64,000 nucleotides of DNA, taken from Polyangiales bacterium. Its GTDB lineage: Bacteria; Myxococcota_A; Polyangia; Polyangiales; Polyangiaceae. Below, one piece after another: positions 1 to 64,000 of the stretch. Under the pieces are notes generated by a model that worked only from the letters and a program-made list of their open reading frames with translations, had not been told where the DNA came from and made no database searches. Each line of letters begins with the position of its first letter. Position 1 is the stretch's first letter. The DNA lies in assembly GCA_038231275.1 (NCBI GenBank), contig JBBRLQ010000018.1, positions 96,001 to 160,000 of the forward strand, in the 5' to 3' direction. The position numbers and the translations under genes are program-made.

Positions 1-11
1 CGCAGAGGTGC

Positions 12-1478
12 GTGATGAGGATGCGGCAGGTCGGCGGAGTCGCGGCGGGACTGCTCGCCCTGGCGGGCCTCACGCGCTGCGGTGGGAGCTCGAGCTCGGA
101 CGCCGGTGGCGTCGCCGACGCGTCGGCCGAGGCGAGCTCCGATTCGGACGCCAATGCCTCGGGTGACGCTGCGGCAGGCGACGCAGGAACCGACGGACCC
201 GGACCCGGCGGCGGCAAGATTCAGCACATCGTCATCATCATGCAGGAGAACCGCTCGTTCGATCACTACTTCGGCACCTTCCCCGGCGCAGAGGGCTTGC
301 CGCTCGAGGCCGACGGCGGGTTCGCGCCGTGCCTGCCCGATCCGAACCTCGACGGCGGCGGGTGCGTGCGACCGTTTCATCTCACGACCGACAAGAACAG
401 CGGCGGCCCGCACGGCGGCAAGAACGCGACCCTGTGCATCGGCGGCGGAAAAATGGACGGCTTCATCGCGAACGCGGAGACCGGCAAGAAAGGCTGCGCC
501 GATCCGAACGATCCCAACTGCACCAACGGCGCGCTCCTCGACGTGATGGGCTTCCACACCGCCGCGGAGATCCCGAACTACTGGGCGTACGCCGAGAACT
601 TCGTCCTCAACGATCACATGTTCCAACCGAACGCGTCGTGGAGCTTCCCGCAGCACCTCTACATGGTGAGCGGCTGGTCCGCGCTGTGCTCGACGCCCGG
701 CGACCCGACCACGTGCAAGACCGAGCTGACCTCGCCCGGCAACGGCAAGCCTGCGGGTCCGAACAACGAGTACGCGTGGACGGACATCACCTACCTCCTC
801 CACCACGCCGGCGTGACCTGGAAGTACTACCTCGGCGAGGGGGACGATCCGCATTGCAACGGCGACGCCGACGACTGTCAGCCGACGCAGATCGCCGCGA
901 ACGTGCCGAGCATCTGGAACGTGCTGCCGGAGTTCGACACCGTGAAGGCGGACAACGAGGTCGGCAACGTCCAGGCGATCGACGCGTTCTACCAAGACGT
1001 CGCGATGGACACGCTGCCCAAGGTCTCGTGGATCGCGCCGGCGGGGATCGTGAGCGAGCACCCGTCGAACCTGGTGAGCAACGGTCAGGGATACGTGACG
1101 GCGCTCATCAACACGATCATGAAGAGCAAATCGTGGGGCTCCACGGTCATCTTCCTCTCGTGGGACGACTGGGGCGGCTTCTACGACCACGTGGCGCCGC
1201 CGAAGGTCGACGACGGTGGCTACGGCATTCGCGTGCCGGGGATCGTCATCAGCCCGTGGGCAAAGAAGGGCCACGTCGACAAGCAGGTGCTCAGCCACGA
1301 CGCGTACCTGAAGTTCATCGAGGACGTGTTCCTCGGCGGCGCGCGCCTCGACCCCAACACTGACGGTCGGAAGGACTCGCGACCGACGGTGCGCGAGAAC
1401 CTCCTCACGGGCGATCTCATGAACGATCTCGACTTCAACCAGGCGCCGCTGCCACCGCTGATTTTGCCGCTGAAGTAA
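12..1478 (+). CDS. Phosphoesterase / phospholipase C (acid phosphatase) family lipoprotein
   Basis: [31 protein letters not shown] and [17 protein letters not shown] motifs; lipobox-like LTRC; start may be the ATG at 21. Confidence 0.9.
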
Positions 1479-1490
1479 GGCGGTTCTCCG

Positions 1491-2048
1491 TCAATCCCAC
1501 GTGAGGCAAGATCGTGCTGACGTGGGGAGCGGAGACCACATGGCGGCCGGCAGATCGCCGTCTGGACCGACATCGTCGATGTGACCGTCGTCCGCGACGT
1601 ACGCGGACATCGAGGCGATTGGGATCGGCTTGGGTGGCCGCGGAGGGGGGACCGCGCCGTAGTAGTGGAGCTCGAGTCGAAGCGGCTTGGGCGAGTCGTT
1701 GACGATCACCGTCTTGTGCCGGGCCGGCTCGAGCGATGCGCTATGCCCGTCCTGGAAGACGTACGAGCCGCCGAGGATCAAATGGCCACGCGTGATCGCG
1801 GCGGGACCTTGCGAGCCCTGCGGCACACTCTGGTCTCGCGGGTCTGGCATTCGAACGATCACGATCGGCGCTTCGAGGAGGTCCCCCCATAGCGCGGCCG
1901 CCACGCCAAGCAGCATTCCGAAGATGAGCGCGGCGCGTCGAACACCAGAACGAACGGAAAACGCGCGCCATACGATGCCAAGAGAGGCCGTCGTTGCGAG
2001 CGCCGCCCACGGAAGCGCGTCGAAGACGACGTCGGGAACGGTCACCAC
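1491..2048 (-). CDS. Hypothetical membrane protein
   Basis: Two N-terminal hydrophobic segments; starts 7 bp after the dnaJ stop on the same strand. Confidence 0.6.
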   Translation of the reverse strand: MVTVPDVVFDALPWAALATTASLGIVWRAFSVRSGVRRAALIFGMLLGVAAALWGDLLEAPIVIVRMPDPRDQSVPQGSQGPAAITRGHLILGGSYVFQDGHSASLEPARHKTVIVNDSPKPLRLELHYYGAVPPPRPPKPIPIASMSAYVADDGHIDDVGPDGDLPAAMWSPLPTSARSCLTWD

Positions 2049-2055
2049 GCGGTCG

Positions 2056-3180
2056 CTATCCGAAGAGATCGCGCAGCTTCTCCATGAAGCCGCGGCGCTG
2101 GGGTTGAACGTCCTCGCCGAGCTCGCGCGCGAGCTCTTCGAGGAGCTCGCGCTGGCGGGCGGTGAGCTCGGTCGGAACCTCCACCGCGACCTCGACCCGC
2201 TGATCGCCGCGCCCGAGGCCCGCGCGGCGCGGGATTCCCTTGCCCTTGATGCGGAGCACGGTGCCCGGCTGCGTGCCGGCGGGGACCCTGAGCTTGCCCT
2301 TGCCGTCGAGCGTCGGCACCTCGACCTCCGAGCCGAGCGCGGCTTGCACGAAGGTGATGGGGACCTGGCAGAGGACGTCCTCTCCCATCCTCTTGAAGAA
2401 GGTGTGCGTGCGGACCTGGATGGTGATCTCGAGCTCGCCGGGCGCGCGATCGGGGCGGGGTTTGTTGCCGGCGGCGGCGACGAGGCGGGTGGCGCCGGGC
2501 TCGACGCCCGGCGGGATGGTGACGCTGAGCGTGTGCGTGCTCGTGACGAGCGCGCTGCCCTTGCACGCCTCGCAAGGCACCTTGACGATGCGCCCGGTGC
2601 CGCGGCATCGCGAGCACGTTCGCTCGACGGCGATAGGGAGCAGGCCCTGTTGGAAGCGCACGCGCCCGCGGCCGTTGCAGGCGCTGCACGTCTCGGGGCG
2701 ATGGCCTGGCGCCGAGCCGGTCGCGTGGCACTCGGCGCACGCGATGACGCGCTCGTATTTCAGCTCCTTTTCGCAGCCGAACGCGGCCTCTTCGAAGCTG
2801 ATCTCGAGATCGCGTTTCAGGTCCCCCTTGTCGCCGCGGCCGACGCCGAAGACGCCGAGGAGATCGCCGAGGATGCCGTCGATGTTGATGTCGCTCATGT
2901 CGACGACGCCGCCCGCGAACGGGCCGTTGGCACCGAACGGCGAGCCGGGCGCTTCCGCGCGGTGGCCGAGGCGGTCGTACATCGCGCGGCGCTGCGGGTC
3001 CGAGAGGACCTGGTAGCTGGCGTTGACCTCTTTGAAGCGGACCCCGGCCTTGGGATCGTCGGGGTTGCGGTCGGGGTGGTGCTGCGAGGCGAGCTTGCGG
3101 AAAGCCGCCTTGATCTCCTCGGGCGAGGCGCCTCGGGTGATCCCGAGCACGTCGTAGTGGTCGCGCTGCGGCGGCGGCAT
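2056..3180 (-). CDS. dnaJ: Molecular chaperone DnaJ (class A)
   Basis: J domain with HPD, four CxxC zinc-finger repeats (two exact CxxCxGxG), C-terminal VPTLDG...GTQPG...GDQ domain. Confidence 0.95.
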   Translation of the reverse strand: MPPPQRDHYDVLGITRGASPEEIKAAFRKLASQHHPDRNPDDPKAGVRFKEVNASYQVLSDPQRRAMYDRLGHRAEAPGSPFGANGPFAGGVVDMSDINIDGILGDLLGVFGVGRGDKGDLKRDLEISFEEAAFGCEKELKYERVIACAECHATGSAPGHRPETCSACNGRGRVRFQQGLLPIAVERTCSRCRGTGRIVKVPCEACKGSALVTSTHTLSVTIPPGVEPGATRLVAAAGNKPRPDRAPGELEITIQVRTHTFFKRMGEDVLCQVPITFVQAALGSEVEVPTLDGKGKLRVPAGTQPGTVLRIKGKGIPRRAGLGRGDQRVEVAVEVPTELTARQRELLEELARELGEDVQPQRRGFMEKLRDLFG

Positions 3181-3275
3181 CTCCCCCTGCGGAGTAGCAC
3201 ATCTGCCCTCCCGGCGTGCGCCGGGGCGTGCTATTCGAACCGCTCCCCGTTTTCGGCCTGGTGCAGGTCCCCCTG

Positions 3276-4028
3276 ATGTCGATCCCGTCGAACTTCACCC
3301 GTCTCCCCGCCGCCGATCAGCGCGCCCTCCTTCGCGCGATCATCACGCGCTGTACGCCGGACCGCGGCGGCCCGACGCCGGTGATCGTGTTCGATCTCGA
3401 CGGCACGCTGATGGACAACCGGCCCCGCACCGCCGCCATCCTGCATGAGTTCGCGGCGACGCTGCCGACCCATGACGAGGTGCGCACGCGCCTCGCGGCG
3501 ACGAAGGCCGACGAGCTCGCGTACCTCCTGACCGATTCGCTCGGCCGCCTCGGCGTCACGCGCACGGAGCTCGTCGCCGCGGCGGAGGCGTTCTGGCGCG
3601 AGCGCTTCTTCGCCGACGAGCACCTCCGCCACGACGTAGAGGTCCCGGGCGCCGTCGCGTTCGCGCGCGCCTGCTACGAGGCGGGGGCCGTCCTCGTGTA
3701 CATGACCGGCCGCGATTTGCCGCTGATGGGGCTCGGATCGTTCCGGAGCCTCCGCGATCTCGGCTTCCCGATCGGCGTGCCCGGCACCGAGCTCGTGCTG
3801 AAGCCCGACGCGAACATCCCCGACGAGGCCTACAAGCGCATCGAGGGCCCGAAGCTCTCGCGCGTCGGGCGCGTCGTCGCGGTGTTCGACAACGAGCCGG
3901 CGAACTGCAACGCGCTCCTCGAGATGCATCCCGAGTGCGTCAGCGTGCTGCTCGACACGCAGCACCTCCCGGGCGCGCCGCCGCTCCATCCCGACGTGAA
4001 GGTCATCGGCGACTTCGTGATGTCATGA
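3276..4028 (+). CDS. HAD-superfamily hydrolase
   Basis: VFDLDGT motif I, YMTGR motif II, FDNEP motif IV; ATG at 3276 chosen as start. Confidence 0.85.
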   Translation: MSIPSNFTRLPAADQRALLRAIITRCTPDRGGPTPVIVFDLDGTLMDNRPRTAAILHEFAATLPTHDEVRTRLAATKADELAYLLTDSLGRLGVTRTELVAAAEAFWRERFFADEHLRHDVEVPGAVAFARACYEAGAVLVYMTGRDLPLMGLGSFRSLRDLGFPIGVPGTELVLKPDANIPDEAYKRIEGPKLSRVGRVVAVFDNEPANCNALLEMHPECVSVLLDTQHLPGAPPLHPDVKVIGDFVMS

Positions 4029-5278
4029 CGGAGCGCGCCGTCGTGGCGGCGAGCCTCGTCTTTTGCGCGGCGTGCGCGGTCGCCTTGGGCGGGTGCTCAC
4101 GGAGCAGCGGGGCGCTCGACGTGCCCGACGCGCTCGCGAGCCCCCAAGCCAAGGCCGTCCCTGCGCAGCTCGCCGCGATGCCGCAGTTGTCGCCGAGCGG
4201 CGCGCTCCCGCTCAGCCTCGACGCGGGGCCGCCGCCCGTTCCGCTGCGTGGAGACGTCGCGGCGGCGGGCGACTCGGTCGGCACCAAGGAGGTCGTCGGC
4301 TACACGATGCACGCCGTCTTTCGCGCCGGCGATCTGCCGCCTGCGTCGAAGGGACCGGAGGTGAGCCAAGCCGGTCTCGAGGCGGCGAGGCGAAAGACCG
4401 AGCCGCGGATGACGATCGATCTGTCGGCGACGCGCGCGCGCATCGTCCTCGGAAACGGCTTCGTCCTGCCTGCGGAGAGCGAGCTCCGCGCGCGCGTCGA
4501 TCGGTACGGCTTCTTGTTGATGGCCCCCGGTGGCGGCGCGTATCGGAACGCGGCGCCCGGCAGCCTCCGCGCGCTCCTCGGCGAACGCCGCCTCGACGTC
4601 GCGCCGCTCTCGCCCGCCGACGTCGCGCCGCGCGGCGAGGGACCACGCCTCGTCGGATACCGCACGCGCCGCGTCGAGATCGTGACACGCGCCGCGAACG
4701 CGACGATCGAGATCGCGCACGTCCCGGACGCAGGCGATGGCGGATCGCTCCTCTGCCGTGCGCTGCTGGACCTCGTCAACGCGCCGCCGTCGACGCCGCT
4801 CTGCGGCTGGGAGGACGTGCCGCTGCACGCCGAGCTGCGCTGGACCACGCGCGGCGCGCTCGGATTCGAGGTCACGAGCATCACGCGCCACACCGATCTG
4901 TCGCCGCTGGTGCTCGCCGCGCCGCCCGCGACAGCTGCATTTTTGCCGACGCCGCCGCCGCCGAGCGCGGGCGAGGCGCTCCTGGGGCAGAACGATCTCG
5001 CGGCGCTCCGAACGCAACCGGTCGAGGTGCCGGATGCAGGCGCGGACGCGGCGCTGGGGCTCGTGCTCATCAACTCGACCGACGAGCTGCGCGTCGCGTG
5101 GCTCGACGGCGTGCCGGTGGCGTGGGTCGGCCCCGGCGCGCGCCTCGCGATCCCCGGCCTCGTGCGCGGCCGCTACACGCTCGCGTGGCGGACCTTCCTG
5201 GGAGACGTGCTCGAGCCGCCGCAGCCGATCACCATCCCTGGCACGAACCGCGTCGGCCCGGAGGATGGCGGCCTGTAG
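4025..5278 (+). CDS. Hypothetical lipoprotein (DUF4412-like segment)
   Basis: ATGA overlap with the HAD gene; signal ending LGGC; GEGPRLVGYRTRRVEI resembles DUF4412/GLPGLI-type strands. Confidence 0.7.
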   Translation: MTERAVVAASLVFCAACAVALGGCSRSSGALDVPDALASPQAKAVPAQLAAMPQLSPSGALPLSLDAGPPPVPLRGDVAAAGDSVGTKEVVGYTMHAVFRAGDLPPASKGPEVSQAGLEAARRKTEPRMTIDLSATRARIVLGNGFVLPAESELRARVDRYGFLLMAPGGGAYRNAAPGSLRALLGERRLDVAPLSPADVAPRGEGPRLVGYRTRRVEIVTRAANATIEIAHVPDAGDGGSLLCRALLDLVNAPPSTPLCGWEDVPLHAELRWTTRGALGFEVTSITRHTDLSPLVLAAPPATAAFLPTPPPPSAGEALLGQNDLAALRTQPVEVPDAGADAALGLVLINSTDELRVAWLDGVPVAWVGPGARLAIPGLVRGRYTLAWRTFLGDVLEPPQPITIPGTNRVGPEDGGL

Positions 5279-5284
5279 TCGCGT

Positions 5285-5935
5285 TTACGCTGCCGCCGAC
5301 TGCGGCTTGAAGAGCGGTCCGCCCATCGGAAAAATCGCGCGACCCGCGGCGCCGTTCAGCAGGATGGCGAGCGCGATGTAGAGCGCGATGCCTCCGAGCG
5401 CGATGGTCGCCAGCCCTACGCCGAACGCCAACGTCGGCCCCGCGGACGGCACGAAATGGCGCGCGATGCGCAGTAGGTAGAGCAGATCGATGTCGAGCAG
5501 GAACACGAAGAGGAGCTTCGAGAAGAAGCCGAACGCGTACGTCAGCACGACGAAGATCACGATGAACGCGAAGTCGACGCTGAGGCCCACCATCGGATCG
5601 GGGATTTTTCCCTGCGACAGCTGGTCGAGCACCCACCAGTTCATCACCCAGTTGAACGAGAACGTCGTCAGCAGCGTCCCGCCCAGCGTGTTCTTGTTCG
5701 CGAGCGACATCATCCCCGCGAGGAACTGGCAGCCGGCGCCGAAGAGCAGACAGAACCACGAGGCGCTGCGGAACATCGACGCGGCCGCCACCGGATCGCG
5801 CGGGATCATCCCGAACGCGATCGGCACGAGCGCGCCGCAGCCGATGGCGAGGCCGAGGAGACCGAGCGGCGTCGGCTCCCCGAAGACCGGCGGCGAAGGT
5901 GCGGAGACCGCGTGACCGTTGGGGCTGGGTTCCAT
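5285..5935 (-). CDS. GPR1/FUN34/YaaH (SatP/AceTr) acetate-uptake family transporter
   Basis: EPTPLGLLG variant of the NPAPLGL motif, GAGCQFLAGMM, about six TM helices. Confidence 0.85.
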   Translation of the reverse strand: MEPSPNGHAVSAPSPPVFGEPTPLGLLGLAIGCGALVPIAFGMIPRDPVAAASMFRSASWFCLLFGAGCQFLAGMMSLANKNTLGGTLLTTFSFNWVMNWWVLDQLSQGKIPDPMVGLSVDFAFIVIFVVLTYAFGFFSKLLFVFLLDIDLLYLLRIARHFVPSAGPTLAFGVGLATIALGGIALYIALAILLNGAAGRAIFPMGGPLFKPQSAAA

Positions 5936-5975
5936 GGCGCCCTTATCGCAAACCGCGGGCCCTGCCGCACGCCCC

Positions 5976-6007
5976 AAAGTTGTACTACAAATTGGTAATA
6001 CAACTTT
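5976..6007. promoter_or_regulatory. AT-rich inverted repeat; candidate tandem GntR/FadR-family operators (may also terminate pilT)
   Basis: AAAGTTGTA-N14-TACAACTTT containing TTGTACTACAA and AATTGGTAATACAACTT, about 40 bp upstream of the transporter start. Confidence 0.6.
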
Positions 6008-6010
6008 TGT

Positions 6011-7576
6011 TCAGGCGCGTGTGTACGACTCGAACGACGCAAGATCGTTGACGAACCCGCGCGCTACATCGACGGTGACAGCGCCCTCCTTGATCATGTT
6101 CGCGAGGCAGCGCTCGAGCGGCAGCATGCCCTCGCGCCGGCTCGACTGGAGGATGCTCGGGATCTGCGCGGTCTTGCCTTCGCGTACGGCGGTGGCGACG
6201 GCGTGCGTGCCTCGCAAGATTTCGAGAGCGGGAATCCTACCGCCTCCTCGCGCACGCGGGAGGAGACGCTGCGCGACGATCGCCCGAAGCGCGTCGGCGA
6301 GCTGGACGCGGATTTGCCCCTGACGCTCCGGTGGATACGTGTCGACGATTCGCTCGACGGCCGAACCGGTGCTGCGGCTGTGGAGGCTCGTGAGGACGAG
6401 GTGTCCCGTCTCCGCCGCCGTCAGCGCCAGCGAGATCGTCTCCGGATCGCGCATCTCGCCGACGACGAGCACGTCGGGATCTTCGCGCAGCGCGTCGCGG
6501 AGCCCCGTCGCGAAATCCTTCACGTCGCGCCCGATCTGCCGCTGACGCACGAGTGAGCTTTCCCCATGCGCGGCGAGGACGTACTCGATCGGATCCTCGA
6601 GCGTGACGAGGACCGTCGAGCGTCGCCGCAGCACCTCTTGTGCGAGAGCCGCCAGAGTCGTCGATTTGCCGGAGCCCGTTGGGCCGCACACGATGACGAG
6701 CCCGTGCGGGAGCTGGACGAGATCGTCGAGCGGCACGGGCAGATCGAGGCCGGAGAGCTGCGGCGGTCGTCCCGGCAAAATGCGGATCGCCGCCGCCACA
6801 CCGTTCGCCGAGCGATACACGTTCGCGCGAAAGCGCCCCGCATCCTGCACGTCGAACGCGAAATCGACGGACGCGCCCGCCGCAAGCCGCGCGCGCGCGT
6901 TCGCGTCGAGGTGACCCGCTAGGAGCTGCTCGGTGTCGATTGGGGCGTCGTGGATCGTGCGAAGGCGTCCATCGATGCGGGCGCGAACGGGCTCGCCCGT
7001 ACAGAGATGCACGTCGCTGGCGCGGAGGGCGGCAGCGCGCGAAAGAAGCTCCGCGAGCTCGGAGGACGTCGTCGCGGGAGGCTCGAAGTCGGCTGTGATC
7101 GCGGTCGGCGTCGGGGTCGGGGTCGGGGTCGCGGTCGGGGTCGGGGTCGCGGTCGGGGTCGGGGTCGCGGTCGCGGTCGCGGTCGCGGTCGCGCCGGTGA
7201 ACGGAGCCGGCTCGCGGCGGCGTGCCGACGCGGCAAAGATCACGTCGAAGCCCGATGCGCCTGCACGCGGGACCACCGCCACGTGAAACGAGCCGAGGGG
7301 ACCGGCGTCGTACGTCAGCTCGACGCGACGGCCTGCCCGCAGCTCCTCCTCCCGTTCGGGCGTGAGCAGCCCGCCCATGAGATGGCGCAGCTCGTCGTCG
7401 CTCGTCTCCGGCACGGCGAGCTTCTTCTGCGCGCCATGATGAAACATCCGCGGCGCGCGCCCGGTGCCGAGGCGCAGCTCCGTCGCGCCTTGTTGGGCGA
7501 GGATCCCGAGAAGCCCATCGACCGGTACGCGCAACGCCTTGCCTCCGTCGCGGGGTGAACCCGCCGCGCTCGTCAC
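6011..7576 (-). CDS. pilT: PilT/PilU-family type IV pilus ATPase with an extra N-terminal domain
   Basis: GPTGSGKSTT Walker A, LEDPIEY Asp box, LREDPDVLVVGEMRD Walker B, AAETGHLV...H His box. Confidence 0.9.
   Translation of the reverse strand: MTSAAGSPRDGGKALRVPVDGLLGILAQQGATELRLGTGRAPRMFHHGAQKKLAVPETSDDELRHLMGGLLTPEREEELRAGRRVELTYDAGPLGSFHVAVVPRAGASGFDVIFAASARRREPAPFTGATATATATATPTPTATPTPTATPTPTPTPTAITADFEPPATTSSELAELLSRAAALRASDVHLCTGEPVRARIDGRLRTIHDAPIDTEQLLAGHLDANARARLAAGASVDFAFDVQDAGRFRANVYRSANGVAAAIRILPGRPPQLSGLDLPVPLDDLVQLPHGLVIVCGPTGSGKSTTLAALAQEVLRRRSTVLVTLEDPIEYVLAAHGESSLVRQRQIGRDVKDFATGLRDALREDPDVLVVGEMRDPETISLALTAAETGHLVLTSLHSRSTGSAVERIVDTYPPERQGQIRVQLADALRAIVAQRLLPRARGGGRIPALEILRGTHAVATAVREGKTAQIPSILQSSRREGMLPLERCLANMIKEGAVTVDVARGFVNDLASFESYTRA
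7101..7190. repeat. Hexanucleotide tandem repeat (mostly GCGGTC/GGGGTC) x15 encoding a TA/TP linker
   Basis: Directly visible; encodes ATATATATATPTPTATPTPTATPTPTPTPTA in PilT. Confidence 0.95.
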
Positions 7577-8187
7577 TTCTTCCGGTAATCCTCGCCGCCG
7601 AACGTCACGTCCTCGTGCCCGTCGGCGATCATCTTGCCCCGGAGCGCGTCGAACGCCAGCGACACGACGTCGTAGCGCGTCGACGGGAGGAAATACTCGT
7701 CCTCTTCCAGCTCACCGAGCGCGGCGAGGCGCCGATCGATCTCGTCCTTCTCGGCGTCGTCCATCTCGAGGTGAGCGTGCCACCCGTCTTGCTCCTCCAA
7801 GAGGAGCGCCTCGCGCGCCATCCCTAGCGGGTTGAACGTGAGGAACACGCGCGTCATGTCGAGCCGCCACCCGTCGTGGTCGCCCTCCGCGAACCACACC
7901 CCGCCGAACGCGCGCCGCATCACCTCGCCGAGGTATGCGCCCGTCGTCGCAGCGAGCAGATCGAGCGCCTCCGGCTTCGCCTTGATGTCGGCGCGCGCGT
8001 CCTTCACGTACTGATCGAGCAGGCTGAGGGTGTCGCCGGTGCCGTCCAGAGGCACTTTGTACTTCGACAAGACGAACCGCGCGCACGACGCCGCGAGCTC
8101 CGCGACCCGCTCGGGGGCGGGCTCCCACACCGTCTCTTCGTCCGCCGCGTCCGGGAAATGGGACGTCTTGCCGTTGGATTCACTCAT
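7573..8187 (-). CDS. Hypothetical protein (DUF3806/DUF6278-like)
   Basis: LDGT.DTLSLLD...GAYLGEVMRRAFGGVW pattern; 4-bp overlap with the pilT start. Confidence 0.75.
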   Translation of the reverse strand: MSESNGKTSHFPDAADEETVWEPAPERVAELAASCARFVLSKYKVPLDGTGDTLSLLDQYVKDARADIKAKPEALDLLAATTGAYLGEVMRRAFGGVWFAEGDHDGWRLDMTRVFLTFNPLGMAREALLLEEQDGWHAHLEMDDAEKDEIDRRLAALGELEEDEYFLPSTRYDVVSLAFDALRGKMIADGHEDVTFGGEDYRKK

Positions 8188-8274
8188 GATGGCCCTGCTT
8201 TACACGAGAGATCGCGTTAGATCTTCACGCAGCTAGATTCGAACGCAATTTGTGCATAAATTCGATGATCCAAC

Positions 8275-9012
8275 ATGCGCCTTGGGATCCTCAGCGACAT
8301 CCACGCAAACTTCGAAGCGCTCAGCGCGGTCCTCGAGGCCTACCGCACAGCGAACGTCGATGTTTATTACTGCCTCGGTGACACCGTGGGCTACGGCGGC
8401 TCGCCCAACGAGTGTTGCGATCTCATTCGCGACCTCTGCAAGACGACCATCCTCGGCAACCACGACGCCGCGGTGAGCGGGCGTATGGACTACTCGTATT
8501 ACTACGAGGCCGCGCGCCACGCGCTCGACGTCCACGCCGCGATGATCAGCGCCGAGAACATGGCGTGGCTGAAGGGCCTGCCGTACCAGGAGATGTTGAC
8601 CGAGATCAACGTGCTCCTCTGCCACGGCTCGCCCGTGCGACTCGAGGAGTTTGAGTACATCTTCGCGCCCGAGCAAGCGCGCGAGTGCTTGCCGCTCTGG
8701 GACAAGCTCGGTCACATCACGCTCATCGGGCACTCGCACCTCTGCAAGGTGTTCGCGCTCTCCAAGACGAGCGTAGAAGAGCTGCCGGCCACGGACTTCG
8801 AGCTCGACGACGACAAGAAGTACATCGTCTCGGTCGGCTCGGTCGGCCAGCCGCGCGACTTCGACAACCGCGCGAGCTACACGGTCTACGACTCGGACAA
8901 GCGCCGCTTCGAGTTCAAGCGGATCGAGTACGACATCGAGCTCAGCGCGGACAAGGTCCTGCGCGCGCGCCTCGAGCGGAACTTCGCGCACCGGCTCTTC
9001 ATCGGCGTCTGA
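8275..9012 (+). CDS. Calcineurin-like metallophosphoesterase
   Basis: SDIHAN, LGDTVGYG, GNHD, HGSP, GHSH and GSVGQPRD motifs. Confidence 0.93.
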   Translation: MRLGILSDIHANFEALSAVLEAYRTANVDVYYCLGDTVGYGGSPNECCDLIRDLCKTTILGNHDAAVSGRMDYSYYYEAARHALDVHAAMISAENMAWLKGLPYQEMLTEINVLLCHGSPVRLEEFEYIFAPEQARECLPLWDKLGHITLIGHSHLCKVFALSKTSVEELPATDFELDDDKKYIVSVGSVGQPRDFDNRASYTVYDSDKRRFEFKRIEYDIELSADKVLRARLERNFAHRLFIGV

Positions 9013-10141
9013 CCGCGGCGGTCGGCAGCCGAACGACGTCGCGCACGAAGGTCGTCGCTTCGGCGTGGATCGCGTACGCGTGCGGCGCCGCGCCGATCGT
9101 ACCGTCGAGGACGAGGGAGACCTCGCCGCCGCGCGTCGCGTCGAGCTTGGTCACCTTTACCTGCCCGCTCCATCGCGCCCCGGGGACGACGAGTGTGGCG
9201 CTGCCGGGCACCGTGACCTCCAGGTGATCGATCGCCGGCGGCTTGTCGCCGGCGACCACGATCGCGAGCGAGAGGCGCGCGCGCTGGAGCGGCGTCGGCG
9301 CGAAGACGGTGGCGCCGACCTCGCGGGCTGCGCCGAGCGTGAGGTGATCGCCGGCGAAATCTTGCACCACGACGACACCTCGCGCGACATCCCCGCCGAG
9401 ATCGGTCTCGACGACCGGCGGATCCGCGGTCCCTTCGACGCCGTGCACCACGAGCTTCGCGCGTGTGGTCGCAGGAGTGCCGAGCGCGAATTTCGCCTCG
9501 GGCAGCGCGTTCTTCCACCGCGCCGCGTCGCGCATGCACGCCGCGTCGCCGCCGCACCGACCGGGATCGCGCAGCACCAGCGCCTCGCACGCCGCGCGAT
9601 CGCCCCTCGCGCCGCCCGCGCACACGCGCGGATCACGGCTGGCTGCGGCGAGGCAGCGCACGTCGCGGCCGCCCCCTGGGACCTCGAACGTCTCGAGCGG
9701 GCACGCGTCCGGCGCCCCCTCCTGCATCGCGACCGACGCCTCGCATTTGCTCCGTAGCCCTTGCGCGTCGATCGCTTTGCACGCGTCGCTCTTCTTCTCC
9801 TTCATCGCGAGGAGCACGCGGCACGCGTCGCGGAGGAACGTGTCGTAGCCGATGGCGTGGAGCGCGTCGCCGACGAGCGGATCGGTCTTCGCGTGCTCGG
9901 TCACGCACGCGTCGAGCGTCGTGAAGCGGTCGACCTCGGCCTTCACGTCGCCTGCCGGCGAAGGGGGATCCGCGGACGGACCGATCGCCGCGGCATCCAT
10001 CCCCAGCGCGCGCGCGAGGCTCGATGGGCTCGCAGGCTCGGTGCTCCTCTGCGGCGCGGGCGGATCCTTCTCACACGCCGTCACGCTCACGATCGCGACG
10101 GCGATCACGAGCATCGCGCGGCCCACGATCCTGCGCCCCAT
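8999..10141 (-). CDS. Hypothetical Cys-rich lipoprotein
   Basis: MGRRIV...VTAC signal/lipobox; many paired Cys; start moved to the ATG at 10141. Confidence 0.7.
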   Translation of the reverse strand: MGRRIVGRAMLVIAVAIVSVTACEKDPPAPQRSTEPASPSSLARALGMDAAAIGPSADPPSPAGDVKAEVDRFTTLDACVTEHAKTDPLVGDALHAIGYDTFLRDACRVLLAMKEKKSDACKAIDAQGLRSKCEASVAMQEGAPDACPLETFEVPGGGRDVRCLAAASRDPRVCAGGARGDRAACEALVLRDPGRCGGDAACMRDAARWKNALPEAKFALGTPATTRAKLVVHGVEGTADPPVVETDLGGDVARGVVVVQDFAGDHLTLGAAREVGATVFAPTPLQRARLSLAIVVAGDKPPAIDHLEVTVPGSATLVVPGARWSGQVKVTKLDATRGGEVSLVLDGTIGAAPHAYAIHAEATTFVRDVVRLPTAAVRRR

Positions 10142-10151
10142 CGCGCGACGC

Positions 10152-10691
10152 TCAACCACGCGTGTCGGTCTCGGGCGCGAGCTTGGCGAGGATGACGCTG
10201 TCGCGCAGGCCGAGGTGCGTCCTCCACGCCTTGCGCAAGAACCCTTCGCGCTCGAAGCCGCCGCGCTCGAACAAGCGAAGCGACGCGACGTTGTCCGGAT
10301 CGACATCCGCGCAGACTCGGTGCGCGCCCGTGACGAAGCCATGCGCCACCGCCGCCGCGAGCGCGTCCCTCGCGAAGCCACGCCCCCACGCCGCGCGCGC
10401 GAAGATGATCCCAACCTCGAGCACGCCCTCACGAACATGGAAGAGGCTCACGCGCCCGACCGCCTCGCTCTCCTCTCCTTGCGCCGCGTCGAGCACCGCC
10501 CAGCTGAGCCCGTGCTCGATCTCCCACGCGACCGCGGTCTTCGTCTCGTCGACACTTGCGTACGCAGGACGGGCCCAGTAGGTGCACACCTCGTCGTCGC
10601 CATACGCCGCGAAGAGCGCGGTCGCATCGGCGAGGGCGAGGGGCCGGAGGATCGTCCGGGCGCTGGCCCTTAAAAGAGGAAGGGGTCGCAT
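10152..10691 (-). CDS. GNAT N-acetyltransferase (RimJ/RimL family)
   Basis: LRPL...DA, WGRGFARDA, N.ASLRLFERGGFEREG motifs. Confidence 0.9.
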   Translation of the reverse strand: MRPLPLLRASARTILRPLALADATALFAAYGDDEVCTYWARPAYASVDETKTAVAWEIEHGLSWAVLDAAQGEESEAVGRVSLFHVREGVLEVGIIFARAAWGRGFARDALAAAVAHGFVTGAHRVCADVDPDNVASLRLFERGGFEREGFLRKAWRTHLGLRDSVILAKLAPETDTRG

Positions 10692-10698
10692 CTCTTTC

Positions 10699-10727
10699 TT
10701 GGCACCTGAACGGATTCGCAGTATACC
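10699..10727 (+). promoter_or_regulatory. recA sigma70-like promoter with a Myxococcus-type LexA (SOS) box in the spacer
   Basis: TTGGCA-N17-TATACC; the reverse complement of spacer 10705-10721, CTGCGAATCCGTTCAGG, matches CTRHAMRYBYGTTCAGS at 16/17. Confidence 0.75.
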
Positions 10728-10772
10728 GTTCCTCTAGCCCGTAAGCCTACCCGACAGCCGCAGGAGCCACCC

Positions 10773-11996
<1,224 letters not shown>

Positions 11997-11999
<3 letters not shown>

Positions 12000-12032
12000 G
12001 TGGAGCGAAGCGCAGCGGAGCGAAACTCCTGA
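11997..12032 (+). repeat. REP-like intergenic element, copy 1
   Basis: TGAGTGGAGCGAAGCGCAGCGGAGCGAAACTCCTGA, near-identical to 15670-15707. Confidence 0.8.
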
Positions 12033-12089
12033 CGGAAATCGGCCTCGGCCATGAAAGGCGCGCGCCGCGCTTCGTGGTAAACCGAATCC

Positions 12090-12572
12090 ATGAAGCTCTA
12101 CGTGATGCGTCACGGCCCCGCAGAGGACTTCTCCGCGTCGTGTCGTGACGCCGATCGCGCGCTCACGTCGTCGGGTCGCGATCGCGTGCGTGACGTGGCG
12201 CAGGCCCTCGCGAGCGAGGACGAGGCGCCGAACGTGATCTTCACGAGCCCGCTCGTGCGCGCACGGCAGACCGCGGAGATCGTGGCGACGGTGACGAAGC
12301 TCGAGTCGCGCGGCGGCACGGTGGAGGTCGCTACCGAGCTCGCGCCGGGGGGAGACGAGGTGAGCTTCGTCAACGCGCTCGTGCGTGATCAGAAGAAGCG
12401 CGCGATGCTCGTCGGGCACGAGCCGGATCTGTCCGCGCTCGTCCAGGCGCTCACGTCTCGCCGCGTGGAGATGCTGAAGGCGCTCGTCGTCGGCATCTCA
12501 GCGCGTGAGGACGGCATGCGCCTCCGCTTCGTCCTCGACCCCAAGTCGCTCACCTGGGAGCGCGCGCAGTAG
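12090..12572 (+). CDS. sixA: Phosphohistidine phosphatase SixA family
   Basis: [32 protein letters not shown]. Confidence 0.88.
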
Positions 12573-12585
12573 CCGCCGAGCACCC

Positions 12586-15500
12586 GTGCGCCGCGCATCT
12601 CTCATCGCCGTCGCGTTCGCCGCCGCATGCGCGGGAAACGACGCCGCGCCGCCCGCGCTCGCGCCCGCGCTCGCGCCCGACGCCGCGCCGCGCGCCGTCG
12701 CGCGCTCGGTCGCAGACACCGCGCCGCGCCCCGTTCGCGCGCTCTCCGACACGACCGTGATCGTGGAGGCCGAAGACCTGCGCGTCGCGACGCGCTCGAC
12801 GGGAGACGTTGGGCACGCTGGCGACGCCGGCACGGGAGGATGGCAACCGCGCCCGTTCGGGACGAACTACTACGCGGCGACGCTTGCCGACTCGTTCCTC
12901 AGTCGCAAGGCGTACCTTGGCGCGCCCGAGCAGTGCGCGCCGAGCACGGCGTCGATCGAGGTGGAGGTTCCTTCCACAGGGCGCTACCTCGCGCTCGCGC
13001 GCTACGAGGCCGCGCCGCGCTTCGCCACCGAGTTTCGGCTCGTCGTCGAGCAAGGCGGCGCGACGAAGCTCGATCGTGTGTATGGCGCACGCAAAAATAC
13101 GAAAATCTGGCCGTTTCATCAGGGGCTCGGCGACGAACGAATCCCGCCGTGGGGGAGCTCGGAGAGCATCGTGTGGGAAGGCCACGACGCCGCCGTCGAG
13201 CTCGTGGCTGGCACGGCGAAGCTCACGCTCGTCGCGGGTCCGCAGCCGACCCCCGCCGCGCGCCGCAACGTCGACGTGCTCATGCTGACGCGCGACGAGG
13301 CCGACGTGAAGCGTCGCATCGAGAAGGAGGGGTACCTTCCGCTCGACGGGCTCCTCACGCAGGCCGGCGACGTGCTCGTCGACGTCGCGAACCGCGGCGC
13401 GTCACCCATCACCGTCACGATCCCGTCGGGCATCGAGCACTCTCCCTATTGGGTCCACCTCCGCGAGTGGAAGCCGAAGAAGCTCGTCGTCGCGCCGGGC
13501 GCGTCGTCGGGATGGGTGGAGGTCGGGAGCCTGCTCGACGCGCTCTACGACGGCGATTGGAAAATCACCGCGGCCGGGACTGCGCCGCTCCTCTACGATC
13601 TCGACGTCGCGATCCCGGGCGCGCGCGGGGCCGCGGAGCGCATCGGCCACTTCGCCGATCGCACCGGCAACACGACGCTGGCCTACGCCGCCGACACGCG
13701 AGTATCGCGAAAAATCGCGCTCGCCGACGACGCGCTTTACGCGCTGACCGAGCACCTCCGCGCGCGCCCCGTTCGAGGCACGCCCCCGCGGCGCACGCCG
13801 ATCTTCGGGATGACGTTCGACCAGCACCCCGACGATCCGCGGTACGACGCCGCCGAGACCGAGTTCATTCGGCTCATGGGCGCGCCTCAGCTCCAGCGCG
13901 GAGGCGGACACGGCGTCGGCCTCGTCGACTGGCGCTACGTCCCCACCGACAAGCTGGAGGCCCAGTGCACCAAAGCCAAAGCCGAGGGCGACCCCGGCGC
14001 GATCCGCGTCGTCAGCCTCGGGGACGAGATCTCCCTCGCCGCGCCCAAGGCCGACGATCACGCAGCGTTTCGAGCGTGGCTTCGGACGCGCGTCGATCCG
14101 TCGTTCCTCGATCCGGCGATCGGACATCGCTTCGACGCGCTCGCCTTCTCGCCGGGCGCCGAGACCGCCCGCACGCACCCGGGGCTCTACTACTGGTCGA
14201 AGCTCTACGCGTACCGCTTCGGCATCCGCGTCCTCAAGGAGCGGACGGACATCCTCCACAAATGCCTCCCCACGGCGGCGATCGGTGCGAATTTCTCGCC
14301 CCACATCCGCCCGATGTACATCGGCGCGACGAACCAGTTCGTCTCCCTCTTTCGCGAGGGAGGGATGATCACTCCGTGGGGCGAGGACTACGTGTTCCAA
14401 GTCCCGGTCGTGAGCCCGCAGGTGACCGGGCTCCTCGTCGACACGTTCCGCGCCGCCGTTCGCGGGCGCGCCGACCGACGAATCCTCATGTACGTCATGC
14501 CGCACTCGCCAGGGAACACGCCGAGCGCGTGGCGTCGCCAGCTCTACTCGGACATCGCGCATGGGACGAAGCTCTTCAGCCTCTTCGAGTTTCGACCCGT
14601 GCAGGCGGCGTACACGGAGAACCACGTCGACGCGCCAGAGATGTACGACGCGATCCGCGAGGCTCTGCACGAAGTCGGGACCTTCGACGATCTGCTTCAG
14701 GAGACCGAGGTCCGCGCGGGGGTCGCAGCGATCTTCCGAAGCGAGGCCGCGGACGTGTGGGACGATCACCATCCCCCCTTCGACGCGGCGCTGCGAGCGC
14801 TCTACGTCGCGCTTCGGCAGGATCAAGTGCCGCTCGACGTTGTCCTCGAGGGAGACCCGCTCGACGCCTACAAGGCGCTCTACCTCACCGATCGGCACGT
14901 GACGCTCGCAGCGTCGCGCGCCATCGCCGCGTGGGTGCGTTCCGGAGGACAGCTCGTCGCGACCGCCGGCGCGGGGATGGTCGACCAATTCGAGCGCCCC
15001 AACCACGTCCTCCGCGAGCTACTCGGCGTCGACGAGAAGACGCTCGATCTCGATCCCGAGCCGGTCCGCTTCGAAAAACAGGATCTGCCGTTCGCGCGCG
15101 CGATGGACAACGTCCACGTCGCCAGTGGCGCGTCCGTCCCCGTCTTCTCCGCGCAGAGCCGCTTCGCCGCGGACCCAGCGATTGTGACGGCCCGCTACGA
15201 CGACGGATCACCCGCCGCGACGACACGCACTGTAGGCCGCGGCGTCGCGCGCTACCTCGGGCTCCTGCCGGGGCTCTCCTACTTCCGCCCCGGGCTCCCG
15301 CAGCGTCCGATGGATCGTGTCTCCGACGACGATGCGGCGTGTCACCTAATGCCAACGGCGTTCGACGCCGCGGCCGCGGACATGATCCGCGTCGCGGGCC
15401 TCAAGAAGCCGGTCGTCGTCACGGCGCCGTTCGTGGAGAGCATGGTCCTCACCTCGCCGCGCGGCGCGCTCGTTCCGCTCGTCAACTGGACGGCCCACCC

Positions 15501-15672
15501 GATCCACGCACTCACCGTGACGCTCGCCGACGTCCGCTGCGCCTCGTGTCCCGGTGGCGCTTGGCGCGAAGTCTCGCTCGCGAGCGGCAAGCCGGTTCGT
15601 GTTCGGACGACGCCGGACGGCACGGTCCTCGAGCTCGATCTCGACGTCGCCGATGCGGTGCTCTTGCGCTGA
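12586..15672 (+). CDS. Large putative glycoside hydrolase lipoprotein with a beta-galactosidase trimerisation-like domain (GH42-like)
   Basis: GTG start with AAAC lipobox; SLGDE segment; LDAYKALYL...AIAAWVRSGGQLVATAGAG..D GATase-like trimerisation pattern. Confidence 0.65.
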   Translation: MRRASLIAVAFAAACAGNDAAPPALAPALAPDAAPRAVARSVADTAPRPVRALSDTTVIVEAEDLRVATRSTGDVGHAGDAGTGGWQPRPFGTNYYAATLADSFLSRKAYLGAPEQCAPSTASIEVEVPSTGRYLALARYEAAPRFATEFRLVVEQGGATKLDRVYGARKNTKIWPFHQGLGDERIPPWGSSESIVWEGHDAAVELVAGTAKLTLVAGPQPTPAARRNVDVLMLTRDEADVKRRIEKEGYLPLDGLLTQAGDVLVDVANRGASPITVTIPSGIEHSPYWVHLREWKPKKLVVAPGASSGWVEVGSLLDALYDGDWKITAAGTAPLLYDLDVAIPGARGAAERIGHFADRTGNTTLAYAADTRVSRKIALADDALYALTEHLRARPVRGTPPRRTPIFGMTFDQHPDDPRYDAAETEFIRLMGAPQLQRGGGHGVGLVDWRYVPTDKLEAQCTKAKAEGDPGAIRVVSLGDEISLAAPKADDHAAFRAWLRTRVDPSFLDPAIGHRFDALAFSPGAETARTHPGLYYWSKLYAYRFGIRVLKERTDILHKCLPTAAIGANFSPHIRPMYIGATNQFVSLFREGGMITPWGEDYVFQVPVVSPQVTGLLVDTFRAAVRGRADRRILMYVMPHSPGNTPSAWRRQLYSDIAHGTKLFSLFEFRPVQAAYTENHVDAPEMYDAIREALHEVGTFDDLLQETEVRAGVAAIFRSEAADVWDDHHPPFDAALRALYVALRQDQVPLDVVLEGDPLDAYKALYLTDRHVTLAASRAIAAWVRSGGQLVATAGAGMVDQFERPNHVLRELLGVDEKTLDLDPEPVRFEKQDLPFARAMDNVHVASGASVPVFSAQSRFAADPAIVTARYDDGSPAATTRTVGRGVARYLGLLPGLSYFRPGLPQRPMDRVSDDDAACHLMPTAFDAAAADMIRVAGLKKPVVVTAPFVESMVLTSPRGALVPLVNWTAHPIHALTVTLADVRCASCPGGAWREVSLASGKPVRVRTTPDGTVLELDLDVADAVLLR

Positions 15673-15707
15673 GTGTAGCGAAGCGCAGCGGAGCGAAACG
15701 CTCCTGA
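15670..15707 (+). repeat. REP-like intergenic element, copy 2
   Basis: TGAGTGTAGCGAAGCGCAGCGGAGCGAAACGCTCCTGA. Confidence 0.8.
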
Positions 15708-15875
15708 AGCGCCAGGGAATATTTCACAAGACGCCGGCGCCGAATACCTACACCAAACGGGGCCAGTGGGGGCGGCGGGCCTCACGTGCAACCGGCGGAA
15801 CTAACGCATGAAAGTGCCTCGCCTTGACAGCCCCGGACCCGTCCCATACCTCCCCAGAAAGGAGACGATTTCGCG

Positions 15876-16733
15876 ATGGGAGGCCGCCGTTGGACCGACC
15901 TGGTTCGCACCCGCTGGGCAGCTCCACGCCTCGCGCGCGCCTCCTCGGCCAACGCCCTTGCGGCACGCCCGATGGGGGCGGCGGCGATCCGAATTCCCGA
16001 GCGCGTGAACGCGCAGCTCGCCCTGGTCGTGCCGTCGTCGCACCCGCGCATCTTCGTTCACGAGGGGGCGCGTCAAGCGCTGGAGCGGCGGTTCGCGAGC
16101 GCGGTGCCGGTCCCGGTGCTCCTCTCCATCACCGACAATCGCCACGCGATCATCTCGCACTCGCGCGCGAACGGCATCTTGCGCGTGCGGCTCCACCACA
16201 TGTTCCTCGACGCGCCGGCGTCGGTGAAGGCGGCGCTCGTGCGGTACGTCGTTCGCGGCGAGCGCGCGGCGAGTGCCTTCGTGGGGCAGTACATCGAGGC
16301 GAACGGCGCGCGCTTGGCCCGCCGCTCGCGCGCTGTGCCGCTCGTGACGAAGGGCGCACGACACGATTTGCTCTCGATCTTCCAGGACCTCAACGAGCGC
16401 TACTTCGACGGCGAGGTGAACGCGCTCGTCACCTGGGGGCGCGCCGGGACGCGCCGTGGCATGCGCCGCTCGACGATCAAGCTCGGCAGCTACAGCGCGC
16501 TCGATCGCCTCATCCGCATCCACCCGGCGCTCGATCGCCGATGGGTACCGCGCTACTTCGTGGCGTACGTGATCTTTCACGAGATCCTCCACGCCGTGAT
16601 TCCCCACGGCCGCGGCGCGGGGCGTCGCTCGCTCCATCCCCCCGAGTTCCTCGCGCGCGAGACGGAGTTCCGGCACTGCGAGCGGGCGCTGGCGTGGGAG
16701 AAGCGCCACCTCGCGCGCCTCCTGCGCGCCTGA
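15876..16733 (+). CDS. SprT-like / YgjP-type zinc metallopeptidase
   Basis: FQDLNERYF, KLGSY, IRIHPALD, VIFHEILH (HExxH), H..EF; TTGACA at 15824 and AAAGGAG at 15858. Confidence 0.85.
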   Translation: MGGRRWTDLVRTRWAAPRLARASSANALAARPMGAAAIRIPERVNAQLALVVPSSHPRIFVHEGARQALERRFASAVPVPVLLSITDNRHAIISHSRANGILRVRLHHMFLDAPASVKAALVRYVVRGERAASAFVGQYIEANGARLARRSRAVPLVTKGARHDLLSIFQDLNERYFDGEVNALVTWGRAGTRRGMRRSTIKLGSYSALDRLIRIHPALDRRWVPRYFVAYVIFHEILHAVIPHGRGAGRRSLHPPEFLARETEFRHCERALAWEKRHLARLLRA

Positions 16734-16751
16734 ACCTGCTAGAACGGGCCC

Positions 16752-17183
16752 GTGATGGCCGCCCGGATGATCTCGCACGCCTCGCGTGTTCTCGCCGCGA
16801 TGATGCTCGCGCTCCCCGTGGTGCTCGTCCCGGCGGCGTGCACGTCGGGCACGACCGACTGCAGCTGCTTCGCCCCGGGCGCGCACGTGCACGTCGCGCC
16901 GGAGAGCGCGGCGGCGGTCACTTCGATCACGCTGCGCGGTCCGGCCTGCGACGGCGTCGCGACGACGTGCGTTCAAGCGGCGGCGACGGGGTGCGAGACG
17001 TACTCGATCGTGCCGAAAGCGGCGGGGAGCTGCAGCGTATCGGTCGTTTTCGTCGACGGCACGTTCACCGCGAGCGTCACGTTCGAGCAGACGAGCGGCT
17101 GCTGCGCGGGCCTCTACGCCAGCCCGTCCAGCGCCGGTGAGATCGACGCCGTTCGTTCGCCCGCCGACGGCGGTGCCGGATGA
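16752..17183 (+). CDS. Small Cys-rich hypothetical lipoprotein
   Basis: Hydrophobic signal ending PAAC; about 8 further Cys; ATGA overlap with the next gene. Confidence 0.65.
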   Translation: MMAARMISHASRVLAAMMLALPVVLVPAACTSGTTDCSCFAPGAHVHVAPESAAAVTSITLRGPACDGVATTCVQAAATGCETYSIVPKAAGSCSVSVVFVDGTFTASVTFEQTSGCCAGLYASPSSAGEIDAVRSPADGGAG

Positions 17184-19789
17184 CGCGCGCGCCCCTCGTC
17201 GTCCTCGGGCTCGGCCTCGCGCTCGCGCCGGCGTGCGGCGGCAAGAAGAACGCAAGAGACCCCATCGGCGTCACCGAGAAGAACCCGCCGGATGGGGGAG
17301 CGGCCGCGGCGCGAAAGATGGATGGGACCCGCCCGCCCGCGTCGTCGTTCATCGCCACCGTCGGCGACAAGAGCATCGGCCCTTTCGCGACGCGCCGTGA
17401 CGGCGTCGGCATGGCGGTGTACGTCGGACCGGCGGACACGGGCGCGCGGCGGGTCGTCAGCGTTCCGCTCGCCGAGGACGGCGAGACCCGCGGCGACGCG
17501 CACGTGGTCGCGCCCGTGAGCGCCGACGTGACCGCCCTCGCGGTGAAGCCCACGCATGGCACGGGCGCAGGCTTCTTGGCCGCGTGGACGTCGCTCACCG
17601 AGCGCGGCGAAGCGTTGACGATCGTCGGCATCGACGACGCGGGAGCGCCGCGCGGCGCCGCGACTGAGCTAGCACGCACGCCGGACGACATCGTGTGGTT
17701 CGACATCCTGCCGTGCGCGAAGGGAGCGGTCGTGGTGTGGGCGGAGGAGACGCGCGGCGGAGACGCGAACGTCCTGTCGGTCGGCATCGAACCGGACGGG
17801 CGCATGCGCGGCGTGCCCGTCCGCATCGCGCGCGGCGTCCTCGGGTGGCAAGTCGCGGCGGCCGGCGACGCGCTGGGCCTCGCGGTCGTGATGACGACCG
17901 GCGAGCCTCAAAAAAAAGGGTCCGCGCGCGCGGGCAGCCTCTCGTGGCTCAGGCTCGACGCCGACGGCAGACCGGCGGGCGCGCCGATCGTCGTGACGCC
18001 CAAGCCGATCGTCAGCGGTGACGTCGACGTCGCGCGGGTCGGCGCGCGCTTCATCTTCGCGTGGACCGATCGCACGGGCAGCGAGTCCGAGGTCACCCTC
18101 GCGAGCGTAGGTGACGACGGCGCCGTTCAGCCGCCGCACCGCGCGCTCAGCGCCGCGGGAGGCTCCGCGCTGGTGGGGCTGACCGCAGGCCCAGCCGGCG
18201 GCCTACTCGCGTGGGACGCGCCGAACCGCCGCGGCCGCCCGACGCGACGCGTGTATCTTGCACACATCGATCCCCTCGGCGAGCTCGACGGGCGCGCGGC
18301 CGCGGTGGATCTCGCGGGACGCGCGGCCCCCGAGGTCGCGGCGACGCAGACCGGCTTCGCGATCAGCGGCGCGGTGCGCTCGGCCGCAGGTGCCGCGCTC
18401 CCCACGTTCGTCCGCTTCGACGCGAACCTCACGGCGGTGCAGACCGAGCCGCTCGTCTTTGGTCCCGCCGACGAGCGAGATCCCGCGCAGCTCGCCTGGG
18501 GCCTCGCGTGCACGGGCGATCGCTGCACGATCCTCACTGCCTCCGGCGATCCGGCAAAGGTCCGCGCCGTCGACCTCGTCGCGCGCACCACGTCGTTTGC
18601 GGCCCCTGTCGCGCCGTCGGTTCCGCCCGACGCGCCACGCCTGGGCGTCGTGACCACACTCGCGCAAGGCGAGCCCTACGCCGACGTCGCGGTCGCGAAG
18701 GTCGGCGACGGCACCGTCGTCGCCCTGCTGACGACCGCCCTCGACGATGCCGCGCAGCGAAAGAACGGTGCCCCGTCCGCGGGCGCGACGCTCACGACGC
18801 GTCAGCTCGACGCCAAAGGCCTCCCTGTCGGCCCGCCGTCCACCATCACGACGCGCGCGCTCACGATCGGCGGCGTGTCCATCGCGGCCGGAGGCGCCCC
18901 CGAGGACGGCGCAGCGATCGCATGGGTCGCGCGAGAAGGCGGCGATCCTCAGGTCCACGTCACGCGCGTCGACAAGCGCGGCAAGCGACAGAACGACATC
19001 CAGCTCACGACCACCAAAGGCGACGCGGCCGACGTCGCGATCGCATGGGCGGGCGGCGGCTGGCTCGTCGCGTGGGTGGATTGGCGCGGCGGCAACGGCG
19101 AGGTTTTCGCCACGAAGGTCGGCCCCGATCTGTCGCGCATCGCCCGCGAAGAGCGCATCACCGACGCTCCCGGCGACGCCAGCGACGTGAGCCTCCTCGC
19201 GCGCGGCGACGCGGCGTGGCTGGCGTGGTCCGACCCACGCGAGAGCCCCGCCGACGGCTTCGCGGACATCTTCGTCACGCAGATCGGCGCGAAGGATGCC
19301 AAGCGCCTCGGCGAGGAGCAGCGAGTCCTCGCGAGCGCCGCGCACTCGCGCTCACCGGTCCTCGCGGGGACCACCGACGGCGTCGCGATCGGTTGGATCG
19401 AGGAGGCGCCTTCCGGAGCCGACGCCCAGAGCTCGGTCGCCCACGGCGCGATGATCGCGCGCCTCGACGAACGTGGAAAACCGCGCGGCGGTCTCTTCAA
19501 GGTGCGCGCCGCCGGAGACGGCTTCCCCACGGCCCTCACGCTCGAAGGTACGGGCACCGGCCTCCGTGGCGTCCTCGCGCGCGGCGATCGTGAGCAGCTC
19601 GAGCTCGACGCGGTCGAGTTCGTCGCGAACGACGCCGGCCCCCGCGCGTTCCCGCTCGTCACACTCGACGGCCCGCCCTCCCTCGACGTGTCGCTCGTCC
19701 TCTTCGACGGCGCCCTCTACTACTACGACGACGGGCCCGAGCCCGGCGACCGACGCGCCCGTCGCGCGGGCATCCTCTGGAAGAAGTGA
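17180..19789 (+). CDS. Large lipoprotein with repeated beta-propeller-like blades
   Basis: LAPAC lipobox; recurring xxAW...DxxG blade motifs (FLAAWT, VVVWAE, FIFAWTD, LLAWD, AIAWV, LVAWVD, WLAWSD). Confidence 0.8.
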   Translation: MTRAPLVVLGLGLALAPACGGKKNARDPIGVTEKNPPDGGAAAARKMDGTRPPASSFIATVGDKSIGPFATRRDGVGMAVYVGPADTGARRVVSVPLAEDGETRGDAHVVAPVSADVTALAVKPTHGTGAGFLAAWTSLTERGEALTIVGIDDAGAPRGAATELARTPDDIVWFDILPCAKGAVVVWAEETRGGDANVLSVGIEPDGRMRGVPVRIARGVLGWQVAAAGDALGLAVVMTTGEPQKKGSARAGSLSWLRLDADGRPAGAPIVVTPKPIVSGDVDVARVGARFIFAWTDRTGSESEVTLASVGDDGAVQPPHRALSAAGGSALVGLTAGPAGGLLAWDAPNRRGRPTRRVYLAHIDPLGELDGRAAAVDLAGRAAPEVAATQTGFAISGAVRSAAGAALPTFVRFDANLTAVQTEPLVFGPADERDPAQLAWGLACTGDRCTILTASGDPAKVRAVDLVARTTSFAAPVAPSVPPDAPRLGVVTTLAQGEPYADVAVAKVGDGTVVALLTTALDDAAQRKNGAPSAGATLTTRQLDAKGLPVGPPSTITTRALTIGGVSIAAGGAPEDGAAIAWVAREGGDPQVHVTRVDKRGKRQNDIQLTTTKGDAADVAIAWAGGGWLVAWVDWRGGNGEVFATKVGPDLSRIAREERITDAPGDASDVSLLARGDAAWLAWSDPRESPADGFADIFVTQIGAKDAKRLGEEQRVLASAAHSRSPVLAGTTDGVAIGWIEEAPSGADAQSSVAHGAMIARLDERGKPRGGLFKVRAAGDGFPTALTLEGTGTGLRGVLARGDREQLELDAVEFVANDAGPRAFPLVTLDGPPSLDVSLVLFDGALYYYDDGPEPGDRRARRAGILWKK

Positions 19790-21207
19790 TGGGCGCGGGA
19801 CGATCGGCGGTGATCGCGCTCGCCGTGAGCGCCGCGCTGGTCGCGACCGGCTGCCCGATGATCCGTCGCCACGAGACGCAGGCGAAGGCCGCAGAGCAAG
19901 CGCTCCCGAAGACCGCCGAGGGTCTCCTCTCCGCCGCGACCGTCTTCAGCAGCGTGCGGCACGAGTTCATCCTCGACCCGACGAGCAGCTTCGCGCCCGG
20001 GCGCGGCCTCCAGAAGCGTGAGAACGGCCTGTGGGAAGCCGTCCCCACCGAGTGCGCGCGGGGCAAGCGCGCGCGAGAGGGCCAGGCCGCACCTCCGCGC
20101 GTCGATCCCGCGACGATCGATTTCGGCTACGTCGGCGTCGCGATCGACTCGTCGCTCGTCGGCCTCGACGCCGATCTCACCAAGTTCTTCGGCGCAGGCT
20201 TCGAGGTGTCGTCCCGCACGCTGCGCCTCGTCGCGATCGCCTTTGCGCGCGATCTCGATCCGCAGTTCTTCGAGGCCTCCGACGACGTCGCCTACGCGGG
20301 CGAGGGCTGCGCCTGCGCGCGCGCGACGCATTTCGTCGGCGCGGTGAAGCTAGGCGCGATGCTCTCGTACGAGACCACCGCGGTCGCCTCCGAGGTGCAC
20401 GGCAACGCGTTCGACTACTTCAAGGCGAAGCTCGCGCTCAAGGACGAGACGGTGAAGGAGCGGCGCGTCGGCGTCCTCGAGATCGACGGCCTCGAGACGC
20501 TCGGCGCCGACGCCACGCACCCGCCCACCTTCCACGTGAAGGACGCCGTGCCGTTGGCGTATTCGGTCTATCCCATCTCCGACGTGTGTCGCTTCGCCCT
20601 ACCGGCGCCCGACGTCGCCCCTGCGCTCGTCGACTTCGGGGACGTCGCGTACGGCGGGGAGTCGACGCGCCTCGTCCACGTGCAGAACCGCGCCGCCATC
20701 GATCTTCTGGCGATCCACGAAGGTCGGAACTTCGCGGTCCCCGCGCGCGGGAGCGTCGACGTCCCCATCTCGTGGCGTCCGCGCGGCGACGCGCTCGGGT
20801 GCGAGGCGCAAACGCGAGAGGAGACGCTGCTCTTCGTGCCGCGCGACGACGGCGTCGTGGTGGTGCCGTCGCAGCAAGCGGTCCGCGTGGTGGAGCGCGT
20901 GCGCGCCGGAAGGGCGTCGCTCCGTCAGGTCGAGCGCATCGACACCGGTGACCACCGCAAGCCCGACTATACGAAGACGCAGCGCGACACGACCTGCCCC
21001 GCCGACTACGCGGCCCGCGCCTGCACGATCGACAACGCCCAGTGCGCCGACAAGAGCGGCGTCTGCAAGGGCGACGGGTATTCCGTGACGGCGGCCCTGA
21101 CGCCGGCCGGGTGCCATTTCGCCTGCCAAGGCCCCGACGCTTTGCTGCGCAGCCAGTTCTGCCGGTTCGACGCGGTCACCGAGTGCGCGCTTCGGTGTGC
21201 AAAATAG
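19786..21207 (+). CDS. Lipoprotein with a divergent MACPF-like region, an Ig-like (ASH/choice-of-anchor D) domain and a Cys-rich C-terminus
   Basis: ATGC lipobox; PGRGL, ATHFVGAVKLGA, VPLAYSVYPISDV; VDFGDVAYG.ESTRLVHVQN. The ORF is solid; the domain call is tentative. Confidence 0.65.
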   Translation: MMGAGRSAVIALAVSAALVATGCPMIRRHETQAKAAEQALPKTAEGLLSAATVFSSVRHEFILDPTSSFAPGRGLQKRENGLWEAVPTECARGKRAREGQAAPPRVDPATIDFGYVGVAIDSSLVGLDADLTKFFGAGFEVSSRTLRLVAIAFARDLDPQFFEASDDVAYAGEGCACARATHFVGAVKLGAMLSYETTAVASEVHGNAFDYFKAKLALKDETVKERRVGVLEIDGLETLGADATHPPTFHVKDAVPLAYSVYPISDVCRFALPAPDVAPALVDFGDVAYGGESTRLVHVQNRAAIDLLAIHEGRNFAVPARGSVDVPISWRPRGDALGCEAQTREETLLFVPRDDGVVVVPSQQAVRVVERVRAGRASLRQVERIDTGDHRKPDYTKTQRDTTCPADYAARACTIDNAQCADKSGVCKGDGYSVTAALTPAGCHFACQGPDALLRSQFCRFDAVTECALRCAK

Positions 21208-21314
21208 CGACCCGCGCGCGCTTTTGACGCAACCCGCGGCGGCTCGTGCCGATGGGGCAACGAGGAGACGGGCGCGTCCGCCTGGGCCCTCGCTGAACCA
21301 GAGGAGAAAACATC

Positions 21315-21827
21315 ATGGACATCAATGGAATCGGCAATCGCCCCGACGTCACCGCCGTCGCCTCCGCGCCGCGCCCCACCCCGACGCCCGTTCGCGTCCA
21401 CTTCGCGGAGGTCATGGCCAAGACCGTCGTGAGCGGCGCCGAGAGCGCGATCCGCGCGCTTCCCGGCGGGCCCATGATGGCGGTCGCGCTTCGTGGGGGA
21501 GGCGCGGCGTCGGCGTCGACGATGTCGATCACCCGCCCGTTCGGCGGCGCGCACGCCGCGCTCGCGACGCCCGAGGGCCCGGGTGGCTCGGCGTCGGGCC
21601 TCGGCGGAATCGGCGGCGCAGCGACGGGGGTCGGCGGCACCGGCACCGGAACGGGCGCCGAAGGCGGGAGCATCGAGGCGACGATGCAGCAGAGCCAGGA
21701 GATGAACCTCTACTACCTTCAGATCCAGGAGCAGGTGAACGCGCAGAACCGCTCGTTCTCGACGCTCTCCAACGTGCTCAAGGCCGAGCACGACACCGTC
21801 AAGACCGCCATCGGCAACGTTCGCTGA
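21315..21827 (+). CDS. Hypothetical protein with a T3SS needle/inner-rod-like C-terminal helix
   Basis: GAGGAG RBS; Gly/Thr-rich linker; ends YLQIQEQVNAQNRSFSTLSNVLKAEHDTVKTAIGNVR. Confidence 0.75.
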   Translation: MDINGIGNRPDVTAVASAPRPTPTPVRVHFAEVMAKTVVSGAESAIRALPGGPMMAVALRGGGAASASTMSITRPFGGAHAALATPEGPGGSASGLGGIGGAATGVGGTGTGTGAEGGSIEATMQQSQEMNLYYLQIQEQVNAQNRSFSTLSNVLKAEHDTVKTAIGNVR

Positions 21828-21894
21828 AACGATGGCGATCCCGCTCACCTGTGCTCGCGCTTGCTTCGTTCGACCTGTAGTCTAGGAGACGGCC

Positions 21895-22257
21895 ATGCCG
21901 ATCGATCCCATCGGAAAAGGCGGGGGGATCCCGCCGCAGACGCCTGGCCCCACCGGTCCGGACGCGGTGGCCCCGACCAAGGCGTTCGAGGTGAGCCCAG
22001 CGGGCGGGGCGCAGAAGGCCGAGGGCGCGCAGGCGGTCTCGGCCGGCCCGCTCGACGAGCTGCGCGCCGGAAAGATCGACGTGAATCGGTACGTCGATCT
22101 CAAGCTCGACGAGGCGACCGCGCACCTGAAGGGGCTGCACACGTCCGAGCTCGCGCACATCCGCGACGTCCTGCGCGACAAGATCGTCCACGATCCGCAG
22201 ATCGCGGATCTCGTGCGCCAGGCCGCGGGCGCGGTGCCGGCCCCGCACGACGAATGA
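21895..22257 (+). CDS. Small hypothetical protein (disordered Pro/Gly N-terminus, helical C-terminus)
   Basis: AGGAG RBS; typical codon bias; ATGA overlap with the next gene. Confidence 0.75.
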   Translation: MPIDPIGKGGGIPPQTPGPTGPDAVAPTKAFEVSPAGGAQKAEGAQAVSAGPLDELRAGKIDVNRYVDLKLDEATAHLKGLHTSELAHIRDVLRDKIVHDPQIADLVRQAAGAVPAPHDE

Positions 22258-23210
22258 GCGCGCCCCTCCTCTCGCGCCGCGCGCTCCTCGTCGGCGTGGG
22301 CGCGGGCGTCGCGACAGGATGCTCGAAGAAAGAGCCCCCGCCTCCGATCGTCGCGTCGAGCCCTCCGCCACCGCCTCCGCTCGACGCAGGAATGCGCGGG
22401 TCGTCGCGGCTCGTCACGATGACGTTCGACGCCGACGCCGGCGGGCCACAGACGGCCGCGATCTTGGTGCCGACGTGGGGCCCCGAGGGGACGCGCTTCC
22501 CGGTGGTGGTTGCCTTGCACGGGCGCGGCGAGGCGCTGAAAGGCCCCGATCGCGGCGCGTTCGGCTGGCCGCGCGATTACGCCCTCTCGCGCGCGATGGA
22601 ACGCATCGCGTCACCGCCGGTCACCCCCGCCGATCTCGAGGGCTTCGTCGACGACGCTCGGCTCGCGCAGATGAACACCGATCTGGCGGCGCGCCCGTTC
22701 GGCGGCGTCATCGTCGCGTGCCCGTACGTTCCCGATCTGGATCTGCGAACCTTCAAGGACGTGCGCGCGTACGGAAAATGGATCGTGGAGGTCTTCCTCC
22801 CGCGCGTCCGCCGCGAGACGCCCGCGATCGCGTCGTTCGAGGCGACTGGCATCGACGGAGTGTCGCTCGGCGGCGCGACGGCGCTGCGGGTCGGCTTCGC
22901 GAATCCGGAGGCGTTCGGCGCGGTCGGCGCGCTGCAACCCGCAGTCTTCGACGACCAGGCGCAGGAGTGGACCGAGCTCGCGCGCTACGCGAGGAAGAAA
23001 CGCCCAAGCATGGCGCTCCGCCTCGTCACGAGCCACGACGACTACTACAACGGCCCCATCACGCACCTTTCCCAGGCGTGGCGCGCAGGCGGCGTCGAGC
23101 ACGAGTTCGCGGATCTGCCCGGACCTCACGACTACGCGTTCAACCGCGGCCCCGGCAGCTACGAGCTCCTCTCGTGGCACGATCGCGTCCTCCGCCGCGC
23201 GTCGCGTTGA
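22254..23210 (+). CDS. Alpha/beta-hydrolase (putative esterase), Tat-exported lipoprotein
   Basis: SRRALL twin-Arg signal plus ATGC; PVVVALHG, GVSLGG nucleophile elbow, PGPHDY. Confidence 0.85.
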   Translation: MSAPLLSRRALLVGVGAGVATGCSKKEPPPPIVASSPPPPPPLDAGMRGSSRLVTMTFDADAGGPQTAAILVPTWGPEGTRFPVVVALHGRGEALKGPDRGAFGWPRDYALSRAMERIASPPVTPADLEGFVDDARLAQMNTDLAARPFGGVIVACPYVPDLDLRTFKDVRAYGKWIVEVFLPRVRRETPAIASFEATGIDGVSLGGATALRVGFANPEAFGAVGALQPAVFDDQAQEWTELARYARKKRPSMALRLVTSHDDYYNGPITHLSQAWRAGGVEHEFADLPGPHDYAFNRGPGSYELLSWHDRVLRRASR

Positions 23211-23225
23211 CTTGGGAAGGAGCCT

Positions 23226-23801
23226 TCAGGCGTCTTCTTCCCGTAAACGAATCGGGCTGAACGCGCTCGGATCGTAAGCGGTCGGGTTCTTTTCCTTGTA
23301 GAATGCACGAATACGGTCCATGTCGGCGCGCACGTCGCCGGTCAGCGTGATCGCCGCGCCGAGCCCCGCGCGCTTGCGGCCGAAGTCGAGGTAGCCAGGG
23401 ACCACGGGGACGTCGGCGCCCCGCGCGATGTGGTAAAAACCGGACTTCCACGCCTCCGCGCGCGAGCGCGTGCCCTCCGGCGGGATGGCGAGCACGAATG
23501 CGTCGCGCGCGCGGAACTGTTCGATCATCTGCTCGACGACGTTCCGCGAGCGGCTCCGGTCGATCGCGACCGCGCCGAGGCGTCGCATCGGAGGACCCAT
23601 CGGTCCTTTGACCCACGCATCCTTCACCATCCAGTCGATCTGGAGGCCGATGCTGCGCGTGAGCCCGATGAGGAGGAGCCCGTCCCAGTTGCTCGTGTGC
23701 GGCACCGCGAGCAGCACGTACTTCTTCTCGGGAGGGACCGGCCCTTCGTATTTCCACCCGACGAGCTGGAGAGACAGACGCGCGGCGTGGCTCGGCTTCA
23801 C
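23226..23801 (-). CDS. PlsC-like lysophospholipid acyltransferase
   Basis: PHTSNWD (HxxxxD), IDR, PPEGTRS, WKSGFYHIA; GTG start inferred. Confidence 0.9.
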   Translation of the reverse strand: MKPSHAARLSLQLVGWKYEGPVPPEKKYVLLAVPHTSNWDGLLLIGLTRSIGLQIDWMVKDAWVKGPMGPPMRRLGAVAIDRSRSRNVVEQMIEQFRARDAFVLAIPPEGTRSRAEAWKSGFYHIARGADVPVVPGYLDFGRKRAGLGAAITLTGDVRADMDRIRAFYKEKNPTAYDPSAFSPIRLREEDA

Positions 23802-23859
23802 GACCCAAAGTCTTACGAGTTGCGGGTGCTGGAGGCCACCCCCTTGCAGCGGAAAGGGT

Positions 23860-26559
23860 ATGATGCCGCCGATCCATGGTGTCGGCATTGGTGACCGCGT
23901 GACCTTGCTCTCGCTCGAGTCGCTCGCCAAAAAGCGCGCGGACCCTCGCGTGGTCGGCGGGAAGGCCGCGGGGCTCGCGTGGCTCCTCAAGAACGATTTC
24001 GCGGTGCCCGAGGGGTGGGTGATCCCGCAGGAGTCGTTCGAGGCGGCGATCCGCGAGCTGTCGCCGGGATGCGAGCCGCGATCGCTCCTCCGCGCCGCGT
24101 CGGGTCGCGCCGGATACGCGAGGGCAGCAGAGGCACGTCAGGAGATCCTCGGCGCCGCGCTGCCCAAAGGGCTCGAGGCCGAGCTCGCCGATCTCTGGCG
24201 CCGCATCGAGCGCACGTGCCCGTGGGGCCTCGCCGTGCGCTCGAGCGCCACGTGCGAGGACGGCGCGCTCGTGTCGATGGCCGGCCTCGCGGAGACGCGC
24301 CTCGGGGTGCGCGGCGTGCCTGCGCTGATGGACGCGGTGCGGGCGGTGTGGGCGTCGATCGCGTCGGGTCGTGCGCTCGCGTACCTCGCCGCGCACGGCG
24401 TGAAGGACGTCGGGATGGCGGTGGTCCTCCAGCGGACCGTCGAGGCGCGCGCCGCCGGCGTGATGTTCACGCGCGCGCCCGACCGCAGGAGCGGCAGCGG
24501 CGACGAGCGCATCGTCAACGCCGGCTTCGGCCTCGGCGCACCGGTGGTCGATGGCGTCGCGACCCCCGACATGCTCCGCATCGACGCGCGCGGCCGTACG
24601 ATGGAAGCGACGATCGCCCACAAAACAAGGGCTACCGTGGTCACCGCGAGCGGCCTCAAAGACATCGCCGTCGCCGATCCCGACGCGCCGGCGCTCGGCG
24701 AGGCGCGCCTCGTCGAGCTCGCCGAGATCGCGCTGCGCCTCGAGAGGCTGGAGCGCGTCCCGTGGGATGTCGAGTTCGCGTGCGACGACAACCGCACATG
24801 GCTCGTCCAGGCGCGCCCGATCACCGGCCGCGGCTTCCCCGAGGGCGGCGACGAGACGACGGTGTGGAGCAGCGCGAACATCGGCGAGGCGCTCCCCGGC
24901 GTCGCGACGCCGCTCACCTGGTCGATCGCGGGAGCGTTCAGCGACGGGGGCTTTCGCAGCGCGTTCGCGGCGCTTGGCTGCACGGTGCCCAAGAACGCGC
25001 ACCTCGTCGGCAACGTCTACGGCCGCTTCTACCTCAACCTCTCGCAGTTCATGCGCATCGCCGCGCAAGTGCCGTGGCTCGACGCGCGCACGCTGGTCGA
25101 GCTCGGCGGAGGCGCGGGCGGCGACGAGCTCGCGCTTCAGGTCGCCGACGTGTCGCACCGCAGCTTCTACGCGCGCCTGCCGCTCACCGCGACGCGGCTC
25201 ATGAAGGAGCAGCTCCGCCTCGACGACGAGGTCTCCAAGTTCGAAGCGTTCGCGGAGAAGGCGCAGCGCATTCAGAGCGCGCTCGATCTCGCGATCCTGC
25301 CGGACGACGGCCTCGCGCGCACGCTGCGCGATTTGCAGGGGCTCCTCGAGCGGACCGGAAACGTGATGCTCACGTGCGCGTCGAGCGCCCTCGGCACGCA
25401 CCTCGCGCTCAAGATGCTCCTCTCGCGGGTCGCGCCGATCGGCGCCGAGCGGCTCGCGCAAGGCCTGAGCAGCGGCATCCGCGATCTCGAGAGCGCGCGT
25501 CCGGCGATCGGAATCCTGCGCATCGTGGCGCTCGCACGCCGCGAGCCGGAGGCACGCGCGGTGCTGGAAAAAGAAGGCATCGGCCTCGACGCGATCCCCG
25601 ACGGCCCCACCCGCCGCGCGCTCCAGAGCTACTTCGAGCTGTACGGCGATCGCGCCGTGCGTGAAGCCGAGCTGTCGACGCCGCGCTGGCGAGAAGATCC
25701 GCGCCCGGTCCTCACGATGGTCCGCGTCTCGCTCCGCGGCGAAGCGCGCGATCTCGAGGCGCAGATCGCGCGCGCAAAGGCGCACGCCGACGCGGAGATG
25801 GCGAAGCTCCTGCCGCGCCTCTCGCTCATCGAGCAGACGGCGGTGCGGCACCTCGTCGCGCGCGCGCAGAGATCGGCGCGGCTCCGCGAGCGAATGCGCG
25901 CGTGGGTGACGCGCGTGCTTGGGATGCTCCGCGAGGCCGCGCTCGACGCGGAGCGGCGCTTGCTTCGCCTGGCGCCGGAGCTCGTGCAAGACCAGCTCTC
26001 GCTCGCCAAAGCCGGCTCCACCGTGGCGCAGATCCCCAGCGTGTTCTTTTTCACCGTCGACGAGCTGGTGCACGCGCTCAAGAGCTCGCGCACCGATCTG
26101 GCGCCGCTCGTGCGCGCGCGACGCGCCGAGTTCGCGCGGGATCAGGCGCGCCCCGATCCGCCGCCGACCTTCACGGGGGCGCCGCCGCCGGTCGTCCTTC
26201 CGCCGTCGAGCGGGGACACGCTGCGCGGCTTGCCTGCGTCGGGCGGCGTCGTCGAGGGGCGCGCGCGCGTGCTGCTCGGGCCCGATCACATGGGCGAGCT
26301 CGTACCGGGGGAGGTCCTCGTCGTCCACACGACCGACGTCGGGTGGACGCCGCTCTTTCCGCTCGCCGCCGGCATCGTGACCGAGCTCGGCGGACCGCTG
26401 TCGCACGCCGCCGTCGTCGCGCGGGAGTTCGGGGTGCCGAGCGTCGTGAACGTGCCGGGCGTGACGCGCGCGCTGAAGACCGGCGATCTCGTGCGCGTCG
26501 ACGGCGATCGCGGCGTCGTCGAGCGGCTCGAGCGGCTCGAGCGACCGGCGAAGACGTGA
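23860..26559 (+). CDS. PEP-utilising dikinase-family enzyme with rifampin-phosphotransferase-like architecture
   Basis: N-terminal ATP-grasp (GGKAAGL, AVRSSA..ED, DVEF, QARPIT), helical middle domain, C-terminal swivel TDVGWTPLF...GGPLSHAAVVAREFG. Confidence 0.88.
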   Translation: MMPPIHGVGIGDRVTLLSLESLAKKRADPRVVGGKAAGLAWLLKNDFAVPEGWVIPQESFEAAIRELSPGCEPRSLLRAASGRAGYARAAEARQEILGAALPKGLEAELADLWRRIERTCPWGLAVRSSATCEDGALVSMAGLAETRLGVRGVPALMDAVRAVWASIASGRALAYLAAHGVKDVGMAVVLQRTVEARAAGVMFTRAPDRRSGSGDERIVNAGFGLGAPVVDGVATPDMLRIDARGRTMEATIAHKTRATVVTASGLKDIAVADPDAPALGEARLVELAEIALRLERLERVPWDVEFACDDNRTWLVQARPITGRGFPEGGDETTVWSSANIGEALPGVATPLTWSIAGAFSDGGFRSAFAALGCTVPKNAHLVGNVYGRFYLNLSQFMRIAAQVPWLDARTLVELGGGAGGDELALQVADVSHRSFYARLPLTATRLMKEQLRLDDEVSKFEAFAEKAQRIQSALDLAILPDDGLARTLRDLQGLLERTGNVMLTCASSALGTHLALKMLLSRVAPIGAERLAQGLSSGIRDLESARPAIGILRIVALARREPEARAVLEKEGIGLDAIPDGPTRRALQSYFELYGDRAVREAELSTPRWREDPRPVLTMVRVSLRGEARDLEAQIARAKAHADAEMAKLLPRLSLIEQTAVRHLVARAQRSARLRERMRAWVTRVLGMLREAALDAERRLLRLAPELVQDQLSLAKAGSTVAQIPSVFFFTVDELVHALKSSRTDLAPLVRARRAEFARDQARPDPPPTFTGAPPPVVLPPSSGDTLRGLPASGGVVEGRARVLLGPDHMGELVPGEVLVVHTTDVGWTPLFPLAAGIVTELGGPLSHAAVVAREFGVPSVVNVPGVTRALKTGDLVRVDGDRGVVERLERLERPAKT

Positions 26560-26560
26560 C

Positions 26561-27445
26561 GTGAAGCGCTGGCGCGTTGCGACGTCGGGCGAGGGGACGC
26601 TGCTGGCCCTCGTACGCGATCCGGTCGCGATCGCCGAAGGGCGTGTTTTCGTCGATCGAAAACGCGTGCAGGATGCAAATTTAATCGTCCGCGCGGACAG
26701 CGAGGTGACGCTCTCGCCTCCGGCGCGAACGCAGGTCGAAGACGTTCCCGTGCTCGCGCGCGAGGGGGAGCTGCTCGCGCTCGCGAAGCCTGCGGGCATT
26801 CCCACGATCCCCGACCACGGCGGCGCCTCGCACTCCCTCCTCGCGCACGCCGCGCGCATCGCAGGGCTTCCGGAGGCGCGCGTGCACCCGACGTCGCGCC
26901 TCGATCGCGAGGTGAGCGGCGTCGTCGTCTTCGCGCTGTCCGCCGACGCCGCCGCGCGGATGAAAAAGGCACGCGACGAAGGCGCCTACGAGCGTCGCTA
27001 CGTCGCGCTCGCGTCGCGAGCCCCGACGCCGGAGCGTGGATCGTGGGACGCGGGCATCGGTCGCGCGAAGGATCCGCGCAAGCGCCAGGTCGACGGCCGC
27101 GACGCGACGGACGCGCGAACGCGCTACGCCGTGGTGGCGACGGCGCCCGGCGGACAAGCGCTCCTCGCCGTCGCCCCGGACACCGGACGCACGCACCAGA
27201 TCCGCGTCCACGCGAGCCACGCCGGCGCGCCGCTCCTCGGCGATCGTACCTATGGAGGCCCACCGCGATTGACCCTCCCCGGTGGCCGCGTCCTCTCGCT
27301 CGATCGCATCGCGCTGCACTGTGCGCGCGTCGTCGCGTGCGGCCTCGATGTCACGGCGCCCGTTCCGTCGGAGCTCGAGGCGACGTGGGCGTCCCTCGGC
27401 GGTGATCCCGACGCATGGGCGCGTGCGATGACGACGCCTGTGTGA
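26561..27445 (+). CDS. RluA-family RNA pseudouridine synthase
   Basis: KPAG, SRLDREVSG (catalytic Asp), TGRTHQIRVH, GDRTYG, LHC. Confidence 0.93.
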   Translation: MKRWRVATSGEGTLLALVRDPVAIAEGRVFVDRKRVQDANLIVRADSEVTLSPPARTQVEDVPVLAREGELLALAKPAGIPTIPDHGGASHSLLAHAARIAGLPEARVHPTSRLDREVSGVVVFALSADAAARMKKARDEGAYERRYVALASRAPTPERGSWDAGIGRAKDPRKRQVDGRDATDARTRYAVVATAPGGQALLAVAPDTGRTHQIRVHASHAGAPLLGDRTYGGPPRLTLPGGRVLSLDRIALHCARVVACGLDVTAPVPSELEATWASLGGDPDAWARAMTTPV

Positions 27446-27466
27446 CGCTCGCGATGCGCGTGCCCC

Positions 27467-28165
27467 TCAGCCTCGCGTGACGCGGCCGTCTCCCGTGATC
27501 GGCATGGGCGCGCCAAGGTGTCGCGGAACGCGGTGGGTCGCGACGTCGAGGAAGGCGCGCGTTCGCGACGCGATCTCGCGCGTCTCGGAGTAGAGCGCGC
27601 CAGGGTACCGCCTCCGGTCCGCGGGGACGCCGTCGGCGGTCAGGCCGAGCGCGCGTGCGATGTAGAGCGCGCGCGGCAAGTGGAAGCGCTGTGTTGCGAC
27701 GAGCACCCGGCGCACGTGGAAGACGTCACGCGCGCGCGCCATCGAGCTGTAGGTGTCGAGGCCCGCGTGGTCGAGGAAGATGTCCTCGCGAGGCACGCCG
27801 CGCGCTTCCAGCCAGGCGCGCATCGCGTTCACCTCGTCGTAGCCGTCGGTGCGGTGGTCGCCGGACACGAGGATGCGCGGCACGCGACCCTCCTGGTACA
27901 GATCGAGCGCGGTCTGGAGGCGATCCTCGAGGACCGCCGAGACCGCCCCGTCGGCGTAGACGCGCGCGCCGAGGACCAGCGCGCAATCTGCGGTCTGCCC
28001 CTCGAGCAGCTCCGCGGCGAACGGCGTTCCGCCACGAAGGACCGTGACGTTGCAGATCGCGACCACGGCCGCGATGGTCACGGCCGCTACGGTGGTGCGG
28101 CGACGCAGTTTCTTCGAGAAAATGGCCACGAAACCACTACGCCGACGCAATACGGCGCATTCCAC
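27467..28165 (-). CDS. SanA/ElyC/YdcF (DUF218) family protein
   Basis: LVLGA, LEDRL, ILVSGD, YDEVNAM, DHAGLDTYSS, TQRFHLPRA; exact start uncertain. Confidence 0.9.
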   Translation of the reverse strand: MECAVLRRRSGFVAIFSKKLRRRTTVAAVTIAAVVAICNVTVLRGGTPFAAELLEGQTADCALVLGARVYADGAVSAVLEDRLQTALDLYQEGRVPRILVSGDHRTDGYDEVNAMRAWLEARGVPREDIFLDHAGLDTYSSMARARDVFHVRRVLVATQRFHLPRALYIARALGLTADGVPADRRRYPGALYSETREIASRTRAFLDVATHRVPRHLGAPMPITGDGRVTRG

Positions 28166-28218
28166 CGTCGCACGAGACCGCAGGAATAAATCCGCGTCGC
28201 CGCCCGTCGAACCTTCCC

Positions 28219-29025
28219 ATGCCGTACCGAAGCGACCTCGACGCCTTGAGGACGCGCGAGGAAGCGCTCAGCCGCGAGCTCGCCGAGCTCGCCGAAGCCG
28301 CGACGAAGAAAGCGCGCCTCGAGCGCGAGCTCGACGAGGTCCGCGCCAATCTCCGGGCGAAGCGCCGCGAGCCGCTGCAGGTGCTTCGTGCGCCGCCGAT
28401 CCCGCTCCCTTGCGACGTCCCGTGGGACTCCATGGTGGGCGACGCCCGGGTCCGTCACTGCGGTCAATGTGAGAAGAAGGTCTACAACCTCTCAGCGATG
28501 ACCCGGCGTGAGGCGGCGGAGCTCCTCCACGACGACGACGCGCAGTGCGTCCGTTACTACGAGCGCCCCGACGGCACCGTCCTGACGTCCGATTGCCCCA
28601 TCGGCGCGCGAACGCGTCGGCGCCGTCGGACGGCCTCGGCGGCGCTGACCCTCGCGGGCGCCGTCGGCCTCGCGGCTTCGGCCAGCGCGATGACGCCGTA
28701 CATGGACGCCGCACGACCGGTCATCGTCGTGTCGGTCGATCAGGCCGTCGCCGATGCGCGCATCGGTCGTGTCATGCGCGTCGAGGGGACCCTCGTACAC
28801 GGCTCGATCGAAGAGCACTTTCGCGAGATCCGCTTCGAGCTCGTGAGCCGAGGCGTGAACTTGCCCGTGCGCTTCGTCGGTCCCATCCTGCCCGACACGT
28901 TTCGCGACGTCCCCGGCGTATCCATCAACGTGATGGTCGAAGGCGAGCTCCGCGCGGACGGCACCTTCGTCGCCACGAACGTGCTCGCCAAGGTCCCGTC
29001 GGGCGCGCGCTACATGGAGCGCTGA
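28219..29025 (+). CDS. Fusion of a Cys-rich domain, a TM helix and a CcmE-like OB domain
   Basis: PC..PWDSM.GD.RVRHCGQC.K.VYNLS; TM helix; RVEG..V.GS...LPVRFVG.LPDTFR...VMVEGEL..DGTFVA..VLAK. Confidence 0.8.
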   Translation: MPYRSDLDALRTREEALSRELAELAEAATKKARLERELDEVRANLRAKRREPLQVLRAPPIPLPCDVPWDSMVGDARVRHCGQCEKKVYNLSAMTRREAAELLHDDDAQCVRYYERPDGTVLTSDCPIGARTRRRRRTASAALTLAGAVGLAASASAMTPYMDAARPVIVVSVDQAVADARIGRVMRVEGTLVHGSIEEHFREIRFELVSRGVNLPVRFVGPILPDTFRDVPGVSINVMVEGELRADGTFVATNVLAKVPSGARYMER

Positions 29026-29049
29026 AGGCTCCGAGCGCGCCCACGCGGG

Positions 29050-29739
29050 CTAGAACCGCGAACGGACACCCAGCGTCGTAGGGCGCTCGCCGCCGCCGAT
29101 CTCGATCGCCATCTCGGGGTTGAAGCCGCGCACCTCGTCCTCGTACGCCTTGGCGCGTGCTTGCCCGAACGAGTCGAGCACGAAGAACGTGAGCGCCTCG
29201 GCCGCGACGCCGATGCCGACACCTTTCCAAGTGTCCTGGTTCTTCACGAACCCGTACGTCGCGACACCGGCCCCGCCCGCCGCGAGGGCGAGCTCGCTCA
29301 GGCGGTAGGCGACGAACCGCGAGGTGGTGCCGTGGATGTGCGCGAGCTCCTCGCGCTTGAACGCCGTCGGATCTTTTGCGAGCGCGGCGGAGTAGTGATC
29401 GATCTCCGCGTTCACCTGAAAGGCGTAGAACGCCGCGCCCGCCGCCTCGAGCACGCCCACCGTCAGGAGGGACCAGCCGAGGCCGCGCGAAAAGTCTCCG
29501 TCGCGTGGCGCCGTCGCCGCGAGCACACCGCCGGCCGCCGCCGAGCCCGCGCCCACGCCGATGAAGAGGAACGCCGTCGATCGCTCCGACGCGTAGTACC
29601 CGCGCATGCCGTCGGCGATTGGCGCGGGCATCGCGGCGGGCGCAGGCGCGAGGTCGTCCGCCGCGGCAGGGACCGAGGTCGCGACGAGCGCGGCGCCCAG
29701 GGCGGCGGCGAGGCATGTGTGGATACGGCGCGCGGCCAT
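29050..29739 (-). CDS. Hypothetical secreted/membrane protein
   Basis: Signal peptide followed by several Gly/Ala-rich hydrophobic helices; C-terminal Phe. Confidence 0.7.
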   Translation of the reverse strand: MAARRIHTCLAAALGAALVATSVPAAADDLAPAPAAMPAPIADGMRGYYASERSTAFLFIGVGAGSAAAGGVLAATAPRDGDFSRGLGWSLLTVGVLEAAGAAFYAFQVNAEIDHYSAALAKDPTAFKREELAHIHGTTSRFVAYRLSELALAAGGAGVATYGFVKNQDTWKGVGIGVAAEALTFFVLDSFGQARAKAYEDEVRGFNPEMAIEIGGGERPTTLGVRSRF

Positions 29740-29764
29740 GAGCTTCCCCCAGCAATTCCTCTCG

Positions 29765-29782
29765 ACATACGAACTCGTATGT
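29765..29782. promoter_or_regulatory. Perfect palindrome; TetR-like operator candidate
   Basis: ACATACGA-AC-TCGTATGT in a divergent intergenic region; extra half-site ACATACG at 29798. Confidence 0.55.
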
Positions 29783-29876
29783 GGCGAATGCTCTGACACA
29801 TACGGCCCCTTATCGCAAACGCTTCCCCGACTTCGGCCCACTTGGCGTCCTCCTCGCGGCGTGGGATACCCCAGGC

Positions 29877-30461
29877 ATGTCCGCGATTCGCATGCGCTTC
29901 GTCGTCGCGACCCTCGGCCTCATCGCCGGGGTCGGGGTGTCGTTCGTGTGCGCGGCAGCGGCGGACGCGCCGGCCCTCGCCGCCGATCCGCCGCGCCCGC
30001 TGGCCGACGCAGGCGCCCCCGACGCGACGGTCAAACCCCCAATCTCGCGCATCCCGCCCGATCCCGCGCCGATGCACGAGCGCTCGCATTGGATCTTCGA
30101 CCTTCGGTGGGCCAAGGGCGAGGTCTATCTTGTAGGCGTGCACAAGCTCGAGCAGACGACGCCGCAAGAGACGCCGCGCGCGATGGGTCGCTTCGCGCTC
30201 GAGCTCCTCGAGGGGCCGACGTTGATCGAGCGCGTCCGCTTCGATTTCCCCCTCCTCGGCGACGAGCCGAAGGACGGAGGAACTCGTCCGGTGCCCTTCT
30301 TCGGAAAGAACCTGGTGACGCGCATCGGCGTCATGTTCCCGGCGACGTCGCGCGGGACGAAGCTCGAGCTCTGGGATCGCGCGTCTGACAAGCGATGGGA
30401 GCTGCCGTGGCCGCCTTCGGAGGGAAACGACGCGTCGGCGCCGACGGGGCCTCGTCAATGA
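29877..30461 (+). CDS. Hypothetical secreted protein
   Basis: Signal peptide, globular C-terminal region, ATGA overlap with the next gene. Confidence 0.7.
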   Translation: MSAIRMRFVVATLGLIAGVGVSFVCAAAADAPALAADPPRPLADAGAPDATVKPPISRIPPDPAPMHERSHWIFDLRWAKGEVYLVGVHKLEQTTPQETPRAMGRFALELLEGPTLIERVRFDFPLLGDEPKDGGTRPVPFFGKNLVTRIGVMFPATSRGTKLELWDRASDKRWELPWPPSEGNDASAPTGPRQ

Positions 30462-33139
30462 GAGGCGCGGTCGCGCTCGCCGTCGCGGCGCTCGGCGCGT
30501 TGCCGGTCGCGTGCTCGAAGAAGGACAGCGGCCCGGCCGGTCCGCACTATGTCGATCCGCCGGATCTGATCTCGTCGATCAAGGACGCGCCGTCGTGCGT
30601 CCTCGACTGCGCGTCAGGCACGCCGTGCGACGAGGCGCGGAAGCCGTGGACCTGCCCGGCGCTCGCCGACTACGCGAGCCTCCCCCACGATCCGTCATGC
30701 CCCGCCTACGACGGCACGCCGCCTCCTGCGACGACCGGCGCGTGCACCGCGACCGATCCAACCGGCGACGCGCTCGCCAAGACGAGCTTCGGCGGCACGC
30801 CCGTGATCTTGCCCGACGGTCGCCGCCTCACGCCCGCCGGCACCGAGTGGGTCTTCGACGAGGCCGACGTCGATGGCGGCTTCCCCGTGACGAGCGTCCT
30901 CGTTCCCGGCACGAAATGGCTCGTCGTGATCGACGCCGGCTACGGCACCCACGCGGTCCGCGCCGTCGACACGACCGTCCTGCGCGGCGGCGCGGCGAAG
31001 CCGGTCGCGTCGTACGTTCGGTACCCGATCCCCAAGGCGATCAACTACGGCGTCGCCGTCCACCCCACGACGAAGACGATCTACGTCGCCGGCGGAACCC
31101 CGGACTCGAAGGTCCTCGCGTTCGATCTCGACGCCGCGACCGGAAAGCTCACCGAGAACGCCGCGCGCGCCGTCACGCTTCCGAAGGACGTGGTCGGGCA
31201 AGGGCTCGACGTCTCGCCCGACGGCAAGACCCTCCTCGTCGGCGAGGGGAAGGACAGCCACGTCTACGTCTTCAGCCTCGACGACGCGTCGTACGGAAAG
31301 GCGCTCGGATCCATCGACGTCGGCGCCAGCGATGTCTTCGCGGTGCGCTTCGATCCAAGCGATAAGGCGGGAAATACCGCGTATGCGACGTGCTGGATCG
31401 GCGCCGTGGAGCTGAGCAAACCGAACGTCATGCGCCTCGCGCAGCTCGACGTCGGCGCGAAGAAGGCGCGCATCATCCCGGTCGGAAAGGCCCCCGAAGA
31501 GATCGCGTTCCTCGATGCGCGATGGGCCGTCGTCGCCAACTCGCTCTCCGACACGCTCTCGATCGTCGACCGGCCGGCGAGCAACGTCGCCGCCGAGGTG
31601 CCGGTCGCGATGGATCCCGCCGTCCCGCACGGCGCCGGGCCGAGCGCGCTCGCATGGGACGCGCCGCGCAAGCGCCTGTACGTCACGCTCGCGGACGTGA
31701 ACGGCGTCGCCGCGTACGACGTGGACCTCACCGGCGCGTCGCCGACGCTCACGCCCGCCGGAATCTTCGCGACCGCGTGGTGGCCCACCGGGGTCGCCGT
31801 CGATCCCGCGGATGGCGCGGTCTTCGTGACGAACGGCAAGGGCCATGGAACCGGCGCGGACAAAAAGCTCCGCGGCTTCACCGACGGCGAGGTCGCCGAT
31901 TTGATGAAGGGCAGCGTGCAAGCCGTCCCGTTCATGGATGCCACCGCGCTTGCGGCCGCGACGAAGGCGTTCAAGGCCGCGAGCACGCCCGCCGCCATCC
32001 TTGGCTACTCCAGCGTGCAGTGCAACGGCGCGCCCTACGACTTTCCGCTCCCCGCCAAACCCGAGGACGGACCGAGCGCGCGCATCAAGCACGTGGTGTT
32101 CGTCGTCCGGGAGAACAAGACGTTCGACGATCTATTCGGCGATCTCCCCAGCGTGGACGGCGACCCGAGCCTCGTCATGGCGCAAGGTCGCATGGACGAC
32201 ATTTGGCCCAACGCGCGCAAAATCGCGACTTCGTTCTCGCACATGGACAACTTCTACTCGGACGCCGAGCAGTCGATCCAAGGTCACGCGTGGACGGTGA
32301 TGGGCCGCACGAGCGACTACGAGGAGCGGCGCTGGACGGTCATCTGGGGACGCGGCGAGTTCGGCGTCGGCTCGGCGGCCGGCGTCGGCGGGAACACCAC
32401 GGCGATGGAGGGCAACGTCTTCGACGTCCTCAAGGCCGGCGGCGTCGGGGTGCAGAACATGGGCGATCTGTACGCGATCGCGTACCGCGATACGCAGTGG
32501 CCCGGCGGCACCACCGACTCGACGATCCCCGACACGCTCGGCGCGTGCTACCTCGCCGCCCGCGCGCGCGCCGCGTGCGACATGGTGCCGTTCACGTACG
32601 TGTGGCTCGTGAACGATCACGCGTGGGGACAGTCGGCGTCTCGCCCCAACCCCGCCGTCGCGATCGCCACCAACGACGAGGCGACCGGCATGCTCCTCGA
32701 CGGCATCAGCCACTCGCCGATGTGGAAGGACACGCTCGTCGTCGTCGTCGAGGATGATCCGAACACCGGCGCCGACCACGTCGATCTGCACCGCACGATC
32801 GCGCTCTTCGCCTCTCCGTGGGTGAAGCGCGGGTACGTCAGCCGCGCGCACTACGACATCGCGAGCGTGCACAAGGTCTTCGCGCACGTCTTCGGGCGAC
32901 CGTACTGGAGCGCGACGATCGCGAACGCGCCGCTGCCGCTCGATCTGTTCACGTCGACGCCGGACTACACGCCGTTTACCTACGTGCCGCGAAAATTCAC
33001 GGACTTGTCCTGCAACCCGAGCGGGACGACCGGCGCGAAAGAAGCGGAGGACTGGGACTTCTCGGAGCCCGACGATCAGCCGGGGCTGTCTCGCCAGAAC
33101 TGGGAGTCGCTTCGTTCGCTCGGCGATCGCGGAAGGTGA
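30458..33139 (+). CDS. YncE-like beta-propeller plus phosphoesterase (alkaline-phosphatase-like) lipoprotein
   Basis: PVAC lipobox; YVTN-like blades (FVTNGKG, VVANSLSDT); IKHVVFVVRENKTFD, NDH, EDD...DHV, SPWVKRG. Confidence 0.88.
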   Translation: MRGAVALAVAALGALPVACSKKDSGPAGPHYVDPPDLISSIKDAPSCVLDCASGTPCDEARKPWTCPALADYASLPHDPSCPAYDGTPPPATTGACTATDPTGDALAKTSFGGTPVILPDGRRLTPAGTEWVFDEADVDGGFPVTSVLVPGTKWLVVIDAGYGTHAVRAVDTTVLRGGAAKPVASYVRYPIPKAINYGVAVHPTTKTIYVAGGTPDSKVLAFDLDAATGKLTENAARAVTLPKDVVGQGLDVSPDGKTLLVGEGKDSHVYVFSLDDASYGKALGSIDVGASDVFAVRFDPSDKAGNTAYATCWIGAVELSKPNVMRLAQLDVGAKKARIIPVGKAPEEIAFLDARWAVVANSLSDTLSIVDRPASNVAAEVPVAMDPAVPHGAGPSALAWDAPRKRLYVTLADVNGVAAYDVDLTGASPTLTPAGIFATAWWPTGVAVDPADGAVFVTNGKGHGTGADKKLRGFTDGEVADLMKGSVQAVPFMDATALAAATKAFKAASTPAAILGYSSVQCNGAPYDFPLPAKPEDGPSARIKHVVFVVRENKTFDDLFGDLPSVDGDPSLVMAQGRMDDIWPNARKIATSFSHMDNFYSDAEQSIQGHAWTVMGRTSDYEERRWTVIWGRGEFGVGSAAGVGGNTTAMEGNVFDVLKAGGVGVQNMGDLYAIAYRDTQWPGGTTDSTIPDTLGACYLAARARAACDMVPFTYVWLVNDHAWGQSASRPNPAVAIATNDEATGMLLDGISHSPMWKDTLVVVVEDDPNTGADHVDLHRTIALFASPWVKRGYVSRAHYDIASVHKVFAHVFGRPYWSATIANAPLPLDLFTSTPDYTPFTYVPRKFTDLSCNPSGTTGAKEAEDWDFSEPDDQPGLSRQNWESLRSLGDRGR

Positions 33140-33141
33140 CG

Positions 33142-34050
33142 ATGAGCCTCTGCGCGGCGTGCCGAGAGCTCGAGGTCGCGACGGGAGCGCTGTGCGACGA
33201 CTGCGCCGCGGCGATCACCGGCGTGGGTCAGCTCTACCCCGAGCAGATTCTCAGCGCTGTCACCGAGCCGTCGGACGCGGCGCTCGTCGATCGCTGGGGC
33301 CGGGTCCATGCCTTGTCGCGCCGATCATTCGTGGGTCGCCAGGTGGAGTCGGGAGGCATCGCGCTCGCCGACGCCAGCGTGTCGCGGCAGCACGCCGAGC
33401 TCCTCCGCAAGCCCGATCGCTCGTGGTGGGTCATCGACATGGGCAGCGCGAACGGGACATTCCTCAACGAGCGCCAGCTCGACGCCGCGTCTCGCCTCAC
33501 GTCCGGCGATCTCCTCTTCTTCGGCGGCGTGGGCGCGTTCTTCGTCAGCCCGGTGCCCGAGGAACCTCTCGCGCCGATCCGCCTTCCGCCGACGCATCGC
33601 CCCGCGAGCGGCCCGGAGCCCATCGCGCCGCCGATCGTCTACGAAGAGGACCAGCTCGATGAAGACGAGGCGTCCACGTTCCTCGGCCTTCGCGCCGCGG
33701 AGCTTTCGCTCGTCTCGCCGACCGGGGGCGGCGGGGGAGTCGTGGCGCTCGGCGGCAAGACCGCGCAGCTCACGCCGACGCAGTTCGAGCTGATCCGCGT
33801 GCTCGCGATGCGGATGTTCGAGGAGGCGGGCAGAGACGAGCGCGTACGCGGCTTCGTCCGCTCCAGTGAGCTACTCGTGTCGCTCCCCTGGGATACCCCG
33901 AAGCCCGAGGACAACCACATCAAGCAGCTCGTTCGCCGGGTGCGACGTGCGCTGGTGCGTGCGCAGGTGGGAGACCTCGTCGAGTCGCGGCACGGCTTCG
34001 GGTATCGCCTGCGCTTCCGCCTCGACAAGAAACCGATGCGCGATCATTAG
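33142..34050 (+). CDS. FHA-domain transcriptional regulator with a C-terminal OmpR-like winged helix and N-terminal CxxC pair
   Basis: VGR...SVSRQHA...DMGSANGTFLN; LTPTQFEL...IKQLVRRVRR...VESRHGFGYRL. Confidence 0.85.
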   Translation: MSLCAACRELEVATGALCDDCAAAITGVGQLYPEQILSAVTEPSDAALVDRWGRVHALSRRSFVGRQVESGGIALADASVSRQHAELLRKPDRSWWVIDMGSANGTFLNERQLDAASRLTSGDLLFFGGVGAFFVSPVPEEPLAPIRLPPTHRPASGPEPIAPPIVYEEDQLDEDEASTFLGLRAAELSLVSPTGGGGGVVALGGKTAQLTPTQFELIRVLAMRMFEEAGRDERVRGFVRSSELLVSLPWDTPKPEDNHIKQLVRRVRRALVRAQVGDLVESRHGFGYRLRFRLDKKPMRDH

Positions 34051-34072
34051 CTGCCGCCACTTGGCAGGGGCC

Positions 34073-34112
34073 GCTACCCGAGAGCTACCCCAGCGGTCAT
34101 TGCCGGCTATCC
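34073..34112 (+). promoter_or_regulatory. Phased heptamer direct repeats (candidate wHTH binding site)
   Basis: GCTACCC at 34073 and 34084 and GCTATCC at 34106 (11- and 22-bp spacing). Confidence 0.45.
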
Positions 34113-34135
34113 GGCCGAGCGGTCATCTTCTGGGG

Positions 34136-35620
34136 ATGACGCCGGTGCCGCCCTCCTCGAACAAGGCGATCCTCATCGCCGAGCTCGGCCACGGGGGGAT
34201 GGCGGACGTCTACCTCGCGCTGCGGCACGGCGTCGGCGGCTTCACCAAGCTGCTCGTCGTGAAGCGCTTGCGCGCGCAGGTGGCCGACGAGCCCGAGTTC
34301 CTCACGATGTTCATCGACGAGGCGCGACTCGCGGCGCGCCTCAGCCACACCAACGTCGTCCAGACCCACGAGATCGCGATGGACGGCGGGCGCCACGTCC
34401 TCGAGATGGAGTACCTCGACGGCCAGCCGCTCCACCGCATCGCCCACCGCGCGCGCCAACGCGGCCGCGCGCTGCGCCCCGCGCTCGCGCGCAAGATCGT
34501 GTGCGACGCGCTCGCAGGCCTGCACTACGCGCACGAGCTCTGCGACTACGACGGCACGCCGATGAACGTCGTGCACCGCGACGTCAGCCCTCACAACGTC
34601 TTCGTGACCTACCAAGGCGTCGTGAAGGTCGTCGACTTCGGGATCGCGAAGGCCGAGGGGCAGCTCTCGGTCACGATGATCGGAAACGTGAAGGGCAAGG
34701 TCCACTACATGTCGCCCGAGCACGCGACCGGGTGCCGAGTCGATCGGCGCGCGGACGTGTTCGCGGCAGGCGTCGTGCTGTGGGAGCTGCTCGCCGGGCG
34801 CCGCTACTGGGAAGGCGAATCACAAGAGGCCGTGCTGCATCGCCTCGCGGCGCGCGCGATGCCGCCGGGACCTCGCGCCGTGAACGCGGACGTCCCCGAA
34901 GACATCGATCACGTCGTCGCGCGCGCGACGGCGACGGACCTGGACCAGCGCTACGCAACCGCGGAGGAGATGCGCCTCGCGCTCGACGCGTGCCTTCCTG
35001 GTGACGTGGCGAGCGCGCGGGAGCTCGGTGTGCTCGCGTCGCAGCTGTTCGACGCGGAGCGCCTCGAAGTGCGCGCCCTCATCGAGCGTGCAGTGGAGCG
35101 CTCGCGCGCGGCGGTCGCGGTGCCGCGCGCCGGGGCGGTGGCGATAGAGCACGGCGAGTCGACGGATGGGATCACGCTCGGCCCGCCGACCACCGTGCAC
35201 GCGCCTTCGGCCGTGCCATTGCGGGCGCCCCGCCAACCTCGATCTATCGTCGCCGTCGCGGGGGCCGTGGTCCTCGCGCTCGGCGCAGCGCTCTTCGTCG
35301 TCGCGGTCCGACAGGCGCCTCCGGCGTCGCGCGCAGGGCGCTCGCTCGAGCCCGTAGGCGCGCGGGCCGTCGTGGAGCTCACGGCGGCGGAGACGCCCGA
35401 GAACCTGGAGCCGGCGCCGGTTGTCGTCGATCGGATCGCGAACCGGCTCGCCGTCCGCCCCAGGGCGACCTCGCACGAGTCTCAGGTCGCACGCGCCGTC
35501 CAAGCGCCCGAGCCCTCCGTGCCCGACGCGGGCGCCTCCTCCGACCCGCCTGTCCGTTCGAAACGCGTTCCAGGGGTGGACCTGACCGAAGATCCTTGGG
35601 ACGCCGGCGCGAAGAGGTAG
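34136..35620 (+). CDS. Membrane Ser/Thr protein kinase
   Basis: LGHGGMA, VVK, HRDVSPHN, DFG, YMSPE, D.FAAG; TM helix near the C-terminus. Confidence 0.93.
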   Translation: MTPVPPSSNKAILIAELGHGGMADVYLALRHGVGGFTKLLVVKRLRAQVADEPEFLTMFIDEARLAARLSHTNVVQTHEIAMDGGRHVLEMEYLDGQPLHRIAHRARQRGRALRPALARKIVCDALAGLHYAHELCDYDGTPMNVVHRDVSPHNVFVTYQGVVKVVDFGIAKAEGQLSVTMIGNVKGKVHYMSPEHATGCRVDRRADVFAAGVVLWELLAGRRYWEGESQEAVLHRLAARAMPPGPRAVNADVPEDIDHVVARATATDLDQRYATAEEMRLALDACLPGDVASARELGVLASQLFDAERLEVRALIERAVERSRAAVAVPRAGAVAIEHGESTDGITLGPPTTVHAPSAVPLRAPRQPRSIVAVAGAVVLALGAALFVVAVRQAPPASRAGRSLEPVGARAVVELTAAETPENLEPAPVVVDRIANRLAVRPRATSHESQVARAVQAPEPSVPDAGASSDPPVRSKRVPGVDLTEDPWDAGAKR

Positions 35621-35634
35621 CTAGGCTTGGCGTC

Positions 35635-36771
35635 TTGAAGCCGACTCGACGCCTCGTCCTCACGTGCCTCTCCTCGCTCTTCCTCGGCGCCTGTGCGCAC
35701 GACGCCGCGCCGGTGAATAGCCCGACGTCCGCTCCGTGGACCGTCGATCCGTACGGCGAGCCCGCAGAGCCGGAGGTGCCGGTGAGTGACGTGCCGGCGC
35801 TCGACACCGAGTATTACCTCGGCACGCGCGAGCAAGAGGCGGCGCAGTTCGCGGAGTTTGCCCGGCAAATCCAGGGGATCCAGCGAAGGCTCGCCGTCGA
35901 GCACGGCCAACCCGTATCGCGCGGCTTTCACGCAAAATCGCACGCGTGCCTCCACGGGGAGCTGCGCCTCGAGCCGCACCGCTCGGCGCGCACGCGCTTC
36001 GGGCTCTTCGCGGACGGCCAGAACACGAAAGACGTCGTCGTCCGCTTCTCGAACGGCGTCGGCTTCCGCCAAGCCGACGGCGATCTCGACGCGCGCGGGA
36101 TGGCGGTGAAGGTCTACGGCGTCGAGGGAAAGAAGTACATCGACGACGAGGCCGGCGACACGCAGGACTTCCTCATGACCAACACGCCGGTGCCGGTCGG
36201 GCGTGACGCGGTGGACTTCATGGAGTTCGCGCGCGCCAACACCGACGGGCGCATCGCGGCGCTCTTCTTCCTCGTGCGTCGCGCGTCGACCGTCGCCGAG
36301 GCGCTCTCGCGCACCAACCCGGTCAGCAGCGTGGTGACGACCCGCTACTGGAGTGGCAGCGCGTATCACCTCGGCGCGCACCAAGCGGTGAAGTTCTCCA
36401 CGCGCCCCTGCGACCTCCGCCTCGTGCGCGACCCGCCGAAGGACGGCGACGACTATCTCCGCAAAGACCTCGTCGCCGCCGCTGCGCGCGACGGGGTGTG
36501 CATGACGCTCTACGTGCAGCTCCAGACCGATCCGGAAGAGACCCCGATCGAGAACGCGTCGAAGATCTGGGACGAGACGAAATCGCCGCTCCTTCCCGTC
36601 GCCAAGATCGTGATGCCACCGCAGGCGATCGAGGACAGCGCGACCGCCGCGTGCGATCAGCTCGCCTTCACGCCGTGGCACTCGATTCCGGCGCACAAGC
36701 CGATGGGGCACATCAATCGCGCGCGCCGCTATGTCTACGCGGCCAGCCAGGAGCTCCGCCGTGCCCATTGA
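35635..36771 (+). CDS. Catalase-related heme protein, putative (Tat) lipoprotein
   Basis: RGFHAKSH distal His, VRFSNG, DARGMAVK, QDFLMTN, FTPWH, NRARRYVY proximal Tyr; TRRLVL...LGAC signal. Confidence 0.85.
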   Translation: MKPTRRLVLTCLSSLFLGACAHDAAPVNSPTSAPWTVDPYGEPAEPEVPVSDVPALDTEYYLGTREQEAAQFAEFARQIQGIQRRLAVEHGQPVSRGFHAKSHACLHGELRLEPHRSARTRFGLFADGQNTKDVVVRFSNGVGFRQADGDLDARGMAVKVYGVEGKKYIDDEAGDTQDFLMTNTPVPVGRDAVDFMEFARANTDGRIAALFFLVRRASTVAEALSRTNPVSSVVTTRYWSGSAYHLGAHQAVKFSTRPCDLRLVRDPPKDGDDYLRKDLVAAAARDGVCMTLYVQLQTDPEETPIENASKIWDETKSPLLPVAKIVMPPQAIEDSATAACDQLAFTPWHSIPAHKPMGHINRARRYVYAASQELRRAH

Positions 36772-36934
36772 TCAGCCGCCCACGGCTGCGTTGGCGTCGA
36801 ACCGTGCGGGAATCGCTCGTAAATCATCCTTAAGAAAGACCAAAATCGGTCCCCCTCCGTCTAACCGGTAGAACCACGGCCCACCCGCCGGCGCTTGGGT
36901 GCCGGCAGCAAGCTGTGAGAAGCTACGGACCTCG

Positions 36935-38683
36935 ATGGAATGCCCCGCCTGTAAGACCCCGGTCGACGCCTCCCAGCGCTTTTGCCCGAAGTGCGGCGCG
37001 CTCCAGCCCTCGGCGGAGGCGGCGCCGGGTAGCTCGGCGGATCCGCTGATCGGCAGCGTCCTCGGCGGCCGCTACCGGATCGTCAAGCTCCTCGGCGAGG
37101 GCGGCATGGGCGCCGTCTACATCGGCGAGCAGCAGATGGGGACGAAGGTCCGCAAGGTCGCCGTCAAGACACTTCACCCGCACCTCTCGAAGGACCCCAA
37201 GGTGCAAGCGCGCTTCCAGCGCGAGGTCGGCACCATCGCGGAGCTCGAGCACCCGAACACGATCCAGGTCTACGACTTCGGCACGACCGAGGAGGGCATC
37301 CTCTATCTCGTCATGGAGTTCGTCGACGGCACCAACGTCGCCGACATCCTCGAGAAGCAGGGCGCCATGGAGCCCGGGCGCGTCGAGAAGATCATGACGC
37401 AGGTGTGCGGCTCCCTCGAGGAGGCGCACTCGCGCGGCATCATCCATCGCGATCTCAAGCCCGAGAACGTCGTGCTCACCGAGCGCGCGGGCTCGAAGGA
37501 CTTCGTGAAGGTGCTCGACTTCGGGATCGCCAAGCGATCCAACGAAGAGGACAAGCAGGAGCAGAAGCTCACGCAGCAGGGCATGGTGCTCGGGACGCCG
37601 CCGTACATGAGCCCCGAGCAGTTCACGGGGCAGCCGATCGACAAGCGGAGCGACATCTATTCGCTCGGCGTGATGATGTACGAGATGCTCTGCGCGAAGC
37701 TGCCGTTCGAGGCGAACACCGCGTGGGAGTGGGCGACGCAGCACATGACGGTGCCGCCGCACGCGCTCGAGTCGACGCCGAACGGCGCCAAGGTGCCGCC
37801 GCGCATGCGGGCGGCGATCATGAAGGCGCTCGAGAAGAACAAAGAGAACCGCTGGTCGACGGTCCGCGAGTTCGCCGACGCGTTCGCAGGCGACGGGCCC
37901 GCCGTGTCGCGTCCCGGCACCGCGCCGCTCGCGGGCGTCGGCGCGCCGCCTTCGGTCACCGAGGGTAAGGGCAAGACGCAGATGGGCGAGCCGATGATGC
38001 CGCCCGCGGGCTTCGGCGGAGCGCCGCCGCCGTACACGCCGGGCCCGTCGCCGATGGGGATGGGGATGGGAATGGGCATGGGGCCCAACGTCGGCACGCC
38101 GTCGGCGGGGAATCACGCGGTCCCTGCGGTGGTCCCGCACGCGCCGGCGCGTGACACAGGCGGTGGCGGCGGGCGAACGGGCCTCATCGCGGCCATCGTC
38201 GTCATCGGCCTCCTGAGCGTCGGCGCGCTCCTCTACACCTTCGTGCCGCACAACAAGGCGGTCGCAGGCGGGTTCGATTTCGACGGCGGTCCCGCCCAGG
38301 TCGACGTCACGCCCACGAGCGCGCCCACCGACACGCCGCCGCCGGCGACGTCCGACACTGGCCTCGCTGCGCTCTCGAGCGGTGGGACGCCGCCGCCGCA
38401 CGGTCAGCCCGGCCCGCATCCAGGTCACAAGGACGGCGGCACGAAGCCTCCGCCGACGCCGAGCGGCGGTGGCGTGACGCCTCCTCCGACCCCGCCGCCG
38501 ACGCCTCCTCCGACCCCACCGCCGACGCCTCCTCCGACCCCGCCGCCCGCGGCCGATCCGCAGGAGTGCCAGGATGCCCGGCGCCTCATGAACCACCCGT
38601 CCCTGAAGACGGATCCCGCGCTTCAGGCCGTTTTTCAGCAAAAGCGCGCGATCTGCATCCAAAAGACCGGCCACTTTCCCTGA
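36935..38683 (+). CDS. Membrane Ser/Thr protein kinase with an N-terminal zinc ribbon
   Basis: CPAC...[37 protein letters not shown] helix; PPPT repeats. Confidence 0.95.
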
Positions 38684-38729
38684 GCGCGGGCGCGCCATCG
38701 CGCGCGCCGTTCGCTATGCTCATGGTGGG

Positions 38730-41126
38730 ATGAGCGACGGAAAGTCCGAGGAGGAGATCGTCGCGGCGCCCACGATGGTGGCCGACGGGCCGGCGACCGA
38801 GTTCGGCTCGCCCCTCACGCGCACGGTCCTGGCGGGGCGCTACGAGATCGAGGCGCTCATCGGCTCGGGCGGCATGGGCACCGTCTACCGCGCGCGCGAT
38901 CGCGAGCTCGACGAGCGGGTCGCCCTCAAGATGTTGAGCCGCGCCCTCGTGAGCGCGCCAGCGATGCTCGCGCGCTTCCGGCAGGAGGTGAAGCTCGCGC
39001 GCCGCGTTACCCACCGCAACATCGCCCGCATGTTCGACATCGGCGATCACGACGGAGACAAGTTCCTCACGATGGAGCTGGTCGATGGGGAGTCCTTGGC
39101 CACCATTGCCGCGCGCGAGCGGGCCATGAAGCTGCCGCGCGTCGTGAAGATCATCGAAGCGCTGTGCGAAGGGCTCGCGGCGGCCCACGCCGTCGGGGTG
39201 ATCCATCGCGATCTGAAGCCCGACAACGTCCTCGTCGCGAGGGACGGACGTGTCGTGATCACCGATTTTGGCATCGCGCGCCTCTCGAGCGGCGACGCCA
39301 TCAAGACGCTGGGCCTCCCGGTCGGGACCCCGGCCTACATGGCGCCGGAGCAAGTGGAGGGGTCGAGCGACGTCGACGCGCGCGCCGACATCTACGCGCT
39401 CGGAGCGCTCCTGTTCGAGCTGCTCACGGGTGAGCGCGCCTGGCCCGGCGAGTCCATTTACCAGGTCGCCGCCGCTCGCCTCGTGCAGCCGCCGCCGAAC
39501 CCTCGAGACCGCCGATCGGACGTGCCCGAGCCGGTCGCGGCGATCGTGATGCAATGCATGGCGCGAAGGCGCGAGGACCGCTTCGCCTCGGCGAGCGAGG
39601 TCGCCGCTGCGCTCTCGGCGTTGACGCTGCCCGCGACGTCGATCACGCCGACGTCGGCTACCGTGGTGGTCCGCTCGAGGCCGCCCTCGCCGCCGACCGC
39701 GCCCACGCCGGATGGCATCAAGACGGTGGCGGTCCTCCCTCTTCGAAACGCAGGCCCGCCGGAGGACGACTACCTCGCCGACGGCCTCACCGACGATCTC
39801 ATCGACACGCTCAGCATGGGCAAGGGGCTGCGCGTTCGATCGCGCGGCGCGGTCTTCCGCTTCAAGGGCGGGGAGCGCGACCCGCGCGACGTCGGGCGAG
39901 AGCTCGAGGTGCAGGTCGTCGTCGACGGCTCGGTTCGCCGCGTAGGGGAGCTGCTTCGTGTGAGCGTGCACGTCGTCAGCGTCGCCGACGGCTTCCAGCT
40001 GTGGGCAAAGCGCTTCGAGCGCCCGGTCACGGAGCTCCTCAACGTCGGTGACGAGGTGGCGAGCGCTCTGTGCGACGCGCTCCTCCTGCAGTACCGAGCC
40101 CCTGCGCGCGACGGGGGCCTCGACCCGATCGCGATGGATCTACTCCTCCGCGCTCGCCACGAGTACCACCAGATGTGGCGGGACTCGAACAATCGCGCCG
40201 TCAACTTCCTCGAGCAGGCGCTCGCGCGCGCGCCTTCGTCTCCGGAGATCTTGAACGCGCTGGCCATCGCCCTTTGCCGCCGCTTCGCCTTCGACGATTT
40301 CGCCGAGAACGCGGCAGATCGCGTGCTCTCCCTGGCGGGGCGCTCGCTCACGCTCCTGCCGGACCGCGGCGAGCCACACGTCGCCATCGCGAGCATTCGC
40401 ATCAACATGGGCGATGCGGTCGGCGGCGCGAACGAGCTGCGGCGCGCGATCCAGCTCTCCCCGCGGAGCCCCGACGCCAACGAGCTCTACGGGCGCCTCT
40501 TGTGCGAGGTGGGGCGCACCGAAGAAGGGATCGCGCGCGGTCAGCTCGCGATGACCCTGGAGCCCGGGCTCGAGGGCATCCGCTTCGAGGTGGCCCGCGT
40601 CCGCGCGCTCGAGGGCAACTGGGGCGAGGCGGACGCGATCTTCGCCAAGTTCCCGGAGGGGCTGATGGCGAACGTGTACTGGATCTCGCGCTGGCGCGTC
40701 GTCTTCTGGAAGGAGGATCGGAAGCTCGCGGCGCGCCTCTTGGAGCTCGTCTCCGCGCAGGAGTTCGGCATCAAGCACGCGGTCATCGGCATGCTGTCCA
40801 CGTGCGTCCATGGCTTCGCCCCGCCGGAGCTCCTCCTCGAGCTCGACTCCCGCGCCCACGCCGGTCGCGCGCTCCGCCGTCGCGCCTTCTTCCGCCAGCT
40901 CAAGGCCGAGGTGCTCGCGTACACGAACGACGTCGAGGGAGCGCTCGTCGCGCTCGTGGAGTCGGAGGAGGCGGGTCTCTTCGACGTCTTCTGGCTCGAT
41001 CGCTGTCCGTTGTTCGACAAGATGCGCAAGGAGCCGCGGTTCATCGCCGTTCGCGACAAAGTGCAGGCACGCGCCTCCGAGGTGCTCGGTGCGCTCATGA
41101 CGCCGACGGGGCTAGTCGGCTCATGA
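38730..41126 (+). CDS. Ser/Thr protein kinase with TolB-like and TPR domains
   Basis: IGSGGMG, HRDLKPDN, DFG, GTPAYMAPE; TVAVLPL.N...DYLADGLTDDLI..LS; TPR-like helices. Confidence 0.95.
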   Translation: MSDGKSEEEIVAAPTMVADGPATEFGSPLTRTVLAGRYEIEALIGSGGMGTVYRARDRELDERVALKMLSRALVSAPAMLARFRQEVKLARRVTHRNIARMFDIGDHDGDKFLTMELVDGESLATIAARERAMKLPRVVKIIEALCEGLAAAHAVGVIHRDLKPDNVLVARDGRVVITDFGIARLSSGDAIKTLGLPVGTPAYMAPEQVEGSSDVDARADIYALGALLFELLTGERAWPGESIYQVAAARLVQPPPNPRDRRSDVPEPVAAIVMQCMARRREDRFASASEVAAALSALTLPATSITPTSATVVVRSRPPSPPTAPTPDGIKTVAVLPLRNAGPPEDDYLADGLTDDLIDTLSMGKGLRVRSRGAVFRFKGGERDPRDVGRELEVQVVVDGSVRRVGELLRVSVHVVSVADGFQLWAKRFERPVTELLNVGDEVASALCDALLLQYRAPARDGGLDPIAMDLLLRARHEYHQMWRDSNNRAVNFLEQALARAPSSPEILNALAIALCRRFAFDDFAENAADRVLSLAGRSLTLLPDRGEPHVAIASIRINMGDAVGGANELRRAIQLSPRSPDANELYGRLLCEVGRTEEGIARGQLAMTLEPGLEGIRFEVARVRALEGNWGEADAIFAKFPEGLMANVYWISRWRVVFWKEDRKLAARLLELVSAQEFGIKHAVIGMLSTCVHGFAPPELLLELDSRAHAGRALRRRAFFRQLKAEVLAYTNDVEGALVALVESEEAGLFDVFWLDRCPLFDKMRKEPRFIAVRDKVQARASEVLGALMTPTGLVGS

Positions 41127-41847
41127 AGCGACGCGCGAAGAGGTACGCGTCGCCCGGCCATCGCGCGGAGACGTAGCGTCCGTCCTCGACCACGAACGCC
41201 GGTCCATCATCGTCGCGCGTGCCGCGTGCGCTGAGCGTGCGAGGGCCGCGCACGAAATCGGCCGGGGAGGCGAGGCTCTCCACGACCTCGTCCTCCACGT
41301 ACGCGGGGTACGTTCGGTAGTAGGTCCCGAGCTTCCAGAACGTCAGAAAATAGGCCGAACGCTCCATGTATTTGGGGAGGCACGTCGTGCGCGTGCCCGC
41401 GAGGAGGCCCTTGCCGGTCTTGGGATCCTTCGCGCGCGCGAGGACGAGGACGCCGTGGCAGATGGCGCCCACCGGCCGCCCCAAAGCCCAGAACGCCGCC
41501 ACCTTCTGCGCGAGCTCGTCGCTCGCGAGGTACTGCTTCATCCCTGGTGCGTGCCCACCGGGGAGCAGGAGCCCGTCGTACGCCGCGACGTCGAGATCGC
41601 GCCACGCGAGGGGCCTCTGGAACGCCGCGTCCTTGGTGAGCGCGGCGTAGAAGTCCTTCGGCTCGGCATCGGCGCCGAGCTTCCCGAAGAGCACGCCGGT
41701 GAGCAGGAGCGGATCGGTGGCAGGCGCGTTTCCGCCGTTCTCCGTCGCGAAGACGACCTCGTGGCCGGCCTCGGTGAGCAGGCGCCACGGCACGCTGACC
41801 TCGGTCGTGTCGAAGTCGCGATCGGGGAGCGGGACGAGGACGCGCAT
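41095..41847 (-). CDS. DJ-1/PfpI (class I glutamine amidotransferase-like) protein
   Basis: E.SVPW, YDGLLLPGGH, GAICHG, VEDGRYVSAR. Confidence 0.9.
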   Translation of the reverse strand: MRVLVPLPDRDFDTTEVSVPWRLLTEAGHEVVFATENGGNAPATDPLLLTGVLFGKLGADAEPKDFYAALTKDAAFQRPLAWRDLDVAAYDGLLLPGGHAPGMKQYLASDELAQKVAAFWALGRPVGAICHGVLVLARAKDPKTGKGLLAGTRTTCLPKYMERSAYFLTFWKLGTYYRTYPAYVEDEVVESLASPADFVRGPRTLSARGTRDDDGPAFVVEDGRYVSARWPGDAYLFARRFMSRLAPSAS

Positions 41848-41902
41848 GCGCGGCAGGATAGCGGCTAACGGTGCAGCTGCAGTAGTGCCAAGCTCGCCGG
41901 GA

Positions 41903-42973
41903 TCATTCCCGCACGAACACGCCGTCGCCGGACGTCGAGACGACCACGTCGCCGTCGCGCGCAGTGGCCCATAGATTGTCGCTCGATCGCGCGTCGACCC
42001 AGTCGGCCGGCGTCGCGCGCGCGCACCTCGCGCCGTCGAAGGCCCGGAGCGTCTTGGCGCCGGGCCCGCCGAGGATCTTCGTGAGTCGCTCGACGACGAT
42101 CGCGCGCGGGTGGCAGTAGTCGGCGTTGAGCCCTTCGTCGGGGCGCCCCGCGGAGATCACGGCGTAGCGTGGGCGCACGCGCGACAAGAAGCCCGGCGTG
42201 GTCGACGTCTCGCTCCCGTGATGGCCGACTTGGAGCAGCGTCGCCGGGGCCAGCGCGCCGAGCCGCGCCTCTTCGTCGTGCTCGGCGTCCCCCGTGAAGA
42301 GCACGCTCGACCTGCAATAGTCCACGCGGAGGAGGATCGAGCACGCGTTCGCGTCGTGCGCGCAGGAGGGCGGCCAGGACGCGGGCACGACCGGCGTGAC
42401 GCGCACGTCTCCGGCTGCGGGCGTGGGGAGCGGCGACTCCGGGTGGTCCGGATCGACGACGACCTTGCGCGCGCCGTGGGTACCAGCTGCCAGGTGCGCG
42501 CGCCGCACCTCGGCCTTTCGCTCGTCTTTGCCATTGTCCGCGTAGACAGCCACCTTGAACGCGCCCATCACTTCGGGCGCGCCGCCGATGTGATCGGAGT
42601 GCTGGTGCGTGATCCACAAAAGATCGAGCGGCGCGCCGTGGAGATCTGCGCGCAGCTTGTCGAGCAGGTCCTTGTGCTTGTTCGCGCACACGTCGCCGCA
42701 GCCCGAGCGCGCAGGGCTGTCGCCGGTGTCGACGAGGACGTGACGGCCATCGGGCAGGTCGACGAGCGCCGCGAGCGCTTGACCGACGTCGTAGAAGTGA
42801 ACGCGAAGGCGCTGTCCGCTCGCGCCGCACGAAGGTCCCGGCGGAGGCTCCGTCGGTGGCGGCGGAGTCGAAGGAGGAGGCACCACCACCGGCGGCGGCG
42901 CGGTCCCGATTCCGGCGCTCGTGCACGCCGCCCCGAGCCCGACGAGGAGCGCCGCAAGCGCGCGAACGTTCAC
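41903..42973 (-). CDS. ComEC/Rec2-type metallo-beta-lactamase-fold lipoprotein (putative nuclease)
   Basis: DVGQA, LVDTG, THQHSDHIGG, LFTGDAE, VGHHGS, YCHP; GAAC lipobox; GTGA overlap with the mfd stop. Confidence 0.88.
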   Translation of the reverse strand: MNVRALAALLVGLGAACTSAGIGTAPPPVVVPPPSTPPPPTEPPPGPSCGASGQRLRVHFYDVGQALAALVDLPDGRHVLVDTGDSPARSGCGDVCANKHKDLLDKLRADLHGAPLDLLWITHQHSDHIGGAPEVMGAFKVAVYADNGKDERKAEVRRAHLAAGTHGARKVVVDPDHPESPLPTPAAGDVRVTPVVPASWPPSCAHDANACSILLRVDYCRSSVLFTGDAEHDEEARLGALAPATLLQVGHHGSETSTTPGFLSRVRPRYAVISAGRPDEGLNADYCHPRAIVVERLTKILGGPGAKTLRAFDGARCARATPADWVDARSSDNLWATARDGDVVVSTSGDGVFVRE

Positions 42974-45900
42974 GCGTCGTCCCTCTGGCACTTCGCGAGC
43001 TCGGCGAGCACCGTCTCGGCGTTGGTAAGCCCGTTGCGCTCGCCGTCGAAGCGTCGCGAAAGGCGCATGTCGGGCGTGAGGCGGTACGCGCTCCCCTTCG
43101 CGCGGACGAGCGCGAGGACCTTCGCCGGATCGAGCGGCGTGTCCTCCCGCAAGTGGAGTGTCACGCCGCGCGCGTGCGCCTCGCAGCCGAGCGCTTTCAG
43201 GCGTCGTAGCTCGGTCTTGAGGCTCATCAGCTGCACGAGGCGCCGTGCCTCTTCAGGCGGCGGGCCGAAGCGGTTCTCCATCTCCTCCCCGAGCTCCGAC
43301 ACGGCGGTCTCGTCGAGGGCGCTGGCGAGGCGCTTGTACAAGGAGAGGCGCACGCCGACGTCGCCGACGTAGTCCTCGGGCAAGAGCGCGGCGACGTCGA
43401 AGGAGAGCTCGGTGTCGACGTCGTGGACGACGGGTTCGCCGCGCAGCTCGTGCACCGCCTCCTCGAGCATCTGGCAAAAGAGATCGAAGCCTACGCTCGC
43501 CACGTTGCCGCTCTGTTCGCCGCCCAGCAAATCCCCGGCGCCGCGCAGCTCCAAGTCGAGGCTCGCGATCTTGAATCCGCTCCCGAGCTCGGTGTGGCGC
43601 TCGAGGGCGTCGATGCGTGAGCGAGCCTCGTCGCTCATCGCGTTGGGCGGCGGCACCACGAGGTAGCAGTACGCGCGCTCCTTGCTTCGTCCGACGCGCC
43701 CGCGGAGCTGATAGAGCTGCGCGAGGCCGAACAAATCCGCGCGATCGATGATCATCGTGTTCGCGCGCGGGATGTCGAGGCCGCTCTCGATGATGGCGGT
43801 GGCCACGAGCACGTCGTACCGGCCCTCGACGAAGTCGACCATCGTCTTCTCGAGCGTCCCCTGCGACTCGTCTTTGCCGCCGCCCTTCAGCGTCATTTGC
43901 CCGTGCCCGACGCAGATGCGCGCCTCCGGAACGAGCTGCGCGAGGCGCTGCGCGCGCTCGTAGAGCCCCTCGATGCGGTTGTAGACGTAGAAGACCTGCC
44001 CGCCGCGCGACAGCTCCCGCGAGACCGCCTCGCGGATGACCTGTTCGTCGAAGCTCGTCACGATCGTGCGCACCGCGCGGCGATCGGTCGGCGGCGTGGT
44101 GATGAGCGAGAGATCGCGCAGGCCGCTCACCGCCATCTGGAGCGTGCGCGGGATCGGCGTCGCCGTCAGGGTCAGCACGTCGACGGCGGTGCGCAGCTGC
44201 TTGATGCGCTCCTTGTGCGCGACGCCGAAGCGCTGCTCTTCGTCGACGACGAGGAGCCCGAGGTTCCGGAAGTGGACGTCCTTGGAGAGGAGGCGATGCG
44301 TCCCGATGACGACGTCGACCTTGCCGTCCTTGAGCATCGCGAGGGTCTCGTCTTGCTCCTTCTTGGTTTGGAAGCGGCTCATCGCGCGCATGGTGAGCGG
44401 GTAGCCTTGCATGCGCCCCTCGAAGACGCGGAAGTGCTGCTGGGCGAGGACCGTGGTGGGGCACAAGAGGGCGACCTGCTTGCCGCTCATCGCGACGCGG
44501 AACGCGGCGCGCACGGCGACCTCCGTCTTGCCGAAGCCGACGTCACCGCACACCAGCCGATCCATCGGGCGCGGCGTCTCCAGGTCGCGGTTCACGTCGA
44601 CGATGGCTTTGGCTTGGTCGGGCGTCTCGTCGAAGGGGAAGGTCGCCTCGAAGGCGCGGTAGTCGTCGTCGGCGGGATCGAGCGCGTCGCCGGGCTGCGC
44701 CTGGCGCTCCGCGTAGAGGCGGAGCAGCTCGTCGGCCATCTGCCGAACGGCCTTTTTTACGCGCGATTTCGTCTTCGCGAACGTCGCGCCGCCAAGGCGA
44801 TCGAGCTTGGGCTCGGCCGCCTCGCCGCCCGAGTACTTCTGGATCTGGTTCAGGCGATAGACGGGCAAGTACAGCTTGTCGCCGCCCGCGTACTCGACGA
44901 CGAGGAGATCCACCGTCAGCGTTCCGACCTGTTTGTGGACGAGACCGTGGTAGCGCCCGACGCCGTGCTCGACGTGGACCACCAGATCGCCGACGCCGAG
45001 CGAGCGCAGATCTTCGAGGAAGGTGCGCGCGGTGCCTTCGGTCTTTCGTTCGCGGCGGCGGTGCGCGCGTCCGCCGAACACCTCCTCCTCGGTGACGAGC
45101 ACCAGGCCGTCGGCGGGCAACATCACGCCGCGCGAGAGGGCGCCGACGACGATCTGTGCGCCGTCGCTCGCTGGCTCGTCGAGCCACGCGGGATCGAAGA
45201 CGCCGAGGCGCGCGCGGCAGGCGACTCCCTGATGGCGGAGGAGCGCCGTGAGCCGCTCGGCCTGCGTCTCCGCGCGCGCCGTGACGAAGACCTTGAGCCC
45301 GTGGCCACGCCAGTGCGCGATTCGCAGCGCGAGCGGGAGGAGCGTGCCGGTCTTTCCCTTTGTGCCACGCGCCGCCTTTACCGCGCGCTCGAGATCCTGG
45401 TGATCGCGCGCGGCGAGATCGAGGGGCTCGTCGACCGTCTCGTAGCGCGCGAGGCCGGCGGCGTCGGCGCCGTGGATGGGCGTTCGGTGGATCGGTACGA
45501 CCGCGCGCGTCGCGAGCGTCGACGAGAGCTCGGTCTCGGTGTCGAAGAAGGCCGGCGCGGGAAAATGCGGCTCGCTCCCCTTCGCGGCGACGTCCTCCTC
45601 CGCGCGGGCCAGCTCCGCGCGAAAGGCGCGCGTGAGGAGCGGCGGATCGGCGAGCGCCACGATCGCGCGGGGATCGACGTAGCCGAGGAGCGGCTCGAGG
45701 GCGTCGTAGTACGCAGGCAAGAAGCCCTCGGCACCGAAGAACCCGCGCGCCGTCGCCACGTCGTCGACGAGCGCCCGGGCCCGGGTGGTAGGCAGATCGA
45801 TCGCGTCGCACATCTCCTGAACCGCGCTTTTGGCCCGCGCGGCCGCCTCGCGCGTCAGGATGGCCTCGCGCGCAGGTGGTAGCCAGATCTCGCGCAGGAC

Positions 45901-46659
45901 GCCGGCCTTGTCGCCGTCGCCGCGGCTCAGCGTCTTTTGCTCGAACGGATCGAACTGCTTGATGGAGAGGACGATGTCGCCATAGAGCTCGACGCGCGCC
46001 GGCAGCTCGGCGTTCGGGGGCCAGACGTCGAGGAGCGATCCACGGACGGCGAACGATCCCGGATCTTCCACGACCGGCGCGCGGAGGTATCCGGCCTCCG
46101 AGAGACGCTGGATGAGCGCGTCGCGATCGAGCTCCTCCTCCGCGACGATGCGCGCCGTGTGGCGGAGGACGACGGCCTTCGGCACGACCTTGCGGAGGAG
46201 GCTCGCCGCCGACACGACGAGCACGCGCCATGGGAGGCCGCTCGCGAGGTGGAAGAGCGTGGCCATGCGGCTCATCGCGGCGCGGCGGTCGGGGCTGACG
46301 TCGGCGTACGGCGACGACTCGCTCGCGGCGAAGACGAGGACGTCGCCCTGGCCGGTGTCCTCGGCGGTCTCGTCGTCCTCGCGCGCGCGCAGCAAGAACC
46401 CTACGTCGGTCGCGACGCGGCGCGCCTCGTCCACGTCCGCCGTGACGACGACGACGGGGCGATCGACGGCGCGCGCGATCGCGGCGGCGAGCGCCGAAGG
46501 AGCGCAGCCATGCGCGCCGGCGACGTCGATTCGTCCGCTTGTCGTGGCGGCCACGCGCGCCGCGACGTCGCGAAGTCGCGAGGCGACGACCCCCTCGGGA
46601 GGGAGGATCGGGTCGAGCGCGCTCGCGCCGTCGTCGCGTTCCGCGTCGCTCAGCGACAC
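42970..46659 (-). CDS. mfd: Transcription-repair coupling factor
   Basis: VHVEHGVGRY RNAP-interaction domain, GDVGFGKTE, DEEQRFGV, QLRGRVGRS, DLELRGAG, TRCF C-terminus; start approximate (GTG at 46659). Confidence 0.97.
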   Translation of the reverse strand: MSLSDAERDDGASALDPILPPEGVVASRLRDVAARVAATTSGRIDVAGAHGCAPSALAAAIARAVDRPVVVVTADVDEARRVATDVGFLLRAREDDETAEDTGQGDVLVFAASESSPYADVSPDRRAAMSRMATLFHLASGLPWRVLVVSAASLLRKVVPKAVVLRHTARIVAEEELDRDALIQRLSEAGYLRAPVVEDPGSFAVRGSLLDVWPPNAELPARVELYGDIVLSIKQFDPFEQKTLSRGDGDKAGVLREIWLPPAREAILTREAAARAKSAVQEMCDAIDLPTTRARALVDDVATARGFFGAEGFLPAYYDALEPLLGYVDPRAIVALADPPLLTRAFRAELARAEEDVAAKGSEPHFPAPAFFDTETELSSTLATRAVVPIHRTPIHGADAAGLARYETVDEPLDLAARDHQDLERAVKAARGTKGKTGTLLPLALRIAHWRGHGLKVFVTARAETQAERLTALLRHQGVACRARLGVFDPAWLDEPASDGAQIVVGALSRGVMLPADGLVLVTEEEVFGGRAHRRRERKTEGTARTFLEDLRSLGVGDLVVHVEHGVGRYHGLVHKQVGTLTVDLLVVEYAGGDKLYLPVYRLNQIQKYSGGEAAEPKLDRLGGATFAKTKSRVKKAVRQMADELLRLYAERQAQPGDALDPADDDYRAFEATFPFDETPDQAKAIVDVNRDLETPRPMDRLVCGDVGFGKTEVAVRAAFRVAMSGKQVALLCPTTVLAQQHFRVFEGRMQGYPLTMRAMSRFQTKKEQDETLAMLKDGKVDVVIGTHRLLSKDVHFRNLGLLVVDEEQRFGVAHKERIKQLRTAVDVLTLTATPIPRTLQMAVSGLRDLSLITTPPTDRRAVRTIVTSFDEQVIREAVSRELSRGGQVFYVYNRIEGLYERAQRLAQLVPEARICVGHGQMTLKGGGKDESQGTLEKTMVDFVEGRYDVLVATAIIESGLDIPRANTMIIDRADLFGLAQLYQLRGRVGRSKERAYCYLVVPPPNAMSDEARSRIDALERHTELGSGFKIASLDLELRGAGDLLGGEQSGNVASVGFDLFCQMLEEAVHELRGEPVVHDVDTELSFDVAALLPEDYVGDVGVRLSLYKRLASALDETAVSELGEEMENRFGPPPEEARRLVQLMSLKTELRRLKALGCEAHARGVTLHLREDTPLDPAKVLALVRAKGSAYRLTPDMRLSRRFDGERNGLTNAETVLAELAKCQRDDA

Positions 46660-47192
46660 TGCTGCGTCTGCGTCTCGTGCGTCTGGTAGCAGACGTAGAG
46701 CGCCCCGAGGCACGAGGTGTGCGCCGATTGCGCGCCGCACGGAGTGTCCTGATCGAAGCCGCTCCCGCGGCATAGGACGCCGGACTGGCAGCTCGCGACC
46801 GGCGTCTCGCGCTCTTCCTTGCCGTTGCAGTCGTAGTCGAAGCCGCCGCAGGCCGTCGGCGCGGGCTGGTAGTCGGGCGCGCCGGGATGGACGCGCGCGT
46901 CGTTGTCGCAGCAGTCGTCGCCGCCGCACGCCTTCGAGGTGTGCCCGTCGCGATCGAGATCGCACGGCGGCGCCGCGTCGAAGCCGGGCGCGTCGGCGTC
47001 GAGTGCGCCGTCGGAGCCCGCGCCTCCTCCGTCGCCGCGCCGCGCCCCGTCCGCGCCGGCCGCGTCCGCCGATCCTCCTCCGCCACCCTCGCCGTCGTCG
47101 AGACCGCCGGAGCCCGTCACGTCGAGGCCGCAGCCGAACGCGAGGATCGCGCTCGCCAAGGCGGTCCCCACCATGCTTCGGGTGCGGCTCAT
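46650..47192 (-). CDS. Lipoprotein with a myxobacterial Cys/Asp-rich putative metal-binding motif
   Basis: AFGC lipobox; DLDRDGH...GDDCCDNDARVHPGA...DYDCNG. Confidence 0.75.
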   Translation of the reverse strand: MSRTRSMVGTALASAILAFGCGLDVTGSGGLDDGEGGGGGSADAAGADGARRGDGGGAGSDGALDADAPGFDAAPPCDLDRDGHTSKACGGDDCCDNDARVHPGAPDYQPAPTACGGFDYDCNGKEERETPVASCQSGVLCRGSGFDQDTPCGAQSAHTSCLGALYVCYQTHETQTQQCR

Positions 47193-47207
47193 GGCCCCGG
47201 CAGTCTT

Positions 47208-49625
47208 CTACGAATCGACCCGGCCCGCAAGACGAAGCCCGGCCGGCACCACCGCGAGCGCGGCCACGACGCCGAGGGTGCTGCCGATCGCGCCGACCGC
47301 CCCGAGATCACGCAGGCCTTCGAAACGGCAGAGCAAGAGGGCGACGAAGCCCGCGGCGGTGGTGAGGGCGGTCGCGACGATGAGCGGCCCTTGCGTGTCG
47401 AGCGCGGCGCGCGTGGACGTGCTCCCGCGTGCTGCATAAAGGAGGAACATCGCCTCGTCGATCGTGATCCCGAGGAGGACCGGCACGACGAGCGCGTCGT
47501 ACACGTGCCAACGCACCCCGAGGCCGCGCATCGCGAGACCGAGGAGGACGATCTCGGTGGCTAGCGCCGAGAGCGCGAAGACGACGTCGCGCGCGCGGCC
47601 CAGCGCGGCCCGCAGACCCACGGCGACGAGCACGAGCGCGAGGAGCGCGATGCGCGGTAGCTCGCGGGCGAGGCTGTCCCGCAGCGCGTCGTCGAGCGCA
47701 GTGTACCCGGTCACCACTGCGTCGGGATCGGCGCCGTGGATCGTCGCGATCGCGCGCGCGTCCTTCGCCGCGTCTCCCGATGGCCGGACGAACGTGATCG
47801 CAAGCGACTCGCCCGCGTCCTCGCGGAGGTGGCGCATCACGATGAAGCCCACCGCGGCGTCGGCGGCGCTCGGGATCGGGAGCACGTCGTGCGCCGGCGC
47901 GTCGAACGCGGCGAGGGCAGGCGCGCAGGCGTCGAGATCGAAGCCATCCTCGGTCAGCGCGTGCTCGAGGCGCGCGCGCAGACGCGGCAGATCGAGGGCG
48001 TCTCGCTCGGCGAGGCGCGCGCGTTGGGTCACCTCGGCGGGTACGAACGTCGTCTGCGCATCGAAGCCCTCGATCGCGCCGTCCTTCGCGAGGGCCTCGA
48101 GCGCCTCTGCGATCGCGTCGGCGCGCGCGGCCGCCTCGTCGCGGTTTTTGGCATGCGAGACGACGACCCACTGACCGGGCTTTCCACCAAAGAGGCGATA
48201 GATCTCCTCGGCGGTGCGAAGCGGCGCGAGCGCGCTCGGGCGCACCGCCACGAGCTGATCGCCCGGCGTTGGCCAGCCCACGGCGACGAGCGCAGTCGTC
48301 GCGACGGCGACCGCTGCGACGACCGCCATCGCACGCCGACGCGTGCCGGTGAGCGCAGCGACCGCGCCGGTCCAGATCGGCGCGCGCGCGGGTGGGGGAG
48401 GTCCCTGCTCGAGCCAGGCGCCGATCTCCGGTGTGACGAGTAGGATCGCGCCCGCCGTCAGGACCTCGCCGAGGCCGCAGAGGAGCCCGAGTTGCGCCAT
48501 CGCGCGCAGATCGGTCCACGCGAGCGACGCGAACGCGAGCCCCGCGAGGCCGGCGGCGAACAACGTAGGCCGCCACGTCGCCTGGCGTGCGTCGCGCGCT
48601 GCGTCCGCCGGCGATAGGCCACGCCTGCGCGCGTCGAGCAGCGCGGCGTACACGTGCACGCCCGTGTCGACGCCGACGCCGACGACCACAGCGGCGAACG
48701 CGATCGCGATCGCGCTGAGGCCGTCGAAGGCCACCGCCGCGACTCCCGTGGTCCACACGGTGCCGAGCGCAAGCGGAGGCAGCACCGCCACGAGCGCCCG
48801 CGCGCGACGAAACGTGAGGAGGAAAACCAGGGCCGCGAGGACGAGGCTCGCGGTGCCGCTGACCGCCAGATCCCGCCGCAGCATCTCCTCGGTCGCGCGC
48901 GCGACGGCGTGACCTCCGGCGAGATCGAAGCGCAGGCCCGGATGACGTCGCGCGACGGCGCCCGTCGCTGCGTCGATGTCGCGCGTGAACGCCGCGGCGG
49001 CGCCAGATTGGAACGCGTTGCCGCGCGGCACGACGGCGACGACGCGCGCCTTGCCGTCGTCGGCTACGAACGGATCGTCGCCGCGCCCGCCCACGCCCGC
49101 CGCAATCTCGGCGCGATCTTCGAACGGGACGCTCGCAAGCCGAAGCGGATCGCGCGCGAGCCACTCCTCGGCCGCCGCCGCACCGCCGGGCGCCAGGAGC
49201 ATCGCGTGCGTCTCGTTGAGGCGCGCGCGCATCCCCTCCTCCGTCACGATCGCGGCCAAACGGCGCCGCGCGGCCGGTCCCGCGAGCCGCCACGCCAAGG
49301 AAGGATCGAGCGGTGGCGGCGCCGGCGCGCGATCGACGACGTGCGCGATCGCCGGACGCGCGACGAGCTCGGTCCGCAGCTCCGCCGCGCCGTCGCGCAC
49401 GTCGTCGGCCGAGTCGCCGCGCACGAGCACGAGACCGAGGTCGCCGCCGCCGAAGACGCGGACGTACCGCGCGAGCGCGGCCGAGCGTCCGTCGCTCGGA
49501 AACAGCGTCGAGAGATCCGCCGAGACGTGGAGGCGCGTGACCGACGCCCAAATCGCCGCGAGGGTGACCGCCACGACGAGCGTACGAACGAGCAGGGCGC
49601 TCGTCGCGGCGCGCGCCGCCGTCAT
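47208..49625 (-). CDS. MMPL/RND-family exporter
   Basis: Two TM clusters separated by large loops; GVGVDTGVH and GITIDEAMF motifs; ATGA overlap with the upstream gene. Confidence 0.85.
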   Translation of the reverse strand: MTAARAATSALLVRTLVVAVTLAAIWASVTRLHVSADLSTLFPSDGRSAALARYVRVFGGGDLGLVLVRGDSADDVRDGAAELRTELVARPAIAHVVDRAPAPPPLDPSLAWRLAGPAARRRLAAIVTEEGMRARLNETHAMLLAPGGAAAAEEWLARDPLRLASVPFEDRAEIAAGVGGRGDDPFVADDGKARVVAVVPRGNAFQSGAAAAFTRDIDAATGAVARRHPGLRFDLAGGHAVARATEEMLRRDLAVSGTASLVLAALVFLLTFRRARALVAVLPPLALGTVWTTGVAAVAFDGLSAIAIAFAAVVVGVGVDTGVHVYAALLDARRRGLSPADAARDARQATWRPTLFAAGLAGLAFASLAWTDLRAMAQLGLLCGLGEVLTAGAILLVTPEIGAWLEQGPPPPARAPIWTGAVAALTGTRRRAMAVVAAVAVATTALVAVGWPTPGDQLVAVRPSALAPLRTAEEIYRLFGGKPGQWVVVSHAKNRDEAAARADAIAEALEALAKDGAIEGFDAQTTFVPAEVTQRARLAERDALDLPRLRARLEHALTEDGFDLDACAPALAAFDAPAHDVLPIPSAADAAVGFIVMRHLREDAGESLAITFVRPSGDAAKDARAIATIHGADPDAVVTGYTALDDALRDSLARELPRIALLALVLVAVGLRAALGRARDVVFALSALATEIVLLGLAMRGLGVRWHVYDALVVPVLLGITIDEAMFLLYAARGSTSTRAALDTQGPLIVATALTTAAGFVALLLCRFEGLRDLGAVGAIGSTLGVVAALAVVPAGLRLAGRVDS

Positions 49626-50935
49626 TTTTGCGCGGGCTCCGCCTTCGCGGCGCGCACGCGAACCCGCGTCGCGCGACGACGGCTGACCGCGGTGATCTCC
49701 ACCGTCCACGTCTCGTCGAGCGTCACCTTGTCGCCCCTGCGCGGGAGCCGTCCGAGCAATCCGACCACGTGCGCGCCGATGGGCTCGCCGAGATCGTCCT
49801 CCTTCACGGTCATCCCCGTCGCACGCAAGCTCTCCATCTTCGCGCGCGCGTCGACGTCCCACTCGGCATCGCCCACCTTGGTGACCTCCGCCCCCTCCTC
49901 GTCGAACTCGTCGCGGATCTCGCCGACGATCTCTTCGAGCAGGTCCTCCATCGTGACGATGCCGCTGGTGCCGCCGTATTCGTCGACGACCACCGCGATC
50001 GGCGTGTGCTCGCGCTGCATCTCGCGCACGACTTCCAGGAGACTTTGCGCTTCGGGGACGAAGAGGATGTCGCGCTTGAGGGTCCACAAGTTCGGGAAGC
50101 TCAGCGACTCGGGGTTCAGGAGGAAGTCCTTCGCGTAGAGGTACCCGGCGATCTCGTCGAGCGAGCGGCCCTTGGTCAGCAAGACGCGGGAGAACTCGAG
50201 CTTGCGGAGGCGCGCCGCGGCGTCGCTGCCGCTCGTGTCGACGGAGATCGACGCCACGTCCACGCGCGGCACCATCGCGTGGCGCGCGCTGCGTTGCGAG
50301 AACCGCACGACGCGCTCGAGGAGCTCACTCTTGGCCTTTCCGCTGGGGCCGCGCGACGCCTGCGCAGCGAGGATGCCGAGGATCTCCTCCTCGCTGAGCG
50401 CGCCTTCGCTGGCTGCGTCGGCGCTCATTCCCATCGCCACGAGGATGAGCGCGGTCGCCCGCTCGAGGACCCAGAGGAGCGGCCGGAACGTGAGGTACAT
50501 CGCGCGCAGCGGCATCGCGACGGCGAGCGCCGTCTTCTCGGAGCGCTGGATGGCGACGAGCTTCGGGATGAGCTCCCCGAAGAGGACGTGCCCGAACGTC
50601 AGGATCGTGAACGCGACGACGGTGACCGCGATCTTGGCGTAGCGTCCGGGCTCCTCGCCGCGAATCGCCACGACGAGCGCCGTCACCGCGTGATCGACGG
50701 CGGGCTCGCCGATCCACCCGAGCCCGAGGCTGGCCAGCGTGATCCCGAGCTGGGTGACCGACAGGTAGCGCTCGAGGCGCGACACGACGGCGTGGGCGAT
50801 GACCGCCTTGCGCTCGCCCTTTCGTGCCCGCGTATGCAGCTGCGTCGCCTGCACCTTGACGAGCGCGAACTCGGCGGCGACGAAAAAGCCGTTCAACGCG
50901 ATGAACGAGAGGGCGACGAACAGGCCGGCGAACAC
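49622..50935 (-). CDS. HlyC/CorC (CNNM: DUF21-CBS-CorC) family transporter
   Basis: NGFFVAAEFAL, QLGITLASLGLGWIGEP, GELIPK, VVDEYGGTSGIVTMEDLLEEIVGEI. Confidence 0.95.
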   Translation of the reverse strand: MFAGLFVALSFIALNGFFVAAEFALVKVQATQLHTRARKGERKAVIAHAVVSRLERYLSVTQLGITLASLGLGWIGEPAVDHAVTALVVAIRGEEPGRYAKIAVTVVAFTILTFGHVLFGELIPKLVAIQRSEKTALAVAMPLRAMYLTFRPLLWVLERATALILVAMGMSADAASEGALSEEEILGILAAQASRGPSGKAKSELLERVVRFSQRSARHAMVPRVDVASISVDTSGSDAAARLRKLEFSRVLLTKGRSLDEIAGYLYAKDFLLNPESLSFPNLWTLKRDILFVPEAQSLLEVVREMQREHTPIAVVVDEYGGTSGIVTMEDLLEEIVGEIRDEFDEEGAEVTKVGDAEWDVDARAKMESLRATGMTVKEDDLGEPIGAHVVGLLGRLPRRGDKVTLDETWTVEITAVSRRRATRVRVRAAKAEPAQK

Positions 50936-50982
50936 GTGATTCGGATTGGTATCACGCCTTGGGTTGGGCTACAGCGCTGCGC

Positions 50983-52071
50983 ATGCGAATCGGGATCGTG
51001 GCCGCGGCGTTGGCCGTCGCGCTGGCCGCCTCTGCGGACGCGCCTCACGCACGCGCGTGCGGAGCGGCCGCGCCCGCGGGCTCGTACGTGCGCCTCGCGT
51101 CCGAGCGAACGATCATCCTCTGGGACGCGGCGAAGAAGACCGAGCATTTCTTGCGGCGGCCGGTCTTCGAAGGGGATCCGAAGGACTTCGGCTTCTTCGT
51201 CCCTACGCCGGTCGTTCCGGAGGTGGCCAAGGTCGACCCGCGTGTCTTCGCCGAAATGGACGCGCTCGTCCCTGCGCCTCCGTCGCCGATCGGAGGCAAG
51301 GGCGTCGGTGGCGGCGGAGGGGCGCCGGGAGGGGCCGCCGTGATCGTGGAGCAGACCGTGCGCCTCGACGACTTCGAGCTCGTCACGCTCCGCGCCGGTG
51401 ACGCGCGGGCCCTCGTCGAGTGGCTCGGCGCGCACGGTTACGCGACGCGCCCGTCGCTCGAGATGTGGGCGCGCCGGTACGTCGCGCGCGGCTGGGTCCT
51501 GTCGGCGATGCGCTATGCGCCAGGAGGAGGGGGCGGAGGCGCGCGGGCTCGCGTGATCGAGGCGCCCCCGCTGCGATTGTCGTTCGCGATCGCGGCGCCG
51601 TTCTATCCCTACACCGAGGCGCCGCCCGACGCGCGCGAGGAACAAGCGTTTATCGCGCGGACCAAATCGCCGCCGCATCATCGCCCGCTGGACCTCTGGG
51701 TCGTCGCCGCCGGCGAGGTGGAGGCGCGCGAAGGGGACGCGCTCGTCGGGACCGACGACGCGCCAGGTCCCGCGAAGGTCGCCGTCGCCGACGTGCCTGC
51801 GTTTCGGCTGGAAGGCGCCCTCGCGTCGTCGTCGCAGACGTGGTTTCCGTCGCGCACGAGGGAGACGTGGACGGTCACGCGCTTTCGCGAGGACGCTCTC
51901 CATCGCACGGCGTTCGACGATCTCACGTTCGAGGCGCCGCGCGGCTCCTCCGGGGGTGACGACGCGCCCGCGCCCGACACGTCGCGCCGCCTCGCGCTGG
52001 CGATCGTGGCGGCCGTCGTCGCGTTGGCGATCGCGCTCGCCCTTACAGACCGCAGCTCGCCGGCACGATGA
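50983..52071 (+). CDS. DUF2330-like exported protein with a C-terminal TM anchor
   Basis: ARAC signal; E.TIILWD...EHF...F..DPKDFGFFVPTP..P; L.EWL.AHGY. Confidence 0.75.
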   Translation: MRIGIVAAALAVALAASADAPHARACGAAAPAGSYVRLASERTIILWDAAKKTEHFLRRPVFEGDPKDFGFFVPTPVVPEVAKVDPRVFAEMDALVPAPPSPIGGKGVGGGGGAPGGAAVIVEQTVRLDDFELVTLRAGDARALVEWLGAHGYATRPSLEMWARRYVARGWVLSAMRYAPGGGGGGARARVIEAPPLRLSFAIAAPFYPYTEAPPDAREEQAFIARTKSPPHHRPLDLWVVAAGEVEAREGDALVGTDDAPGPAKVAVADVPAFRLEGALASSSQTWFPSRTRETWTVTRFREDALHRTAFDDLTFEAPRGSSGGDDAPAPDTSRRLALAIVAAVVALAIALALTDRSSPAR

Positions 52072-52675
52072 AGACGATGCCGAGGACGAGCCCCGCGATC
52101 GCCAGCCCCCGCCCGCGCTGACCCGGGAGCCGGCCCGCGTGCTGGATTCCGAAGCCGCTGCACACGATCGCGGCGATGCAGAGCATGAACCCGATCCAGA
52201 ACGGGAAGAGGCCGAGCATCCCGCAGATGAATCCGATCGTCGCCATGTGGTTCTGCGGATCGCTCCGACTGAGCGGCGGCGCGTAGTAATGAGCAGGGTA
52301 GGCTTGAATTGGCGGCGGCGGCGGCACGCCCGGCCCGTATCCCCCTGGCTGCGCGGGCGGTGGTGGCGCGTAGGGGCTCATCGGCAGCGTGTGCGGCTGC
52401 TGCGGTGGTTGCATTTGCGGCTGCGGCGCGAACGGGTTGGCCTGCTGCTGCGGCGGCGTGAACGGGTTGGCCTGCTGCTGCTGCTGCTGCTGCGGCGGCG
52501 CGAACGGATTCGGCGGCACCGGCTCTTGTTGCCGCGGCGGCTCCGCGCTGCGGTAGGTCGGCGCGTACGCGTCGGTGATCGGCATCTGCGGCGCCCGCGG
52601 CGAGACCGGCGCGCCGCAGACGATGCAGGCGGTGGCGCCGTCGAAGAGCGGCCTTTTGCAAACGGCGCAGTTCAC
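52043..52675 (-). CDS. DUF4190 membrane protein with a zinc ribbon and a Pro/Gln-rich region
   Basis: CAVC...CIVC; QQQQQQQANPF repeats; N.MATIGFICG...GRGLAIAGLVLG. Confidence 0.8.
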   Translation of the reverse strand: MNCAVCKRPLFDGATACIVCGAPVSPRAPQMPITDAYAPTYRSAEPPRQQEPVPPNPFAPPQQQQQQQANPFTPPQQQANPFAPQPQMQPPQQPHTLPMSPYAPPPPAQPGGYGPGVPPPPPIQAYPAHYYAPPLSRSDPQNHMATIGFICGMLGLFPFWIGFMLCIAAIVCSGFGIQHAGRLPGQRGRGLAIAGLVLGIVFIVPASCGL

Positions 52676-52700
52676 GTCGGCGTCGAGCGTAGCCTCTTTG

Positions 52701-53141
52701 TCAGAGGAGACGTAGGCGGATGCTGCGGCCCCAGCCGGGTCCCTTGATTTCCGCGACGGCGTCGACGCCGCGCGTGACGTGCACCGTCGGCTCCCAGCTG
52801 ATGTGCCCACCTTCGGCGGACACCTCCGCGTAGCGCACCTCGACGACGACCGTGCCGTCCGCGCGTGGGTTGGCGACCAACTTCAGCTCCTGTTTCTCGG
52901 GCGTTCGGCCAGCCTGCTGCGCGACCGCGATGGTTCGGCGCGGCTCCGCGTCTGCGTGCCCGGCGAGGATCACGCCGTCGCCGCTGCCGCTGCGTGTGAC
53001 CTCGTAGGTGACGGCGATCGTGGGTAACTCGGACGGGGCGGGACGCGGGGGCTCTCCGGCGCGAATCGTGGCCGTCCCCGGGGCGCACGCCGCGGAGACG
53101 AGAGAGAGCAGGGCGAACGCAGCGATCGAAACATGGCTCAT
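52701..53141 (-). CDS. Hypothetical lipoprotein
   Basis: MSHVSIAAFALLSLVSAAC signal; GGAGG RBS upstream on the minus strand. Confidence 0.7.
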   Translation of the reverse strand: MSHVSIAAFALLSLVSAACAPGTATIRAGEPPRPAPSELPTIAVTYEVTRSGSGDGVILAGHADAEPRRTIAVAQQAGRTPEKQELKLVANPRADGTVVVEVRYAEVSAEGGHISWEPTVHVTRGVDAVAEIKGPGWGRSIRLRLL

Positions 53142-53277
53142 CGGGAACCTCCTCGCGTCGTGGAGCCGCCAGCGACATGGCGACATTCCGCCCGCGCGGC
53201 CGTTCGTCAACTTGTCACGACGCGGCGTCTCGTTGCAGCGGGTGTAAGGTCGGCGCGGCGCTCGCGTTGAAAGGGGC

Positions 53278-54555
53278 ATGCGCCCGACCCACCTCCTGGT
53301 TTGCCTCGCGTCCTCGGTCACTTGCGTCCTCTCCGCTGCGGCGGCCCACGCGATGGAGCCGCCCAGCGCTCCCATCGCGCGCGACGACGCCAACTTCGGG
53401 ACGACGCCCGCGCGCGAGGCCGCACCAAGCCCGACGGCGCTCCCCATCGCCGACGCCGCGGGCACGAGCTCCAGCACGGACGGCTTCGAAGCGCGCCGCA
53501 ACGAAGCCCCCATCGCCAAAGACCCTCCGCCCAACTGGGCGGTCATCCACGCCGGCCTTCGCCCCGAGCTCGGGACCTTCGGCGGCCTCACGACGCTCGC
53601 CCTCGCGCACGCGCGCACCGAGCGCTTTTACGGCGTCTTCTCGTTCTCGGCGATCCGCAGCGACGAAGGCACGCACGTCGGGGTCGCGCAAATCGGCCTC
53701 GGCCGGAGTCTCGCCGACACGTTCGTCGGAGGCACGCAGATCAGCCTCACCGAGAACCGCGCGCGCACCTTCTACGGCCTGGGCCAGGTCGCGCTCGCCT
53801 ACAACCGCACGCTCGACATGGTCGCGGTCACGCAGCTCGGCTCGTACAACCGCGCGCGCTCGTTTCAAGGCCTCGCGCAGCTCGGCGCCTACAACCGCGC
53901 CGACGAGAGCTTCGCCGGCCTCGTACAAGTCGGCGCCTTCGACCACGCGCGCGGCAACTTCAGCGGCATTGCGCAGATCGGCGCGCTCGCGGCGGTCGGC
54001 CCGCAGCCGTTCGGCGAAGGTACGAGCCGCGCGCGCTTCGCCGGCATCACGCAGATCGGCGTCGCCAGCACGATCCAGGGGAATTTCTACGGCCTCACGC
54101 AGGTCGGCGCGACGAGCCTCACGTCCGGCGACTTCGTCGGCGCCTTCCAGATCGGCGCGCTCGGCGCCGGCGCCAAGCACTTCCGCGGCCTCGCGCAGAT
54201 CGGCCTCGCCGCCGTGTCGGGCGACTCGGTCGGCGCGCAGATCGGCGCCGGCGCGATCGCCCTCGAAGAGCACACCGGCATCCAGCTCGGCGCGCTCGGC
54301 ACGTACGCGGGGACCTTCCACGGCGCACAGATCGGCCTCGTCAACCTCGCCGACGAGGCGCACGGCGTTCAGATCGGCGTCTTCAACCACGCCAAGAGCC
54401 TCCGCGGTCTCCAGATCGGTCTCGCCAACCACGCCGAGGACGGCGTCTTGCCGTGGACGTCGATCATCAACATGGGCTTCGGCGACGACGACGACCATCG
54501 CTCCGTCGCGAAGAGCACCCCGCGCGCGACCGGCGCACGCGCATGGACGTTCTAG
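53278..54555 (+). CDS. Secreted beta-solenoid repeat protein (LA_2272-like GxQIG repeats)
   Basis: Signal peptide AHA; about 17 repeats of 12-15 aa, FxGLAQIGxxN. Confidence 0.8.
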   Translation: MRPTHLLVCLASSVTCVLSAAAAHAMEPPSAPIARDDANFGTTPAREAAPSPTALPIADAAGTSSSTDGFEARRNEAPIAKDPPPNWAVIHAGLRPELGTFGGLTTLALAHARTERFYGVFSFSAIRSDEGTHVGVAQIGLGRSLADTFVGGTQISLTENRARTFYGLGQVALAYNRTLDMVAVTQLGSYNRARSFQGLAQLGAYNRADESFAGLVQVGAFDHARGNFSGIAQIGALAAVGPQPFGEGTSRARFAGITQIGVASTIQGNFYGLTQVGATSLTSGDFVGAFQIGALGAGAKHFRGLAQIGLAAVSGDSVGAQIGAGAIALEEHTGIQLGALGTYAGTFHGAQIGLVNLADEAHGVQIGVFNHAKSLRGLQIGLANHAEDGVLPWTSIINMGFGDDDDHRSVAKSTPRATGARAWTF

Positions 54556-54571
54556 GCTGTCGCGTGAAGGT

Positions 54572-56824
54572 TCACGGGATCGCCAGCGTGAGCTTCGGCA
54601 CGCCGGCCTCGCCGTGCTTCATGTAGCCGTAGCGCGCCAGGTTGCCGAGCACGCGGCCGACGTAGATGCGCGTCTCGGTGAAGGGGATGAACTCGACGAA
54701 GACGTCCATCTCCATGCTCGGCGCGCGCCCCGTCCAGCGCGCGATCGCGTCGGGGCCGCCGTTGTAGGCGCCGACCGCGAGCGGCACGGCGCCGTGGAAT
54801 TTGTCGAGCAGCTCACGGAGGTAGAGGGCGCCGAGCGTTACGTTCTGCGCGGGGCTCGTCAGGCGCGTGTCGTCGTGGACGATCGCCGCGCCGTCGGCCA
54901 CGGTCCGCGCCGTCTCGGGAAGAAGTTGCATGAGGCCGACCGCCCGCGCCGGCGAGACCGCCTCGGGCGCGAAGTTCGACTCCTGTCGCATCACCGCGTA
55001 GACGAGGCCCTCGGGGAGATGTCCCGACTCCTCGCTCGCGCGCACGACGCCTTCGTACGGCGTCGGGTACGCGCACTCCCACGCCCACCGCGTGCGTGCG
55101 CCCGGCGCGCGCGCGAGCATCGCCGCCGGGATTTGTAGGGCGATCTGGTAACGACGCCGCGCGCGCCCCAGTTGCCCGTACGCGGCGCAGAGCGCCTCGA
55201 TGCCGCGTCCTCCTGCCGCTTGCGTCACCGCGGCCTCACGCGTTGCGAGGGCGTCCTCCGCGTCGCCGTCGAGGCCGATGCGATGGAGCATGTCGACCGG
55301 CGGAGGCAGCTTCACCGCGAGCGGCTCCTGCGCGGGCTGCGCGTCTTCGGCGTCGACCGTCGGAGGGAATGGCGCGCCGGCCTCGAGCAGACGCGCGCGC
55401 GCGACCAGCGCCGGCCACGACAGCGGACGTGCGCGCGCCACTTCGGTCCAGCGCGCGACAGCGTGGGTTCGGTCTCCTTCCTTCGACGCCGCGAGCGCTT
55501 CCATGTTCGCCGCGCGCGTCCCGCCGAGCCCTTCTTCGTCGTCGGCGATCTGCCCGAACAGCCGCCGCGCGACCTTGTGCTCTCCCGCGAGGAGGCGCGA
55601 CAGGGCGAGGTTGCGCGTCGCGTCCTTCCTCTCGGTCGCGGCGGGGTAGTGCTTCAAGTAGCCGTCGAACCCCGCCGCCGCGTCGCGCCATCGCGCGTGG
55701 AGAAAATGCAGGCGCGCGGCGTGGAACGCGGCTTGGTCGGCCCACGTCGTGCGCGGGAACCTGCGCTCGAGCGCCTCGTAGTCACGGACCGCCTCGTCGT
55801 CGCGATCGGCGCGCGCGAGGGAGCGCGCGGCCATGAACGCGTCCTCGGCGACGTGAGGCCCACCGAGCTGCGAGGTCTGCGTGTACGCCGACCACGCTTC
55901 GCCGTAGCGGTTCTTTGCCTTGAAGAGCGCGTCGGCCTTCGCGCGCATCCGATCGACGCCCGCCGGCACCCGCCCGGGCGCCGCCGCCGCGCGATCCACC
56001 GCGGCGATCGCGTCGGTCGCGCGGCTTGCGTCGGCGAGGACGTGTGCGCGCGTCATCCACTCCTCGGCGGTGAGGGGGTGCGTCGGATCGGCTTTTGCGA
56101 GCGTCGCCTCGGCGTCGTGATCGAACGTCGTGTCGGGCGCGCGAACGCGGATCCAGCGCGCGTCGGCGGCGACGGCGGCCTCGGGACCCCCCAACGCCGT
56201 ACGGAGCGCGCGCGCTTCGGCCTCCTGCGCGCGCGTCCGCGTCTCGTGCAAGATCACGCGATCGGCGGCCGTCCGCGCGCGCGCGTCCTTCGCCTTCACG
56301 AACGCGCGCGCGGCATTGAGCTGCGACGACGCCGCCGCGCGCGCCGCGAAGTATTCGCCCGCCGCGTCGAACGGACCGGCCACGAGGCGCGCTTCGGCGC
56401 GGTGGCGCGCGACGTCGTCCGACAGGAGCGGAAGCAGCGCCTCGAGCCCGTCGAGGAGCTTGGCCGCGGCGTCGGCGTCCCCGCGCGCCAGCGCGACCCG
56501 ACCGCGCGCATACCGGACCTCCGGCGCCGATTTGTCGGCGTCGGCGAGCGCGTCGAGGGCGCGCCACGCGTCGTCCCACTTCTCCTGACGGATCGCCTCC
56601 GCCCACGGAAGGGGCGCGCTCGCGTCGGCCGCGGCAGTCGCTCCCGGCGAGTCTCCGTCGGCGCCTCCACCGTCGACGGAGCCCGCGAGCGAGGAAGGCG
56701 CGGGCGGCGCGCTCGGCGCGGACGACTCGTGCTTCGCGCACGACGCAAACGCAAGGACGGCCGCGACGACGAGCGCGACGGCAGGGACGGCCGCGGCGCC
56801 GTGCGAGATGTGTGCACTATGCAT
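54572..56824 (-). CDS. slt: Lytic transglycosylase (Slt) with TPR repeats, lipoprotein
   Basis: AVMRQES, SPARAVGLMQL, AYNGG, IPFTETRIYV; FASC lipobox. Confidence 0.92.
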   Translation of the reverse strand: MHSAHISHGAAAVPAVALVVAAVLAFASCAKHESSAPSAPPAPSSLAGSVDGGGADGDSPGATAAADASAPLPWAEAIRQEKWDDAWRALDALADADKSAPEVRYARGRVALARGDADAAAKLLDGLEALLPLLSDDVARHRAEARLVAGPFDAAGEYFAARAAASSQLNAARAFVKAKDARARTAADRVILHETRTRAQEAEARALRTALGGPEAAVAADARWIRVRAPDTTFDHDAEATLAKADPTHPLTAEEWMTRAHVLADASRATDAIAAVDRAAAAPGRVPAGVDRMRAKADALFKAKNRYGEAWSAYTQTSQLGGPHVAEDAFMAARSLARADRDDEAVRDYEALERRFPRTTWADQAAFHAARLHFLHARWRDAAAGFDGYLKHYPAATERKDATRNLALSRLLAGEHKVARRLFGQIADDEEGLGGTRAANMEALAASKEGDRTHAVARWTEVARARPLSWPALVARARLLEAGAPFPPTVDAEDAQPAQEPLAVKLPPPVDMLHRIGLDGDAEDALATREAAVTQAAGGRGIEALCAAYGQLGRARRRYQIALQIPAAMLARAPGARTRWAWECAYPTPYEGVVRASEESGHLPEGLVYAVMRQESNFAPEAVSPARAVGLMQLLPETARTVADGAAIVHDDTRLTSPAQNVTLGALYLRELLDKFHGAVPLAVGAYNGGPDAIARWTGRAPSMEMDVFVEFIPFTETRIYVGRVLGNLARYGYMKHGEAGVPKLTLAIP

Positions 56825-58064
56825 AGACGCCGAAGCCCCCGCCGCCGCTCCATGCGCACGCGCGCGTGATGCCCGTCGCGTCGGTGCCATCGACGACGCG
56901 CCGCAAGCGCGGCAGGCAGAGCGCGTCCACGTGCTCGCCCTCCTCGATGCCGACCCATCGACGACCCATCTTGTGCGCGACCGCCGCGGTCGTCCCGCTT
57001 CCCAAGAACGGATCGATGACCCAGTCGCCGGGCCCCGTCGCCATCGCGAGCACGCGTGCGAGCAGGCGCTCCGGTTTCTTGTTCCGCGAGAAGACGACGC
57101 CGCCCTCCTTCGCGATGCCTTGGAACGGCACGTCGTCCCACACGTTGGTGAGCGGCTCCACGATCACGGGCGCGCCGTCGATCTCCCGCACCTTGTCGGC
57201 GAGGAAGAGGAGCCGGTTGCCGGCGCGCAGGATGAGCGGCTTGTGCCGCGCGCGCTCGAGGACGAAGACGCGCGCCGGCTCCGCGCGCGAACGATCGATG
57301 AGCCCGCGCGCCTCCTTGCTCACCGCCTCGTAGCGAGGCTGGGCGAAGCGCACCACGCGCGTCGCGTTCGCCAGAGCGAAGCGCTCCAGCTCGCGCGTGA
57401 ATTTTTCGGTGCCGAGGACGCGCGTGGCGTCGCGCCGCGTCGCAAACCCCAGCGCGCGCGCCGCGTGGCCGCCGAGCGGCTCGAAGGTCCACGCCTCGCG
57501 CGGCAGGCTCACGTCGGGCACGAACGTGCCGTACGCCGGATCGTAGCCGCGCCGCGCGCGCACTTGAGGGCGGTATGTGAATTGGCTGCGATCCTTCGCG
57601 TACACGAGCAGGTAGTCGGCGATGTTCACCGGCGCGGGGTTGATCGCCTTGTGCCCCGTCGCGGCCGAGCGGACGATCGTGATCGTCGAGACGCGGTTCT
57701 TCGCGCCGAAGATCTCGTCCATCAGTACCTGGAGCGGCCCGAGCTCCGTGTCGTCGATCTCCACGAACACCGCGCCGGTGTCGGCCAGAAGCGGAGCGAG
57801 GGCCTCGAGGCGCGCGCGCATCATGGCAAGCCACGCCGCGCGCGTCCGCCGGTCGTCGTACTCGGCGAACGCGCGTCCCGAGTTGAACGGCGGATCGAGG
57901 TACGCGCACGCGAAGCGCCCGCGCATCTCGCCCTCGAGCAAGCCCAGCGCGCGCAGGTTCTCGGCGTGCACGAGCACGTTCTCCGCCTCGCCACGCGGGG
58001 CGCGGGCGCCGTACGAGCGGGCGGCGTCGCGGGTCAGACCGAGGGTGGGGGCGTGCGCAGCCAC
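56817..58064 (-). CDS. Site-specific adenine DNA methyltransferase (type III Mod-like, beta class)
   Basis: YLDPPFN, VFVEIDD.E...LMDEIFG, KKPERLL, DPFLGSGTTAAVAHKMGRRWVGIE. Confidence 0.93.
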   Translation of the reverse strand: MAAHAPTLGLTRDAARSYGARAPRGEAENVLVHAENLRALGLLEGEMRGRFACAYLDPPFNSGRAFAEYDDRRTRAAWLAMMRARLEALAPLLADTGAVFVEIDDTELGPLQVLMDEIFGAKNRVSTITIVRSAATGHKAINPAPVNIADYLLVYAKDRSQFTYRPQVRARRGYDPAYGTFVPDVSLPREAWTFEPLGGHAARALGFATRRDATRVLGTEKFTRELERFALANATRVVRFAQPRYEAVSKEARGLIDRSRAEPARVFVLERARHKPLILRAGNRLLFLADKVREIDGAPVIVEPLTNVWDDVPFQGIAKEGGVVFSRNKKPERLLARVLAMATGPGDWVIDPFLGSGTTAAVAHKMGRRWVGIEEGEHVDALCLPRLRRVVDGTDATGITRACAWSGGGGFGVYA

Positions 58065-58111
58065 GTCCCGATCATCCTACGCGGGCGATCACTGCGCGGT
58101 CACCCATTCCG

Positions 58112-59536
58112 TCAGGCGGGCGCTCGCAGCCACGGCTCGGTGATTCGCCGCCAGTTCGCCTCCGCGCCGAGCCCCGCGAGGATACTGGCGAGGCCCCACT
58201 GGAGCCGATTCACGAAGGTCAAATCCGTCGGCATGTGAATCGGCTTGGGCAAGTTCGGCATCGCCTCGTCGGGGCGGAACACGATCTTCTTTCCGCCGCG
58301 AACGAGGAACGCCACGCACTCGCGCGCGTGCTCTGGCGTGTGCTTGAACGGCGCATCGCGCGTGAGCGGCTCGAGCACGAGCTTCATGTACTCGGTGTAG
58401 AGCTTCCACCCCTCGAGATCGGTCGGATCGAGCCCGAGCACATCGACGCACAGGCGATAGAACTCGTCCCACCGCTGGTCCTGCGCGGCGATCACGTAGG
58501 CCTTCATCCCGCGCAGAAGATCAGGCGGCAGCACCTTGATGCACCCGAAATCGAGGAACGCGACGTTCCCGCCGCCGAGGAAGCGGTAGTTGCCGGGGTG
58601 CGGATCGGCGTACAGAATTCCATGCTTGTAGAGTGCACGGAACATAAACCGCCAGATCGTCTCGCCGGCGGCGTTCTTCTCTTCCTTTGACGCTGTCGCG
58701 CAGAACGTCGCGTAGTCCACGCCGCCGATCAGCTCGCACGTCAGCACGCGACGCGTCGTCAAGCTGTGGTGGACGCGCGGGATGAGGATCTCGGCGTCGT
58801 CCTCGTGGATCTGGCGAAAGCGGTCGGCGGTGGTGGCCTCGCGCGTGTAGTCGAGCTCGCCGAGGAAGACCGCCTTCACTTCGTCGAGCGTCTCCTTGCT
58901 CTGGTAGCGGCGGCCGACCGGCGCGATCATCGACTCGAGCATCGAGAGGCTCTTCAGGTCGTTCTCGATCGCCTTGTCGATGCCGGGATACTGCACCTTT
59001 ACGGCGACGCGCTCGCCGCCGCGTGTGACGGCGCGATGCACCTGTCCGATGCTCGCCGCCGCGAACGGATCGGCCTCCCATTCGGCGAAGATCTCGCCCG
59101 GAGGAGACCCGAGATCTTCGCGGACGACGCGCGCGGCGGCCTCGCGTGAGAGCGGCGGCGCCTTCGACTGGAGCTGCGCGAGGACCTTCTTGAAGCGCTC
59201 CTCGTAACCGGGCGGCGCGAGGCCGTCGATGTACGAGGCCATCTGCCCGAGCTTGAGCGGCAGACCCTTCATGTCGCCGAGCGTCTTCAGCATCGCCTCG
59301 GCGGTCTTCTTCGCGCTCTTGCGCAGCTTCTCGCGCGCGATTTTCTGCTCGTCGACGTCGCGCTTCACGCCCATCGCGCGCTTCATGCCCTCCATCGCGA
59401 GGGGGAACGCGCGCGGGGCCAGCGCGGTGAGGCGCGCCAATCGACCGAGGCGTGAGGTCGGCGGCGCGTCGGGGCGCTTCTCCTCTCGCGCCTCGTCAAC
59501 GGGGCGACCAGGCGGCGGGGGCTCTTTTACGCTCAT
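58112..59536 (-). CDS. ABC1/UbiB/AarF atypical kinase
   Basis: KLGQ, PFAAASIGQVHRA, VAVKVQYPG, ADPHPGN, LDFG; start at 59536 or 59563. Confidence 0.93.
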   Translation of the reverse strand: MSVKEPPPPGRPVDEAREEKRPDAPPTSRLGRLARLTALAPRAFPLAMEGMKRAMGVKRDVDEQKIAREKLRKSAKKTAEAMLKTLGDMKGLPLKLGQMASYIDGLAPPGYEERFKKVLAQLQSKAPPLSREAAARVVREDLGSPPGEIFAEWEADPFAAASIGQVHRAVTRGGERVAVKVQYPGIDKAIENDLKSLSMLESMIAPVGRRYQSKETLDEVKAVFLGELDYTREATTADRFRQIHEDDAEILIPRVHHSLTTRRVLTCELIGGVDYATFCATASKEEKNAAGETIWRFMFRALYKHGILYADPHPGNYRFLGGGNVAFLDFGCIKVLPPDLLRGMKAYVIAAQDQRWDEFYRLCVDVLGLDPTDLEGWKLYTEYMKLVLEPLTRDAPFKHTPEHARECVAFLVRGGKKIVFRPDEAMPNLPKPIHMPTDLTFVNRLQWGLASILAGLGAEANWRRITEPWLRAPA

Positions 59537-59728
59537 CAGGAAAGCTCGCGCGAGGAGCTCCATGACAGTATCGCTTTTCGACGGGGCTTCGTCGAGCCGC
59601 CGCCGCTCGCAGCTCTTGCGGTCCGAGGCACGCGATGAACGGAGATCGTCGGCCATTGGGCGCCGGGACCGCTACGCCACGCGTTCCCTGACGTCGGTCG
59701 GCCCAGGTCGGCTACCCTCGCGGGCAAC

Positions 59729-62700
59729 GTGATCGTTCGCGCATCGCTCCGCTTCTCGAAGCTTCCGGGCAGCTCTCCTCCCGGCGCGCGCGCATACTTT
59801 CACGTTCGAAAGCAGGCGCGCGAAGAGCTGAAGCTCGAGGACGCGCTCTTCGCGATCCGCGGCGACGTCGTCCTCGTCGACGTGCAGGCCGCGCACCGCC
59901 TCGCCGACGCGCTCAACGCGCGCGCCTCGCTTGGCCTCGCCGCGCGCCAAGACCAGCTCCAGGCCTCGCAGCTCCACGCGATGGGGATCATCCACGAGGT
60001 CCTCCACGCGATCGTCGCGCGCTATCGGGCGACGGTGCCCGGCGATCCCTTCGGCGTCCTCACGCGCCGCCTTCGCGAGAGCCACGGCGAGGATCTAACG
60101 CGCACGCTGAAGGTCTTCCTCGGCGCGTTCCCTCCGCCTGCGGTCTTTCGCGGCGAGGCGACGGTCGACGCATGGCTCGCCGGCACGACCGACGGCATCG
60201 CCAACGAAGAGTGGGCCCTCGAAGAGCTGCTCCTCGCGTGGCTCGGCAACGAGAACCCCGCCTACGCGCCGATCGCGGATCTCGTGAGCGACGACGAGCT
60301 CCGTCGCACGACGCCGTACCTCGCAGTCCTCACATCGATGCGAGGCGCGTTCGACGATCAACCGCGCTTCGGCCCCGACGCGCAGAACCTCGTCGAGATG
60401 CTTCTCGCGCCGATGCGCAGCTCGCCCGGCTCGCTCGTCGGACAGCTCGAGTTCATGCGCGCGAAGTGGGGCCTGGACGTCGCGCTCCTCGAGCGACTGC
60501 TCCTCGCCGGCGATTTCGTCAACGAGGAGGGCAAGTGGTTCCTGCGCCATGGCCACGGAGGCGACGGCGCGCTCGCCCCGACTCACGCCGCCAAGTTCTC
60601 CGGCGAGCTCTACGAGGCGGAGCCCGAGCGCTTCAGCCCCGATCTGGAGTGGATGCCGCGCGTCGTCATGCTCGCGAAGAGCACGTTCGTGTGGCTCGAT
60701 CAGCTGTCCAAGACGTACGGCCGCGCGATCAGCACGCTCGCCGACGTGCCCGACGAGGAGCTCGATCGCATCGCCTCGCGCGGCTTCACGGGCCTTTGGC
60801 TCATCGGCATCTGGGAGAGGAGCCGCGCGTCGCTCCAGATCAAGCAGCGCATGGGCAACGCCGACGCCGTCGCCTCCGCGTACTCGCTGCACGACTACGA
60901 GATCGCGCCCGAGCTCGGAGGGCACGGCGCCTACCAGAGCCTGCGCGCGCGCGCGTGGCGGCGCGGCGTGCGCCTCGCGAGCGACATGGTCCCCAACCAC
61001 ATGGGCATCGATTCGCGCTGGGTCGTCCAGCACCCCGACTGGTTCGTCCAGTCGCGCGAGCCGCCGTTCCCGAGCTACCGCTTCGACGGACCGGATCTCG
61101 GCAACGACGCGCGCGTCGGCATCTACGTCGAGGACGGCTACTGGTCGAAGACCGACGCCGCCGTCGTCTTCAAGCGCGTCGACAAGGCCACCGGCGACAC
61201 GCGCTTCGTCTACCACGGCAACGACGGCACCAGCATGCCGTGGAACGACACCGCGCAGCTCGACTACACGAAGGCCGAGGTCCGCGAGGCGGTCATCCAG
61301 ACGATCCTCCACGTCGCGCGCCTCTTCCCGATCATCCGCTTCGACGCGGCGATGACACTCGCGAAGCGCCACTACCAGCGCCTGTGGTTCCCGCTCCCAG
61401 GATCCGGCGGCGACATCCCGTCGCGCGCCTCCCACGCGATGACCAAGGAGAGCTTCGACGAGGTCTTCCCCGTCGAGTTTTGGCGTGAGGTCGTCGATCG
61501 CGTCGCGCGTGACGTGCCCGACACGCTGCTCCTCGCCGAAGCGTTCTGGATGATGGAGGGCTACTTCGTCCGAACGCTGGGCATGCACCGCGTCTACAAC
61601 TCCGCCTTCATGCACATGTTCAAGAAGGAGGACAACGCTGGCTACCGCGCCTCCATCAAGAACGTGCTCGCCTTCAATCCCGGCATCCTGAAGCGCTACG
61701 TCAACTTCATGAACAACCCGGACGAGGACACCGCGGTCGCGCAGTTCGGTCGGGACGACAAGTACTTCGGCGTCTGCACGGTGATGTGCACGATGCCGGG
61801 CTTGCCGATGTTCGGTCACGGCCAGGTCGAAGGATTCGGCGAAAAATACGGCATGGAATACAAGCGCGCGTACTGGGACGAGACGCCCGACGCGCACCTG
61901 GAAGGCCGCCACGCGCGCGAGATTTTCCCCATCATGAAGCGGCGCGCGCTCTTTGCCGACGTCGAAGCGTTCACGCTCTACGACGTGGTGACCGAGGGCG
62001 GCGACGTCGACGAGGACGTGTTCGCGTACTCGAACCGGCGCGGCGGTGAGCGCGCGCTCGTGGTCTTCCACAACCGGTTCAAGGAGGCACGCGGCTGGAT
62101 TCAGACCTCGGTCGGCTTCCTCGACGATCACGGCACCATGCGCCACCGGACCCTCGGCGAGGGCCTCGCGATCGATCCGCGCGACGGCGCGTTCACGGTG
62201 TTCCGCGATCACGTCAGCGGGCTCGAGCACATCGCCGAGAGTCGCCAGCTCGCGACGCGCGGCCTCTACGTCGCGCTCGGCGCGTTCAAGTACCACGTGT
62301 TCTGGGAGTTCCGGGAGGTCCACGACTCGCACGAGCGTCCGTACCGTGCGCTCGCGGAGAGGCTCGGAGGCCGCGGCGTCCCGTCGATCGACGAAGCCCT
62401 CACGGACCTGCTCCACGCGCCGGTCCATGACGCGATTCGGGAGGCGATCGCGCTCCGGATCGCCGACTCCGACTCCGACTCCGACTCCGACGCGTGCCCG
62501 CGGTGGCGCGCCGCGCTCGAGGCGGTGGAGCTCCTCGAGGAGGCGACGGCGCAGGGCGACGCGATCACCGCGTTCCGACTCGATCGCGTTCTCGGCGAGG
62601 ACACCGCGCTCGTTCGCGTGCTCCTCCGCGCGCGCTCGGTCGGAGGATTGCGCGGCGTCGACGCCCTCCTCGACGATGACGTCGCCCGCGCGTACCTCGG

Positions 62701-62890
62701 TGTCCACACGCATGGCGGCATCGAGTGGCTCCGCAAAGAGCCGTTCGATGCGCTCGCCGATGCGCTCGCGCTCCTCGACGGCGATCCCGCGGCCGCCGAG
62801 CTCGTGATCGCCGCCGGAGCCGCCGCGGGCTACGACGTGGCGAAGGTGCGGCTCGAAGTCGGACTCATCGGCGAAGCGGCCATCACCTGA
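59729..62890 (+). CDS. Alpha-amylase family glycoside hydrolase (GH13) with a long N-terminal extension
   Basis: DMVPNH (region I), IRFDAAM (II), LAEAFW (III), MNNPDE (IV), TMPGLPMFGHGQ. Confidence 0.92.
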   Translation: MIVRASLRFSKLPGSSPPGARAYFHVRKQAREELKLEDALFAIRGDVVLVDVQAAHRLADALNARASLGLAARQDQLQASQLHAMGIIHEVLHAIVARYRATVPGDPFGVLTRRLRESHGEDLTRTLKVFLGAFPPPAVFRGEATVDAWLAGTTDGIANEEWALEELLLAWLGNENPAYAPIADLVSDDELRRTTPYLAVLTSMRGAFDDQPRFGPDAQNLVEMLLAPMRSSPGSLVGQLEFMRAKWGLDVALLERLLLAGDFVNEEGKWFLRHGHGGDGALAPTHAAKFSGELYEAEPERFSPDLEWMPRVVMLAKSTFVWLDQLSKTYGRAISTLADVPDEELDRIASRGFTGLWLIGIWERSRASLQIKQRMGNADAVASAYSLHDYEIAPELGGHGAYQSLRARAWRRGVRLASDMVPNHMGIDSRWVVQHPDWFVQSREPPFPSYRFDGPDLGNDARVGIYVEDGYWSKTDAAVVFKRVDKATGDTRFVYHGNDGTSMPWNDTAQLDYTKAEVREAVIQTILHVARLFPIIRFDAAMTLAKRHYQRLWFPLPGSGGDIPSRASHAMTKESFDEVFPVEFWREVVDRVARDVPDTLLLAEAFWMMEGYFVRTLGMHRVYNSAFMHMFKKEDNAGYRASIKNVLAFNPGILKRYVNFMNNPDEDTAVAQFGRDDKYFGVCTVMCTMPGLPMFGHGQVEGFGEKYGMEYKRAYWDETPDAHLEGRHAREIFPIMKRRALFADVEAFTLYDVVTEGGDVDEDVFAYSNRRGGERALVVFHNRFKEARGWIQTSVGFLDDHGTMRHRTLGEGLAIDPRDGAFTVFRDHVSGLEHIAESRQLATRGLYVALGAFKYHVFWEFREVHDSHERPYRALAERLGGRGVPSIDEALTDLLHAPVHDAIREAIALRIADSDSDSDSDACPRWRAALEAVELLEEATAQGDAITAFRLDRVLGEDTALVRVLLRARSVGGLRGVDALLDDDVARAYLGVHTHGGIEWLRKEPFDALADALALLDGDPAAAELVIAAGAAAGYDVAKVRLEVGLIGEAAIT

Positions 62891-62988
62891 GCGTCGACGC
62901 GACTCGCTGCGCGCGGCCGCGGCGCGAGCTGGCAGCTCATCGCCGCGTGCGTGGACGCGCGCACGGCTCGAACGCGCGGTCGCGCGAC

Positions 62989-64000
62989 CTAGAGGCGGTT
63001 GACGCCGCCGCCGGCCCCGCCGCCGGGCGTCGGGAGGCAAATGCCCTTGCGGCTCGGGCACGGGTCGCAGCCGTCGGGGAGCCCGTCGCCGTCGCTGTCG
63101 ATCGCGCGCGGCTTGTTCGTCGGGCACGTGCCCGCGGGCGTCGCCGGGGAGATGGCCCACACCGGGTTGGCGAACGCGTAGCGGAAGAGGCACGCGCCGC
63201 TCTTCGCGTCCGGCGTGCAGTGCCCGTGGCCGTCGTTGCGCTGGGAGCGGGCGAACGCGCGGACGAAGAGGCGGTCGGGCAGGATGCCGAGCGGGCTCTT
63301 GTCGTCGGCTAGCGAGAGGGCGCTGATCGGAATGTGGACGACGCGGCGGCCCGACATCGACAGAGGCGTGAAGCGCAGGAGGCCGCCGGTCGGGTCTTCC
63401 ACGTAGCCGTCGGCGCGCTCGTTCACGGTCTTTCCGCCGCCCACCGGGCGTGTGCGCGAAACGGCAACGGACGGCGTGCCGGAGGAGCGGGGACCGTTGG
63501 CGACGGGCGCGAAGACCGCGTGGTACGTGGCGCCGACCGTCTTGAGTGCGCCGATGACGATCTCGATCTGCTGAACGTCTCCCCACTCCGGCGTCGACTC
63601 CCACTCGATGACGAGGGGGATCGTCTTGTCGCCGTACATCTCGATCACGCTGCCCATCTGGGCGTCCGCGTCGTCGATGACGCCGTTACCGTTCTTGTCG
63701 ATCGCGATTCGCACCGCGGGTCCGTCGGTGACGGAGAACGTCCCGCTCGTGAGCGCGCTCAAGACCTGCGCGTGCGAGTGCGCGCGGACGTCGGCGATGA
63801 CACCGCCTCCGGCACCCCCGAGCCCACCGAGGCCCCCGTGGCCGCCGTGGACCTTTCCGCCGGGTGCCTTCGAAGCCCCGATCGCCACTGCGCCGCCGCC
63901 GAGGATGATGCTCGCCTTCGCGCCGTCCAGGACGAGGACGTCGGGGGCACCGGCCATGACGAGGTTGCGAGGCTTTCCAATCGCCATGTCGTCGGTCTGC
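62989..64000 (-). CDS. Partial CDS (5' end beyond the window), C-terminus resembling PHP/CehA-McbA metallohydrolases
   Basis: Frame open to the window edge; L.SG...VTDGP and FANPVW motifs; DSDGDGLPDGCDPCP thrombospondin type 3-like repeat. Confidence 0.6.
   Translation of the reverse strand, partial: QTDDMAIGKPRNLVMAGAPDVLVLDGAKASIILGGGAVAIGASKAPGGKVHGGHGGLGGLGGAGGGVIADVRAHSHAQVLSALTSGTFSVTDGPAVRIAIDKNGNGVIDDADAQMGSVIEMYGDKTIPLVIEWESTPEWGDVQQIEIVIGALKTVGATYHAVFAPVANGPRSSGTPSVAVSRTRPVGGGKTVNERADGYVEDPTGGLLRFTPLSMSGRRVVHIPISALSLADDKSPLGILPDRLFVRAFARSQRNDGHGHCTPDAKSGACLFRYAFANPVWAISPATPAGTCPTNKPRAIDSDGDGLPDGCDPCPSRKGICLPTPGGGAGGGVNRL

Follow-up and report, generated by a model that had tools for sequence, protein, structure and literature searches.

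A probable needle (SctF-like) subunit gene of a scattered type III secretion system in a Polyangiales bacterium

The window, i.e. the whole stretch of 64,000 nucleotides analysed here, is part of contig C18 (JBBRLQ010000018.1, positions 96,001 to 160,000) of a Polyangiales genome (GCA_038231275.1), hereafter G000, whose contigs bear C-numbers. The gene of interest, encoding protein P0001, is an intact ORF of 170 codons at 21315-21827 that ends exactly in the C-terminus quoted in the preliminary description and follows the strong ribosome-binding site announced there. The features of the locus are as follows.

21229..21257, + strand: sigma-28-like promoter-like site (GCAAC box, 14-nt spacer, GCCGAT box)
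21302..21306, + strand: ribosome-binding site AGGAG, 8 nt before the ATG, read from the sequence
21315..21827, + strand: SctF-like (needle-like) gene P0001, 170 aa
21402..21491, + strand: conserved N-terminal helical part, with predicted helices 30-47 and 53-59 around a PGGP turn
21492..21668, + strand: low-complexity Gly-rich linker, 14-82 residues long across 83 family members
21708..21824, + strand: C-terminal 39 residues, ungapped to the SctF C-terminal helix, within predicted helix 119-169
21895..22257, + strand: partner gene F1, 120 aa, with a disordered N-terminus and a small helical domain

P0001 is a real gene of a conserved, unannotated Myxococcota family. Searches with the protein returned 902 homologues at E<=0.001 from 2886 candidates, as well as 1531 matches in a 50%-identity library, and the few named homologues are hypothetical proteins of Polyangiaceae, Labilithrix or Myxococcota. 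Members share a three-part layout, in which a conserved N-terminal part (residues about 9-60) is followed by a Gly-rich linker and then by a near-invariant C-terminal helix. The first of these, together with F1 and the promoter-like site, had been missed at first reading, while the long linker before the C-terminus was correctly recognised; in P0001 it covers residues about 60-118 and is made of Gly, Ala, Ser, Thr and Pro (family-wide Gly content 28%). Hydropathy over the first 30 residues detected no hydrophobic signal peptide in P0001 or in its aligned relatives (0/83), in agreement with the claim that a Sec signal is absent. Family members are 121-198 aa long and reference needles 73-87 aa, confirming that P0001 is about twice the usual needle length.

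AlphaFold modelling of P0001 predicted helices 30-47, 53-59 and 119-169, of which only 119-169 exceeded pLDDT 90 (pTM 0.31). The model has a single long C-terminal helix instead of a confident hairpin, and a fold search with this monomer returned generic long helices only. Scans of Pfam, NCBIfam and PDB with the single P0001 sequence gave no relevant match, and a sigma-70 scan found no promoter. The gene lies in a neighbourhood conserved in Polyangia (window 17180-26559), which includes genes for an 869-aa lipoprotein, an esterase, a PEP-utilising enzyme and an SprT-like protein and shows no evident tie to secretion.

A profile comparison of the kind proposed in the preliminary description was carried out against references from public records, comprising alignments of 8 annotated needles (SctF) and of 4-6 inner rods (SctI). 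In hhalign, the family C-terminal profile matched the 8 SctF sequences with a probability of 65-76% (pairwise E 2e-5 to 6e-5), over 37-39 ungapped columns reaching both C-termini. The SctF score was reached by 0/200 column shuffles and by 0/200 shuffles that kept the heptad pattern. The same profile gave 0.3% against SctI, whether 4 or 6 sequences were used, and at most 1.5% against eight other single T3SS proteins; a single EspA sequence scored 1.5%, and the slot at the head of the translocon operon belongs to another gene. A separate sctI-like gene of the same genome gave the mirror outcome in profile-profile comparison, with 69% to SctI and 1.4% to SctF. The suggestion that P0001 could be an inner rod is therefore not supported.

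Resemblance to needles outside the C-terminal helix was weak. The N-terminal part scored 0.4% against SctF, a score reached by 2/100 shuffles. In this weak alignment the PGGP motif falls on the needle PxxP turn, and a PxxP-like turn follows the first helix in 41/83 members. Since the N-terminal match is weak, a needle hairpin split by the insert is put forward here as a hypothesis. The Pfam needle family T3SS_needle_F (PF09392) matched weakly in 4/83 and 2/39 family members, which placed it joint first by member count (4/83), with best E-values of 0.0085 in one member set and 0.027 in another; no family member was shown to reach the curated cut-off, and P0001 had no match. A PF09392 search of G000 likewise found nothing above the cut-off and nothing at the P0001 gene, and family profiles retrieved no needle from the PDB and, for the C-terminal set, nothing relevant from NCBIfam. 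On these sequence comparisons P0001 is not a formal PF09392 member. Querying the ESM Atlas with homologue P0093 returned PF09392 on 7/30 nearest clusters, where 11% of members carry it; with only the C-terminal part as query, the needle-labelled clusters stayed below the 0.9 bar.

A protein longer than SctF with a variable Gly-rich part would also suit an HrpA-like flexible pilin that replaces the stiff needle and whose insert forms a variable surface. Weak HrpA_pilin (PF09589) matches in 3/83 and 2/39 members (E 0.02-0.03) and one HrpF match point the same way. The direct register match to SctF and the presence of a tip and translocon operon (see below) argue against such a pilin, and we consider it very unlikely; in function it would stand close to the needle that we favour.

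The C-terminal helix is not confined to the family. It also ends 28/60 proteins that do not have the N-terminal part, 16 of which have signal-peptide-like starts and which include an Acidobacteriota (Terriglobia) protein, and it occurs on a protein of a Spirosoma plasmid, where the annotation shows no T3SS gene within 5 kb. The helix alone thus does not imply a T3SS; it is a mobile module, and the case for a needle rests on the context of the full-length family. Helical proteins ending in a needle-type helix are encoded at G000 C18:6708-7406 (-), L113:9644-10183 and L130:4731-5147 and further include P0394, P0400 and P0426. Many have signal-peptide-like starts, some belong to other phyla, and they might form filaments after Sec export or mimic needles. 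The genomes of family f14 (L103, L116, L117, L120) and G087 have a second paralogue that is longer and shares the C-terminal helix, sometimes in tandem or beside a TPR gene. Searching G000 itself with the C-terminal HMM retrieved no flagellar protein at E<=5.

Such mobility would also fit a self-assembling helical protein that is independent of any T3SS and resembles SctF by convergence. In most Polyangia the neighbours of the homologue are unrelated to secretion, as that explanation would have it. In other genomes the homologue stands first in T3SS operons, immediately or almost immediately in front of sctI-sctJ, the slot that holds sctF in reference operons. At least 4/63 GTDB loci are clustered with T3SS genes. 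Three of them (L055, L059 and L064, similar loci that are probably kin) read sctV, homologue, sctI, then after further genes tip-like, TPR and SctE/SctB-like genes; in L058 a translocon-like operon and a TPR gene precede the homologue and sctI. Genome G003 has the order homologue, sigma, sctI, J, (K), L, N, O, Q, and metagenome loci L253 and L255 have homologue, sctI, J, K-like, Q, fliO-like, R, S, T, U, V, with L248 nearly so. The N-terminal part was present in 56/80 metagenome loci, 23/56 of which had T3SS neighbours (17/27 given at least 1.5 kb downstream). Among the 24 loci without it, a T3SS neighbour was seen in 1/24 (1/12), that one cut by a contig end.

Partner gene F1 was present in 55/64 loci, a neighbourhood count to be read with the fact that the gene caller missed genes in low-GC loci. 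It also follows the homologue in other classes, and in clustered loci it stands between the needle-like gene and sctI. Locus L239 reads needle-like gene, TPR protein, F1, sigma, sctI, and locus L225 needle-like gene, F1, sigma, sctI, then J, K-like and L. A TPR gene adjoins the homologue in L058, L102, L106 and L239. Neither Pfam, PDB sequences nor a fold search (best Z 4.5) yielded a match for F1, and its profile matched none of YscE, YscG, YopR (YopR/YscH 0.7%), SctI and SctF; three TPR proteins compared in the same way matched neither YscG (0.5%) nor YscE. These orders fit the F-G-H-I-J-K-L slots of the Ysc operon (yscF-G-H-I-J-K-L), from which they differ in the low scores of F1 and of the TPR proteins and in the inserted sigma factor gene.

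Phylogenetic profiling over 151 genomes of the phylum, a sample apparently without Myxococcaceae (TIGR02265 only weak, 5/151), linked the full-length family to the T3SS. Cluster look-ups of 20 proteins named no Myxococcaceae either. It was carried by 30/151 genomes, all 30 of them among the 32 best SctV scorers, and 30/30 carriers had a T3SS-type SctV, a class defined by a best match >=385 bits (gap down to 335; threshold chosen after the scores were seen, subset tree-checked). With the sctI-like alignment as an independent query 28 genomes were matched, and 28/28 lay within the 30 carriers. The carriers are related, so these counts are not independent, and we claim no statistical test. No homologue was found in about 14 genomes with a divergent, mostly long-branch non-flagellar SctV, 8 of which were searched again with the C-terminal profile; these genomes may be truly needle-less, or their homologue may have diverged too far. 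They are listed here.

Divergent SctV, no needle-like gene found: G062, G040, G112, G147, G067, G117, G132
Divergent SctV, no needle-like gene found: G004, G093, G133, G103, G113, G068, G107

Homologues common in genomes without a T3SS had been named at the outset as evidence against a needle. This pattern was found in part for the C-terminal helix alone, on signal-peptide proteins, and not for the full-length family, whose members, devoid of signal peptides, head T3SS operons in several lineages and track sctI and sctV over the 151 genomes. Together with a motif common to sctI and a translocon-like operon (below), this makes a convergent, T3SS-independent protein exceedingly improbable.

A second, non-flagellar type III system was found in G000, spread over at least ten contigs. 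Genes standing alone are sctV (C8), sctU (C2), sctJ (C11), sctS (C14), sctT (C36) and sctQ (C1). The best model for sctV is TIGR01399, and it branched apart from flagellar FlhA in both trees, the second of which was built solely with FastTree, excluding 3 short fragments. A fliO-like gene accompanies sctR, which passes TIGR01102, on C6; sctN is divided between the ends of C24 and C38, one piece on each; and on C2 a FliA-like sigma gene precedes the sctI-like gene. A full flagellar cluster with three flagellins, in this Polyangiaceae-level genome, occupies C15 (95000-134000). With 14 T3SS queries, tblastn detected no T3SS gene on the whole of C18, extending to the entire contig the earlier statement that none lies nearby. 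P0001 had accordingly been described as encoded away from its injectisome. This holds for C18; in the usual sense of a gene away from an injectisome cluster it does not, since almost every T3SS gene of G000 stands alone.

Contig C28 carries an operon (3285-6433) of a 62-aa gene, a tip-like gene, an LcrH/SycD-like chaperone gene (E 1e-11), an SseC-family, SctE-like gene (E 1.5e-6) and a SctB-like gene named by position only. A translocon-like set thus occurs in a group said to have none. The tip-like protein shares the C-terminal helix (91% to the P0001 family, 20% to SctF in hhalign; Pfam needle E 0.4). The paralogue might on this account be the filament, or there might be a short periplasmic stub only, with P0001 as a T3SS-exported adaptor, minor subunit or regulator. 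Two further points favour this alternative: the packing of a tube could suffer from the long linker, and no T3SS secretin was found among the 4 secretins of G000, which by their neighbours belong to a type IV pilus, a type II system, an isolated GspD-like gene and a Tad system. The tip-like gene, however, precedes a chaperone and translocators, which is the slot of a tip or filament, whereas the P0001 family precedes sctI-sctJ, the sctF slot, and the SctF score is higher for the family than for the tip-like protein. We therefore regard an adaptor role as unlikely. Separately, the Tad/Kil-like cluster at C5:54900-63700, with an RcpA-type secretin, is a candidate outer-membrane exit for a T3SS filament.

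A shared upstream motif tied P0001 to these scattered genes. Among 17 gene starts inspected, in a search that began from the consensus of a sigma-28-type -10 box, the same two-box site was found before the P0001 gene, the sctI-like gene and the C28 operon. A loose form of the motif lay upstream of 55/80 homologues, compared with 86/7913 genes of this genome, while 200 shuffles gave no more than 3. When the three sites were used to define a strict form, it occurred at 17 sites genome-wide against 0.19 expected, and at 0 with four other spacings. Further sites stand before two other genes. One encodes a TPR protein and has a homologue next to the needle-like gene in L058; the other, on C22, has homologues in L055, L059 and L064, where they are placed between sctI and the tip-like gene. 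It was absent before the export-apparatus genes, flagellins and flgM of G000, and was rarer in distant lineages (7/46 and 2/20 metagenome loci, 9/27 sctI loci).

Taken together, similarity to the SctF profile, gene order, co-occurrence and the shared motif support the needle half of the original proposal. We conclude that P0001 probably works as a T3SS needle (SctF-like) subunit and, as such, would be secreted and would polymerise. It is likely to be a long SctF-like variant belonging to an injectisome that is scattered gene by gene, apparently secretin-less and provided with a regulon of its own. In the mechanism that we propose, the T3SS-linked FliA-like sigma factor encoded beside sctI would read the shared motif and activate P0001, sctI and the C28 operon together. 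Export of P0001 would be Sec-independent, the unfolded chain passing through the SctRSTUV gate. The channel wall would be built from its C-terminal helix, stacked on the inner rod; the N-terminal helix would pack on the outer side, and the Gly-rich insert would protrude as a loop. The filament would be capped by the tip-like paralogue, and the translocators would enter a target membrane, most plausibly that of prey bacteria.

Compared with classical needles (MxiH, PrgI, YscF, AscF, EscF; PF09392), the putative subunit has a C-terminal helix that stays in register as far as the last residue, has no Sec signal across its family, precedes sctI-sctJ in clustered loci and, in 41/83 family members, has a PxxP-like turn after the first helix. 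It differs in being about twice as long, in its Gly-rich insert of 14-82 residues, in falling below the Pfam cut-off, in a gene unlinked from the apparatus in most Polyangia and in the failure to find a dedicated secretin. Within the phylum, Abby and Rocha (2012) describe the myxobacterial non-flagellar T3SS as restricted to Cystobacterineae and as without secretin, SctF, tip and translocon (PMC3459982). The same absences are repeated for the needle-less T3SS* of M. xanthus (PMC10433427, PMC12075869), and a bradymonad system is termed needle-less (PMC11509652). The published myxobacterial systems share with the present one the phylum, the export apparatus, SctJ, SctI, SctN, SctQ, LcrH-like chaperones and the absence of a secretin, and L248, L253 and L255 resemble in content the 'short' Myxo locus of PMC3459982. 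Unlike the published systems, the one described here has needle-like, tip-like and SctE/SctB-like genes, occurs in Polyangia as well as in other classes and has its genes dispersed one by one. Dispersed T3SS genes are described for Chlamydiales in PMC3459982, at several loci, and in Chlamydia at least four together with a secretin; the present system differs in occupying more than ten mostly single-gene loci, with substrate genes tied by one promoter-like motif. A literature search that reached few subscription papers found no report of a myxobacterial SctF.

How a myxobacterial T3SS devoid of needle, tip and translocon delivers to prey is asked in all four papers (PMC3459982, PMC10433427, PMC12075869, PMC11509652). 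If P0001 is a needle subunit, many predatory myxobacteria termed 'needle-less' would carry a needle gene. The needle-like gene and its tip-like and translocator-like partners provide named targets for deletion and labelling in addressing that question, and the cultured, non-pathogenic Labilithrix luteola is among the carriers of the gene (L062). The gene is also relevant to the evolutionary model that has SctF lost from the basal Myxo lineage.

The shared motif also yields a short candidate regulon that includes likely substrates. The strict form is carried by dprA (C2:76890-77789; Pfam E 4e-39) and by a comF-like gene encoding a zinc ribbon and a PRTase, outside the window (C18:179684-180355), which suggests that DNA uptake is co-regulated with T3SS substrates. 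More tentatively, and at somewhat less than even odds in our judgement, Myxococcota predators, possibly including the M. xanthus lineage, could have a real needle, made of a long SctF with an insert and mounted on a basal body that has no secretin; in Polyangia its genes would be strewn singly over the chromosome under one sigma-28-like regulon including dprA and the comF-like gene, coupling prey injection with capture of prey DNA. If so, the earliest-branching injectisome would have kept needle, tip and translocon.

Other motif-bearing genes were noted in G000. The C22 gene (52076-52741, -) encodes 221 aa with a disordered N-terminus and a small C-terminal domain, an architecture similar to that of a needle-length ruler; comparisons with Pfam, FliK and Spa32 gave no match. 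Genes that belong to no known family also bear the motif at C2:9350-11108 and C17:80421-81556; small genes come after them, an arrangement like that of toxin and immunity pairs, and they are candidate antibacterial substrates. Finally, a weaker copy of the motif lies upstream of a VgrG-like gene at C2:20931-22439 (-).
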